The translations under genes were made by a program, and so were the position numbers. The notes below the pieces were generated by a model. The model had not been told where the DNA came from and ran no database searches. It saw only the letters and a list, made by a program, of their open reading frames with translations. A stretch of DNA of 39,789 bases from Thermoplasmatota archaeon (GTDB lineage: Archaea; Thermoplasmatota; Penumbrarchaeia; Penumbrarchaeales; Penumbrarchaeaceae): contig JARVGK010000004.1 of assembly GCA_029762535.1 (NCBI GenBank), positions 82,314-122,102 on the forward strand, read 5' to 3'. Below, one piece after another: positions 1-39,789 of this stretch. Within the stretch, counting starts at the first letter, position 1; the number at the start of each line of letters is the position of its first letter.

Positions 1-83
1 AAGCTCTGCTTCCAGTTATGGCGACCGATCAAAGAAGCAACATTTCATTTAGATCGAACCAATATCCTGCTATAAGGATCACC

Positions 84-530
84 ATGCTGTTGAGGAATAG
101 GAGCTTGCTACGCAACCGCATCCTTTACGGGATCGTCCTTACGGCATGGATCTCCCTCTTCGCGTTCCCCCTGCTTATATTCCAGGTCAGGAGGGTCCCG
201 TTCATAGCCCTCGAGGTCCTGCTCCTTTCCTTACTCGTTACCTTCACCTTAAGGCATTTTCTCAAGATGCCCAGGGCATTGGAGATCACCGACGCCCTCC
301 TCATCGTTCACCTTCCCCACAGGAGCATCGACATAGATCCTGAGGGGATCCTCGATATCAGATACGACAGGAAGGACCGCAAGCTGAGGATAGTTTCGGC
401 GGATTCCATTCATAGATTCGGGGACCTACGTCTGGATCCGGAGGATGAAGAGGCTCTCAAGGGGATCATGCCATTCCGCAGGCCTTTGGGCGGGAGAAGG
501 GGCTATTCTAGAATGACCAAAAAATTCTAG
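84..530 (+). CDS. Hypothetical membrane protein (2 N-terminal TM helices plus small soluble, possibly PH-like, domain)
   Basis: ORF 18..530 has two hydrophobic segments (ILYGIVLTAWISLFAFPLLIF; PFIALEVLLLSLLVTFTL). ATG at 84 is taken as the likelier start. Confidence 0.6.
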   Translation: MLLRNRSLLRNRILYGIVLTAWISLFAFPLLIFQVRRVPFIALEVLLLSLLVTFTLRHFLKMPRALEITDALLIVHLPHRSIDIDPEGILDIRYDRKDRKLRIVSADSIHRFGDLRLDPEDEEALKGIMPFRRPLGGRRGYSRMTKKF

Positions 531-582
531 GCCCATCGGGAAAAAACATACAGATAAATCCCACTTCGAACTACACAGCAGC

Positions 583-1524
583 GTGAAGGAAAAGGATGAT
601 CACGATCACGCCTCATGCGATTCGGCAACGAGGTCCCAAGACGCGGGCAGGGTAACCTGGGTTGGCTTGTTTCTCAACCTGTTCCTCACATTCTTCAAGT
701 TCGCCTCGGGGATCCTCGGCCGGTCGGGGGCTATGACCGCTGACGCGGTCCACTCGGCATCGGACCTCATCACGGATGCGGCCGTGATCATAGGGTTCAA
801 GCAGGTCGGAAAGCCCCCTGACGACTGTCACGACTACGGGCACGGCAAGTACGAGACCTTCATAACGCTGTTCGTTGGGGCAATGCTGGCTTTGGCGGGA
901 GCACTGATAATATTCGAGGCCGGGGGAAAGATACTCTCCGCGATCTCCGGGGAGATCCTTGGGATCCCCAGGCCCATAGCCCTTATCGCAGCGATAGTTT
1001 CACTGGTACTCAAGGAGGCAATGTACCATTACACCGTACACGTGGGAAAGAGGATAGGCTCCGATGCGATAATCGCCAATGCATGGCATCACCGTACGGA
1101 TGCTCTGACATCGGTCGCCGCGCTCTTCGGTATATCCATATCCATACTTTTCAAAGGCCGATTTGCCATATTCGACCCCATTGCCGCTTTGTTCGTCGGG
1201 ATATTCATCATCGTCGTATCGGTAAGGTTCATCAAAAGCAGTACGAGCGAGCTGTTGGAGGCGTCCCTCGACAACGAGACCAAGGAGCGGATCGTGTCAT
1301 TGATCCTATCCGTACCCGGTATAGAGAACCCACACAGCCTCAAGACCAGAAGGATAGGTAAAGGGATCGCCATAGACGTGCACGTCTGCGTCAGCCCGGG
1401 AATGACGGTAGAACTCGCGCACAGCATGACAAAGGACATCGAGAAGGTATTGAAGAAAGAGTTCGGAACCGACACTTACGTTATCGTCCACGTCTGTCCC
1501 ATGGGTCAGGAGCATTCACCCTGA
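583..1524 (+). CDS. Cation diffusion facilitator (FieF/MMT1-like) metal transporter
   Basis: DAVHSASD and WHHRTD metal-site motifs, HDYGHGKYE loop, about 6 TM helices, C-terminal dimerisation domain (IDVHV...IVHV). GTG start. Confidence 0.93.
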   Translation: MKEKDDHDHASCDSATRSQDAGRVTWVGLFLNLFLTFFKFASGILGRSGAMTADAVHSASDLITDAAVIIGFKQVGKPPDDCHDYGHGKYETFITLFVGAMLALAGALIIFEAGGKILSAISGEILGIPRPIALIAAIVSLVLKEAMYHYTVHVGKRIGSDAIIANAWHHRTDALTSVAALFGISISILFKGRFAIFDPIAALFVGIFIIVVSVRFIKSSTSELLEASLDNETKERIVSLILSVPGIENPHSLKTRRIGKGIAIDVHVCVSPGMTVELAHSMTKDIEKVLKKEFGTDTYVIVHVCPMGQEHSP

Positions 1525-1895
1525 TCGACCCTTTCCTTCTTTGACCTCTCCTTCCAGTACCTGTCCTCCTCGAGAAGGTCGACGATCAGTCTATCGAAGG
1601 ACCAGTTGACGTTCTCCGCGGTCAGGCAGCAAAAGATCGGTCTGGGCACATCGGAAGGATAACCGTCAATGAACCTGGACAGCTCATTGTCCGTAAAACC
1701 TAAAAATACCAGAACCTTGGCCCCCGTCTCATGGAAAACGCCGGAACCTCCGGAATCGAGTATCTCGGACATCGCTCTTTCCTCTAGACCCGAAGCGCTC
1801 AATACCTCGACGTTCACAGCCGTGACAGCAGAGGCGTGATCTCCAAGCGAACCCAGCCATTCCTTTCCAAATCCATGCAAGAGCATGCCCCTCAT
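1506..1895 (-). CDS. DUF3783-like small protein
   Basis: C-terminal PIFCCLTAENVNWSFDRLIVDLLEE resembles DUF3783. Start moved to ATG 1895 to avoid overlap with the upstream protease. Confidence 0.7.
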   Translation of the reverse strand: MRGMLLHGFGKEWLGSLGDHASAVTAVNVEVLSASGLEERAMSEILDSGGSGVFHETGAKVLVFLGFTDNELSRFIDGYPSDVPRPIFCCLTAENVNWSFDRLIVDLLEEDRYWKERSKKERVDQGECS

Positions 1896-1920
1896 CTCAT
1901 CATCCACGATCAGATCCTCC

Positions 1921-4900
1921 CTATTCTTCGATCCAGGCCTCGTCCTCCTCCCAGTCCACATCAGAGATCTCCGGCCTTCTGTGGACGTAAACGAATAGGA
2001 GTATGGCCAAAGCCGCTAATACAATGGCGGTTGCGATGGCTATCACGATCCAGGGAAAGCCTCCGTTACCGTTACCGCTTCCGCCGTTGGAGTCCATCAC
2101 CCTGATCGTTATCGACTCTGAGCCGTTGTTACCGGAGCGGTCCGATAGGAAGGCGGTAAGGGTATAGTTTCCCGGGACCTCGAAAGTGAGATCGACCATC
2201 TTTCCCGATAGGGTCATGGTCTCGACCTCGCCCCCATCCAGGAACGCTAGCTCCCATCTCGCTTGTTCGAGATCGGGCGATGCATCGTTATCCGTAGCAT
2301 CGAGCCCGTATTGGACCTGCCTGGCGGTCCATACCTGTCTCGGTCCATCTATGGTCAGGAGTGGGGGGGTTATGTCAAGCACCATGACCCTGATCGATGC
2401 TGAACCCACGTTCTGGGCCCTGTCCGTCACGTTGAGTGTGACATTGTAATATCCCGGTTCGGGGAAGGTAACCATGAACTGCCGCCTGAACATCGTCCTG
2501 ACGAATCCCGATCCGTCATCCACCGTCCAGAAGAACGCGTCGTTGTCCTGGTCAACGAAAGGATCGTTGTCCACGTTCTCTTCCGGCATATAGGTGACGA
2601 TCGTATCCTCCTCGACGATGAGAGGCCCTACGATCCCCACGTGGGGTGTGATATGGTCAACGACCGTTATCGTCATCTCCGTCTCGTTCCTGTTTCCAGC
2701 AATATCGAGCACGGTGAGCCTTATCCTGTGCACCCCGAGGTCGTGGAACCTCAGGATCAGGACATCAGCATATGAGGAGGTCACATGTCCGCGTGGACCC
2801 CTAAACTCCCAGGATGTGTTCCCTATCCTGTTGTATTGTTGTGAGCCGCCCGGGTCGTAGGAATTGGAACTGAGCTCGTACGTGGCGTTGGTTATGTTCA
2901 CTTGAAGAGGTAGATCGCTCCCTATCACGGGGCAGGGCAGGGTCGTATCCAACAGTATGGGATACTCGAGAACCACACCCGGTGCACCGTACCTGTCGTA
3001 GGAGCGAACTATGAGTTGGTTCTCACCCTCCTCCAGATAGATGGTGAAATAGAACTTTCCATTGGCCCCTACCCGCTCGAGCGATGAAAGCTCTCCGTTG
3101 ACCCGTATCTCAACGTTACCAAGGGCCTCGGTATCGCCTGTGAAGGAATGGGAGATCTGCCTGGTTATCCTGGGGACCTCCTCAAATACCATGAGCGTTC
3201 CCGGCCCTGTGTTGTCCACAGAGAAACCGTTCAGGACCGTCCAGGGCGAGATGTTCGGCACCTCATCCATTGCCCTGAAACGGATGATCATCGATCTGGT
3301 GTCCCCCGGACCTCCTGATGCAGTGGTGGTATCCCAGTCGATGGTCCAATTCCCGGTCGAGCTACAGGCCGGAACGAACTCCCGCCCGTCGTCGGCTATG
3401 CCGTTTTGGTCGTCGTCTATGTAGTATTCGACCTCGATCATTGCAGTATCCTCGTCGGTCTCGAACTCGAGCACAGCAAGAGGTCCAAGAACATATTGCG
3501 GATCCTTTAGCCTGACATCTGGCGCTTTCGTGTCCATGGGTATGGCGCTGGCCCACGATGAATATGATGACCTGACACCTGTGAGGTTGACGCTCGCCAA
3601 TCTGAAATGGTAAAGAACGTTGTCCGACAATCCCTCGATGATCGTGAAGGTGCTCAGGGCGTGAGCATCGCCTATTCGTATCCATGCTCCTTCATCCAGA
3701 ACGGGAAGGGTGTCGGTATCGTTGATGAACACGTCGTATCGGTCCCTGTCCGTGACGTTGTCACCGTCCCAACCGAGCAGCACGGAGTTTCCGATCTCCA
3801 GTACCAGGGCCGTGAGGTTCCTCGGGAAGCGTGGCACTGACGTATCTATGCTGACGTTGACCTGAGGATATTGAAGGTCTCCAAGATAGGGGTCCCTGGC
3901 TACCAGCACGATACGGGAAACGACCCGCATATGTTCGGATATGGTGTAAAGCCCTGAGTAGTTCCCGTCGTCCTTGACCTCGTCGCGGTAATACAAGGAA
4001 CCGTCGTCCACAAGGGGCATGTCCCCGATCCCGGTTCCTTCGAGCCTCCAGAACAGCTCGGCCCCGACCTCGGACAGCACCCTGATCCTTAATCGATCGT
4101 GCAATGAGAAGACCAGGGAGAGGTCCCTGTTCGGATACATATAGGCCCTCAAGGGTCTAACGGCCGTCGCGGAGGAGTTGATGGAGAGGGAATAAGTTGG
4201 ATTGTTGTACTCCATCCTCAGAGTATCGTTGTGGCGCACGTATATCCGGCCGGGAGAGGAAGTCGTCACGTTCGATGTTCTCAGCGTCCCGGAGAACCTT
4301 CCCTCCTCCTCCTCGAAGAGGGTTACGGAGACGCCACCCGGAGTGCTCGTCGATGTGACAATGATGGAAATGGACCCGGAACCGCCTATCTCCATCGCCG
4401 TCATGCCTATGCGGATCGTATCGTCGTCCGTGGAATAATGATCCCTATCGAACCTGAGGGAGTTCTCCAGTATTCCGGTGATGTCACCGGAACCCACGAC
4501 GGCGAAATGCTGCCTGCCCCTCGGAACGACGTGGGCCCGCACCTCAAGCTTCCACCATCCGACCTCGGGGTCATTCACGGTGACGATCTCGGTCGGGTTC
4601 ACCCTGTCGGGGCTGTCGTTAGAATAGGTCAGGTCGTTACCGCAGAACACCTCGCCCGAAGGAGATGTCAACCTGAGGTCGAGATCGTTCACGAGCTGCT
4701 TTCCGGAGAAATACGCTCCCGGGTAATCGCTCCAGGCCAGGGTGAAGCGGACCTCATCGGAGGATATCACCCTGAACATCCTGGTGAGGTTCTCACCCGT
4801 CCCGAGACCGACCAGGTCCTGGTAATGGGTCATGATCCCTGTTCCTGGACTGACGGCCCCCGCCAGGTTCGCCCTGCCCCAGCCCTGATCGTTATCAGGC

Positions 4901-6600
4901 CTGGAGTTGACCTCCTTCGTAACGGGGTTCCCCCCTCCGTACTGGCCGGGCGTTAGGTCCACACCGCCGTTGATGATCGCCGCCTTCACCAGCGCGCCGG
5001 AGGCGTTAGGAGTATCCGTGTGATCCGCGAAGTACTGTCTCACCAGTGCTGCCATCCCAGCGGTGAGCGGGGTGGCCATCGATGTGCCTCCCATGTATGT
5101 ATAGTACTGATCGTATGAACCCCAGGAAGCACTGGCCCCGGGCACGGAGGATCTGGTCGAGAGTATGTTGGTCCCAGGGGATACGATCTCCGGTTTGATC
5201 CGGTCGTCGTCCGTCGGCCCTCTGGAGGAAAAGGCGGCAAGGCCCGTGGAGTCGTTCGAGACCATGTCGTTCCTGATCGGGTTGCGGGGATATCCAAAGG
5301 CGCTGCCCCATGTGCTCTGCAGACCTCCGCTGCCCCGAACGTTCTCGGACGCACCGACCGTAAGCGTGCTCTTGGCTGTCGCCGGGGGGGATACAGAGTT
5401 GGGATCTATCTTGCCGTCCCCGCCGCCCGCGTCCGTGCCGTCGTTGCCGGCCGCGTAAAGGACCAACATCTCAGGATAGTTGTACATGGTCCAGTCCACA
5501 TCGAATGAGGAAGATGTATAGGCCCCGTGGTAGTAGGATCCCTGGTAGCCCCATGAGTTGGTGTGTATCCTTGCTCCGGCGTCATACGATTCCTTGAACA
5601 GAAGGCTGAGGTTGCCCGGGATAGCTATGTTCTGATAATCGTCCATTATGGCCTGGAAGAATATTGTGGAGTTGTATGCCAAACCGCGAATGACGCCTCC
5701 GGAGCGGGTGCCATCCCCTCCCACAGAACCCGCGACATGGGTGCCGTGGCCGTGGTTGTCGTTCGGGGAGGATCCAGCCCAGTTCGAGAATATGACCCTG
5801 TTGTCAAAGTCCAGGTGGACATCGCCGCTCACGCTCCAGTTGTCCACTCCTGTGTCCAAACCGGAATCAGAGATCGCCACGATCTGGCCGGTGCCGTCAA
5901 GGCCGAGAATGTTCCTGAGAGGGTCGGCTTCCATAATGCCCGAGGCCACGTCGTTGAATAGGATGAGTAAGGGTTTGGGTTCGACCCATTTCACTCCATC
6001 GATGAGAAGAAGTCGCCATGCATCGGGGGATCCACGAACGAAAATCCTGGTGTCGCTCGCCGCATCCGTTATCCGGAAACGTTCGTTTATGGCGTCAAAG
6101 GTCCTTGGGCTGTCGTCGAAAAGCTCGACCACGAACTCTCCGGAGGGAGTTTCCTCCAAACCGTTCAGGAAGGGGACGTATTCCGGACCGGTCCTCATCC
6201 AGTACCTGAAAGGGGACGTTCCCGTCACGCCTTCAACCCTCTTCAGTTCATCAGCATGCCTGCCGTTGAGGTCCACAACGTAGGCGAAGTCAGGGAAGTA
6301 GTCGTGGACCAGGAAGCCTTTTTCAAGGAGCCGCTTCACATGGGCGTCGCCCACGGGCCCGTCGAACTGAACGATGAAGAACCTGGATCCATCCTCTAGA
6401 TGTTCGAGGCCAAGAGGGTCCCGCTCCCGGACCTCTTCCAGGGTCAGGTCTCCATACAGAGTACGCAAGACCCTCCCAGAGATCGGAACATCGGCATACG
6501 AACCATCGGAACTATCCACGGCCGGTAGTAGGGCACCCGATACGAATATAAGTATCAAGCATGCGACTATTGTCCTCTGCCAGGCGTATCCTCGAGCCAT
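1921..6600 (-). CDS. Secreted, membrane-anchored S8 subtilase (KP-43/TagA-like) with FN3/Ig/PKD domains
   Basis: Signal peptide. Catalytic motifs AISDSGLD, HGHGTHVAG, AAGNDG and GGTSMATP. LVNDLDL beta domain, PKD-like repeats (F.EPG.Y.VTL.V.D), G/N linker, C-terminal TM and acidic tail. Confidence 0.95.
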   Translation of the reverse strand: MARGYAWQRTIVACLILIFVSGALLPAVDSSDGSYADVPISGRVLRTLYGDLTLEEVRERDPLGLEHLEDGSRFFIVQFDGPVGDAHVKRLLEKGFLVHDYFPDFAYVVDLNGRHADELKRVEGVTGTSPFRYWMRTGPEYVPFLNGLEETPSGEFVVELFDDSPRTFDAINERFRITDAASDTRIFVRGSPDAWRLLLIDGVKWVEPKPLLILFNDVASGIMEADPLRNILGLDGTGQIVAISDSGLDTGVDNWSVSGDVHLDFDNRVIFSNWAGSSPNDNHGHGTHVAGSVGGDGTRSGGVIRGLAYNSTIFFQAIMDDYQNIAIPGNLSLLFKESYDAGARIHTNSWGYQGSYYHGAYTSSSFDVDWTMYNYPEMLVLYAAGNDGTDAGGGDGKIDPNSVSPPATAKSTLTVGASENVRGSGGLQSTWGSAFGYPRNPIRNDMVSNDSTGLAAFSSRGPTDDDRIKPEIVSPGTNILSTRSSVPGASASWGSYDQYYTYMGGTSMATPLTAGMAALVRQYFADHTDTPNASGALVKAAIINGGVDLTPGQYGGGNPVTKEVNSRPDNDQGWGRANLAGAVSPGTGIMTHYQDLVGLGTGENLTRMFRVISSDEVRFTLAWSDYPGAYFSGKQLVNDLDLRLTSPSGEVFCGNDLTYSNDSPDRVNPTEIVTVNDPEVGWWKLEVRAHVVPRGRQHFAVVGSGDITGILENSLRFDRDHYSTDDDTIRIGMTAMEIGGSGSISIIVTSTSTPGGVSVTLFEEEEGRFSGTLRTSNVTTSSPGRIYVRHNDTLRMEYNNPTYSLSINSSATAVRPLRAYMYPNRDLSLVFSLHDRLRIRVLSEVGAELFWRLEGTGIGDMPLVDDGSLYYRDEVKDDGNYSGLYTISEHMRVVSRIVLVARDPYLGDLQYPQVNVSIDTSVPRFPRNLTALVLEIGNSVLLGWDGDNVTDRDRYDVFINDTDTLPVLDEGAWIRIGDAHALSTFTIIEGLSDNVLYHFRLASVNLTGVRSSYSSWASAIPMDTKAPDVRLKDPQYVLGPLAVLEFETDEDTAMIEVEYYIDDDQNGIADDGREFVPACSSTGNWTIDWDTTTASGGPGDTRSMIIRFRAMDEVPNISPWTVLNGFSVDNTGPGTLMVFEEVPRITRQISHSFTGDTEALGNVEIRVNGELSSLERVGANGKFYFTIYLEEGENQLIVRSYDRYGAPGVVLEYPILLDTTLPCPVIGSDLPLQVNITNATYELSSNSYDPGGSQQYNRIGNTSWEFRGPRGHVTSSYADVLILRFHDLGVHRIRLTVLDIAGNRNETEMTITVVDHITPHVGIVGPLIVEEDTIVTYMPEENVDNDPFVDQDNDAFFWTVDDGSGFVRTMFRRQFMVTFPEPGYYNVTLNVTDRAQNVGSASIRVMVLDITPPLLTIDGPRQVWTARQVQYGLDATDNDASPDLEQARWELAFLDGGEVETMTLSGKMVDLTFEVPGNYTLTAFLSDRSGNNGSESITIRVMDSNGGSGNGNGGFPWIVIAIATAIVLAALAILLFVYVHRRPEISDVDWEEDEAWIEE

Positions 6601-6678
6601 TGTGCATGGTATTCTCCCACCCCTTTAAAAAACAGACCCCTACAATCTCGTTATTATCCATCCAAAGGCCGTTTCACT

Positions 6679-8484
6679 TCATTCTCCTGAAATAAGGCGC
6701 TCCATCTCTTCGATCGTGGGTCCGAAGCCGGATAGGGCCTCGCGTATGGGATCGGGCCTTGACAGATCGACGCCGGCGAGCATGAGGGCATCCAGAGGCG
6801 GAAGCGATCCGCCTGATCCAAGCATCGAGAGATAGCCCTCTTTGGCCTCCTCGTCTCCGGAAAGCACCTTCTCGGCTATGGACCTCGCGCAGCAGAAGCC
6901 TGTGACATATTTGTAAACGTAGAAATCGTAGTAGAAATGAGGTATCCTCGACCATTCCATCCTTATCGCGTCATCGATCACGACATCGGGGCCGTAGTAC
7001 TTGCGGTTGAGGTCCCCGTAAATGTCGCAGAGTAGGTCCGGGGTCAGTGGCTCCTCCTTTTCGGCCAGGGTGGATACGCTCTGCTCGAACTCGGCGAACA
7101 TGCACTGGCGGAAAACGGAAGTCCTCGCCTCCTCGAGCTCGTGGTTGAGCAGATAGGCCTTCTCCGCTCCCGATGTCCAGGTCCGCAGAAGATGATGCGA
7201 GAGCAGCGCTTCGTTGAAGTTCGATGCGACCTCGGCGAGCAGTATTGGATAGTCCGCCTGGATGTGGGGCTGGGATCTGTTGGCTATAAGGGAATGGAGG
7301 CTGTGGCCCATCTCGTGGGAGAGGGTGAAGAGGTCCTTGACCTTGCCCGTATAGTTCATCAATATGTAAGGAGGCCTGTCGTAGCAGCTCGAGGAATAGG
7401 CCCCTGACCTCTTCCCAACGCTTTCGATGAGATCGATGGTATTTCCCGAGAAAAGCTCGCGTGCCGGGGTTATGAGCCGATCCCCTGCGGGAGAGAGAGA
7501 ATCCATCACCAGTTCCACTGCCTGCTCGTACGGGACCTCCTTGTCCACATCGGAGACGAGCGGAACGTAGAGGTCGTACATGTGCAGCTCGTCGAGCCCC
7601 ATATTCTCCTTTCGAACCCTCATGTAACGGTGGAGTTCCGGCAGGAACTCCGAGACCGCCCCGATCACGTTCATGTACACCTCCGGCGTGACCTCGTCCG
7701 GGTCCAGGGCATATTCGAGGGCGGAGGAATATCTCCTGGCCCTGGCAAGGAAACGCCTTCCCTCCATCTCGCCGGATACGAGGCTGGCCATGGTGTTCCT
7801 CAAACCGTTGTAGACGCCGAGTAGACCTTCGAAGGCGTTCTTTCGCAGGGTTCTGTCCCGGTCCATAAGATACATCGAGTACCTGGCATGGGTGAGCGGC
7901 CTTTCGCGCGCGCTCCCATCCAAAACCTTACCGAAGGATAGATCGGCATCGTTGAGCATCCTGAAGGTCCTCGAGACCGCTCCGAGGGGTTTCTGTCCCA
8001 TTGCGAGGAGCATCTCGGATGCCCCGTCCAGGTAATGCCCCCTCATCCTCATGACCTCTCGGAGCGGAACCCGGGCGAAATCAAGCCGCTTATCATCCAT
8101 GATCCTGTCCAGGAAGCCAGGCGGGCTGGAGAGGATATCGGGCACCACAAAGGAGGACGCCTCTGACAGTCCCGCCGAGAGGGACCTCGCCCTCTCGAGC
8201 ATGTCCTGGTGCTTCCTGACATTGAGGTCCTCGTCATGCTTGAGATGCGAGTAGAGGTATATCCTCTCCATGTCCTGTTCGATCTCGTCGATGGTCCTCA
8301 GGCAACTCGCGATGTTCGAAGCATCTCCGGAGAGCCTTCCATTGAAAGCGGATATCTCTGGTATCCTCGAACGGACCTTCTCCATGTCGTTGGCCCAATC
8401 CTCATCGGAGTCGTATATCCGGGTCAGGTCCCATCTGTATTCCATCGGCACCTCGCTCCTGGCCTGCGTACGCTCCTCGATCAT
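6679..8484 (-). CDS. pepF: Oligoendopeptidase F (M3B)
   Basis: RSEVP..YRWDL N-terminus, GKRSGAYS, HEMGH zinc motif, AEVAS, W.RIPHFY..FYVYKY. ATG 8484 overlaps the GNAT stop (ATGA). Confidence 0.95.
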   Translation of the reverse strand: MIEERTQARSEVPMEYRWDLTRIYDSDEDWANDMEKVRSRIPEISAFNGRLSGDASNIASCLRTIDEIEQDMERIYLYSHLKHDEDLNVRKHQDMLERARSLSAGLSEASSFVVPDILSSPPGFLDRIMDDKRLDFARVPLREVMRMRGHYLDGASEMLLAMGQKPLGAVSRTFRMLNDADLSFGKVLDGSARERPLTHARYSMYLMDRDRTLRKNAFEGLLGVYNGLRNTMASLVSGEMEGRRFLARARRYSSALEYALDPDEVTPEVYMNVIGAVSEFLPELHRYMRVRKENMGLDELHMYDLYVPLVSDVDKEVPYEQAVELVMDSLSPAGDRLITPARELFSGNTIDLIESVGKRSGAYSSSCYDRPPYILMNYTGKVKDLFTLSHEMGHSLHSLIANRSQPHIQADYPILLAEVASNFNEALLSHHLLRTWTSGAEKAYLLNHELEEARTSVFRQCMFAEFEQSVSTLAEKEEPLTPDLLCDIYGDLNRKYYGPDVVIDDAIRMEWSRIPHFYYDFYVYKYVTGFCCARSIAEKVLSGDEEAKEGYLSMLGSGGSLPPLDALMLAGVDLSRPDPIREALSGFGPTIEEMERLISGE

Positions 8485-8903
8485 CCACTCTCCTCCATCA
8501 TGTAATGGGCTATCCCTGCCTCGAAAAATGGCTCTCCGACCTTCCTGAAACCGCATCCCACGTAGAAATCGACGGCCGAGGTCTGCGAGTGTAGATAGCA
8601 TGAGCCGGACCCCATACCTCGCGACACCTCCTTCATGAAAGCGACGATGGCCCGGCCAACCCCATGTCCCCTCATTTCCTTGACCACTGCTATCCTCTCG
8701 AGCTTCGCTTTACCACTCAGCATCCTGATCCTTCCGCAGCCTATAGGCTCGCCATCGACATAGGCACCAATGTGTACTGCGTGGTCATCGTGCCCGTCGA
8801 ACTCCTCGGAGCTATCGACACCCTGCTCGATGACGAACACGCGCCTCCTGATCTCGAACAGGTCCTCGACTGAGCGATGGTCCCTGGTTATCCTGACCTC
8901 CAT
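8481..8903 (-). CDS. GNAT family N-acetyltransferase (ElaA/YjcF-like)
   Basis: IRRRVFVIEQGV, RGHGVG acetyl-CoA motif, FY...GF...GEPF.EAGI.H. GGAGAAGG SD precedes ATG 8903. Confidence 0.9.
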   Translation of the reverse strand: MEVRITRDHRSVEDLFEIRRRVFVIEQGVDSSEEFDGHDDHAVHIGAYVDGEPIGCGRIRMLSGKAKLERIAVVKEMRGHGVGRAIVAFMKEVSRGMGSGSCYLHSQTSAVDFYVGCGFRKVGEPFFEAGIAHYMMEESG

Positions 8904-8964
8904 GGTCCTTCTCCGGGGAATATCCCGCAGGATCGATCCGATAAAGGGGTCCGAAGCGTCCATT

Positions 8965-9798
8965 TCAAAACCTTTTCACAACGTGATCAAGTACGGATTC
9001 GAACACGGCCCTGCCGTCGCCTTCGTCCCGGGAGATCCTCTTGCGGTACCAGTCGGGATGTGCGATCCTGTCGAACACCCTCTCCGGATGCGGCATCATC
9101 CCGAAAACGTTCCCGGTATCGTTACAAATACCGGCGATGTTGAACCTGCTGCCGTTGGGATTATAGGGGTAAGGGGCCTCGAAATCCCCCTCGGTATCGC
9201 AGTATCTGAACACGACCATGTCGGAATCGAAGAGCCTCGCGTAAGCTCTGTCCGGGTCATCCAATATCAGATTGCCCTCCGCATGCGCGACGGGTATGAG
9301 CCTGACCTCGTCCTTTTCGATCCTCGAGGTCCAGACGCAGCTGCCGCGGTTCACCATCTTCAATAGGGCCGGTCGGCACTCGAAATTGCCGGAATCGTTG
9401 GCGTGAAGGACGGCCTCCGGCCTGTCGGACATGGTCGAGGAATATCCCGGAAGAACGCCCAGCTCTACCATGATCTGGAAACCGTTGCAGAACCCTCCCA
9501 CGGGCTTGCCCTCCTCTATGAAGCGGACCAGGTCTTTTCCGACGGATGACTTGATCCTCGAGGCGAATATGGCTCCAGCCCTTATGTAGTCCCCGGCGGA
9601 GAAGCCCCCGGGCAGCATCAGTATGTCGTATTCCTCCAGGTCGCGGTAGCCCCCGCTGTCGGGCCATCTCTTCTCCAACTGCTTGATGTGGACGAACTCG
9701 GGTCTGGCGCCCAGCCTCTCGAAGGCGTCATATGTCTCCTGTTCGCAGTTTATCCCCTCCATCCTCAGGACCGCCACCCTGATATCCGAGACCTTCAC
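8965..9798 (-). CDS. purQ: Phosphoribosylformylglycinamidine synthase glutaminase subunit
   Basis: PGGFSAGDY, catalytic GFCNGFQ, AHAEG, GMMPHPER. GTG start at 9798 overlaps the purL TGA. Confidence 0.96.
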   Translation of the reverse strand: MKVSDIRVAVLRMEGINCEQETYDAFERLGARPEFVHIKQLEKRWPDSGGYRDLEEYDILMLPGGFSAGDYIRAGAIFASRIKSSVGKDLVRFIEEGKPVGGFCNGFQIMVELGVLPGYSSTMSDRPEAVLHANDSGNFECRPALLKMVNRGSCVWTSRIEKDEVRLIPVAHAEGNLILDDPDRAYARLFDSDMVVFRYCDTEGDFEAPYPYNPNGSRFNIAGICNDTGNVFGMMPHPERVFDRIAHPDWYRKRISRDEGDGRAVFESVLDHVVKRF

Positions 9799-12176
9799 TG
9801 CGATCCCTCCAGAACGTATCTGAGACCATTGCGCCATTTCTCGTCCAGAATATCGATACCGACATCTATCAAGATCTCGTCCTCATCCAGTATCCTCAGC
9901 CTCCTTCCGCCCACGGTCCCCATCTTCACATAGGGCACATGATGCCTTGAAAGGCAGTCCTCAACCTTTCCGGCGTTGGGAAGCCTTACCTCGACCATGT
10001 AACGCGAACAGGATTCGGAGAAGAGTATTGTATCCCGCCTCATCTCCTCCAATCCCGCGAACCGCCCTATCCTGGATATGGATACCTCAGCCCCCAGACC
10101 GCCTCCGATGCACATCTCAGCGATGGCTGCGGCCATTCCACCCTCGGAGAGGTCATGGGCGGAGACGACGAGATGTGAGCCGATGAGCTCCAGCATCGCC
10201 TCCATGGCACCTTTTGACATCTCGAGGTCCACGGAGGGGACGCAGCTGCATTCCTCTTTCAGCTGCCTGAAGTACGCGCTGCCCCCCATCTCCTTTTTCG
10301 TCATGCCTATCAGATACAGAAGGTTCGACTCCTCCTTCAGGTCCGAGGTCATGCACAGGTTAACGTCTGGAACGATCCCGACGGTGAAGAAAGTGGGGGT
10401 AGGAGGAACGTTCCCGGTCTCGGTCTCGTTGTACAGTGAGACGTTCCCGGAGACCACCGGGACCTTGAAGTATCTGACCATCTCCCCTATGGCCTCGCAC
10501 GATCGGGCGAAATCGCCCATCCTGTCGGGGCGCTCGGGGTTACCGAAGTTGAGGCAATCGGTTATGGAATGGGGGCGAGCCCCCACGCATACCAGGTTCC
10601 TGAACGATTCCTCAAGGGACGCCATCGTCCCGTTGTAGGGATCGATCTCGCAGAAGAACGGATCGACGTCAGATGCCAGGGCAAGGCCCTTGTTTGACCC
10701 CGATAGGGGTTTGATAACTGAGGCGTCGGACGGGCCAGGGGAGAACGGCCGTCCTACGGCCGGTTTGATGACGGTCCTGGCCCGGACCTCGTGATCGTAG
10801 GTCCTGAAGACAGCCTCCCGGCTGCAGATGTTGGGATCCGACATCAGCGAGAGCAGGGCCTTTTCCAGAGATGGGCGGTCGGGATCGGGGAAGGACGCCT
10901 CCTTCATCTCCCTCGAGACCACACGCGCTTCGACGATACGGCAGTATTCAGGTCCAGCAGTGAAGAAGTCAAGGTCCAGATCGAGCACGGGCACGCCCTT
11001 CCACAGAGCCTTGATCCTCCGCCCCTCCTCGATCCGGCCGACGACCCTCGCGAGGACGTCCCATTTCTCAAAGATGCCCAGGACATCCTGGACCTTCTCG
11101 GGCAGGACCGAGACCATCATCCTCTCCTGGGACTCGGAGACCCATATCTCCCAGGGGGCCATTCCATCCTCTTTAATGGGGATCCGGTCCATATCGATCA
11201 CGGCCCCGCATCCACCGGCAAGGGCCATCTCGCCCGACACGCAGGATAGCCCGCCACCGCCCAGGTCCTTCATCCCCCTCAGAAGCCCCTTCTCATTTGC
11301 CTCCAGGCATGCATGTATCAGGGGCTCCTTGGTGATCGGGTCCCCCAACTGAACGGATCCCCTGTCCTTGTCCTCGGAACTGCTGGATAGGTCGGCGGAG
11401 GCGAACGTCACCCCGTGAATGCCATCCCTGCCCGTCCTTCCACCGGCCAGGATGTAGATCTCCCCCGGGCCGCCAACGCGGCTGTGTATGATGTGCTCCT
11501 TTCGGGCGATCCCTATCGCCCCGACGTTGACCAGGGGGTTGCCCGTATATCCCTCATGGAACTGTATCATGCCGGCGACGGTCGGGATCCCTATCCTGTT
11601 CCCGTAGTCCCTGATGCCGGCGACCACCCCGTGGAATATGGACCGAGGATGCCTGACCCCCTCCGGGACACTGTCCTGCGGCAGGTCGAGGGGTCCGAAG
11701 AACAACGGGTCCACCGTCGCTACGGGCTGCGCCCCCATGCAGAATATGTCCCGGATGATGCCCCCCACGCCCGTGGCCGCTCCTCCGTATGGACCTATGG
11801 CGGACGGGTGATTGTGCGATTCCAGCCCTACGACGTAGGCGTGCTCGTCATCGAACTCAACAACGCCCGCGTCCTCGTTGCTGGATATGACGTAAGGCGC
11901 GCCCATGCCGAAGAAATGCTTCCTCATGTAATACTTGGATGATTTGTAACAGCAGTGCTCGGACCATGCCTGCCCCAGGGCCTCGAGCTCGACGTCCATC
12001 GGGTCCCTGCCCTCGGATGAGAAATGGTCCCGAACCCTCTTCATCTCATCCAGGGAGAGCCCGATACCCATCTGCCGGGACATCCTCTCCAATTCTTCAT
12101 CGGTGCATCTGGAGAGCATGATCCTCCTCACAGGCACGTCGAGCCCTATATCGCTCGTAAGGTCAGCTATTACCAT
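9795..12176 (-). CDS. purL: Phosphoribosylformylglycinamidine synthase subunit PurL (small form)
   Basis: WSEHCCYKSS, ESHNHPS, GRDGIHG, DLGGGG, SESQERM, NFGNPE, SGNVSLYNE, HDLSEGG. Confidence 0.97.
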   Translation of the reverse strand: MVIADLTSDIGLDVPVRRIMLSRCTDEELERMSRQMGIGLSLDEMKRVRDHFSSEGRDPMDVELEALGQAWSEHCCYKSSKYYMRKHFFGMGAPYVISSNEDAGVVEFDDEHAYVVGLESHNHPSAIGPYGGAATGVGGIIRDIFCMGAQPVATVDPLFFGPLDLPQDSVPEGVRHPRSIFHGVVAGIRDYGNRIGIPTVAGMIQFHEGYTGNPLVNVGAIGIARKEHIIHSRVGGPGEIYILAGGRTGRDGIHGVTFASADLSSSSEDKDRGSVQLGDPITKEPLIHACLEANEKGLLRGMKDLGGGGLSCVSGEMALAGGCGAVIDMDRIPIKEDGMAPWEIWVSESQERMMVSVLPEKVQDVLGIFEKWDVLARVVGRIEEGRRIKALWKGVPVLDLDLDFFTAGPEYCRIVEARVVSREMKEASFPDPDRPSLEKALLSLMSDPNICSREAVFRTYDHEVRARTVIKPAVGRPFSPGPSDASVIKPLSGSNKGLALASDVDPFFCEIDPYNGTMASLEESFRNLVCVGARPHSITDCLNFGNPERPDRMGDFARSCEAIGEMVRYFKVPVVSGNVSLYNETETGNVPPTPTFFTVGIVPDVNLCMTSDLKEESNLLYLIGMTKKEMGGSAYFRQLKEECSCVPSVDLEMSKGAMEAMLELIGSHLVVSAHDLSEGGMAAAIAEMCIGGGLGAEVSISRIGRFAGLEEMRRDTILFSESCSRYMVEVRLPNAGKVEDCLSRHHVPYVKMGTVGGRRLRILDEDEILIDVGIDILDEKWRNGLRYVLEGSQ

Positions 12177-12185
12177 CGGATCCCC

Positions 12186-12428
12186 TCAGATTACATCTAT
12201 TAGATACGTGTGGATGACAGGGTTCATGAGCAGACGCTGACACATCTCATCGGCCCTTTTCAAAGCATCCTCCTTGGATGGTGCTTCCATCTCAATGCGG
12301 AACACCTTCAGGGTCTTCACGGACCCGACCTCTTCAAAACCGAGAAGATTAAGTGATTTCAGCGTGTTGGACCCTTCCGGGTCAACAACGCCTTTCTTCA
12401 GCCCTACCTTGACCTCTATGGTGAACAT
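12186..12428 (-). CDS. purS: Phosphoribosylformylglycinamidine synthase subunit PurS
   Basis: LKKGVVDPEG...MCQRLLMNPVIH, about 80 aa, immediately upstream of purL. Confidence 0.95.
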   Translation of the reverse strand: MFTIEVKVGLKKGVVDPEGSNTLKSLNLLGFEEVGSVKTLKVFRIEMEAPSKEDALKRADEMCQRLLMNPVIHTYLIDVI

Positions 12429-12605
12429 TCTAGCACTTCCCCGGGGATCGTGTCCCCTCACGCCTTAGGGTATGTGGAATATCGATATAACCTTGTTGAG
12501 AAGGCCCGCCTCCCATGCGAGACCGCGTCCATCAAGATATTTATATTTTGAGGACCTTCGGCCATGGGGTCGATCCAAGGGGGCGGCCTTTTTCCGGGTG
12601 TTGCG

Positions 12606-14783
12606 ATGGGAAGGGTCAGGAGATCGACCTACAGGCAGCCGATGACGCCGAGCGGCATCGAGAAGATCGAGAAGGGGACTATGAACTGGCTCGATCCGGA
12701 GATGTTCGTGAACTTCAACACGGGATCGCTGGAGCAATACCTGGACGAGAAGAACCGCAGGGATTCGTTCAAGGTGCCCGCCTGGTCATGGTGGAAGGTG
12801 CTGGTCTCGATAGCCATTGGCGTCCTCTTCGCCATCGTCAACCAGTACGTCGGGCTGAGAGTGGGCATGGTGATCGCCGGGTCCTGGTACATGGTCTATC
12901 TTTTGGGAATGTGGCTGAAGTGGAACCCGCCCACGCTGAACATCGCCGCAACGGCCTCGAACGGGGCCGCGATGATCTGCACTGGCTTCGTGTTCACGTT
13001 CCCCGCGATCTACATACTTGCACTTGACCCCGCCGAGAAGGTAGGGGGCGAGTTCCTAATAGACAGCACCGTTCTGATGCCCATAATCCCGATAGTTATC
13101 ACGGCAACAATGATATCGGGCATACTAGGGGTGATGTACTTCATCATATTCAGGAGGATCTGGCTCGTGGAGGACCCGCTGCCCACCCCGGGTTTCGAGG
13201 CTACGGTGAAATTGCTGGACCTCTCAAGGGCCACCTCGGCGGAGGCAACGGGCCAGGCCAAGTCGAGCATGAGACAGGCGATGATATGGATAGGCTCCAC
13301 CGCTTTGTTCACGTTCTTCAGGGACTTTCCCCTATTCAATTCGAGCGGTACCTTCTCCATCCTTGAGGCCAGGATGTCCATCATGGACTGGTTCGCCGTC
13401 AAGCTCAACATCTCGCGTTTCTATCAGGGCGGAGATATAATCTTCACCGCCGACTCCTCCGGGCTCGGGAAATACACCTTTCTCTCCCTGACCCTCATAC
13501 CAATACAGTTCGGCATAGGCTGGTTCATGAAGGCCAAGACAGCATTTTTGATATTCCTCGGCACGGCGTTCACCTGGTGGCTGGCGATCCCGATCGCGGT
13601 GATCACTCACGCGCCTTACTACTGGGCCAATTCCGGGGAGTTCTTCGACGTGGCGCACATGGCTTTGTTCGAGGGATTGGACCTGACAGCGTTCAGGGGA
13701 GGGCTTTATGACGGGATACCCACGTCCCCTGCCCTGGCGGCATACTCCATCGTCAGGGTGATGGCCATAGGCACGATACTGGGCGGTGGGATGACCGCCC
13801 TCGTTAGGATGCTACCAGTGTTCAAGACCGTTTTCAAGGACCTGTTCGCCCTCAAGGGAGCTGACGATGACGGGTCCAAGGGATCGTATGTTAAGGGAAA
13901 AGGCTGGTACGAGTGGCCGTCCCCCCACATAGTCATGGTCATGATCATAACGCTCGTGGTCGTATCCATAACCTTCATGATCGGGGGTTTTCCGATACCC
14001 CAATCGATCATTTTTTCTGTGATGCTCGTCCTTTTGACATTCCTTTTAGGCGCCATAGCCGTCAAGGTCATGGGCGAGACCGGAACCGAGCCGGTTAGCG
14101 CCACGTCCTTCCTGGTCCTGCTGTTCCTCATAATCACCTTCAACGGAATACTCCCCCTTATCGGATTGAGGATGCCTCAGAGCACGGTAATCGTCATGTC
14201 CCTGATAGGCACAACGGTCTTTGCAGGGGCCATATCCATGTCCGGTGATGTGGTCCTCAACTTCAAGAACGGGCTCTACTGCGGGAACCGGCCGCACGAT
14301 CTCGTTAAGGCGCTGACGCCGGGGATCATACCCGGGGCGATCATATCCGGCATCGCCGCGGTGATATTCTCGATAGGGCTCGCGAACGGCACGCTACCCC
14401 TTGCCGCCCCGCAGGCATACGCCTTCACGATCTTCGTCAAGGGCATAATAGCACAGGCGATCCAGTGGAAATTGTTCATCGCGGGTTTCGCCATAGGCGT
14501 GTTCCTCGAGCTCTTGATAGGCATGGGGACCGCTTTCGGCCTCGGGATGTATCTACCTATCGGTATACAGATCCCGATGCTCGCCGGAGGGGTCGCAAGG
14601 TCCGTCTGGGAGAAAAAGTACCTCGAGCCCAAGGCCAGGAGGCTGGGATGGACCGAGAACATGAAGACGATGAAGATACTCGGGACCTACATGATGGCGA
14701 CCGGAATGATAGTCGGCGAGGCCGTCCTCGGGACCGTCGTCGCCATATGGCTCGTCCTGCCGCTTCTGGGGACCATATTCTAG
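12606..14783 (+). CDS. OPT family oligopeptide transporter
   Basis: YVGLRVGM, FTFPA, LPTPG..A, GETGTEPVS, LAAPQA, FGLGMYLP motifs and many TM helices. Start is 12606 or 12564. Confidence 0.92.
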   Translation: MGRVRRSTYRQPMTPSGIEKIEKGTMNWLDPEMFVNFNTGSLEQYLDEKNRRDSFKVPAWSWWKVLVSIAIGVLFAIVNQYVGLRVGMVIAGSWYMVYLLGMWLKWNPPTLNIAATASNGAAMICTGFVFTFPAIYILALDPAEKVGGEFLIDSTVLMPIIPIVITATMISGILGVMYFIIFRRIWLVEDPLPTPGFEATVKLLDLSRATSAEATGQAKSSMRQAMIWIGSTALFTFFRDFPLFNSSGTFSILEARMSIMDWFAVKLNISRFYQGGDIIFTADSSGLGKYTFLSLTLIPIQFGIGWFMKAKTAFLIFLGTAFTWWLAIPIAVITHAPYYWANSGEFFDVAHMALFEGLDLTAFRGGLYDGIPTSPALAAYSIVRVMAIGTILGGGMTALVRMLPVFKTVFKDLFALKGADDDGSKGSYVKGKGWYEWPSPHIVMVMIITLVVVSITFMIGGFPIPQSIIFSVMLVLLTFLLGAIAVKVMGETGTEPVSATSFLVLLFLIITFNGILPLIGLRMPQSTVIVMSLIGTTVFAGAISMSGDVVLNFKNGLYCGNRPHDLVKALTPGIIPGAIISGIAAVIFSIGLANGTLPLAAPQAYAFTIFVKGIIAQAIQWKLFIAGFAIGVFLELLIGMGTAFGLGMYLPIGIQIPMLAGGVARSVWEKKYLEPKARRLGWTENMKTMKILGTYMMATGMIVGEAVLGTVVAIWLVLPLLGTIF

Positions 14784-15055
14784 CGCTTCTCAGCGCGATC
14801 AGGCCAGCCTCTATCCTCCATTTTTCTGGCCCATTCCTTGACGATGTCCTCGGGCACGTCGAACGTGTCGTTCTCCATGTCGTAGGCCAGCTTGCCCTCG
14901 AGGATCATCTCCTCCACCGCCTGTCGGACCAGCCTCGCGAAGGTCTCACCCTCGAACAGCGCCTGCAGCTCCGAACCCAGTTTCCTGGTGATCTCGGGCG
15001 CGTCCTGCGGGGTGTGGACCTCTATCCCTTTTGTCATCTGCTTTTTCTTACCCAT
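14780..15055 (-). CDS. Small hypothetical protein (possible winged-helix-like fold)
   Basis: Fills the gap between OPT and the ATPase. Protein-like composition with a 4-nt convergent overlap. AVEEMILEGKLAY is only weakly wHTH-like. Confidence 0.55.
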   Translation of the reverse strand: MGKKKQMTKGIEVHTPQDAPEITRKLGSELQALFEGETFARLVRQAVEEMILEGKLAYDMENDTFDVPEDIVKEWARKMEDRGWPDRAEKR

Positions 15056-15116
15056 TATTATCCGCAAGGGTCAAACATGACGACAGATTTATAATAATTC
15101 CCATCGATGGTAGCGC

Positions 15117-16535
15117 ATGGGCAGTCCTGACGAAGGGATGGGTTCGCGCAGCGTGACCGATGGAAATGTGGCGAACCCATCGAGGATCCCTTCCGAGATA
15201 ATGAGCTTCTTCAAGGAGAACGTCGGGGAGATCCTCCTCGTCAAGGGCCCTCCCGGCTCGGGAAAGACCCTTTTCTCGCTTGAATGCATGAGGGAGCTTT
15301 GCAGGTCCGTCAGCGGTATCGCCGTCTTCACCAGGATGGACAGTGACCAGGTCCAGGCCGAGATGGGGTGGATCACCAATGACGAGACCAGGGGCAATCT
15401 GAGCGCTTACAATTCCGGGGACAGGATATCCGATCCGAACTGGTTCAAGAGGGAGTTCGATCAGATAATCGGTTCGAAGAACCAAGCTCCTCTGGGATAC
15501 ATACTGTTCGACACGATAGACGCGATAACGGAACAGTACGACAATCCGCAGAGGAAGATGAAGGAGATCGTCTCTCTGATACAGAGGACGAACGTCTCCG
15601 CTATAATGGTGGAAGAGGACGAGGGAGTAACCTATCTGGACCATCTCGCCGGGGGCGTGGTAAGGATCAATTTCGGCGAGGTGGATAGAAGGAGGTACAG
15701 GTCACTGAGGATCGAGAAGCTCAGGGGCGTAGAGGTCAATCATTCGGACTACCTCATGACCCTTCATCTGGGCAACTTCCGGTCCTTCGAACCCTGGGAC
15801 CCGTCCAGGGTGGAGATCGGGGAATGGGTGCCTCTACCAGATACCGAGGATGAATTCTCCACCGGGCTATCGGACCTGGACCGGATACTGAACGGGGGTT
15901 ACAGGAAGGGTTCATACAATATTCTCGACATTGACGATCACATCTCGACGGATGAATACATGATGATAATGCGCCCCGTGCTCCTCAACTTCGTCGAGCA
16001 AGGTTACGGCATACTCATGGTCCCCCCGGCGGGCGAGCACCCCGAAGCGCTCAGGTCCGATATGCAGAGGTTCGTTGATAAGGGGAAGCTCGAGGGAAAG
16101 GTCTATTTCCTGGACTATTTCAGCGCGTCCTCCACGAAGCATTACATAATCCCCATGGCCGTGGGGAAGAAGGAGGGCGGCTCCCAAAGAGGCCTCGAGG
16201 TCATACAGAACCTGAGGGGGCCGGATATGAAACCCTATCTGGACTTCGTTGGGATGGATACCATGGAGTACCTCATGGGCGAGTCCATCTCCCTCAAGCA
16301 TCTGCTCACCGGCGTCTCAAAGGCGAAGGTGACAAAGACGCTGGGCCTGGGATTGACGAAACCGGGTCTGAAGACGAGCCAGGGCATCCGTAACATGGCC
16401 GATGTTTACATCAGGATGGTGAAGATCAACAACATACCGTGCATATACGGCGTAAAGCCCCAGACGGGGATCTACGCCGTGGTCCCGGACCCCGAATTGA
16501 AGTTCCCGAACCTCAACCTGATCCCCTTGACCTGA
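15117..16535 (+). CDS. GvpD/KaiC-like RecA-superfamily ATPase with two domains
   Basis: Walker A GPPGSGKT, RSLRIEKLRG KaiC-type motif, second domain FSTGLSDLDRILNGG with a degenerate P-loop. Confidence 0.85.
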   Translation: MGSPDEGMGSRSVTDGNVANPSRIPSEIMSFFKENVGEILLVKGPPGSGKTLFSLECMRELCRSVSGIAVFTRMDSDQVQAEMGWITNDETRGNLSAYNSGDRISDPNWFKREFDQIIGSKNQAPLGYILFDTIDAITEQYDNPQRKMKEIVSLIQRTNVSAIMVEEDEGVTYLDHLAGGVVRINFGEVDRRRYRSLRIEKLRGVEVNHSDYLMTLHLGNFRSFEPWDPSRVEIGEWVPLPDTEDEFSTGLSDLDRILNGGYRKGSYNILDIDDHISTDEYMMIMRPVLLNFVEQGYGILMVPPAGEHPEALRSDMQRFVDKGKLEGKVYFLDYFSASSTKHYIIPMAVGKKEGGSQRGLEVIQNLRGPDMKPYLDFVGMDTMEYLMGESISLKHLLTGVSKAKVTKTLGLGLTKPGLKTSQGIRNMADVYIRMVKINNIPCIYGVKPQTGIYAVVPDPELKFPNLNLIPLT

Positions 16536-16998
16536 CGCTCTTGAGGGGGGATCCGCACACGGGGCAGTCGTGACGGGCATCCTCGTAATATCTCTTGCAA
16601 CCCGTGCAGCGGAAGGTCCAGGTCCATCTCTCCTTGATCGATCTGTCCCCTATCTCCCCCGCCGGCTCGAATCTCAAATTTAGGGAGTTGAGCACGTTCT
16701 GGACGCGGAAATCGTCGGTGATGACCACGGCCGAGATCTCCCGAGCCAGGGCTATGACGGATATGTCGGCATCCGATAGATGGGGGAGGTCGCCCGTGGA
16801 GCGGGCGGCATCCAGTGCCGGCCCCCTATCCGGGGCGGATGCGATAATCAGCCCGGAATCAAGTAGTCTCTCGAGGATGTCATGAGGCCTCCCCTTTCGT
16901 ATCTCCTGGACCACTTCGGGGGTGATGTAGGCCTCCATACCCTGAAGGGATGAGAGCCTGCCGGAGAGGATCGCGGAAGCGTCGAGGACGGTCTTCAT
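16513..16998 (-). CDS. nob1: Archaeal NOB1-type PIN-domain rRNA maturation endonuclease
   Basis: VLDASAIL, TGD...LS.AD, TDDF.VQNV PIN motifs plus CTGC...CPVCG zinc ribbon. Confidence 0.9.
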   Translation of the reverse strand: MKTVLDASAILSGRLSSLQGMEAYITPEVVQEIRKGRPHDILERLLDSGLIIASAPDRGPALDAARSTGDLPHLSDADISVIALAREISAVVITDDFRVQNVLNSLNLRFEPAGEIGDRSIKERWTWTFRCTGCKRYYEDARHDCPVCGSPLKSVRSRGSG

Positions 16999-17037
16999 CG
17001 AGGAAGCCTATCCCGAACGGGGCCAATTAAGTTTTCC

Positions 17038-19350
17038 TCAGTTGGGATAGTACCTGGGCCTCAGGCCAAGGTCCTCCTCGTTCACCATCCCCGAGTCCCT
17101 CAGGAACTGGACGTGGTAGAAGACGACGTTGCGGGAAACGCCCACGTCCTTCGCGATCTCGGACTGGGTCCTGCCCGGCCTCTCCCTGATGGAGCGGAGT
17201 ATGTTCTCCTGTATCCGGGACAGCCTGACCCTCTCATCGCGGTCCCTGGTCCCGGCCTGGTAGAAGAGACGGTTGTTCCCGTCCTGCTCGGAGACTATGA
17301 GCTGCTCCTTTTCGAGCACGTTGATGTGATGAGAGAGGGTCCCCACCTCCAATTCCACGGCCCTCTGTATGGACCGGAAGTGGTCCCCGGGGTTGTTAAC
17401 GATGTGATCGTATATGCGCTTCCTGTTCTCCTGGTCCAGAACGTTCCTGTTGTGCCTCGAATAGGCGAAGATCCCGATGACGAATAGTATGGATACGACC
17501 CCGATCAGGAAGAGGATGAACAGGGGAAAGGCGGATAGATCATTCGCTTCTATTGGAGATGATGGATAATAACCATTGCCATCAGGTCCTTCGCCACCCT
17601 TCGGGTCATCCACGTCGATGGGATCCTTATCTTCGGACCCCTCATCTATCACCAGGATGAAGGACGTATATTTGGTCACGAAGGAATGGTTCAGGGCGAG
17701 CGAGACCACCTGCGAGACCAGCTCCTCCTTCTCGCCCTCTACCGTGATCCTGTCCATGAGATCGGCGATCGCCCTATACGCCCAGATCCTCGGGATCATG
17801 TCCATGGCCGAGTCCGGATCGACGACGTATTGCTCTGAATAGGAAACGTCCCCGGTAGCGTCCCTCGCGGTGACGGAAGCGTCGATGTGTTCGATCCCCG
17901 GCTCGAACCTCCCGAGGATCACCGCCTCGGATCCCTCGTAGAGCCCCGGGATGCTATCCGGCAGGACCTGGTATGTCCCGGGCCTGTAAGTGAATACAAT
18001 ATCCATCAGCAGCGGAGTGGAAACGGTGTCGTAGAAGCCCTGCAGCAAAGCTGATGCATCGGCGTTGGCGGGGATCCTCACGGACGTTCCCCCGTTCTCC
18101 AGTGCCAGGGCCTTGAGGAACTCGAAGTCGACATCGGAACCGAACCCTATCGTGTATATCGACGCCTCCTGATCGTTCGAGGCCTTCACATTGTTTCTTA
18201 TCGAGTTCTTGTTCGTGACCCCGCTAGTGGGCAGCCCGTCTGTGAGAAAGATGACCATGGGTATGGACCCGGTATCATCGCCGAACATGTCCAGGGCCTT
18301 CAGGAGCGCCCCGTTGATATTGGTGGATCCACCTGCCTCAATGCCCTTTATGTATCCCTCGGCCGAGTCCATGTTCTGGGTGGAGGCCGGTATCAGGCCG
18401 TCCTTCCAGACGGTGATCCTGTCGTCAAAGACGACGATGTTGAAATCGTCCCCTTCGAGCATCTGGCCGACGATCTCGCCGAAGGCGTCCTTCATCTGCT
18501 CTATCTTCTGCCCGGACATGGAGCCGGACCTGTCAAGGACGAATATGATGTCCTTGGGCAGATGGGATCCCAACCCCTCGAGTTCGGGGGTGAACAAATG
18601 CATGAAGTATCCGCCGGTATCGTCCTGATATGTCCTCAGTATGCCCGTTCCCGGCCTGGACTCCTCCCTGAACGATAGGTATAACCTGTCCCCCTCCGAG
18701 AGCTGCGATGTCGCGAAGGCGAGATGTGCCTCGTTCGTCCCGTTCCACTCTTCGGTCATGTTCGGTAAAGATCTGGAAGTATCCAGCTCCGTGATGTTGG
18801 AACTGGAGCGTACGTATATGTTTCCCCGACATATCTCGAAACCGGTGTATCCGCCGATCCCGAACAGGTCGAACGAATAGGAATAGTTCCCCAGGACCCT
18901 CGTTATCATCCTCTCGAACCTCAATCCCACGACGACCTCGGATCCCGCCTTGACGTTAAGGGATACCGAGAACGTATCGGGGCTCCCACCTCCCTCCACC
19001 TTCGAGGCGGTCCTGTTGCTCTCGGTGGCGTTCTCGTATTCTTTCGAGGCATCCTCCTTCGTAGCCACCCTCGCGAAATGGACAACACCTTCCTGCTCTA
19101 TCGAGAGGTTTGAAAGTAGCGAGTCCCGGGGGATCCTTACAGAGAACACAGTATCCCTGTCGCTGTCCGATGGGTTGTTGAACGTGGCGAACACGTTCGT
19201 CACGGCGTAGTGCTCGTCTATTGACACATCGATGAGGATCGATGACCTGATAAGCCCCTCCTCCGATGCGTGTCCGTCATTTGAAAGAAGCGCGGCGGCC
19301 GCAAGAGAACATACGAGCGCGATGCATATCGTCCGCATTGACCTGTTCAT
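17038..19350 (-). CDS. Signal peptide-VIT-vWA-TM-tandem wHTH fusion protein (candidate membrane-bound transcription regulator)
   Basis: N-terminal hydrophobic signal, VIT domain, MIDAS DRSGSM and FLTDG, FVTKYTS motif, one TM, then RIYDHIVNNPGDHF..HHINVLE and RPGRTQSEIAKDVGVSRNVVFYHV. GGGTGA SD precedes ATG 19350. Confidence 0.9.
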   Translation of the reverse strand: MNRSMRTICIALVCSLAAAALLSNDGHASEEGLIRSSILIDVSIDEHYAVTNVFATFNNPSDSDRDTVFSVRIPRDSLLSNLSIEQEGVVHFARVATKEDASKEYENATESNRTASKVEGGGSPDTFSVSLNVKAGSEVVVGLRFERMITRVLGNYSYSFDLFGIGGYTGFEICRGNIYVRSSSNITELDTSRSLPNMTEEWNGTNEAHLAFATSQLSEGDRLYLSFREESRPGTGILRTYQDDTGGYFMHLFTPELEGLGSHLPKDIIFVLDRSGSMSGQKIEQMKDAFGEIVGQMLEGDDFNIVVFDDRITVWKDGLIPASTQNMDSAEGYIKGIEAGGSTNINGALLKALDMFGDDTGSIPMVIFLTDGLPTSGVTNKNSIRNNVKASNDQEASIYTIGFGSDVDFEFLKALALENGGTSVRIPANADASALLQGFYDTVSTPLLMDIVFTYRPGTYQVLPDSIPGLYEGSEAVILGRFEPGIEHIDASVTARDATGDVSYSEQYVVDPDSAMDMIPRIWAYRAIADLMDRITVEGEKEELVSQVVSLALNHSFVTKYTSFILVIDEGSEDKDPIDVDDPKGGEGPDGNGYYPSSPIEANDLSAFPLFILFLIGVVSILFVIGIFAYSRHNRNVLDQENRKRIYDHIVNNPGDHFRSIQRAVELEVGTLSHHINVLEKEQLIVSEQDGNNRLFYQAGTRDRDERVRLSRIQENILRSIRERPGRTQSEIAKDVGVSRNVVFYHVQFLRDSGMVNEEDLGLRPRYYPN

Positions 19351-19395
19351 GTTTTCACCCGAGCGAGAAGAGGGCCCCGAGCTTATATATGCAGA

Positions 19396-19478
19396 TTGGA
19401 ACATCAATTGTACAAGTATATACCATTTTTGGAACAGTATATATTATCAACATAGATAATATATTATATGTTGGCACC
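19396..19478. promoter_or_regulatory. AT-rich divergent promoter region with direct and inverted repeats
   Basis: TTGGAACA at 19396 and 19429 (near-copy TTGGCACC at 19471). Perfect 10-bp inverted repeat ATATATTATC-N6-GATAATATAT at 19439-19464. Confidence 0.55.
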
Positions 19479-19522
19479 GATATATGGACCATCCAAACCT
19501 CGTTAGAAGGAGGGGATCAGTA

Positions 19523-20314
19523 ATGGAACCCATTGGCGAAAGATCCTGGAAGCAGTACTATGAGGACGAGAGGACATCAAGGAGAAAAGAGCTGGAAGAC
19601 CGCATGAGGCAGGCCTGGGACCAGGACGACCCCGAGGTGCTGAATGTCCTTCAGAAGGGAGGGGCCCTCTCCTTTCCCCACAGCTATATCGATACCAGCT
19701 TCGACCCTCTCCTGAGGACCGTCAGAGCAATTCACCGATCGGGTAAGAAGAGGGTGCTCGCCTTGGGCGTTATGCACTACTTAGGAGACGAGATCCCCCT
19801 GGAGTTCTCCCTCGACGGGTTCAGGTTCGCAATGGATATGGCCAGGGACCTGTTCTCGACCGATGAGGTCCCGATACGGGAGGAATTCTTCTTTAGGGAC
19901 GACATCCCCCTGTCCGACACGGAAGGCATCGTGAATTACATAATCGGGAAGGGAAGGGAGGCCGCGCCCGGACCGGATGATGAAACGGCCATAGTGATGA
20001 CCGGGGACCTATCCCACTACGGACATGCCTACGGCATAGAGGACACGGTCCCGGAATACGAGAGCCTCATGAAGAAGGACGTCGAGCGCGCTCTTATGCT
20101 GCTCTGGAGCAGGAAGGATCCGATAGCCTATCTGGAACACGCCCGCGCGTCCCACAACGATCAGGCATATCCCGCTCTGGCCCTTTTCGGTATGTTAAAA
20201 GGCGATCTCGAATACAGGATATTCGACTTCGGCATCGCAGATTACGCAAAGGTCCTGGACAAGCCGGTGCCGTCCGTTGTGGCCTCGGTCTTCTACGGCG
20301 TCAATCCCAAATGA
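19523..20314 (+). CDS. Divergent MEMO1/AmmeMemoRadiSam protein B-like (LigB-fold) protein
   Basis: FPHSY, LGVMH, EFSL and TGDLSHYG line up with the MEMO motifs PHAGY, LGPSH, EHSLE and SSDFSHYG. AGGAGG SD precedes ATG 19523. Confidence 0.6.
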   Translation: MEPIGERSWKQYYEDERTSRRKELEDRMRQAWDQDDPEVLNVLQKGGALSFPHSYIDTSFDPLLRTVRAIHRSGKKRVLALGVMHYLGDEIPLEFSLDGFRFAMDMARDLFSTDEVPIREEFFFRDDIPLSDTEGIVNYIIGKGREAAPGPDDETAIVMTGDLSHYGHAYGIEDTVPEYESLMKKDVERALMLLWSRKDPIAYLEHARASHNDQAYPALALFGMLKGDLEYRIFDFGIADYAKVLDKPVPSVVASVFYGVNPK

Positions 20315-20348
20315 AAGTTTTAGATTGAAGGGGGCACATACCGGGATC

Positions 20349-21800
20349 ATGCGCAGGACCAAGATAGTCTGTACCATAGGCCCCTCATGTTCGGACATCG
20401 ATATGCTCACCGAGCTCCGTGAGGCCGGAATGAACCTTGCCAGGCTCAACATGTCCCACGGCGATCACGCCTTTCACAAGAGGGTCTTCGATTCCATCAG
20501 GGACATGCCCGAAGGAAAGGCCATCCCCGTCATGTTCGACATACAGGGGCCGAAGATCAGGGTCGGGCGCCTTGACGGACCGATGATCGTCAAGGCGGGA
20601 GAGAGTATCGAGGTGTTCCCCGGAGAGGGTCCCGGATCCGAGAACCGCCTCCCGATAGATTATCCGAAGCTGCTGGAGGAGCTTAAGGTCGGGGACGAGG
20701 TGTTCATCAACGACGGGACCGTTCGCATCGTGGTGGCCCGGGTCGAAGGGGACCATCTTCTGTGTACGGTCGAGAACGGGGGCGTGATCTCGGAGAGGAA
20801 GGGGTGCAACATCCCCTCGAGCAACCTCTCGGTATCCGTCCCGACCGATAAGGACCTCAGGGACCTTGATTTCATATCGGCATTGGACCCAGAATACATA
20901 GCGGTCTCTTTCGTCAACTCGCCCGATGACGTGGAGAGGGTCAGGGACCTCCTTATCGAACTCGGAGCCCCTCGCGTCAAGCTCGTATCGAAGATCGAGA
21001 GACCGCTGGCCCTGAAGAACATAGAGGGCATAATCGAAAAAAGCGACGCCGTGATGGTCGCACGGGGCGATCTCGGCGTGGAGATCCCGCCCGAGTTCGT
21101 GCCCCAGGCGCAGAAGGATATAATCCTGAGTTGCAACAGGGGTGGAATACCGGTCATCGTCGCAACGCAGATGCTCGAGTCCATGGTATTGAACCCCCGA
21201 CCCACCCGCGCGGAGGCCAACGATGTTTTCAACGCTGTCCTCGATGGCGCGGACGCGCTCATGCTCTCCGCCGAGACCTCCGCTGGCAGATACCCGGCAG
21301 GGTCCGTCCGGTTCATGGACAGGATAATCAGGTCCGCCGAATCCGTCCTGCAGATGAGGGACCCTGACTACTATGACTCACCCAAGGGGAGCGCCGTGGA
21401 AGCGGCCGGGCACGCCGTGTTCACCCTCGCCAAGGAGATAGTTGAAATGCAAAGGAAGGGCTGTATAATCGCCGTGACCGAAAGCGGGTTCTCCGCAAGG
21501 ATGATCTCCAAATACAGGCCAGTCCTGCCCATCATCGCCATGAGCCCGGATGAGAGAACCTCGAGGGAGCTCGATCTGGTCTGGGGCGTGAGGCCCGTGC
21601 GCTCGAGGGACCTTGTCCACGGGGATATCGAGTCCCGAGCCGTATCGGCCCTGACCTCCGCCCGGAAGATGGGGCTGGTAGGTCCAGGCGAGAGCGTGAT
21701 AATGGCCTTCACATCGATCGAATGCGGAGGGGCCGGCATATACACGGCGATCTACGATGTCGATGAGGTCCTGGCAAGGTGCTCAGACGGGGCGGTGTGA
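20349..21800 (+). CDS. pyk: Pyruvate kinase
   Basis: RRTKIVCTIGPS, ARLNMSHG, DIQGPKIR, SKIE, MVARGDLGVE, ATQMLESM, PTRAE..DV.NA..DG.D..MLS.ET. Confidence 0.97.
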   Translation: MRRTKIVCTIGPSCSDIDMLTELREAGMNLARLNMSHGDHAFHKRVFDSIRDMPEGKAIPVMFDIQGPKIRVGRLDGPMIVKAGESIEVFPGEGPGSENRLPIDYPKLLEELKVGDEVFINDGTVRIVVARVEGDHLLCTVENGGVISERKGCNIPSSNLSVSVPTDKDLRDLDFISALDPEYIAVSFVNSPDDVERVRDLLIELGAPRVKLVSKIERPLALKNIEGIIEKSDAVMVARGDLGVEIPPEFVPQAQKDIILSCNRGGIPVIVATQMLESMVLNPRPTRAEANDVFNAVLDGADALMLSAETSAGRYPAGSVRFMDRIIRSAESVLQMRDPDYYDSPKGSAVEAAGHAVFTLAKEIVEMQRKGCIIAVTESGFSARMISKYRPVLPIIAMSPDERTSRELDLVWGVRPVRSRDLVHGDIESRAVSALTSARKMGLVGPGESVIMAFTSIECGGAGIYTAIYDVDEVLARCSDGAV

Positions 21801-23078
21801 CCCCCATTTCTCCAGCGCCTCCCCGAGGGCAGGAGCGCTCCTTGCCTTCTCCTTAAGCGAGATCCCATCGTTGAAGGCCTCGATCGCCTGCATGGATGCC
21901 TCGGCGCCTCTTCTGGTCCCTTTCGGATGGCCGTGTATGCCTCCGCTGACGAGCAGCACCATGTCGTTGCCGTAGAACCTCATCACGTCCGGGACAAGCC
22001 CTGGGTGCAGTCCTCCGGAGGCAACGGGGAAAGCGCTCTTGATCCTCCCCCAGTCCTGTTCCAGTGTCCTGCCCTCGTAGGCAGGGGTGCGCTTCAACCT
22101 CATGATACCCGCCAGGGACTCGAGCTCCGTCTCCGTTCCGACCAACTTCCCCACGGCTGTTCCCGTATGCAGCTGGTCCATGCCGATGAGCCTCATCTCC
22201 TTGGCCAGGAACTGCATGGAGATCCCGTGGTGGGGGTCCCTTGTGAACGAGGCGTGCATGGCCCTGTGGGCGTGTATGGTCATTCCCAGGTCGGAAAGGA
22301 AGGCCCTCATCGTCTGCAGTGCCGATGTCCCGACGATAACGACGTCCATCATGACGTAGTCGAACCCGTGATCGTGAAGGACCCTGGCCCTTCGCTTCAT
22401 CTCCTCCGTCTCCGCAGTGATGTTGACGAACGCGCCCTTTCTCTCTCCCGTGAGCCTCTCCGCCTTCTCCCTGTATCTCGCTATCAGCTCCACCCTCTTG
22501 TCGAACTTGTTGAAGGATAGGGAGGAGAGGTTCTCATCGTCCTTGACGAAGTCGAAGCCTCCCATCCAGGTCTCGAAACCCACCCGGGCATGCTCAGCGG
22601 CTGAGAAACCGATCTTTGGTTTGGGAACGGCCCCGGTGAGGGGCCTCTTGTATACCTTATAGCGCTTTCTGATCCCTTCCATTCCAACGAGCGGGCCCTT
22701 GAACGCCCTGACGTACGATGGTGGGAAGCGTACATCGATCAGCCTCAGGCTCCTTACGCCCTTCATTCCGAATATATTGCCCGCGATCCCGCTTTTGAGC
22801 TGGGCGAAGTTACCCCTCTCCCATAGAGCGGAGGGATAGGAGACCTTCAGCAGGTCACCCCTCATCCAGTATGATGTGGCTTTGAGCGCATCCATCCTCT
22901 TGGGCATGTTCGACAGCGTCGTCCACGTTCCCGTCGAGCTCTCGGAGGCGATCCTCCCCGCGGATTCGGCCCTTGACATCCCCTCGGGAGGCTCGAATGA
23001 GAACAGCGCTATGATATCTTCCTTCTCTGGCTCGTGTTCCATATCGACGAACTCGCCGTACCAGTCTATAGTGCTCAT
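21783..23078 (-). CDS. rbcL: Ribulose-1,5-bisphosphate carboxylase, form III (archaeal type)
   Basis: ESSTGTWT, AGNIFGMK, PKPK, GGFDFVKDDEN, HAHRAMH, LHTGT.VGKL, ASGGLHP, GGIHGHP. Catalytic residues are present and there is no small subunit. Confidence 0.95.
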   Translation of the reverse strand: MSTIDWYGEFVDMEHEPEKEDIIALFSFEPPEGMSRAESAGRIASESSTGTWTTLSNMPKRMDALKATSYWMRGDLLKVSYPSALWERGNFAQLKSGIAGNIFGMKGVRSLRLIDVRFPPSYVRAFKGPLVGMEGIRKRYKVYKRPLTGAVPKPKIGFSAAEHARVGFETWMGGFDFVKDDENLSSLSFNKFDKRVELIARYREKAERLTGERKGAFVNITAETEEMKRRARVLHDHGFDYVMMDVVIVGTSALQTMRAFLSDLGMTIHAHRAMHASFTRDPHHGISMQFLAKEMRLIGMDQLHTGTAVGKLVGTETELESLAGIMRLKRTPAYEGRTLEQDWGRIKSAFPVASGGLHPGLVPDVMRFYGNDMVLLVSGGIHGHPKGTRRGAEASMQAIEAFNDGISLKEKARSAPALGEALEKWGSHRPV

Positions 23079-23100
23079 ACGACTAACATGAACCTCGGAA

Positions 23101-23170
23101 CGTATAAATGTAGTGCTTGATGCCGCTTGGCCATGTTGATATTAATCGTTTCGTAAACTGTTTATAATAT
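23101..23170. promoter_or_regulatory. Back-to-back TATA boxes for rbcL (- strand) and pnp (+ strand)
   Basis: TTTATA on the minus strand at 23103-23108, about 25 nt from the rbcL ATG (leaderless-type spacing). TTTATAA on the plus strand at 23161-23167. Confidence 0.6.
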
Positions 23171-23187
23171 CAGTTATTATGGGCTCC

Positions 23188-23403
23188 GGAAAGAAAAAGA
23201 AAAAAAAATATGGGCCGGCCATCGAGGGATAGGCCCGGGAAGCGTATTCACGTTCATGCGGTGTGTTCGAACCCGCTTTCATCCACGAAGGATGGGACCC
23301 GATCGGACCTCGTGGTCCGGGACGGGACGGTTTTTCCACGCATGGTCCTGTTGCGGACCGGTTCATCCCCGATAGGGGACCTGGCACTGGAAAAGGTGAT
23401 GTA
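23188..23403 (+). other. Long structured 5' leader (or ncRNA) of pnp
   Basis: A-tract followed by successive stems: GGGCC/GGCCC, GCGG/CCGC, CATCC/GGATG, CGGACC/GGTCCG, GGTCC/GGACC, TCCCC/GGGGA, and a closing TTTTCCA/TGGAAAA next to the SD AGGTGA. Confidence 0.6.
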
Positions 23404-25659
23404 ATGACGTATAAAAAGTTCGAGATGGAGCTCTCGGGAAAGAAATTGACGATAGAGACGGGAAAGCTGGCACTTCAGGCCGGATCATCAGTGACCGCCA
23501 GGATCGGGGATACCCTGGTCCTTGCCACGGTGACGATGGCCAAGAAACCCAGGGCGAACATGGACTTCTTCCCCCTGATGGTGGACTACGAGGAACGATA
23601 TTTCGCGGGGGGAAAGATAAAGGGCCCCAGGTTCATGAAGAGGGAAGGAAGGCCCTCCGGAGAAGCCATTCTGATAGGTAGGATGATAGATCGGGGCCTC
23701 AGGCCTCTGTTCCCCAACGAGATAAGGAACGATATTCAGGTCATATTGCTGCCGCTCAGCCTGGACGAGGAGAACAGGCCGGACATCGTCGGGATGATAG
23801 CGGCATGCACGGCATTGCATATGTCAAACATCCCATTCGACGGACCGATAGCCGGATTGAGGGTCGGGATGGTGACGGGGGACCTCGTGATCAATCCGAC
23901 CATAGAGGAGCAGGAGTATTCCGAATTGAATCTCGTGGTGATGGGGGACAAGGACAGGCTCACAATGGTGGACTGCGACGCAATGGAGGTAGATGACGAG
24001 ACCATGAAGGTCGCATTCAAGGAGGCGATGAAGGCTCTGGAACCTCTGACATCGTTCATAGACGACATAAGAAAGGAGATCGGACATGAGAAGTTGAAGG
24101 TCGAGGACCTGGCAAAGCCCTTGGAGCTCTCGGATGAGGACAAGGAGGCCATAAAGAAGCTCAAGGCCGCCTCGAAGCCCATGCTGAAGAAATACCTGTT
24201 CAACTCTCCCAAAGGATCCAAATCCGAGCGATGGGACGTCCTTAATAAGATGGAGGAGGAGCTGGTGGAGAAGAACGCCTCCAAGTTCGTTACCGGGGAC
24301 CGCGATGAGGAGGCCTCGAAAGAATACCTGAGTAAACTCTTAGGGAATTTCTTCCACGATTACATAGAGGAGCAGGTCACCCTTGCGATACTGGACAGCG
24401 ACCAGAGGGTGGACGGACGGACACTGGACCAGATCAGGCCCCTGTCCGCCGAGGTCTCCATCCTTCCCCGAACACACGGATCGGGCCTGTTCTCAAGGGG
24501 TGAGACGCAGATACTTTCCGTCGTCACATTGGGGTCGCCCGGGGACGATCTCATAATAGAGACCATGGAGCGCAACGAGAACAAGAGGTACTTCCATCAT
24601 TACAATTTCCTCCCCTACTCCGTCGGGGAGGTGAAACCTCTTAGGGGCGCTGGCAGAAGGGAGATCGGCCACGGCGCGCTTGCCGAGAAGGCACTAAAGC
24701 CAGTGTTGCCGCTCGAGGACGAGTTCCCGTACACGATAAGGGTGGTGAGCGAGGTGATGGGGAGCAACGGTTCCTCCTCGATGGCGAGCACCTGCGGCTC
24801 GACCCTCGCCCTCATGGACGCGGGCGTCCCGTTGAAGAGGCATGTAGCGGGCATAGCTATGGGGCTCGCATCGGACGGAAAGAGATGGAAGGTCCTCACG
24901 GACCTGCAGGACCTCGAGGACGGTGCCGGTGGAATGGACTTCAAGGTCACTTCGACCAGGAACGGCTTGACCGGGGTACAGATGGACACGAAGACGCGGG
25001 GGCTCTCAAGCGAGATCATAGAGGCGACGTTCCCGCAGATGAGAAAGGCCATCGATGAGGTCCTCACGGTGCTGGAGACGGCGATACCGGAGCCCAGAAA
25101 GGAGCTCTCAAGTTACGCACCCAGGATCATACAGATGATGATCGACCCGGAGAAGATAGGCGAGGTCATAGGCCCCGGAGGCAAGGTGATAAGGGGGCTG
25201 TGCTCCGAACTGGGCGTCGACATCGACGTGAACGATGACGGAATAGTCACCATCACATCGACGGACCCGGTCATGGCAAAGGAGGCCGAGGAGCGGATAA
25301 AAGGGATCGTCAAGGTGGTCGAGGTCGGAGAGGTCTATCGCGATGTCGAGGTCGTGAGGATACTGCCCTTCGGCGCGATGGTGGAGATAACCCCCAACAC
25401 CAACGCACTTATCCATATCTCGGACATAGACTGGGAGAGAACCCCCCGTGTGGAGGACAAGCTCAAGATCGGTCAGAGGGTGGACGTCAAGGTCGTGCGG
25501 ATGGAGAGGGGCAAGATCGACGTGTCCATGAAGGCGCTGAAGCCCAGACCTGAGGGTTTCAGCGAGAGCCAGAGCAGGGACGACAGAAGGTCAGGTCCCC
25601 GTGACCGCGACAATCAGAGGAACCGTAACAGGCCGAGGCCGAACTTCAAGAGGAATTAG
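23404..25659 (+). CDS. pnp: Polyribonucleotide nucleotidyltransferase (bacterial-type PNPase)
   Basis: ETGKLA.QA, DFFPL.VDYEE, REGRPS, R.IDR.LRPLFP, HGSGLF.RGETQ, HYNF...SVGE, RREIGHG.LA, SNGSSSMAS, MDFKV, KH (IGPGGK.I) and S1 domains. AGGTGA SD precedes ATG 23404. Confidence 0.97.
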   Translation: MTYKKFEMELSGKKLTIETGKLALQAGSSVTARIGDTLVLATVTMAKKPRANMDFFPLMVDYEERYFAGGKIKGPRFMKREGRPSGEAILIGRMIDRGLRPLFPNEIRNDIQVILLPLSLDEENRPDIVGMIAACTALHMSNIPFDGPIAGLRVGMVTGDLVINPTIEEQEYSELNLVVMGDKDRLTMVDCDAMEVDDETMKVAFKEAMKALEPLTSFIDDIRKEIGHEKLKVEDLAKPLELSDEDKEAIKKLKAASKPMLKKYLFNSPKGSKSERWDVLNKMEEELVEKNASKFVTGDRDEEASKEYLSKLLGNFFHDYIEEQVTLAILDSDQRVDGRTLDQIRPLSAEVSILPRTHGSGLFSRGETQILSVVTLGSPGDDLIIETMERNENKRYFHHYNFLPYSVGEVKPLRGAGRREIGHGALAEKALKPVLPLEDEFPYTIRVVSEVMGSNGSSSMASTCGSTLALMDAGVPLKRHVAGIAMGLASDGKRWKVLTDLQDLEDGAGGMDFKVTSTRNGLTGVQMDTKTRGLSSEIIEATFPQMRKAIDEVLTVLETAIPEPRKELSSYAPRIIQMMIDPEKIGEVIGPGGKVIRGLCSELGVDIDVNDDGIVTITSTDPVMAKEAEERIKGIVKVVEVGEVYRDVEVVRILPFGAMVEITPNTNALIHISDIDWERTPRVEDKLKIGQRVDVKVVRMERGKIDVSMKALKPRPEGFSESQSRDDRRSGPRDRDNQRNRNRPRPNFKRN

Positions 25660-26039
25660 TACAGGTCCCTACGGCCCAGGAACGCCCATAACAGCAGAAC
25701 GCACCACATCAGGGCCGCGAAAAGGTTCACGGTCCAGAAGGACCTCTTCCTGATCTTGTGACGGAACAGGAACATTCCAGCTAGCGATCCGGAGAACCCT
25801 CCAAGGAGGGGCAGAAGCAGCAGCAGGGACTCCGGGACCCTCCTTTTATTTGCGAGCGACGCCCCCTTGTCGATCGCATACAGGGCCAGGGCGGTCGCGG
25901 AAGAGGCGGCGATCCAGGAAAGCATCGGCCCGAGCGGGGTCAGGTACCAGAGAGTTGCGAAGGTCAGAAGCGTCGTGATCATCGAGGCTACCCAGAAAGG
26001 ATCCCTCTTCGCCCCCTCGTCCCTTCCTATCGAGGTCAT
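25656..26039 (-). CDS. DUF1294 (YsdA-like) membrane protein
   Basis: LYAIDK.A....RRVPE..LL....LGG..G...GM.LFRHK.RK signature. Confidence 0.88.
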   Translation of the reverse strand: MTSIGRDEGAKRDPFWVASMITTLLTFATLWYLTPLGPMLSWIAASSATALALYAIDKGASLANKRRVPESLLLLLPLLGGFSGSLAGMFLFRHKIRKRSFWTVNLFAALMWCVLLLWAFLGRRDLY

Positions 26040-26132
26040 CCGATGTCCTCCTTTGGGTAATGAGGCCTATAATATATCAAAACATATATCTATCTGAGTC
26101 CAATCCGCAAATATAGTTTAAAAGGTGAGGAA

Positions 26133-26936
26133 ATGACACCGAACGAGACTCCCATCGTCGAGACAAGGAAGTTGGTGAAGATATACGACACCGGCTCTGT
26201 TAAGGTGGAGGCCCTGCGTGGGATCGACCTCAAGGTTAACAAAGGGGAGATGGTCGCGATAATGGGTCCGTCCGGTTGCGGGAAGACGACCCTGCTGAAC
26301 TGTCTCTCGGGCCTGGACGACACCACATCGGGCAACGTCCTCGTGGAGAACGTCGATCTCGCCAGGATGAAGGACGATCAGAGGACGGATTACAGGGCAC
26401 GCAACATGGGTTTCGTCTTCCAGTTCTACAATCTGCTCCCCGTCCTTACGGCCCTGGAGAACGTGGAGATGGTCCTTCTTCTTGCGGGCGTTAGGGCATC
26501 CGAGGCCAGAAAGAAGGCGCAGAAGGCCCTTGAGCAGGTGGGCCTCAAGGGTTATGAGAAGCACAGGCCTTCTCAGCTCTCCGGAGGCCAAAGGCAGCGC
26601 GTGACCCTCGCCAGGGCCCTGGTCAACGATCCGAAGATAGTCTGGGCCGATGAGCCCACGGGGGACCTCGACAAGCGCAATTCCGAGGAGGTAATGGAGC
26701 TGATGAGGAATCTCAACCGGGACCTGAACATGACATTGGTCATCGTCACCCATGACCCGGACGTCGCCTCCAAATGCAGACGCATAATCCACATGGAGGA
26801 CGGTCTCATCGTAAAGGACGTGCCAATAACGGAAAAAGACGCACTGAAGCACCCCAGGGGCGGCGACTATACGATGTGCGGCGAGAAGGATTCAGGGGCC
26901 GCCAGGATAAGCCAGGAGCAGCAGCAGTCGCTATAG
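26133..26936 (+). CDS. ABC transporter ATP-binding protein (LolD/MacB/SalX family)
   Basis: [49 protein letters not shown]. Confidence 0.96.
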
Positions 26937-26949
26937 GAGCGCATGACCC

Positions 26950-29900
26950 ATGGCTGGCATCAGGGAAAGGCTGACCAGGATAGGGTGCGCGGTCCGTTCG
27001 GTCCCGTTCATGGGATGGGCGTTGGAGCATTTCGGCGAGTTCCTGCTCGCCACGCTTCTTTTCCTGCTCCTTTTGATCGTTGTTGCCGGGTTATATGCGG
27101 TCCCGTCGGAACTGAAACCGATGGTCGCCATGGCGGGGCTCGTGTACCTGATCATGGTGGTGTTCGTCATCCTTCTCCTGGCGCTGTACAACAGGCTGCA
27201 GTTGAGAATGGGGTTCCGCAACCTTATAAGGCACAGGTCGGACTCGATCATCGCCGTTCTGGGTTTCATGATAGGGACATCGATAATCTGCTCCTCCATG
27301 GCCATAGGGGATACAATGGACAACATGATGGAGGGGCTCATCTACGAATCCTTCCACCTGTACGATGAACAGGTCCAGGTCACTGGACCGGACGGCAGAG
27401 CCGTATATTTCAACGGCTCGGAGGCGAACGAGATCGCCTCGATCGTCTGGTCCATCAATAATGGCAGTAAGCTGATCGACGGGGTCTCGTGGGAGGTCCT
27501 CGAATCAGGCTCGATAATCAACATCGACTCCAGTCTATTCGAGCCCAGCGTCAGCCTGAAGGCGCACAGCCCTGATTCGACGGGAGCGTTCGGCGGTTTC
27601 AGGTCGGGAGGCTCCAGCGTCGATTTGGACCTCGGACCCGGCGAGGCGGCCTTAACGGAAAGCCTCGCAGAGAAGATCTCAGCTGAGAATGGCCAAAAGA
27701 TCATGCTGAACACATGGGGCGGGACAGGCACCTTCACCGTAAAGCACATACTCGACGTCGATGGAAGGAGCGCTACCTTCTCCAGGGACAGCGTTTATCT
27801 ATCATTCGAGGGGATATGGGGACTGTTCAATCTCACGACGGAAGGCCCATCCCCCAAGGGGGGCAGAGGCGACTGGTCCTTTGGCTTCTACAATGTGTTG
27901 TATATCTCCAACGAGGGGGGCCGGGTGGAAGGGGCATCCCTCTGTAAAGAGGTGATCGAGAAGCTGGAGGATGAGCTCTCTGAATATCCTCATCCTCTGG
28001 GGGAGGGGGTCAAATGGGAGGTGAACCTGGACAAGGATTCGAGCGTCAAGGAGGCCAAGTCCCAGATGGAGCAGTTCTCCAAGCTCTTCCTGATACTCGG
28101 TACATTCACCATCATTGCGGGCGTCACCCTCATCATCAACATATTCGTGATGCTCTCCGAGGAGAGGATGGAGGAGATGGGGATCTCAAGGGCTATCGGC
28201 ATGAGGAGGAAGCATCTGAGAAGGATATACCTGTTCGAGGGAACCGCATACAGCATCCTTTCCTCTTCGGTGGGAGTGCTCTTCGGCATATTCAGCGGGT
28301 ATATCATCATCCTATTGATACAGAGGATATTCGAGAACATGGGTATATCCGGTTTCAATATTCTCAAGTTCTATACGGTAACGCCCACGTCCATCATTCT
28401 ATCCTTCGTGGCGGGCTTCGCGATAACCATCTCGACGACGCTGTTCATCACCCAGAGGGTCGCCAGGCTCAACATAGTCAGCGCGATCCGGAACACACCA
28501 GTTCCCACGGGGTCGCCGGGTCAGGTCAGGTTCTTTCAAAGGCTCTTAGGGGTCATCGATCCCAGGACCGGGGAAGGTGATGGTAGTAGCCTGTCAAAGG
28601 TCATCGGTTTCGCATTCTCCAACTACACCATAACTGGCCTGGCCCTTTTGGTCACAGGTGGCGTTCTCGCCGCGACAGGGATCCCATCGAAGACCGGGTG
28701 GTCGTCCCATCTGGGCATATCGCTTATCCTCATCGGCGCATCGTTCCTCATCAGGCATTTCCTGAGCCAGAGGCTGACCTTCAATATCGCGGCACTGCTC
28801 CTCCTGGGATTCTGGATTGCCCCGATCCCATTCTTCAAGGGCTATTCGGGGGATCTCGAGATGTTCATACTCTCAGGCATGTTCATGGTCTCCTCCGGGG
28901 TGCTTCTGCTTGTCTGGAACACCGATATAATTTTATGGATCGCGGAAAAGGTACTATCTCTCATCAGGGTCTCCCCGGCATCCGTAAAGATGGCGATCTC
29001 CTACCCCGTCAAGAAGAGGTTCAGGACCGGCGTGACGATATTCATGTTCGCCCTTATCATATTCACCATAACCGGCATGTCAATGATAATCGAGATATTC
29101 AACGTGAACATAAGCTCGTTCGAGCGCAGCATAGGCGGCGGATACAATTTGATAGGTGTCTCAACAGTCAGCGGAATAGAGGACCTGGAGGGAACGGTAT
29201 CCATACTGGATCCGGTCAATCATACGTACATAGACTGGGACAACACCCATTCCCTATCGAACGGATACATCAGGATCAACTATACCGTTCCCATGCTCGG
29301 CACAAAAGACGAGATGATATACCCGTGTGCTGGTGTGTCAGAACGCTTCATCGAGAGGAACACCTACGGTTTCACCGATGTCGCATGGGAACTTATAGAT
29401 GAAGGAGGAAAACTGGAACGCAACGACGATCTGGTATGGCGTTCCCTCGATGAAGGCAGGTTCGTCATCCTCGACGGAGGGCTGGCCCCCGGGAACATGT
29501 TCGGCTTCGGCTCCCCTTTAGGGATAAAGCTGGGAGAGAACCTGACGCTGGTGAACTACAACAACACCCACATCAACAGGACCGTTCTGGCTTTCACTGA
29601 GCAGTTCGGAATCTCCGGTGTCTTCATGCACGAGGAGCGAGCCCTTGCCGATTTCGGGATCGCCGAGAAGCGGATACATCTGATAGCGCTTTCCGATGAT
29701 GGAAGGACGTCGGAGGTCTCCGAAGGCCTGAGGCGCAACCTTCTCCCATACGGCTTCTACACAGTGATAATAAGCGAGATCGTTAAGGACATACTCAAGT
29801 CCCAGAACGCGTTCTTCGACCTGTTCAACGCTTTCCTGTCCCTCGGTCTGATAATAGGCATCGTCGGACTGGGGATCGTCACTCTGCGCTCCGTTTACGA

Positions 29901-30210
29901 GCGCAGGCACGAGATCGGGATGATGAGGGCCATCGGCTTCAAGAGGAGGATGGTGGTCGGCTCGTTCCTGGGCGAGAGCGGCTTCATCGCTGGCTCCGGT
30001 CTTATCATAGGTTCGGGGCTGGGCATTATTCTGGGATGGATACTGTGGAGGGACGAGGGGTTCGGACAGGACTTCGACCAGTTCGGGATCCCTTACATGA
30101 AGCTCCTTTTCATATTGGGCCTGGCCTTCGCCGTCGCGCTGATATCCTCCATACCCCCATCATTGAAAGCTTCCAGGATCGCGCCGGCCGACGCGCTCAG
30201 GTACGAATGA
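26950..30210 (+). CDS. ABC transporter permease with duplicated FtsX/MacB-like domains
   Basis: Two copies of ER..E.G..RAIG (ERMEEMGISRAIG; ERRHEIGMMRAIG) and C-terminal P.DALRYE. Follows the ATPase gene. Confidence 0.92.
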   Translation: MAGIRERLTRIGCAVRSVPFMGWALEHFGEFLLATLLFLLLLIVVAGLYAVPSELKPMVAMAGLVYLIMVVFVILLLALYNRLQLRMGFRNLIRHRSDSIIAVLGFMIGTSIICSSMAIGDTMDNMMEGLIYESFHLYDEQVQVTGPDGRAVYFNGSEANEIASIVWSINNGSKLIDGVSWEVLESGSIINIDSSLFEPSVSLKAHSPDSTGAFGGFRSGGSSVDLDLGPGEAALTESLAEKISAENGQKIMLNTWGGTGTFTVKHILDVDGRSATFSRDSVYLSFEGIWGLFNLTTEGPSPKGGRGDWSFGFYNVLYISNEGGRVEGASLCKEVIEKLEDELSEYPHPLGEGVKWEVNLDKDSSVKEAKSQMEQFSKLFLILGTFTIIAGVTLIINIFVMLSEERMEEMGISRAIGMRRKHLRRIYLFEGTAYSILSSSVGVLFGIFSGYIIILLIQRIFENMGISGFNILKFYTVTPTSIILSFVAGFAITISTTLFITQRVARLNIVSAIRNTPVPTGSPGQVRFFQRLLGVIDPRTGEGDGSSLSKVIGFAFSNYTITGLALLVTGGVLAATGIPSKTGWSSHLGISLILIGASFLIRHFLSQRLTFNIAALLLLGFWIAPIPFFKGYSGDLEMFILSGMFMVSSGVLLLVWNTDIILWIAEKVLSLIRVSPASVKMAISYPVKKRFRTGVTIFMFALIIFTITGMSMIIEIFNVNISSFERSIGGGYNLIGVSTVSGIEDLEGTVSILDPVNHTYIDWDNTHSLSNGYIRINYTVPMLGTKDEMIYPCAGVSERFIERNTYGFTDVAWELIDEGGKLERNDDLVWRSLDEGRFVILDGGLAPGNMFGFGSPLGIKLGENLTLVNYNNTHINRTVLAFTEQFGISGVFMHEERALADFGIAEKRIHLIALSDDGRTSEVSEGLRRNLLPYGFYTVIISEIVKDILKSQNAFFDLFNAFLSLGLIIGIVGLGIVTLRSVYERRHEIGMMRAIGFKRRMVVGSFLGESGFIAGSGLIIGSGLGIILGWILWRDEGFGQDFDQFGIPYMKLLFILGLAFAVALISSIPPSLKASRIAPADALRYE

Positions 30211-30219
30211 AGGTTTGGT

Positions 30220-30711
30220 TCACCTCCTTTTCCTTGGATAATCGGGAGCATACCTCAATTTCAGCTCGGTCATGTGCTTTCTGAAGGTGATCAAGCGGTG
30301 CTCGCACGCGATGAGATCGGCGTATCTCTCGACCCCAAGTAGCAGCCAGTACGTGTCGTCCCCGAAGTCGTGGACCAGCGTCCTGAACTCCTGATAGGTG
30401 AAGAAATCCACCTCGCCCTGATTGTAGCTGCTCTCGGACGTGGCCTTCGCCCTTTCGAAGAATGGCCCGAGCATCTCCATCAGTTCATCCCGGTCCCTCT
30501 TGGCCATTTTGACCTTATCGAAGAAGCCCTCGTTGAGGTTGTGTTCGAAGAGCCGGATCAGGTTCGAGTAAAGCGTCGCCTCAACGAAATTCGCAGCATC
30601 GTCGATCAGGGGGATGTACTTGTGCGTGGAGTTCGATATAGTCCTCTGCGTTCCCTCCACCACGGAGCAGAAATTACGGTAGAAATCCCCCTCGGGCTTC
30701 TTTTCTTCCAT
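30220..30711 (-). CDS. Hypothetical alpha-helical protein
   Basis: 163-aa ORF fills the gap, has a GGTGA SD 7 nt before the ATG, and has no recognised motif. Confidence 0.65.
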   Translation of the reverse strand: MEEKKPEGDFYRNFCSVVEGTQRTISNSTHKYIPLIDDAANFVEATLYSNLIRLFEHNLNEGFFDKVKMAKRDRDELMEMLGPFFERAKATSESSYNQGEVDFFTYQEFRTLVHDFGDDTYWLLLGVERYADLIACEHRLITFRKHMTELKLRYAPDYPRKRR

Positions 30712-30718
30712 TCACGGC

Positions 30719-30771
30719 TCACCGTATCGATATATCGCACGGCGATAGCAGTGGGAAGTATAATACGGTGA
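30719..30771 (-). promoter_or_regulatory. Stem-loop sequestering the SD of ORF 30220..30711
   Basis: 9-bp inverted repeat TCACCGTAT (30719-27)/ATACGGTGA (30763-71) with inner TATCGC/GCGATA. Confidence 0.5.
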
Positions 30772-30797
30772 TGGTCCACAAAGGCCATTATCGAGGA

Positions 30798-31139
30798 TCA
30801 GAGCTCGTGAGTGCTCTCCCAGACCCCGTGTATGTTGCAGTACGAGGTCGCGACGAGAGCCTTGAAGTCGGCGCATGATACGTGGAAGCAGGCGCTTGGC
30901 TCGGTGTATCCCGGACCGAAAACGGACCTGCCTATGTCTATAACGTTACCGTCCGTCTTCACACCGAAAAGCTCGATCCATACGATATGATGCTCCGTCA
31001 GGTTCGGATGGGGGACGTCCTTGCCAACCACCACCTTGACTATGTCCTTTCCGGCCTTCCCCTCTCCCTTCAAGAGGTCTATGATAGGTACGTGCTTCTC
31101 CTTTCCTTCCGCGGTCTTGTACAGTTCTCCCATTCTCAT
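30798..31139 (-). CDS. sor: Superoxide reductase (neelaredoxin, 1Fe-SOR)
   Basis: EKHVP, HP...EHHI.WIEL and YCNIHG.W iron ligands. No desulforedoxin domain. Confidence 0.93.
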   Translation of the reverse strand: MRMGELYKTAEGKEKHVPIIDLLKGEGKAGKDIVKVVVGKDVPHPNLTEHHIVWIELFGVKTDGNVIDIGRSVFGPGYTEPSACFHVSCADFKALVATSYCNIHGVWESTHEL

Positions 31140-31310
31140 CTGCTCACCTCTGAACTATTATCTCATGTCACGACCTTATACATCAAGTATCTAATTAATT
31201 ATTTGAGGTTAGGCATTGTACATTCCACAACACGGGATCATTGTCCGAAGCATGGATCATTTCGCGACATCCACTCATTGTTTTATCTACGAGCTCGTAT
31301 TTCAGGTAAC

Positions 31311-32702
31311 ATGGCCCCAAGGACCCGCGCGGCCTTGTTCGCCCTGCTGGCCGTCGCACTGCTATCTCTCTCTGCCGCAGCCGTGCTGAACAGGGACCGC
31401 CTCCTAAACTGGAGCGAACCATATCTGATCGGCTTCGACACCACAAGGGCAGAGACGCATGTCAGGGAGCTGATACAATGGGGGCCCAGGATGTCAGGGA
31501 CGGAGGCCGAGCTCGAGGGGGCCCTCTACATACAGAGGCAATTCGCGGAGGCGGGGTTGACTGATGTCCACATGGAGAATTACACTGTGCCCATGTTCGA
31601 GGTCATATCGGCCGATATGCAGATGGTCCAGTATATGCCCCTGGGGAACCTCCCGAGGCCCAACGGGGAGACAGTGTCCTACGAACATATGACCCAGTTC
31701 GTTGTCCAGGGATACTCGGGATCCAGGCGCTGGAGCGGCTTCCGGGACGATCTCGAGATCATAAACATCGGAGACGGCTCCGATCACGCCAGCTTTTCAA
31801 GGGCCAGGGGCAGGGCCTGCTTCATCGAGCAGACCGAGAGCACACCTTCGAACTGGGAGCTTTACGACATGGCCGCTGACGCCGGGGTGGAGGCCGTTGT
31901 GCTCCAGAACCTCTTCCAGGGGGAAAGCATCGGTTATCTGCCGTTCTTCAAGTCGGGTCCCGATATCGGCAGCTCCAGGAGGATCCCAGTACTGATGGTG
32001 GGCAAGGATGCCGGGGACGATATGCTCAGGAGGAGCGGATACAAGTTGAGGCTTGACCTTGATGTTTTGATAGAGGACAGGCCGATCAGGGTGGTCGTGG
32101 GAGATATAAAGGGGAGCGGGGACGATCTATACGTTTTCACCGCGCATCACGACACCTGCTACAACACGGTCGGGGCCATAGACAACACCGTTGGCCCGGC
32201 GACCCTGATAGAGATCGCGAGGGGGATGGCATCCTCCGGGAAGAGCTTCCGCTCCACGGTGCGCTTCGCGACGTTCGGCGGCGAGGAAGAGGGACTTTTC
32301 GGCTCGATAGCATATTACGATGCGCACAGGAGCGAACTGGGCAGGAACTGCAAGGCCGTCCTGAACTTCGATATGGCCCACGTCGATGCGAGGACCAGCT
32401 CCGCACCCATGACGTGTACCGATAACGGGACCATAAGCTCCGTGTTGAAGTACAGGGACCTGCTGATCAAGGCGGAGCCGAGCCTTTCCAGATACGAGAT
32501 CGACGGATATTACAGCGAGATGCAGACACCTTACTCGGATTTCTGGCCGTTCGTGATGGACGGGGCCACCGGGATCGCGGCCTGGGGATCGGGATGCTAC
32601 GAATACCACACGTACAAGGACGATATTACCCATCTCAATCCCGAATCGCTGCAGATATGGGGGCGCATTCTGGGATCGTACGCCCTTGAAGCGAGCACCT
32701 GA
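31311..32702 (+). CDS. Secreted M28 family aminopeptidase with PA domain
   Basis: Signal/TM at MAPRTRAALFALLAVALL, then AHHD, GAIDN, GGEEEGL.GS, NFDM, SD..PF and YHT. True start 31311. Confidence 0.9.
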   Translation: MAPRTRAALFALLAVALLSLSAAAVLNRDRLLNWSEPYLIGFDTTRAETHVRELIQWGPRMSGTEAELEGALYIQRQFAEAGLTDVHMENYTVPMFEVISADMQMVQYMPLGNLPRPNGETVSYEHMTQFVVQGYSGSRRWSGFRDDLEIINIGDGSDHASFSRARGRACFIEQTESTPSNWELYDMAADAGVEAVVLQNLFQGESIGYLPFFKSGPDIGSSRRIPVLMVGKDAGDDMLRRSGYKLRLDLDVLIEDRPIRVVVGDIKGSGDDLYVFTAHHDTCYNTVGAIDNTVGPATLIEIARGMASSGKSFRSTVRFATFGGEEEGLFGSIAYYDAHRSELGRNCKAVLNFDMAHVDARTSSAPMTCTDNGTISSVLKYRDLLIKAEPSLSRYEIDGYYSEMQTPYSDFWPFVMDGATGIAAWGSGCYEYHTYKDDITHLNPESLQIWGRILGSYALEAST

Positions 32703-32709
32703 TGCGGCA

Positions 32710-33624
32710 TCAAACATCGAAACGGTGCAGCCCCGCCTCCTTCGCCCATCGGAGCGCTCTCTCATATTCATCGTTCGTTATTCTCCTGTCCATACCCTCG
32801 ATAAATGAGGCCATGAACGAGGGACGATACTGGTCCATTATGTTGACGTAGGTATCGATCGATATACTGTCCGCCAAAAAACGCATGGTGTCCTGCGTCC
32901 CGGATGCGTCCTCAGGAAGGATAAGGTGCCTTACGAGCAGCCCTCTTGTCGCGAGGCCCATCCCGTCGATCATCATATCCCCTACCTGCCTGTGCATCTC
33001 CAGCATGGCCCTCCTGTTCACATCGGGATAGTCCGAAGCGTCAGAGAGCCTCGATGCCTGCTCGGCCGAGGAGTATTTCATGTCAGGCATGTAGATATCC
33101 ACGATCCCTTCGAGAAGCCTCAGGGCCTCGATCGGATCGTAACCTCCAGAGTTATACACGATCGGTACCCTCAGCCCGTTCCGGGCCGCGTGGTAAATGG
33201 CCTCCAGGACCTGCGGCATCACATGAGTAGGGGATACCAGATTGATGTTGTGGCAGCCCATATCCTGAAGGGAGATCATGATGCGCGAGTGGTCCTGTGG
33301 TCCAAAGGGGGTCCCAGAGATATCCTGGCTTATGTTGTAGTTCTGGCAGAAAGCGCATTTCAGGTTGCACCCTGAATAGAATATCGTCCCGGACCCCTTC
33401 CATCCGCTTATTGGCGCCTCCTCTCCATAATGGGGGCCGTAGCTTGCTATGACGGGATCCCTCCCTATCCGGCAGTATCCGGTCATGCCGTCGATCCGGT
33501 CAACACCGCAACGTCTGGGACATGCTTTGCATGCACGAAGAATGTCAATGGACGCGCCGATCCTGTCCTCGAACTCATCGTTCGTCATCGAGAGATAATC
33601 AGGAGATGGAGGTTTCGATCCCAT
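32710..33624 (-). CDS. Radical SAM protein, PflX family
   Basis: CKACPRRC.V.R, PH.GEE..ISG..GSGTIF, GCNLKCAFCQN, HNINLVSPTH, DIYMPDMKY, VRHLILP, NIMDQYRP. Confidence 0.92.
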   Translation of the reverse strand: MGSKPPSPDYLSMTNDEFEDRIGASIDILRACKACPRRCGVDRIDGMTGYCRIGRDPVIASYGPHYGEEAPISGWKGSGTIFYSGCNLKCAFCQNYNISQDISGTPFGPQDHSRIMISLQDMGCHNINLVSPTHVMPQVLEAIYHAARNGLRVPIVYNSGGYDPIEALRLLEGIVDIYMPDMKYSSAEQASRLSDASDYPDVNRRAMLEMHRQVGDMMIDGMGLATRGLLVRHLILPEDASGTQDTMRFLADSISIDTYVNIMDQYRPSFMASFIEGMDRRITNDEYERALRWAKEAGLHRFDV

Positions 33625-33682
33625 CAGCGAAGGGATCGTGTTGCTCTTATTAAATATCATTCGGGCATATACCGCATATGAT

Positions 33683-34609
33683 ATGCAAAAAGATAGAAGC
33701 TCGGCCCCGTTCCTTTTCGGAGACGAGGTGAAAGAGGCGTTCGACATCCCAACTCCCATAGTGGCGTTCGAGACCGCGTTCATGACCCATGGTCTCCCGG
33801 AAGGTGTCGGCATCGAGGTAATGAACGAAATGATGGAGGCCTGCAGGTCGAGATGTGCCGTTCCGTCCCCGATCGGGGTTGTGGATGGTGACATACTGGT
33901 CGGAATGGACGAAGACCAGCTATTATCCCTATCCCTTGATCCGGATAGGGAGAAGATCAGCTCCAGGGACCTGGGCTTTGCCGCAACGCGCAAGCTCAGT
34001 GGTGGTACCACCGTCTCATCCACGCTGAGGATATCCCATATTTCCGGGATCGACGTCATGGCGACCGGGGGAATAGGGGGAGTACATCCGGTCGCCAACG
34101 GGAAGATCGACATATCGCAGGACCTGTTGGAGCTCTCCAGATGTCCGTTGATGATCGTATGCTCGGGTCCCAAATCCATCCTCGATGTGGAGGCGACCTA
34201 CGAGATATTGGAGGCATTATGCGTCCCTGTGGCCGCTTACGGAACGGGAACCCTTCCAGGTTTTCTCTTCGAGACGGGGATCCCCGCTGAGCGAGTTCTC
34301 GATTCGCCGGAGAGGGCCTGCCGATCGTTCAATGAACATATGAGGTTCGGATCGGGTTCCGCTTTCCTCGTTGCGAACCCTCTATCCAAGGAACTTAGTC
34401 TGGAACGAGAATATGTATCGGACCTCCTAAACAGGTCCGATCCCCTCATCCCGGGGCGCTCTCGCACGCCGGAGGCCCTGTCCGGTCTCTCGAGGCTGTC
34501 GGGAGGAAGAACGCTCGAGGCCAACCGATCCCTCCTTGTGGGCAATGCGCGTCTCGCTGCGGAGATGGCCTCGGAGCTCCATGCTCTGATAAGGACCAAA
34601 TCTAAATAA
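33683..34609 (+). CDS. psuG: Pseudouridine-5'-phosphate glycosidase (PsuG/IndA family)
   Basis: VAFETAFMTHGLP, KISSRDL, TTVS.T, ATGGIGGVH, DIS.DL.EL, CSGPKSILD (Schiff-base Lys), TP..L, N..L...NA.LA. Confidence 0.88.
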   Translation: MQKDRSSAPFLFGDEVKEAFDIPTPIVAFETAFMTHGLPEGVGIEVMNEMMEACRSRCAVPSPIGVVDGDILVGMDEDQLLSLSLDPDREKISSRDLGFAATRKLSGGTTVSSTLRISHISGIDVMATGGIGGVHPVANGKIDISQDLLELSRCPLMIVCSGPKSILDVEATYEILEALCVPVAAYGTGTLPGFLFETGIPAERVLDSPERACRSFNEHMRFGSGSAFLVANPLSKELSLEREYVSDLLNRSDPLIPGRSRTPEALSGLSRLSGGRTLEANRSLLVGNARLAAEMASELHALIRTKSK

Positions 34610-34633
34610 TATGCATGGCCCATCCCCTTTTAC

Positions 34634-35407
34634 ATGAAAAGGATACGGAGCTTCAAGGGAACGAGATCCCTGGTGACAGGAGGCTCCTCGGGCATAGGGT
34701 TGGAGATCTCCAGACTCCTCGCGAACGAGGGCTCCGAGGTCATTATGGTGGCAAGGGACCCAAATAGGCTAAGAACAGCCTCAAGGTCCGTCAAGGGTTG
34801 CAAAACGTTCTCATCCGACGTCTCCGAGAAGGAAAGCCTCGATGAGGTCGCTTCAAAGGTCTTCGAAGAGGGGGCCTTGGACCTGTTGGTCAACTGCGCT
34901 GGCATATCGATCCCCGGAGAGATAACGGACCTCGAACAGAGGGCGATCGAGGACACGCTCGACATCAATCTCCTTGGGACGATCAACTCATGCCGTTCCT
35001 TCCTTTCAGGCATGGGAGAAGGATCGCATGTGATCAATTTCTCCTCCGTTGCCGGGATCGTGGGCATTTACGGCTACACCGCTTACAGCGCATCGAAGTT
35101 CGGGGTTATCGGATTCTCCCAGGCGCTGAGGATGGAGTTGAAGGAAAAAGGGATCGGGGTGTCCGTCGTTCTCCCTCCGGACACCGATACCCCGCAGCTC
35201 CATGGTGAGGACCAAATGAAGCCAAAAAGGACCAGGAGGATCTCCGGATCCATACCCGTCGCCCGACCTGAATGGGTGGCGAAGAGGACCCTGGACTCGG
35301 CAAGGTCCCGGCGCTTCATGGTCGTTCTTACGATCAGAGGAAAGTTGCTCTACCGGGCGAGCTGTTGTTTCCCGGAAGCTACAAGGTGGTATATTGACCG
35401 TCTCTGA
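34634..35407 (+). CDS. Short-chain dehydrogenase/reductase, KDSR (3-ketodihydrosphingosine reductase)-like
   Basis: TGGSSGIG, NCAG, SS.AG..G.YGYTAYSASKF, PPDTDTP. Confidence 0.88.
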   Translation: MKRIRSFKGTRSLVTGGSSGIGLEISRLLANEGSEVIMVARDPNRLRTASRSVKGCKTFSSDVSEKESLDEVASKVFEEGALDLLVNCAGISIPGEITDLEQRAIEDTLDINLLGTINSCRSFLSGMGEGSHVINFSSVAGIVGIYGYTAYSASKFGVIGFSQALRMELKEKGIGVSVVLPPDTDTPQLHGEDQMKPKRTRRISGSIPVARPEWVAKRTLDSARSRRFMVVLTIRGKLLYRASCCFPEATRWYIDRL

Positions 35408-35459
35408 CCGATCTTCTGTTGATGGGATGCCGCTTTCAGGTGTAGGTGCGGATCGAAAG

Positions 35460-36194
35460 ATGAAAGGTAGGTTGCTCGTAATCGCATCGATGATCCTGGC
35501 AGCTCTACTGGTCCTTGCATCGGTCGTCGGGATCTCGGCGTTCTTCGTGATAAGGTATATGGGATCAGGGGTGGTAGTAGAAGATCCTGGTATAGAGATA
35601 CATGGAAGCACTGTTATCCTCAAGGCTGATCTGAACGTTCCGATGGGTAGGAGAATAGGCTCACACGATCTCCATCTCGTCAGCGGGAGCGGCAGGTTCC
35701 CTGTCGAGATAATCAACAACAGCAAGGCATCCGTCGAGATGTCGGGACCCGATCTCACGTCTATGATCGAGGATGGATCGGTGGATATCGAGGGTAAAGT
35801 GGAGCTGGAGGGTGGATTGCCCATACCCAAGGTCGGAGCGAACGTCAAAAGGTCGATAGATCTGTCCTTCATCGATGATCTCAACAAGACCCTCAAGGTG
35901 GAGAACATAACTCTCGGTTTCTCGGGTATTGGCCAGATCCGTATAGGAATGGAGATCCAAATGGACAGGGAGCCGGGGATCTGGGTAAAGGCCAGGAACA
36001 CTAGCGCGGACATAGGGACAGCTTTCGCCTCCTTCAAAGGCTTCATAGAGCAGCTCGACCTTCATTTGAACGGTACGGGGAGAGCAACAGTGCTGATCCC
36101 TACCCTGGCGATCCTACCGTTGACCTTCGGCCGGAACCAGGTCACCGTTGGTTTCCACGGCATCGAGTTCGTCTTCTCATTTCCCATCGACTGA
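35460..36194 (+). CDS. Hypothetical protein with N-terminal membrane anchor and beta-rich domain(s)
   Basis: MKGRLLVIASMILAALLVLASVVGISAFFVI TM, followed by an alternating-hydrophobic beta-strand pattern. Confidence 0.65.
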   Translation: MKGRLLVIASMILAALLVLASVVGISAFFVIRYMGSGVVVEDPGIEIHGSTVILKADLNVPMGRRIGSHDLHLVSGSGRFPVEIINNSKASVEMSGPDLTSMIEDGSVDIEGKVELEGGLPIPKVGANVKRSIDLSFIDDLNKTLKVENITLGFSGIGQIRIGMEIQMDREPGIWVKARNTSADIGTAFASFKGFIEQLDLHLNGTGRATVLIPTLAILPLTFGRNQVTVGFHGIEFVFSFPID

Positions 36195-36215
36195 GAACCG
36201 ATACCCCAGACCCAT

Positions 36216-39200
36216 CTATTCCTCTGAGTAAGGCCTGGATCCCTCGCTTCCGCAGAAAGGGCATGTCCTGTGATCGCTGGGATATACCTCATTGCACTCC
36301 TGACATATGACCGCGTCTTTCGGGTCAAGCTCCCCCTTCACCTCCCATTCGCCCTCGAACTCCTCTTCATCGCCCTCGAACTCCTCCTTGTCCCTTCTCA
36401 TAGAGGCCACTATGAACGCCGCTGCGGTGATTATCAGTGCTATGAGCAGGATCAAGGCCAGGATCCACAGGATGGTCCCCAGGGGGTTCTTACTATTCTT
36501 TTCGTCCGGTATCAAGGGGTTGGTCCCCCGAAGGTATTCTTGCAGGTTCGTGTAACCGTCGCCGTCCCAATCCTCAAGGGCATCGGCCGGGTCATAAGGA
36601 TCCAAGCCGTACATGATCTCCCACTCGTTTGGTATTCCATCTCCGTCAATGTCGTCATCCAGGTGATCCAGGGTCCCGTCCCCATCAGTATCCAAAGGAT
36701 AAGAGAGGGGGTTCTTCGGGTCCGTCCCTGCCGCGATCTCGACATCGTCGGGAAAGCCGTCCCCGTCATCATCGTCATCCTCGTTGTCGCCTATCCCGTC
36801 CCCATCCGTGTCATCCCATTCATTGGGGTCCAGCGGGAAAGCGTCTAAAAGGTTTATGACCCCGTCCCCGTCGGAATCGAACTCCGGGTCAAGCACTCCG
36901 AAAAGGGATAGGGATGAGTTCAGTGCGATGCCTTCAAGCTCCGCGGTATAGGTGTTCCTGACCCGATCATAGGAACCTTTCGGAACCTGGCTCCAGTTCC
37001 CTTCGTCCAAATACCAAAGACCGGTCAACGAACCTATGACATCGCCCCTGAAGGTCCCAATGGCGATCCTGACGGTCGCTCGATGGAGTGTCCTATCGAG
37101 AGGGTTAATAACGAAATTACATCCGAGGGGGATATTGTCGATCGGGGTCAGGATCGGATCGACCTCTATCTCCAATTCCGGTGGATCCCCCTTACCCGTC
37201 GATTCGATCATCACTACCAGACCACCTTCGTATTCGTCGAGGTAGTCGGTGCGGAACACTATGGGGAAAGATATGGTCCCAAGGTCAAGGGCATGCTGTT
37301 CCTCGCCGTCGCTCCCCCTGAAGACGATATTGCGATCTCCGGGCTCAGGTTCGAGGTCCAGGTAATATTCCATTCCGGTGAGCGGGGTCGAACCCAAACC
37401 CTGACGAAGGGCCATTGTGTGTTCCTCACCGTCTATCAGGAGCAGGACCGATACTGGCACGTCCCCGTCAACATCGAAGAAGGTCACATTGAACCTGTAT
37501 CTGCCACCGCCAAGTTCGGAGACCCCCCCATTCGATAGATATGGAGGATCATTGACCGGGAACACGGTAACGTCCATATAACCGGTCGTGCTGAGCGATG
37601 AGGAATCGACGAGCGTAATCTGAATACGTCCCTCACCGTTCATATCCCTGAAAGGGGAGACGGTCAACAGGGTCGAGTTCATGTATGCGGAGAAAATGCT
37701 TGAACCCAATGTGTCTATGTAAATATACACCTCATCTTTGATATCAGGGTCGTATATGTAAGGGCCCAAGTCGATCGTTCCAATGGTATCCTCATCGATC
37801 TTCAGATGCGGCGGGTCCGTGATGAAAATGGGCGGGTTCTTGATATCTATGAACCTTACCTGCAGCGACTTGGTGTCGTTGGACGTTTGGTCCGAGGCGG
37901 TCACGCTGATGTTGAAATACTCATCCGTTCCATCAGGGTATAGGAGGACCAGGGTCGAGTTTATCGGATCGTAACGGGCGTTCTCGGGATCGCTGGTGAT
38001 CACGGTCACATTCTCAAGGGGTGTGTCCTCGTCCTCTATGGTCAGGTCAACGGTGTATTCGACGCCTTCAACAATGGTTACAAAGAAAGAGCCGAGCCTC
38101 AGGATCGGAGGATCGTCCCGGGGTATCACTATCACTCTGAGCACGTATGTCCTCACGTCGTACGTGTCATCGATGGTTATATTGATGAACTCTTCCAGAA
38201 TTGACTCGTCTGTATAAAAGAACTCTATCCTGTACTCATCCGAATGGAATCTACTGTTGGGACTATCGGTGATTATGCTAATATTCCCCGCCCCGTTACG
38301 ATCGATCGGTGTTATGAACAGATTGAATATCTTGTCCTCGTTGACCTTGATGGATCCCGGCAATCCGAGGATCTCCGGGGCCCAGAAGAACCTAACAACG
38401 CGATATTCCGGACCGGAACCGTTGATGATCATGCTTATGTTCACGAAATGGGTCAAAGGATCATCGGATAAGGAGATCGTATGGCTGCCATCGCTCTCGT
38501 TCCAACCGGAGGAAGTAAGGCTTCTCCCCGGGAGCAGGAACGGAGGGATCGTTCCGGTCTCGTTCGTGATATAGCTGAGCTTGAGCGTACCGGAACGATC
38601 GTAGATGTCGACCCTGATGTTAGAGGCGTTGTCCTCTTTGAAATCGACGACCGAGCCGGAAAAGAACACGGATGTCTCGAGCAGTGAAGCGGCATCGGAG
38701 ACGATCGCCCTTGTGAAGTTCAGGGTGCAGTTCTCCACCAGCAATCTGGATGAGTTATCGAGCCTGAGATCGACCGTGTTGGATGAGAATGTGGAATTTC
38801 TTATGACGGCATATGAGGTGTTGTTGATGTACAGTCCCATCTTCGATCCATTCATGATCAACCCTTCGAGACTGATGATATCAGGAGAGTTCAAGCGGAT
38901 ACCTCCGTAATTTCCAGAGGAATGGCCGCTCATCGAGGATACAGTGACGTAGGCGCCCTCCTCTCCGAGGACCAATCCACCGTTCACGGTCAGTGACGAA
39001 TTGTCCTGGAACATTATCGAAGCTCCCCCGTTCACGGTCAGGGTAACACCATCAACGACCGTGATATTGCCAGATATGATATAAGGGGATGAGACCGCGT
39101 CCCACGTCTGATCGGAAGTTATGTCAGAGCCAATGTGGGTATCGCCAGGCTCCGGGTTGGGCAATGCGGTTGAGAGGCCGCCTTTCATCATCGCGAACAA

Positions 39201-39239
39201 CAGAAGGATCATTGCAGCGATGCATGTCTTGGATCTCAT
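36216..39239 (-). CDS. Large cell-surface protein: beta-helix, cadherin/Ig-like repeats, thrombospondin type-3-like Ca-binding repeats, TM, cytoplasmic Zn ribbon
   Basis: Signal peptide, SPYIISGNITV beta-helix start, V.PVNDPP/IPRDDPP linkers, DxDGDG repeats, TM, acidic tail, CQEC..CPFCG. Confidence 0.85.
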   Translation of the reverse strand: MRSKTCIAAMILLLFAMMKGGLSTALPNPEPGDTHIGSDITSDQTWDAVSSPYIISGNITVVDGVTLTVNGGASIMFQDNSSLTVNGGLVLGEEGAYVTVSSMSGHSSGNYGGIRLNSPDIISLEGLIMNGSKMGLYINNTSYAVIRNSTFSSNTVDLRLDNSSRLLVENCTLNFTRAIVSDAASLLETSVFFSGSVVDFKEDNASNIRVDIYDRSGTLKLSYITNETGTIPPFLLPGRSLTSSGWNESDGSHTISLSDDPLTHFVNISMIINGSGPEYRVVRFFWAPEILGLPGSIKVNEDKIFNLFITPIDRNGAGNISIITDSPNSRFHSDEYRIEFFYTDESILEEFINITIDDTYDVRTYVLRVIVIPRDDPPILRLGSFFVTIVEGVEYTVDLTIEDEDTPLENVTVITSDPENARYDPINSTLVLLYPDGTDEYFNISVTASDQTSNDTKSLQVRFIDIKNPPIFITDPPHLKIDEDTIGTIDLGPYIYDPDIKDEVYIYIDTLGSSIFSAYMNSTLLTVSPFRDMNGEGRIQITLVDSSSLSTTGYMDVTVFPVNDPPYLSNGGVSELGGGRYRFNVTFFDVDGDVPVSVLLLIDGEEHTMALRQGLGSTPLTGMEYYLDLEPEPGDRNIVFRGSDGEEQHALDLGTISFPIVFRTDYLDEYEGGLVVMIESTGKGDPPELEIEVDPILTPIDNIPLGCNFVINPLDRTLHRATVRIAIGTFRGDVIGSLTGLWYLDEGNWSQVPKGSYDRVRNTYTAELEGIALNSSLSLFGVLDPEFDSDGDGVINLLDAFPLDPNEWDDTDGDGIGDNEDDDDDGDGFPDDVEIAAGTDPKNPLSYPLDTDGDGTLDHLDDDIDGDGIPNEWEIMYGLDPYDPADALEDWDGDGYTNLQEYLRGTNPLIPDEKNSKNPLGTILWILALILLIALIITAAAFIVASMRRDKEEFEGDEEEFEGEWEVKGELDPKDAVICQECNEVYPSDHRTCPFCGSEGSRPYSEE
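36550..36880 (-). repeat. Coding DxDGDG (TSP3-like) repeats
   Basis: DSDGDG, DTDGDG, DDDGDG, DTDGDG, DIDGDG and DWDGDG within about 110 aa. Confidence 0.85.
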
Positions 39240-39509
39240 GGTGTCTTCACTCCATTTTCTGGACATGTAGATTTTACCGAGGATATATTCTTTTTGAATG
39301 TTTTAAACCCCACACTTTATCGAACTTAAAATGGCTCCGTATGAGAACAGGTAGGGCTACACCAAAACCATTATAAGCTCCGAAAACGTGGCTACAGATA
39401 ATATATTAATATCATGATCCAATGATACGCTTACGGAATCGAGCTGGAAGCAGAGGTTATAATGCCCTTTCCAGCGGAAACGTATCTCGGAAACAAGGAG
39501 GAAAATAAA

Positions 39510-39789
39510 ATGAAGAAGATCATCGCGGCATTGATAGGCGCCCTGACCCTTATGGTGATCATGACAGCGGCCCAGGACAGCGGAGAGGGAGCATATATCG
39601 AGAACTTCTTCGACAGGAACGGGCCCACATCGGATCACGTTACTCTCAGAGGTGAGGGTCAGACCGTTTACGATTCACACCTCTACTTCGAGATCGACAG
39701 GAACGTTCCCATAGCATCTGCGTCCTTGAAGGTGTCCACGGTGGGAACGGAAACGGGTCCCTGGATCACAAATCCCGTCTTGGACGTGG
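39510..39789 (+). CDS. Secreted/surface protein, N-terminal part (runs off the window)
   Basis: AAGGAGG SD, ATG 39510, MKKIIAALIGALTLMVIMTAAQ signal peptide, frame open to the window end. Absent from the ORF track because there is no stop. Confidence 0.8.
   Translation, partial: MKKIIAALIGALTLMVIMTAAQDSGEGAYIENFFDRNGPTSDHVTLRGEGQTVYDSHLYFEIDRNVPIASASLKVSTVGTETGPWITNPVLDV

Follow-up and report, generated by a model that had tools for sequence, protein, structure and literature searches.

Pyruvate kinase, form III RuBisCO and bacterial-type PNPase genes side by side in a Thermoplasmatota archaeon: a grouping that suggests mostly inherited gene order rather than an RNA-to-ATP module

Why do the genes for pyruvate kinase (pyk), form III RuBisCO (rbcL) and polynucleotide phosphorylase (pnp) lie side by side in a MAG of a sediment-type archaeon from the Thermoplasmatota? 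A preliminary description of the locus, which is part of a stretch of 39,789 nucleotides (the window), had proposed a co-located route from RNA to ATP. According to this proposal, the three genes would form a selected and co-regulated unit for burning RNA, in which the NDPs released by PNPase serve both as the source of ribose (via NMP) and as phosphoryl acceptor, while RuBisCO delivers 3-PGA and pyruvate kinase yields NTP. We consider such a unit unlikely. Comparison of the gene order with that of relatives suggests instead that the grouping is mostly inherited: pyk, rbcL and pnp are probably ordinary functional genes of housekeeping and central metabolism, and their adjacency a lineage-specific gene order with no dedicated unit behind it.

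The identities of the three genes are far above chance level, and all three proved to be intact and correctly named where the proposal had placed them. The pyk gene (20349-21800, plus strand) encodes 483 aa from the ATG at 20349; its longest open reading frame (20277-21800, plus strand) starts with a TTG at 20277, and the HMM match begins at residue 25, which is this ATG. The product reaches equivalog level against TIGR01064 (471.7 bits, cut-off 306.4), and both the pyruvate kinase barrel (PK, PF00224) and the C-terminal domain (PK_C, PF02887) were found. The rbcL gene (21783-23078, minus strand, 431 aa) encodes the large subunit of a form III RuBisCO, with 528.9 bits against the type III model TIGR03326 (cut-off 497.45; 528.7 bits in the genome search). 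The nearest solved structure is that of Pyrococcus horikoshii (PDB 2CWX), with which its motifs align. In an alignment of 11 RuBisCO sequences (A4), K153, K155, K179, D181, E182, H271, R272, H304 and K311 are invariant columns, as are S354-G356 and G379-G380 of the SGG and GG phosphate sites, and the catalytic set (the carbamylated Lys with Asp and Glu, the KPK motif, the His-Arg pair and the loop-6 Lys) is complete.

The third gene, pnp (23404-25659, plus strand, 751 aa), encodes a bacterial-type PNPase with 820.3 bits against TIGR03591 (cut-off 525.05). Its ATG at 23404 is preceded by the Shine-Dalgarno sequence AGGTGA, its open reading frame ends at 25659, and an identical 751-aa product is present in the gene-call collection. 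Two RNase_PH domains, KH and S1 follow each other in the order of the Firmicutes-type bacterial enzyme (5YJJ), with which it also has identical catalytic motifs: the RREIGHG, NGSSS and MDFK stretches, which hold the phosphate-binding Ser cluster and the catalytic Asp and Lys, are kept. The C-terminal tail is basic and rich in Arg, Asn and Asp. Genome contigs searched with the protein gave matches to the S1 domain alone, and these came from three alphaproteobacterial MAGs. The overlap of the convergent 3' ends of pyk and rbcL that had been noted earlier is borne out, with 18 bp (21783-21800), and the two genes also overlap in the relatives L041 and L042, by 4 bp and 16 bp.

The proposal had described the pathway as incomplete in the window and had called for a search of the genome for AMP phosphorylase, ribose-1,5-bisphosphate (R15P) isomerase and NMP kinases. 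The first two indeed lie outside the window, but the set is complete. AMP phosphorylase (G000:C40:10521-12008; G000 being the genome studied) scores 625.4 bits against TIGR03327 (cut-off 535), and R15P isomerase (G000:C40:9550-10419), encoded directly upstream of it on contig C40, scores 315.8 bits against TIGR00511 (cut-off 314.1). The absence of RuBP-generating enzymes, which would have spoken against the proposal, is thus not what the genome displays. Since adenylate kinase and enolase are encoded as well, a route from RNA via NDP and NMP to RuBP, 3-PGA and pyruvate appears enzymatically possible as judged from the gene content, and the presence of all needed enzymes is a point in favor of a dedicated unit. 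On the other hand, the genome also encodes an RNB/RNase R-like enzyme, which could yield NMPs without PNPase.

RuBP can also be supplied by another route. The genome encodes a protein of the PRK subfamily (G000:C69:22338-23252; 303.5 bits against NF005655, cut-off 236; 118.8 bits for uridine kinase) together with an RpiB-type isomerase, while RpiA was not found in it. It is therefore conceivable that RuBisCO is fed mainly by PRK, with R5P converted to Ru5P by RpiB and further to RuBP, in a PRK-RuBisCO shunt or a route of the reductive hexulose-phosphate type that would serve CO2 assimilation or redox balancing, and that the position of rbcL by pnp is irrelevant to RNA catabolism. There is precedent for an archaeal PRK-RuBisCO pathway (PMC5241800). 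However, PRK is patchy, being found in 7 of the 41 relatives searched and, within the family, in G000 and four others, whereas rbcL, AMP phosphorylase and R15P isomerase are near-universal in the class. Furthermore, PRK and rbcL are unlinked in G000, where the neighbors of the PRK gene are a trehalose-synthase-like glycosyltransferase and a desaturase. We therefore regard a RuBisCO fed mainly by PRK as very unlikely.

If the three genes were a co-regulated unit, one would look for co-transcription or a conserved regulatory element in common, and neither was found. The strand order is plus, minus, plus for pyk, rbcL and pnp, and this alternation makes a single transcript for the three impossible. 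The earlier view that rbcL and pnp have a common divergent promoter region is correct insofar as the two genes diverge across 325 bp (23079-23403), but this intergenic region contains two separate TATA boxes. One is a TATA-like box on the minus strand at ~23104-23109, ~26 nt from the rbcL ATG; the other belongs to a BRE/TATA element at ~23150-23169, followed by a pnp 5' leader of ~200 nt that ends with the Shine-Dalgarno sequence. These elements presumably act as the rbcL and pnp promoters. In the intergenic alignments (A1, A2, A3), the two TATA boxes and blocks of the pnp leader are kept and nothing else, and no conserved element was found between the two boxes (A1, A3).

The distribution of the gene order among relatives carries the main argument. 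The adjacency is not unique to this genome, a circumstance that would have counted against the proposal: the full triad also occurs on the metagenome contigs L041 and L042, which come from two separate JGI samples (3300005077, 3300037308), belong with G000 to the g1 clade and encode a PNPase 78-79% identical to its own. That the triad is kept in two further organisms of this clade favors a functional unit. Among the genomes and contigs compared, however, the triad is confined to g1 and the rbcL-pnp pair to one family. The class comprises 37 genomes, all included in the sample of relatives, and in none of the other 36 is pyk adjacent to rbcL, though 19 encode pyruvate kinase. Of the 41 relatives searched, 18 lack pyk, 14 of these being class genomes, and in the remainder it lies elsewhere, which speaks against its being part of a selected unit.

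The divergent rbcL-pnp pair is older. It is ancestral to the one family, as judged from the PNPase tree, and persists in five genera at ~62-66% PNPase identity, which again can be held in favor of a functional link. In genera g3 to g6, it is part of a larger block, in which a GNAT-PepF gene pair converges on rbcL and the divergent pnp is followed by ABC, FtsX and M28 peptidase genes, with a thioredoxin gene inserted between rbcL and pnp in g3 and g5. The pair is conserved no better than its unrelated neighbors in the block, the PepF and GNAT genes and those of the M28 peptidase and the MacB-type ABC exporter, and both this equal conservation and the thioredoxin insertion weaken the case for a dedicated unit, as does the loss of the pair, which according to the PNPase tree occurred twice. 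In g2 the pair is dissolved; in g7 pnp still adjoins a decayed, frameshifted remnant of the rbcL C-terminus, and the intact gene is found on a different contig. It is in the g1 clade alone that pyk has taken the place of PepF and GNAT beside rbcL. A simple inversion as the source of this replacement was considered and discarded, because it does not fit the positions and strands of the two genes: in G000, PepF is found 13 kb upstream and on the opposite strand, and in G006, pyk precedes pnp by 13.6 kb, with both genes on one strand.

The downstream flank of the window repeats this picture. A block of genes for an ABC ATPase, a MacB/FtsX permease, a small open reading frame (30220-30711, minus strand) and an M28 peptidase, identified by Pfam and tblastn synteny (26133-32702, plus strand), accompanies pnp in 13 of 14 family loci (tblastn), the exception being G017 of genus g2, and this block is functionally unrelated to pnp. 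Between the two, a DUF1294 gene (PF06961; 25656-26039, minus strand) converges on pnp and is outside the proposed route; it is also present in L041, while loci of other genera gave no tblastn match to it (E<=1e-10). Mis-binning of a bacterial fragment was rejected as the origin of the contig, because the same pnp context recurs in many archaeal MAGs, among them a single-contig genome of 3.6 Mb, and because the window holds archaeal-type genes such as an HVO_0163-like HTH gene and a GvpD-like ATPase gene.

Outside the family, we found no independent recurrence of the linkage beyond what common descent provides. In the ten class genomes from other families that carry both rbcL and pnp and could be judged, the two are not adjacent. 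A further genome, G031, was left out of this count, because its pnp and rbcL each sit at the start of a contig, facing outward, and the contig heads do not overlap; in G035, which belongs to the same family, the two genes are apart. The outlier G050 has no rbcL in the ~8.5 kb covered upstream of pnp. Among 80 independent metagenomic RuBisCO loci, none carried pnp or exosome genes, whereas AMP phosphorylase and/or R15P isomerase were present at 16, and in five of the genomes (G027, G030, G032, G034, G038) rbcL adjoins AMP phosphorylase. That rbcL in the family studied here lies away from this usual partner and beside pnp instead could be read in favor of a functional link. Thus, of the co-located RNA-to-ATP route, the complete set of enzymes and the triad in two further organisms stand, but the clade-limited synteny, the separate TATA boxes and the lack of recurrence do not agree with it.

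How, then, might the three gene products work if their adjacency is mostly inherited? Their physiological roles are inferred here, whereas what the genes encode, the completeness of the pathway, the history of the synteny and the deletion of the exosome genes were observed. PNPase, which the ancestor of this class of Thermoplasmatota probably obtained from Bacteria, would be the main phosphorolytic 3'-5' exoribonuclease of the cell. RuBisCO would act together with the AMP phosphorylase and R15P isomerase of contig C40 in the known pentose-bisphosphate pathway of NMP degradation, perhaps being fed by PRK and RpiB as well, and pyruvate kinase would catalyze the final step of glycolysis. In such a scheme, PNPase would release NDPs, which adenylate kinase could convert to NMPs, and the ribose would proceed via R15P, RuBP and 3-PGA to PEP, from which pyruvate and NTP would be formed. 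A flow of carbon and phosphoryl groups from RNA is hence plausible in this organism, but it is equally plausible in any archaeon with a phosphorolytic RNase and a pentose-bisphosphate pathway, and the gene order neither encodes nor proves it.

That RNA phosphorolysis can be linked to lower glycolysis, physically or functionally, has a precedent in the degradosome of Bacteria, where PNPase associates with enolase, an enzyme of glycolysis. Here, by comparison, the host is an archaeon, and the linkage is genomic only and involves RuBisCO and pyruvate kinase, not enolase. The closest known pathway is the NMP degradation of Thermococcus kodakarensis by AMP phosphorylase, R15P isomerase and form III RuBisCO (PMC9700705, PMC12628685); G000 encodes the same three enzymes at equivalog-level scores, and the 3-PGA formed would enter lower glycolysis. 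As a difference, rbcL of G000 is separated from the genes for AMP phosphorylase and R15P isomerase and has pyk on one side and a bacterial-type pnp on the other, and a PRK route to RuBP is encoded in addition. For CPR organisms with form II/III and III-like RuBisCO, it has been proposed that RNA-derived ribose yields ATP by substrate-level phosphorylation (PMC5113843). This is the same idea, in which RNA ribose is turned via RuBP and 3-PGA into pyruvate or acetate with a gain of ATP, and that RNA ribose is accepted as a fermentable substrate of this RuBisCO pathway lends the proposed unit some credit. However, PNPase is not named as the point of entry in the CPR proposal, whose hosts are bacteria with tiny genomes (PMC5113843), whereas G000 is a 3-Mb archaeon rich in genes for peptidases and peptide transport. 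Both the enzymes and the idea of gaining ATP from RNA ribose are already known and published, and little evidence is gained from the gene order. If the adjacency did have a function, abundant sediment archaea would possess a complete RNA-to-ATP route that starts with PNPase, and extracellular or stored RNA would gain a defined catabolic pathway.

In this context, the relationship between pnp and the archaeal exosome deserves attention. The exosome (Rrp4-Rrp41-Rrp42), like PNPase, degrades RNA phosphorolytically in 3'-5' direction to NDPs, which makes PNPase its functional analogue. No Rrp4, Rrp41 or Rrp42 was found anywhere in G000. As psmA-SBDS is retained there, along with what follows the exosome slot on its downstream side, the exosome genes are cleanly deleted from their superoperon. 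PNPase more likely stands in for the missing exosome. According to the PNPase tree, the exosome-losing lineages (g1; g3-g6) retain the divergent rbcL-pnp pair, and g2 and g7, which keep the exosome, have lost it. This complementary pattern is a hint of selection on the adjacency and supports a functional unit, but it spans only four lineages and is not significant. Along with the persistence of the pair in five genera, it counts against inherited gene order, and it is somewhat unlikely that two successive rearrangements, of pnp and then of pyk, brought genes with a conceivable tie to RuBisCO chemistry next to rbcL by pure chance. One might thus envisage that in exosome-less, PNPase-reliant Thermoplasmatota selection holds rbcL next to pnp and added pyk in g1, with RNA phosphorolysis co-regulated with the pentose-bisphosphate pathway and PNPase as the entry enzyme of an RNA-fueled substrate-level phosphorylation; we deem this quite improbable.

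In the 11 relatives that have both rbcL and an Rrp41 above the cut-off, the two are never neighbors, in contrast to rbcL and pnp here. A literature search on PNPase in Thermoplasmatota or Thermoprofundales yielded nothing relevant. PNPase exceeds the family cut-off in 31 of the 37 class genomes, and this class with its bacterial PNPase has lost the exosome repeatedly. The swap of the exosome for a bacterial PNPase bears on the exchangeability of the archaeal RNA decay machinery, and it is the more notable by-product of the analysis.

The pyk, rbcL(III) and pnp genes that the preliminary description had placed at 20349-25659 of the window are borne out by profile scores, coordinates and intact motifs, and all three are new members of known families. 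The window's own metagenome-assembled genome (G000; the window is C47:82314-122102) comprises 2.96 Mb, is 93% complete and carries a full-length archaeal SSU rRNA; close homologues of its PNPase bear the source labels Thermoplasmatota or Thermoplasmata archaeon. The intact pyk runs on the forward strand from the ATG at 20349 to 21800 (TIGR01064, 471.7 bits) and overlaps by 18 bp the end of the convergent, likewise intact rbcL for a type III RuBisCO (21783-23078, reverse strand; TIGR03326, 528.9 bits against a cut-off of 497.45). The best alignment partner of RbcL is the Pyrococcus horikoshii enzyme 2CWX, and its catalytic positions are all invariant columns in an 11-member alignment. Divergent from rbcL and 325 bp away lies an intact pnp (ATG 23404 to 25659, forward strand; TIGR03591, 820 bits), whose product has two RNase PH domains, a KH and an S1 domain, aligns end to end with Staphylococcus epidermidis 5YJJ and retains the RREIGHG, NGSSS and MDFK motifs. 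Past the S1 domain, the protein extends by about 38 further residues (25540-25659), in which Arg, Asp, Asn and Pro abound. Upstream of pyk, at a distance of 35 bp, lies a 276-aa ORF without Pfam or NCBIfam match (19484-20314, forward strand); on the metagenome contig L041, a seemingly different ORF pair on the opposite strand occupies this side of pyk.

These genes had been proposed to form a co-located RNA-to-ATP module with PNPase as its feeder. Good descriptions of the pentose-bisphosphate pathway exist (PMC9700705, PMC12628685), and the fermentation of RNA ribose to ATP via this RuBisCO route is a published idea (PMC5113843). The sole new element is PNPase as feeder, for which the genomic support is weak; literature searches on PNPase from these archaea turned up no paper. 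A genome check recovered the remaining pathway enzymes: genes for ribose-1,5-bisphosphate (R15P) isomerase (G000:C40:9550-10419, 315.8 bits) and AMP phosphorylase (G000:C40:10521-12008, 625.4 bits) adjoin each other on a contig other than the window's. Because adenylate kinase and enolase are encoded as well, a route from RNA via NDP, NMP, R15P, RuBP, 3-PGA and PEP to pyruvate would be enzymatically feasible in G000, on paper.

Both NMP and RuBP may have other sources, which is one argument against a module assembled by selection. A 916-aa open frame resembling the RNB/RNase R family (G000:C14:90680-92125, reverse strand) scores under the bacterial RNase R cut-off; enzymes of this family would yield NMPs directly. 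Together with PNPase, this gene makes up a bacterial-style RNA decay set. Furthermore, a PRK-subfamily (phosphoribulokinase) gene (G000:C69:22338-23252, reverse strand; NF005655, 303.5 bits against a cut-off of 236), patchy among relatives (7 of 41 searched), and an RpiB-type isomerase gene (G000:C17:28116-28529, reverse strand) possibly provide a second route to RuBP. Given the RNB/RNase R-like gene and this route, PNPase as a specific feeder is less supported.

The synteny search covered every one of the 37 species-level genomes in the class and four from other classes. Sixteen genomes from the window's family showed the divergent rbcL-pnp pair; they belong to five genera (g1, containing G000, and g3, g4, g5 and g6), and this persistence speaks for selection. 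The pair was not found in g2 (4 genomes) or g7, nor in the ten judgeable class genomes from other families that have both genes; G031, with pnp and rbcL both at contig ends, was left out of the count. In g3-g6, the block reads GNAT-PepF convergent to rbcL, then divergently pnp-ABC ATPase-FtsX permease-(small ORF)-M28 peptidase, so that unrelated neighbors are just as conserved in synteny as the supposed partners. G000 retains the pnp-side half (26133-32702), pyk takes the PepF/GNAT place, and a PepF homologue lies 13 kb off (6679-8601). Farther along, 8 kb downstream of pnp and separated from it by genes for an exporter, a peptidase and a radical SAM protein, there is a PsuG-type pseudouridine-5'-phosphate glycosidase gene (33638-34609, forward strand; Indigoidine_A, 257.9 bits), a further RNA-nucleotide salvage enzyme, which L041 has in common.

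Among the searched genomes, pyk stands beside rbcL only in G000. The full triad is shared by L041 and a second metagenome contig, L042 (PNPase 78-79% identical), and is therefore a trait of a narrow clade, not of a single genome; it was not found beyond this clade. That plausible pathway partners were brought beside rbcL by two successive rearrangements would again favor selection. However, the pair is also interrupted and lost inside the family. In both g3 and g5, rbcL and pnp are separated by a thioredoxin gene, which shares the direction of the form III rbcL and lies directly upstream of it (L030:10821-11237 and L024:9756-10157, respectively). In G006, from g7, a decayed C-terminal rbcL remnant (residues 340-430; L031:7009-7280, equal to G006:C24:59008-59279), disrupted by a frameshift as well as two in-frame stops, sits between PepF and pnp, still facing PepF, and the intact rbcL (G006:C30:444-1781) is on another contig than pnp. 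The PNPase tree resolves the family into (g7,(L041,(G000,L042))), support 98/97, and (g2,(g5,(g3,(g4,g6)))), support 96/95, a placement indicating that the family's ancestor already had the pair and that two losses followed.

Of the proposed shared promoter region, the divergence over 325 bp stands, but no shared control element is conserved, and the convergent and divergent genes have no common transcript. We infer a TATA-like box for rbcL at about 23104-23109 (reverse strand, some 26 nt from the ATG) and, serving pnp, a BRE/TATA at about 23150-23169, both conserved in intergenic alignments; the sequence between the two boxes shows no conservation there, even inside the g1 clade. The pnp leader of about 200 nt (23170-23403) has an A-tract close to its start, contains blocks conserved between genera and ends in a GGTGA Shine-Dalgarno sequence; its core, GGGGGCC...TTTGGC...GGTCC, is present in g3-g6 and as a variant in G000 (alignment A2). 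It may be autoregulatory, as is the leader of bacterial pnp.

An independent sample points the same way. Scanning metagenome contigs with a RuBisCO alignment gave 80 loci (46-67% identity); in about half of them, 3 kb or more precede rbcL. PNPase, Rrp41 and Rrp42 occurred in none of the 80, even at E<=1e-8, and a distant PK lay about 2 kb upstream in one, whereas 16 have AMP phosphorylase and/or R15P isomerase. The known RuBisCO linkage recurs and the proposed one with pnp does not. AMP phosphorylase likewise adjoins rbcL elsewhere in the class (G027, G030, G032, G034) and in G038 from another class. The genes and pathway enzymes of the module are real, the rbcL-pnp linkage was found in one family only, and we regard a selected pyk-rbcL-pnp module as unlikely; the adjacency is probably an inherited order of ordinary genes.

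The more interesting side result is the probable replacement of the exosome by PNPase. PNPase clears the family cut-off in 31 of the 37 class genomes and was found in just one of 164 others of the phylum (sample n=201); this outlier, G050, from another class, has no rbcL within the approximately 8.5 kb examined upstream of pnp. That the bacterial-type PNPase is confined to the class, apart from a single outlier in this sample, points to one main acquisition. G006 holds the classical psmA-SBDS-Rrp4-Rrp41-Rrp42 superoperon (G006:C23:20000-29000, locus L048). In G000 (C15:16374-20103), an unbroken contig still carries psmA and SBDS as well as the genes that follow the exosome slot on its downstream side, and Rrp4, Rrp41 and Rrp42 match nowhere in the genome; the absence is therefore a genuine deletion. 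Across the class, Rrp41 was not found in g3-g6 or several other families, many of these genomes being PNPase-bearing, and the PNPase tree topology would imply that the window's family lost it independently at least twice. On the simplest reading, PNPase would be a housekeeping stand-in for the exosome. Within the family, g2 and g7, the lineages that still have the exosome, are also the only ones to have lost the rbcL-pnp pair, and the lineages without the exosome (g1; g3-g6) kept the pair, a complementarity that could favor selection on the pair and is, with four lineages only and no statistical result, a hint.

Follow-up and report, generated by a model that had tools for sequence, protein, structure and literature searches.

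A native polynucleotide phosphorylase of probable Patescibacteria origin in a class of Thermoplasmatota archaea, predicted to replace the exosome

Introduction

Published accounts of archaeal 3'→5' RNA decay attribute it to the exosome or to RNase R, or leave its agent unknown, and they regard polynucleotide phosphorylase (PNPase) as an enzyme of bacteria and organelles (PMC1635327, PMC7144898). The archaeal exosome, a hexamer of Rrp41 and Rrp42 capped by Rrp4, Csl4 and DnaG, belongs to the same fold family as PNPase, with an RNase PH ring capped by S1/KH domains. In the literature, it is described as catalysing phosphorolytic 3'→5' decay and A-rich tailing, like PNPase (PMC1635327, PMC4227792). 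The exosome is, however, a multi-subunit assembly encoded in the proteasome-exosome superoperon, whereas PNPase, of bacterial ancestry, consists of one polypeptide and is not a fused exosome. Exosome-less archaea (Haloferax volcanii, other Halobacteria and Methanomicrobiales) possess the bacterial-type 3'→5' exoribonuclease RNase R (PMC1635327, PMC7144898), and RNA tailing was not detected in them (PMC1635327).

Here we describe a PNPase gene (pnp) found in a 39,789-nucleotide stretch of DNA (hereafter, the window) from a metagenome-assembled genome (MAG) of a Thermoplasmatota archaeon. Like the archaea relying on RNase R, this genome has lost the exosome and carries an RNB-family RNase R-like gene; unlike those archaea, which are without PNPase, it keeps through PNPase a phosphorolytic and potentially tail-adding enzyme. 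Bacterial Pnp (TIGR03591/NF008805; PDB entries 5yjj, 4am3, and 3cdi/7ogk from E. coli) has the same order of RNase PH, helical linker, RNase PH, KH and S1, and the archaeal protein conserves its phosphate loop, its two Asp residues and Lys, its Arg pairs and the GxxG of KH. The latter differs in having the loop PRFMK for SFFR (one residue longer), GG for GD before MDFK, a longer helical linker, and an additional basic low-complexity tail at the C-terminus. Bacterial pnp lies in an rpsO-pnp operon with an RNase III-cut leader, whereas the archaeal gene is preceded by a TATA-like element on an archaeal chromosome. The closest relatives are PNPases of the Uhrbacteria/Falkowbacteria type from Patescibacteria (CPR bacteria), which are at most 53% identical and have the loop insertion and ED[GS]xGGMDFK in common with the archaeal enzyme, but keep the rpsO-pnp context, are shorter (~705–735 aa) and for the most part do not have the linker extension of the archaeal proteins. 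Literature searches on PNPase in Thermoplasmatota, in Marine Benthic Group D and in archaea with Patescibacteria did not find a report of an archaeal PNPase, and a search on the exosome of Thermoprofundales likewise returned no report.

Domain structure and catalytic residues

The gene and the parts of its product are as follows (positions in the window).

23404–25659, plus strand: pnp coding sequence (polynucleotide phosphorylase), 751 aa and a stop codon, translated without internal stops
23440–23835, plus strand: first RNase PH domain (PF01138 at G000:C47:105753-106148, 92.3 bits), the non-catalytic half in characterised PNPases
23623–23652, plus strand: channel-aperture loop GPRFMKREGR, the counterpart in the alignment of the E. 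coli FFRR loop, with a one-residue insertion
24430–24831, plus strand: second RNase PH domain, the catalytic half (PF01138 at G000:C47:106743-107144, 94.6 bits; residues 343–476 by Pfam)
24763–24780, plus strand: phosphate-binding loop SNGSSS (S454–S459), invariant across E. coli, CPR and archaeal PNPases
24919–24945, plus strand: metal-binding/catalytic motif D506...D512-F-K514 in EDGAGGMDFK, with D506, D512 and K514 invariant
25129–25302, plus strand: KH domain (PF00013, residues 576–633, E = 6.4e-10) with a GPGG (GxxG) loop, in which G590, G592 and G593 are invariant
25321–25530, plus strand: S1 RNA-binding domain (PF00575, residues 640–709, E = 1.3e-12)
25546–25656, plus strand: basic low-complexity C-terminal tail rich in Arg, Asp, Asn and Pro, seen in the translation and absent from E. 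coli Pnp

The initial annotation had read two RNase PH domains, KH and S1 from the sequence, and this architecture was recovered in full by Pfam, which placed two RNase_PH domains (E = 7.5e-53), RNase_PH_C, KH_1 and S1 in that order. Both equivalog models of NCBIfam agree, NF008805 with 823.3 bits (cut-off 471) and TIGR03591 with 820.6 bits (cut-off 525), each over profile positions 2–688, and the top PDB match is the PNPase 5yjj (E = 4.5e-185). In an alignment with E. coli, CPR and archaeal PNPases, the protein is 41% identical to E. coli Pnp, with the SNGSSS loop, D506, D512, K514 and the KH GxxG invariant between them, so that the phosphate loop and both metal-binding Asp residues are indeed retained as first noted. 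We take the Ser-rich phosphate loop, the two metal-binding Asp residues and the Lys to have the catalytic-site roles assigned in the E. coli and Streptomyces PNPase structures. Residues along the RNA path (R80, E81, G82, R83, R93, R97, R100 and R418/R419) are also invariant in the alignment, and the aperture loop, one residue longer, keeps one aromatic and several basic residues. C-terminal tails similar to that of the window's protein occur in other PNPases of the archaeal clade and in one CPR protein. The gene thus encodes an intact PNPase in which every catalytic motif is kept.

Two other identities were considered and rejected. The 751-aa protein scored far below the cut-offs of the Rrp41/Rrp42 models TIGR02065 (113.9 bits; cut-off 318.7) and NF003282 (39 bits; cut-off 280), and its gene sits on a different contig from the empty SBDS–L37Ae slot described below. 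The model for the actinobacterial guanosine pentaphosphate synthetase I/PNPase (GPSI; TIGR02696) gave 555.2 bits against a cut-off of 1106.75.

Residency of pnp in the archaeal genome

Since the window genome is a MAG of 102 contigs, and the window itself carries no rRNA, tRNA or ribosomal protein genes, one might suspect a binning or assembly artefact, that is, a bacterial (e.g., CPR) contig or a chimeric join in an archaeal MAG. This suspicion is refuted in practice, and we assign it a negligible probability. The genome is archaeal by its SSU rRNA, encoded at full length on contig C14 (1513 bits), and is estimated to be 93.4% complete with 1.1% contamination. In a relative (G033) assembled as a single-contig chromosome of 3.58 Mb, pnp at 2.28 Mb and the archaeal proteasome-exosome superoperon (PsmA-SBDS-Rrp4-Rrp41-Rrp42-L37Ae) at 2.64 Mb stand on the same molecule, and closed chromosomes of 4.2 Mb and 5.2 Mb from 'Thermoplasmata archaeon' also bear pnp. 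Among the named homologues are those from SG8-5, a sediment archaeon, and from MAGs named 'Thermoplasmata archaeon'. At the locus itself, a type III RuBisCO gene and the same ABC transporter flank pnp in five genera, the order RuBisCO<>pnp>ABC being conserved in four genera other than that of the window; the same gene order and junctions were reproduced in an independent Logan assembly made with a second assembler; and the rpsO-pnp linkage of the nearest bacterial matches is absent.

PNPase orthologues of 54–70% identity were found in 20 of the 23 sampled genomes of the family and in all 11 sampled genomes of other families of the class. The survey of archaeal genomes for pnp, which the initial annotation had proposed at large, was run within Thermoplasmatota, the window's own phylum; outside the class, it detected PNPase in 1 of ~264 genomes. 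Codon usage of pnp lies within the spread of the host genome, and its ATA/AGG codons, pointed out in the initial annotation as host-like, are above the genome average. Taken together, pnp is a native, vertically inherited and non-chimeric gene of a Thermoplasmatota archaeon, and the early view of a resident, ameliorated gene is well supported by the class-wide orthologues, the G033 chromosome, the conserved synteny and the independent assembly.

Phylogenetic origin of the archaeal PNPases

An exhaustive search of 1.84 billion representatives gave top matches of 44–53% identity to the PNPase. All named sequences among the closest matches are from Patescibacteria (Uhrbacteria, Paceibacterota, Abawacabacteria, Gracilibacteria and 'Patescibacteria group'), and the two closest unnamed matches lie in bacterial rpsO-pnp operons. 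The only loci retrieved by a contig search with the PNPase were three for alphaproteobacterial ribosomal protein S1, whose similarity lay in the S1 domain and which were of no use for phylogeny. In an IQ-TREE PMSF tree, the archaeal PNPases are monophyletic (100/100) on a long stem branch of 0.40 substitutions per site, and their clade, nested inside the bacterial PNPases, groups with rows of the Uhrbacteria/Falkowbacteria type (100/98). A CPR-only clade was rejected by the AU test (delta lnL 60.6, p = 0.0058), for which the group had been picked after the tree was seen. Labels in the tree are sparse, the non-CPR ones being E. coli and one cluster of Pseudomonadota, so that nesting in CPR depends on the labelled subset.

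Two derived signatures tell the same story as the tree. The motifs GGKIKGPRF and DLQDLEDGAGGMDFK are both present as quoted in the initial annotation, where GGKIKGPRF and DLQDLEDG.GGMDFK had been likened to CPR PNPases; each proved to be a shared derived character. ED[GS]xGGMDFK is found in the archaeal clade, in the neighbourhood of Uhrbacteria and in only 4 of 150 representatives, exactly the sister rows, and the GG variant of the metal motif is common only to the archaeal clade and its sister group of Uhrbacteria-type CPR. The one-residue loop insertion is common to the archaeal clade and a wider CPR set: its five-residue form [SP]R[FWY]xK is present in 118 of 120 archaeal-clade proteins and otherwise in CPR-type representatives alone.

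A transfer from archaea to CPR, or acquisition by both from a third, unsampled bacterial lineage, was weighed in view of the habitats common to CPR bacteria and sediment archaea and of the weak nodes directly below the archaeal clade (79/31 and 84/86). We regard such a course as very improbable: each successive outgroup of the archaeal clade is bacterial and, if named, CPR; the sister bacterial genes remain in the ancestral rpsO-pnp operon; the gene is absent from the rest of the phylum except for the single genome mentioned above; and the nested spread of the characters, with the loop insertion wide in CPR and the GG motif confined to the inner group and the archaea, fits an origin in CPR. 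The data support a single transfer into the ancestor of the class from a Patescibacteria bacterium related to Uhrbacteria/Falkowbacteria, a direction that tree and sequence characters alike suggest. Both the horizontal acquisition and the CPR donor proposed in the initial annotation therefore hold up, the donor on the concordance of named matches, tree support and AU test; that the transfer is ancient and class-wide, not peculiar to this genome, had not been foreseen. At least one later loss of PNPase is needed, since family f2, of the same order as the window genome, has the exosome without PNPase; in addition, three incomplete genomes of the window's family (68–83% complete) have neither.

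Loss of the exosome

In the window genome, the only RNase PH domains found are those of PNPase itself, and tblastn with Rrp4, Rrp41 and Rrp42 of a sister genus gave no match at E ≤ 10. On contig C15, SBDS and L37Ae are ~70 bp apart, at the place where relatives carry rrp4-rrp41-rrp42. Csl4 was not found in the window genome (a MAG 93% complete) or in G004 in one family search, by which it was found in three relatives having the exosome; as the absence of rrp4, rrp41 and rrp42 is syntenic, it is better supported than that of csl4. None of the four exosome genes was thus found, and of the two roles first envisaged for PNPase, replacing or supplementing the exosome, replacement would apply to this genome; some relatives keep both machines.

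The relatives exhibit several stages: some have PNPase together with an apparently intact exosome, others a catalytically degenerate Rrp41 (in three relatives, the RKRPG, GTR and DED..D motifs are degenerate), and others zero exosome genes. Of the 28 genomes of the phylum that lack Rrp41, 24 are from the PNPase-bearing class.

The coexistence of the two machines in several relatives leaves room for a supplementary PNPase in the window genome too, with the exosome genes hidden in the ~7% unassembled portion (completeness, 93.4%) or with RNase R dominant and PNPase minor. An RNase R-like, RNB-family gene is present on contig C14 and may bear much of the decay load, as in Haloferax, in which RNase R is essential and suffices by itself (PMC1635327). 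We nevertheless consider a merely supplementary role improbable, because the rrp4-rrp41-rrp42 slot is assembled and yet empty, likewise in four other genera of the family, because csl4 was not found either, and because Rrp41 losses and catalytically decayed Rrp41 proteins occur, within the phylum, almost solely in the class that bears PNPase, as redundancy followed by takeover predicts. Judged from gene content, PNPase would functionally replace the exosome in this genome.

Proposed mechanism

The reading that we hold to be likely is that of a functional native PNPase, acquired once from a CPR relative of Uhrbacteria/Falkowbacteria, which together with the RNase R-like enzyme replaces the exosome. 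By homology to trimeric PNPase structures (similarity at E = 4.5e-185), the enzyme would form a ring-shaped homotrimer. Its S1 and KH domains would catch the 3' ends of single-stranded RNA, which would then thread past the aperture loop, with its basic and aromatic residues, on the way to the second RNase PH domain. In this domain, SNGSSS would hold the phosphate and D506/D512 the Mg2+ for processive 3'→5' cleavage to nucleoside diphosphates, and the reverse reaction would add A-rich heteropolymeric tails; the phosphorolytic RNase and NDP-polymerising activities of the archaeal enzyme are predicted from its conserved residues. A single PNPase chain may supply the role that the Rrp41/Rrp42 ring and the Rrp4/Csl4 cap have in other archaea and, with the four exosome genes gone, PNPase and the RNase R-like hydrolase would constitute the machinery of 3'→5' RNA decay and tailing.

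Upstream region and the RuBisCO neighbourhood

Features around the coding sequence are listed below.

21783–23078, minus strand: type III RuBisCO gene, divergent neighbour of pnp (TIGR03326, 528.9 bits; cut-off 497)
23161–23168, plus strand: TATA-box-like TTTATAAT, candidate promoter of pnp from its sequence
23190–23403, plus strand: putative long GC-rich 5' leader of pnp (folding energy −86.9 kcal/mol, z = −1.96)
23395–23399, plus strand: Shine-Dalgarno-like GGTGA, five bases 5' of the ATG, at the same position in eight orthologues of the family
25656–26039, minus strand: convergent DUF1294 membrane-protein gene (PF06961, E = 1.5e-17), with a 4-nt overlap between its 3' end and the pnp stop codon

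The GGTGA sequence and the TATA box of the initial annotation were both located, and both have counterparts in the family; an (A-rich)-TTTATA element aligns 230–300 nt 5' of the ATG in most family orthologues. A short ATG frame ~12 nt past the TATA-like box ('ATGGG' aligned in relatives) was examined as a gene and rejected: its peptide is not conserved, and the region is therefore read as a likely transcription start. Length and a GGUCC...GGACC hairpin of the leader are kept in the family. As the consensus fold of eight family members is weak (−11 kcal/mol, with a positive covariation term), a conserved RNA structure is not claimed. Rfam at the gathering threshold gave zero matches in the whole window, pnp leader included, and a viral pseudoknot proposed for the leader by a permissive Rfam scan (E = 0.05) was discarded as being at chance level, far below gathering.

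The neighbourhood raises the possibility that the main role of PNPase is metabolic, namely, to convert RNA into NDPs for salvage by AMP phosphorylase, ribose-1,5-bisphosphate (R15P) isomerase and type III RuBisCO, leading into lower glycolysis. Such a role would account for two features of the locus: the head-to-head pairing of pnp with the type III RuBisCO gene, which is conserved in genera g4, g5 and g6 and left as a remnant in g7, and the proximity of a pyruvate kinase gene (by Pfam), the next gene along; AMP phosphorylase and R15P isomerase are both over cut-off on contig C40 of the same genome. Against this, the adjacency is not seen in G033, the sole locus from another family with adequate flanks, so that the linkage is not a property of the whole archaeal PNPase clade. 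Also, an extra step is required between the NDPs that PNPase releases and the NMPs with which the salvage pathway begins. We find a chiefly metabolic role unlikely; it would be compatible with, and not exclusive of, the replacement of the exosome by PNPase and the RNase R-like enzyme.

In E. coli, the pnp leader lets PNPase autoregulate. A more elaborate and still more doubtful proposal is that the archaeal PNPase is wired into carbon and energy salvage, sharing a ~325-bp divergent control region with type III RuBisCO, using its ~230-nt 5' leader, conserved and structured in this view, for autoregulation, and being co-regulated with AMP phosphorylase, R15P isomerase, RuBisCO and pyruvate kinase. 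If true, an RNA-scavenging module would have been built in the archaeon around a CPR-derived enzyme.

Implications

PNPase is carried by a whole class of widespread sediment archaea, and its history would be a clear example, open to dating, of a core gene of RNA metabolism that passed from CPR bacteria to archaea and was then fixed. The class offers a natural series, from exosome plus PNPase, through PNPase with a catalytically degenerate exosome core, to PNPase alone, in which a long-standing question, whether PNPase and the exosome can stand in for each other functionally, can be tested directly. It also poses the question of which exosome roles, if any, outlast the death of the catalytic subunit. 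Models of transcript stability and 3'-tailing in these abundant uncultured archaea must include PNPase.

Identity of the window protein

Window 23404–25659, + strand: pnp coding sequence, open frame, 751-aa product

The 751-aa protein contains two RNase_PH domains, RNase_PH_C, KH_1, and S1 in the order typical of PNPase (Pfam), and matches two NCBIfam PNPase equivalogs from end to end (NF008805, 823 bits with a cut-off of 471; TIGR03591, 821 bits with a cut-off of 525), while scoring far under the cut-offs of the NCBIfam Rrp41, Rrp42, RNase PH, and GPSI models. The top matches among solved structures are bacterial PNPases (5yjj; E, 4.5e-185), followed by the E. coli, Caulobacter, Streptomyces, and human mitochondrial enzymes. 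The protein shares 41% identity with E. coli Pnp in the alignment, and the SNGSSS phosphate loop, Asp506, Asp512, Lys514, Arg80/Arg83, Arg418/Arg419, and the GxxG loop of the KH domain are invariant among the window protein, E. coli Pnp, two Patescibacteria (CPR) proteins, and two archaeal relatives. A longer helical linker and a basic C-terminal tail are clade-specific. The longest ORF opens with GTG at 23263; the ATG at 23404 is assigned as the start, because all orthologues begin at this position and GGTGA is located five bases upstream. All the sequence tests applied place the protein in the PNPase family, and the domain order, equivalog scores, and invariant catalytic residues bear out the initial annotation of a complete bacterial-type enzyme. 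Its host and its evolutionary consequence are the unusual points.

Residency and distribution in the archaeal phylum

The literature describes archaeal 3′→5′ RNA decay as exosome-based, RNase R-based, or unknown, and treats PNPase as the counterpart in bacteria (PMC1635327, PMC7144898); literature searches yielded no account of a PNPase from these archaea. The window (G000:C47:82314–122102) lies in genome G000 (2.96 Mb in 102 contigs; completeness, 93.4%; contamination, 1.1%), which contains a full-length archaeal SSU rRNA. Named homologues at 55–80% identity belong to 'Thermoplasmatota archaeon' or 'Thermoplasmata archaeon' MAGs; some lie on contigs of 3.6, 4.2, or 5.2 Mb, and SG8-5, a sediment archaeon of Marine Benthic Group D, is also among the sources. 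The NCBI pipeline names of these proteins are already correct (PNPase). In the single-contig genome of a relative (G033), pnp is located at 2.277 Mb and the PsmA–SBDS–Rrp4–Rrp41–Rrp42–L37Ae string at 2.636 Mb. Four further genera of the family have the same pnp neighbours as the window (divergent type III RuBisCO, ABC transporter downstream), and the Logan assembly of run SRR24067139 shows the same order of pyruvate kinase, RuBisCO, pnp, DUF1294, and ABC genes. The GC content (0.569), GC3 (0.776), and codon usage of pnp are inside the spread of G000, with the ATA/AGG preference of the host retained. This single-contig linkage, synteny, independent assembly, and host-like composition exclude a chimera, and the gene is resident, as initially proposed.

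A survey of 301 genomes sampled from the phylum, with the window protein as the query (E ≤ 1e-60), found PNPase in 33.

PNPase presence in the survey
Window's genome: 1
Rest of the window's family: 20/23
Other families of the same class: 11/11
Outside the class: 1 of about 264 (G050)

The G050 copy falls inside the archaeal clade of the PNPase tree, and the small-genome family f2 of the window's order was without PNPase in the survey. The family forms a clade (100/98), in which genus g7 is closest to the window PNPase (70% identity). This distribution is what a single ancient acquisition, inherited vertically ever since, would leave. Separately, a PNPase labelled '[Eubacterium] cellulosolvens' (L054; GCA_975970955.1, CDLUMC010000227.1) nests within the archaeal clade; its pnp neighbours are archaeal-type (a KaiC-like ATPase with DUF7125/DUF7090, DUF973, and a thiolase–DUF35 pair), and the NCBI taxon label is probably wrong.

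Donor of the gene

In an exhaustive HMMER search (1.84 billion representatives), the best matches showed 44–53% identity, and all the named organisms among them were Patescibacteria (Uhrbacteria, 'Patescibacteria group' (twice), Paceibacterota, Abawacabacteria, and Gracilibacteria). The two closest matches without an organism name have the bacterial rpsO–pnp context; on the contig of the closest bacterial relative, an NYN-domain gene (L035:797–1561) lies between rpsO and pnp. Trees were built with FastTree (179 rows) and with quick and careful IQ-TREE runs (61 rows and LG+C20+F+G4 PMSF in the latter), in which few non-CPR rows are named and the ultrafast bootstrap is short of full convergence. 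All three agree on the monophyly of the archaeal PNPases (100/100), which lie within a clade (100/98) that also contains Uhrbacteria, Falkowbacteria, and Patescibacteria rows and has additional CPR rows around it; a Pseudomonadota cluster sits near E. coli, distant from the archaeal clade. Constraining 17 CPR-type rows, a group chosen after inspection of the tree, to a clade without archaea changed the log-likelihood by −60.6 units (p-AU, 0.0058).

At the sequence level, the tree is matched by two discrete characters, and both correspond to the CPR-like motifs quoted in the initial annotation. The variant ED[GS]xGGMDFK (elsewhere EDxxGDMDFK) is found in 113 of 120 archaeal-clade proteins, in all proteins of the Uhrbacteria neighbourhood, and in only 4 of 150 representatives, namely the four sister rows. 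A one-residue insertion in the aperture loop ([SP]R[FWY]xK versus SFFR or GFFK) occurs in 118 of 120 archaeal proteins and in 31 representatives, the named ones being CPR. The nesting among CPR rows, the AU test, and the two motifs support horizontal acquisition from a CPR donor. Since an Uhrbacteria protein used as the search seed returns only CPR proteins, at identities of at least 62%, the archaeal clade is adjacent to that group and did not branch from it recently.

Loss of the exosome genes; other RNases present

The only RNase PH domains in G000 are the two of PNPase. Rrp4, Rrp41, and Rrp42 were not found in G000 by tblastn with sister-genus queries (E ≤ 10), nor was Csl4 by a family search of G000 and a relative, G004; Csl4 is over the cut-off in three exosome-bearing relatives. 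In the sister genus (G006), G001, and G033, the gene order is PsmA, SBDS, Rrp4, Rrp41, Rrp42, L37Ae, and prefoldin beta. This string is assembled on contig C15 of G000, with about 70 bp from SBDS to L37Ae and an empty Rrp slot, as also in genera g3, g4, g5, and g6. This synteny is the decisive evidence for exosome-gene absence in G000.

Rrp41 is present in 260 of the 264 genomes outside the class and in 13 of the 37 within it. In three of these 13 (G036, G028, and G032), most of RKRPG, GTR, and DED..D, common to the intact sequences, is lost; we take these to be the phosphate-binding and catalytic residues, as in the Sulfolobus Rrp41 structure. These genomes appear to carry catalytically dead exosome cores beside PNPase. 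The degenerate Rrp41 genes (L047, L048, and L049) still adjoin Rrp42.

G000:C14:90449–92884 (L053:550–2985), − strand: RNase R-like exoribonuclease, 811 aa, RNB family
L051 (G008:C3:66700–67600) and L052 (G030:C11:67900–68750): stand-alone RNase PH, TIGR01966

With the RNase_R model, the RNase R-like protein reaches 343.7 bits, under the cut-off of 597.85; its gene is present in G006 and G004, absent from G001 and G033, and shares contig C14 with the archaeal 16S rRNA gene. Several exosome-less relatives have a bacterial-type RNase PH as a stand-alone protein (TIGR01966; 312–338 bits; cut-off, 141.5), which G000 lacks.

Leader and neighbouring genes

Window 23161–23168: TATA-like box TTTATAAT, aligning with TATA-like elements in most family orthologues
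Window 23161–23403: putative pnp leader region, TATA-like box followed by a GC-rich stretch
Window 21783–23403: type III RuBisCO including the spacer, divergent from pnp (TIGR03326, 528.9 bits)

Given the position of the TATA-like box, the pnp leader would be GC-rich and about 230 nt long; this length is conserved across the family together with a GGUCC...GGACC hairpin and GGTGA. The leader has no match to an Rfam family, and because its folding energy is only marginally unusual (z, −1.96) and its consensus structure weak, a regulatory leader is a lead, not a finding.

RuBisCO and pnp are separated by a spacer of roughly 325 bp, and their pairing, kept in genera g4–g6 (loci L007–L014), is family-specific. 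In G006, two short C-terminal RuBisCO fragments in different frames (47–67% identity) lie beside pnp (L006:900–1200), and the RuBisCO gene looks degraded. Pyruvate kinase adjoins the RuBisCO gene, and the AMP phosphorylase and R15P isomerase genes are adjacent to each other (G000:C40:9550–12008). From these genes, it is conceivable that RNA phosphorolysis is linked to nucleotide-carbon salvage. Elsewhere in the window (17038–19407, − strand), a 789-aa protein with VIT, von Willebrand A, and two C-terminal winged-helix domains (HTH_HVO_0163_N and HTH_24) is an unusual fusion of extracellular-type with DNA-binding domains.

Proposed role

By homology, the window PNPase is predicted to be a trimer that degrades RNA processively in the 3′→5′ direction, depends on phosphate, and releases NDPs; its reverse reaction would be template-independent tailing. 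The archaeal exosome supplies the same chemistry (PMC1635327, PMC4227792). The initial annotation had proposed that PNPase may replace or supplement the exosome: with none of rrp41, rrp42, rrp4, and csl4 found, the empty slot argues for replacement in G000, and some class members keep Rrp41. As read from the genes, the class shows coexistence with the exosome, its catalytic decay, and its deletion after the arrival of PNPase. Because the exosome genes are gone, we infer that PNPase took over the job of the exosome in G000, with RNase R as a hydrolytic partner.
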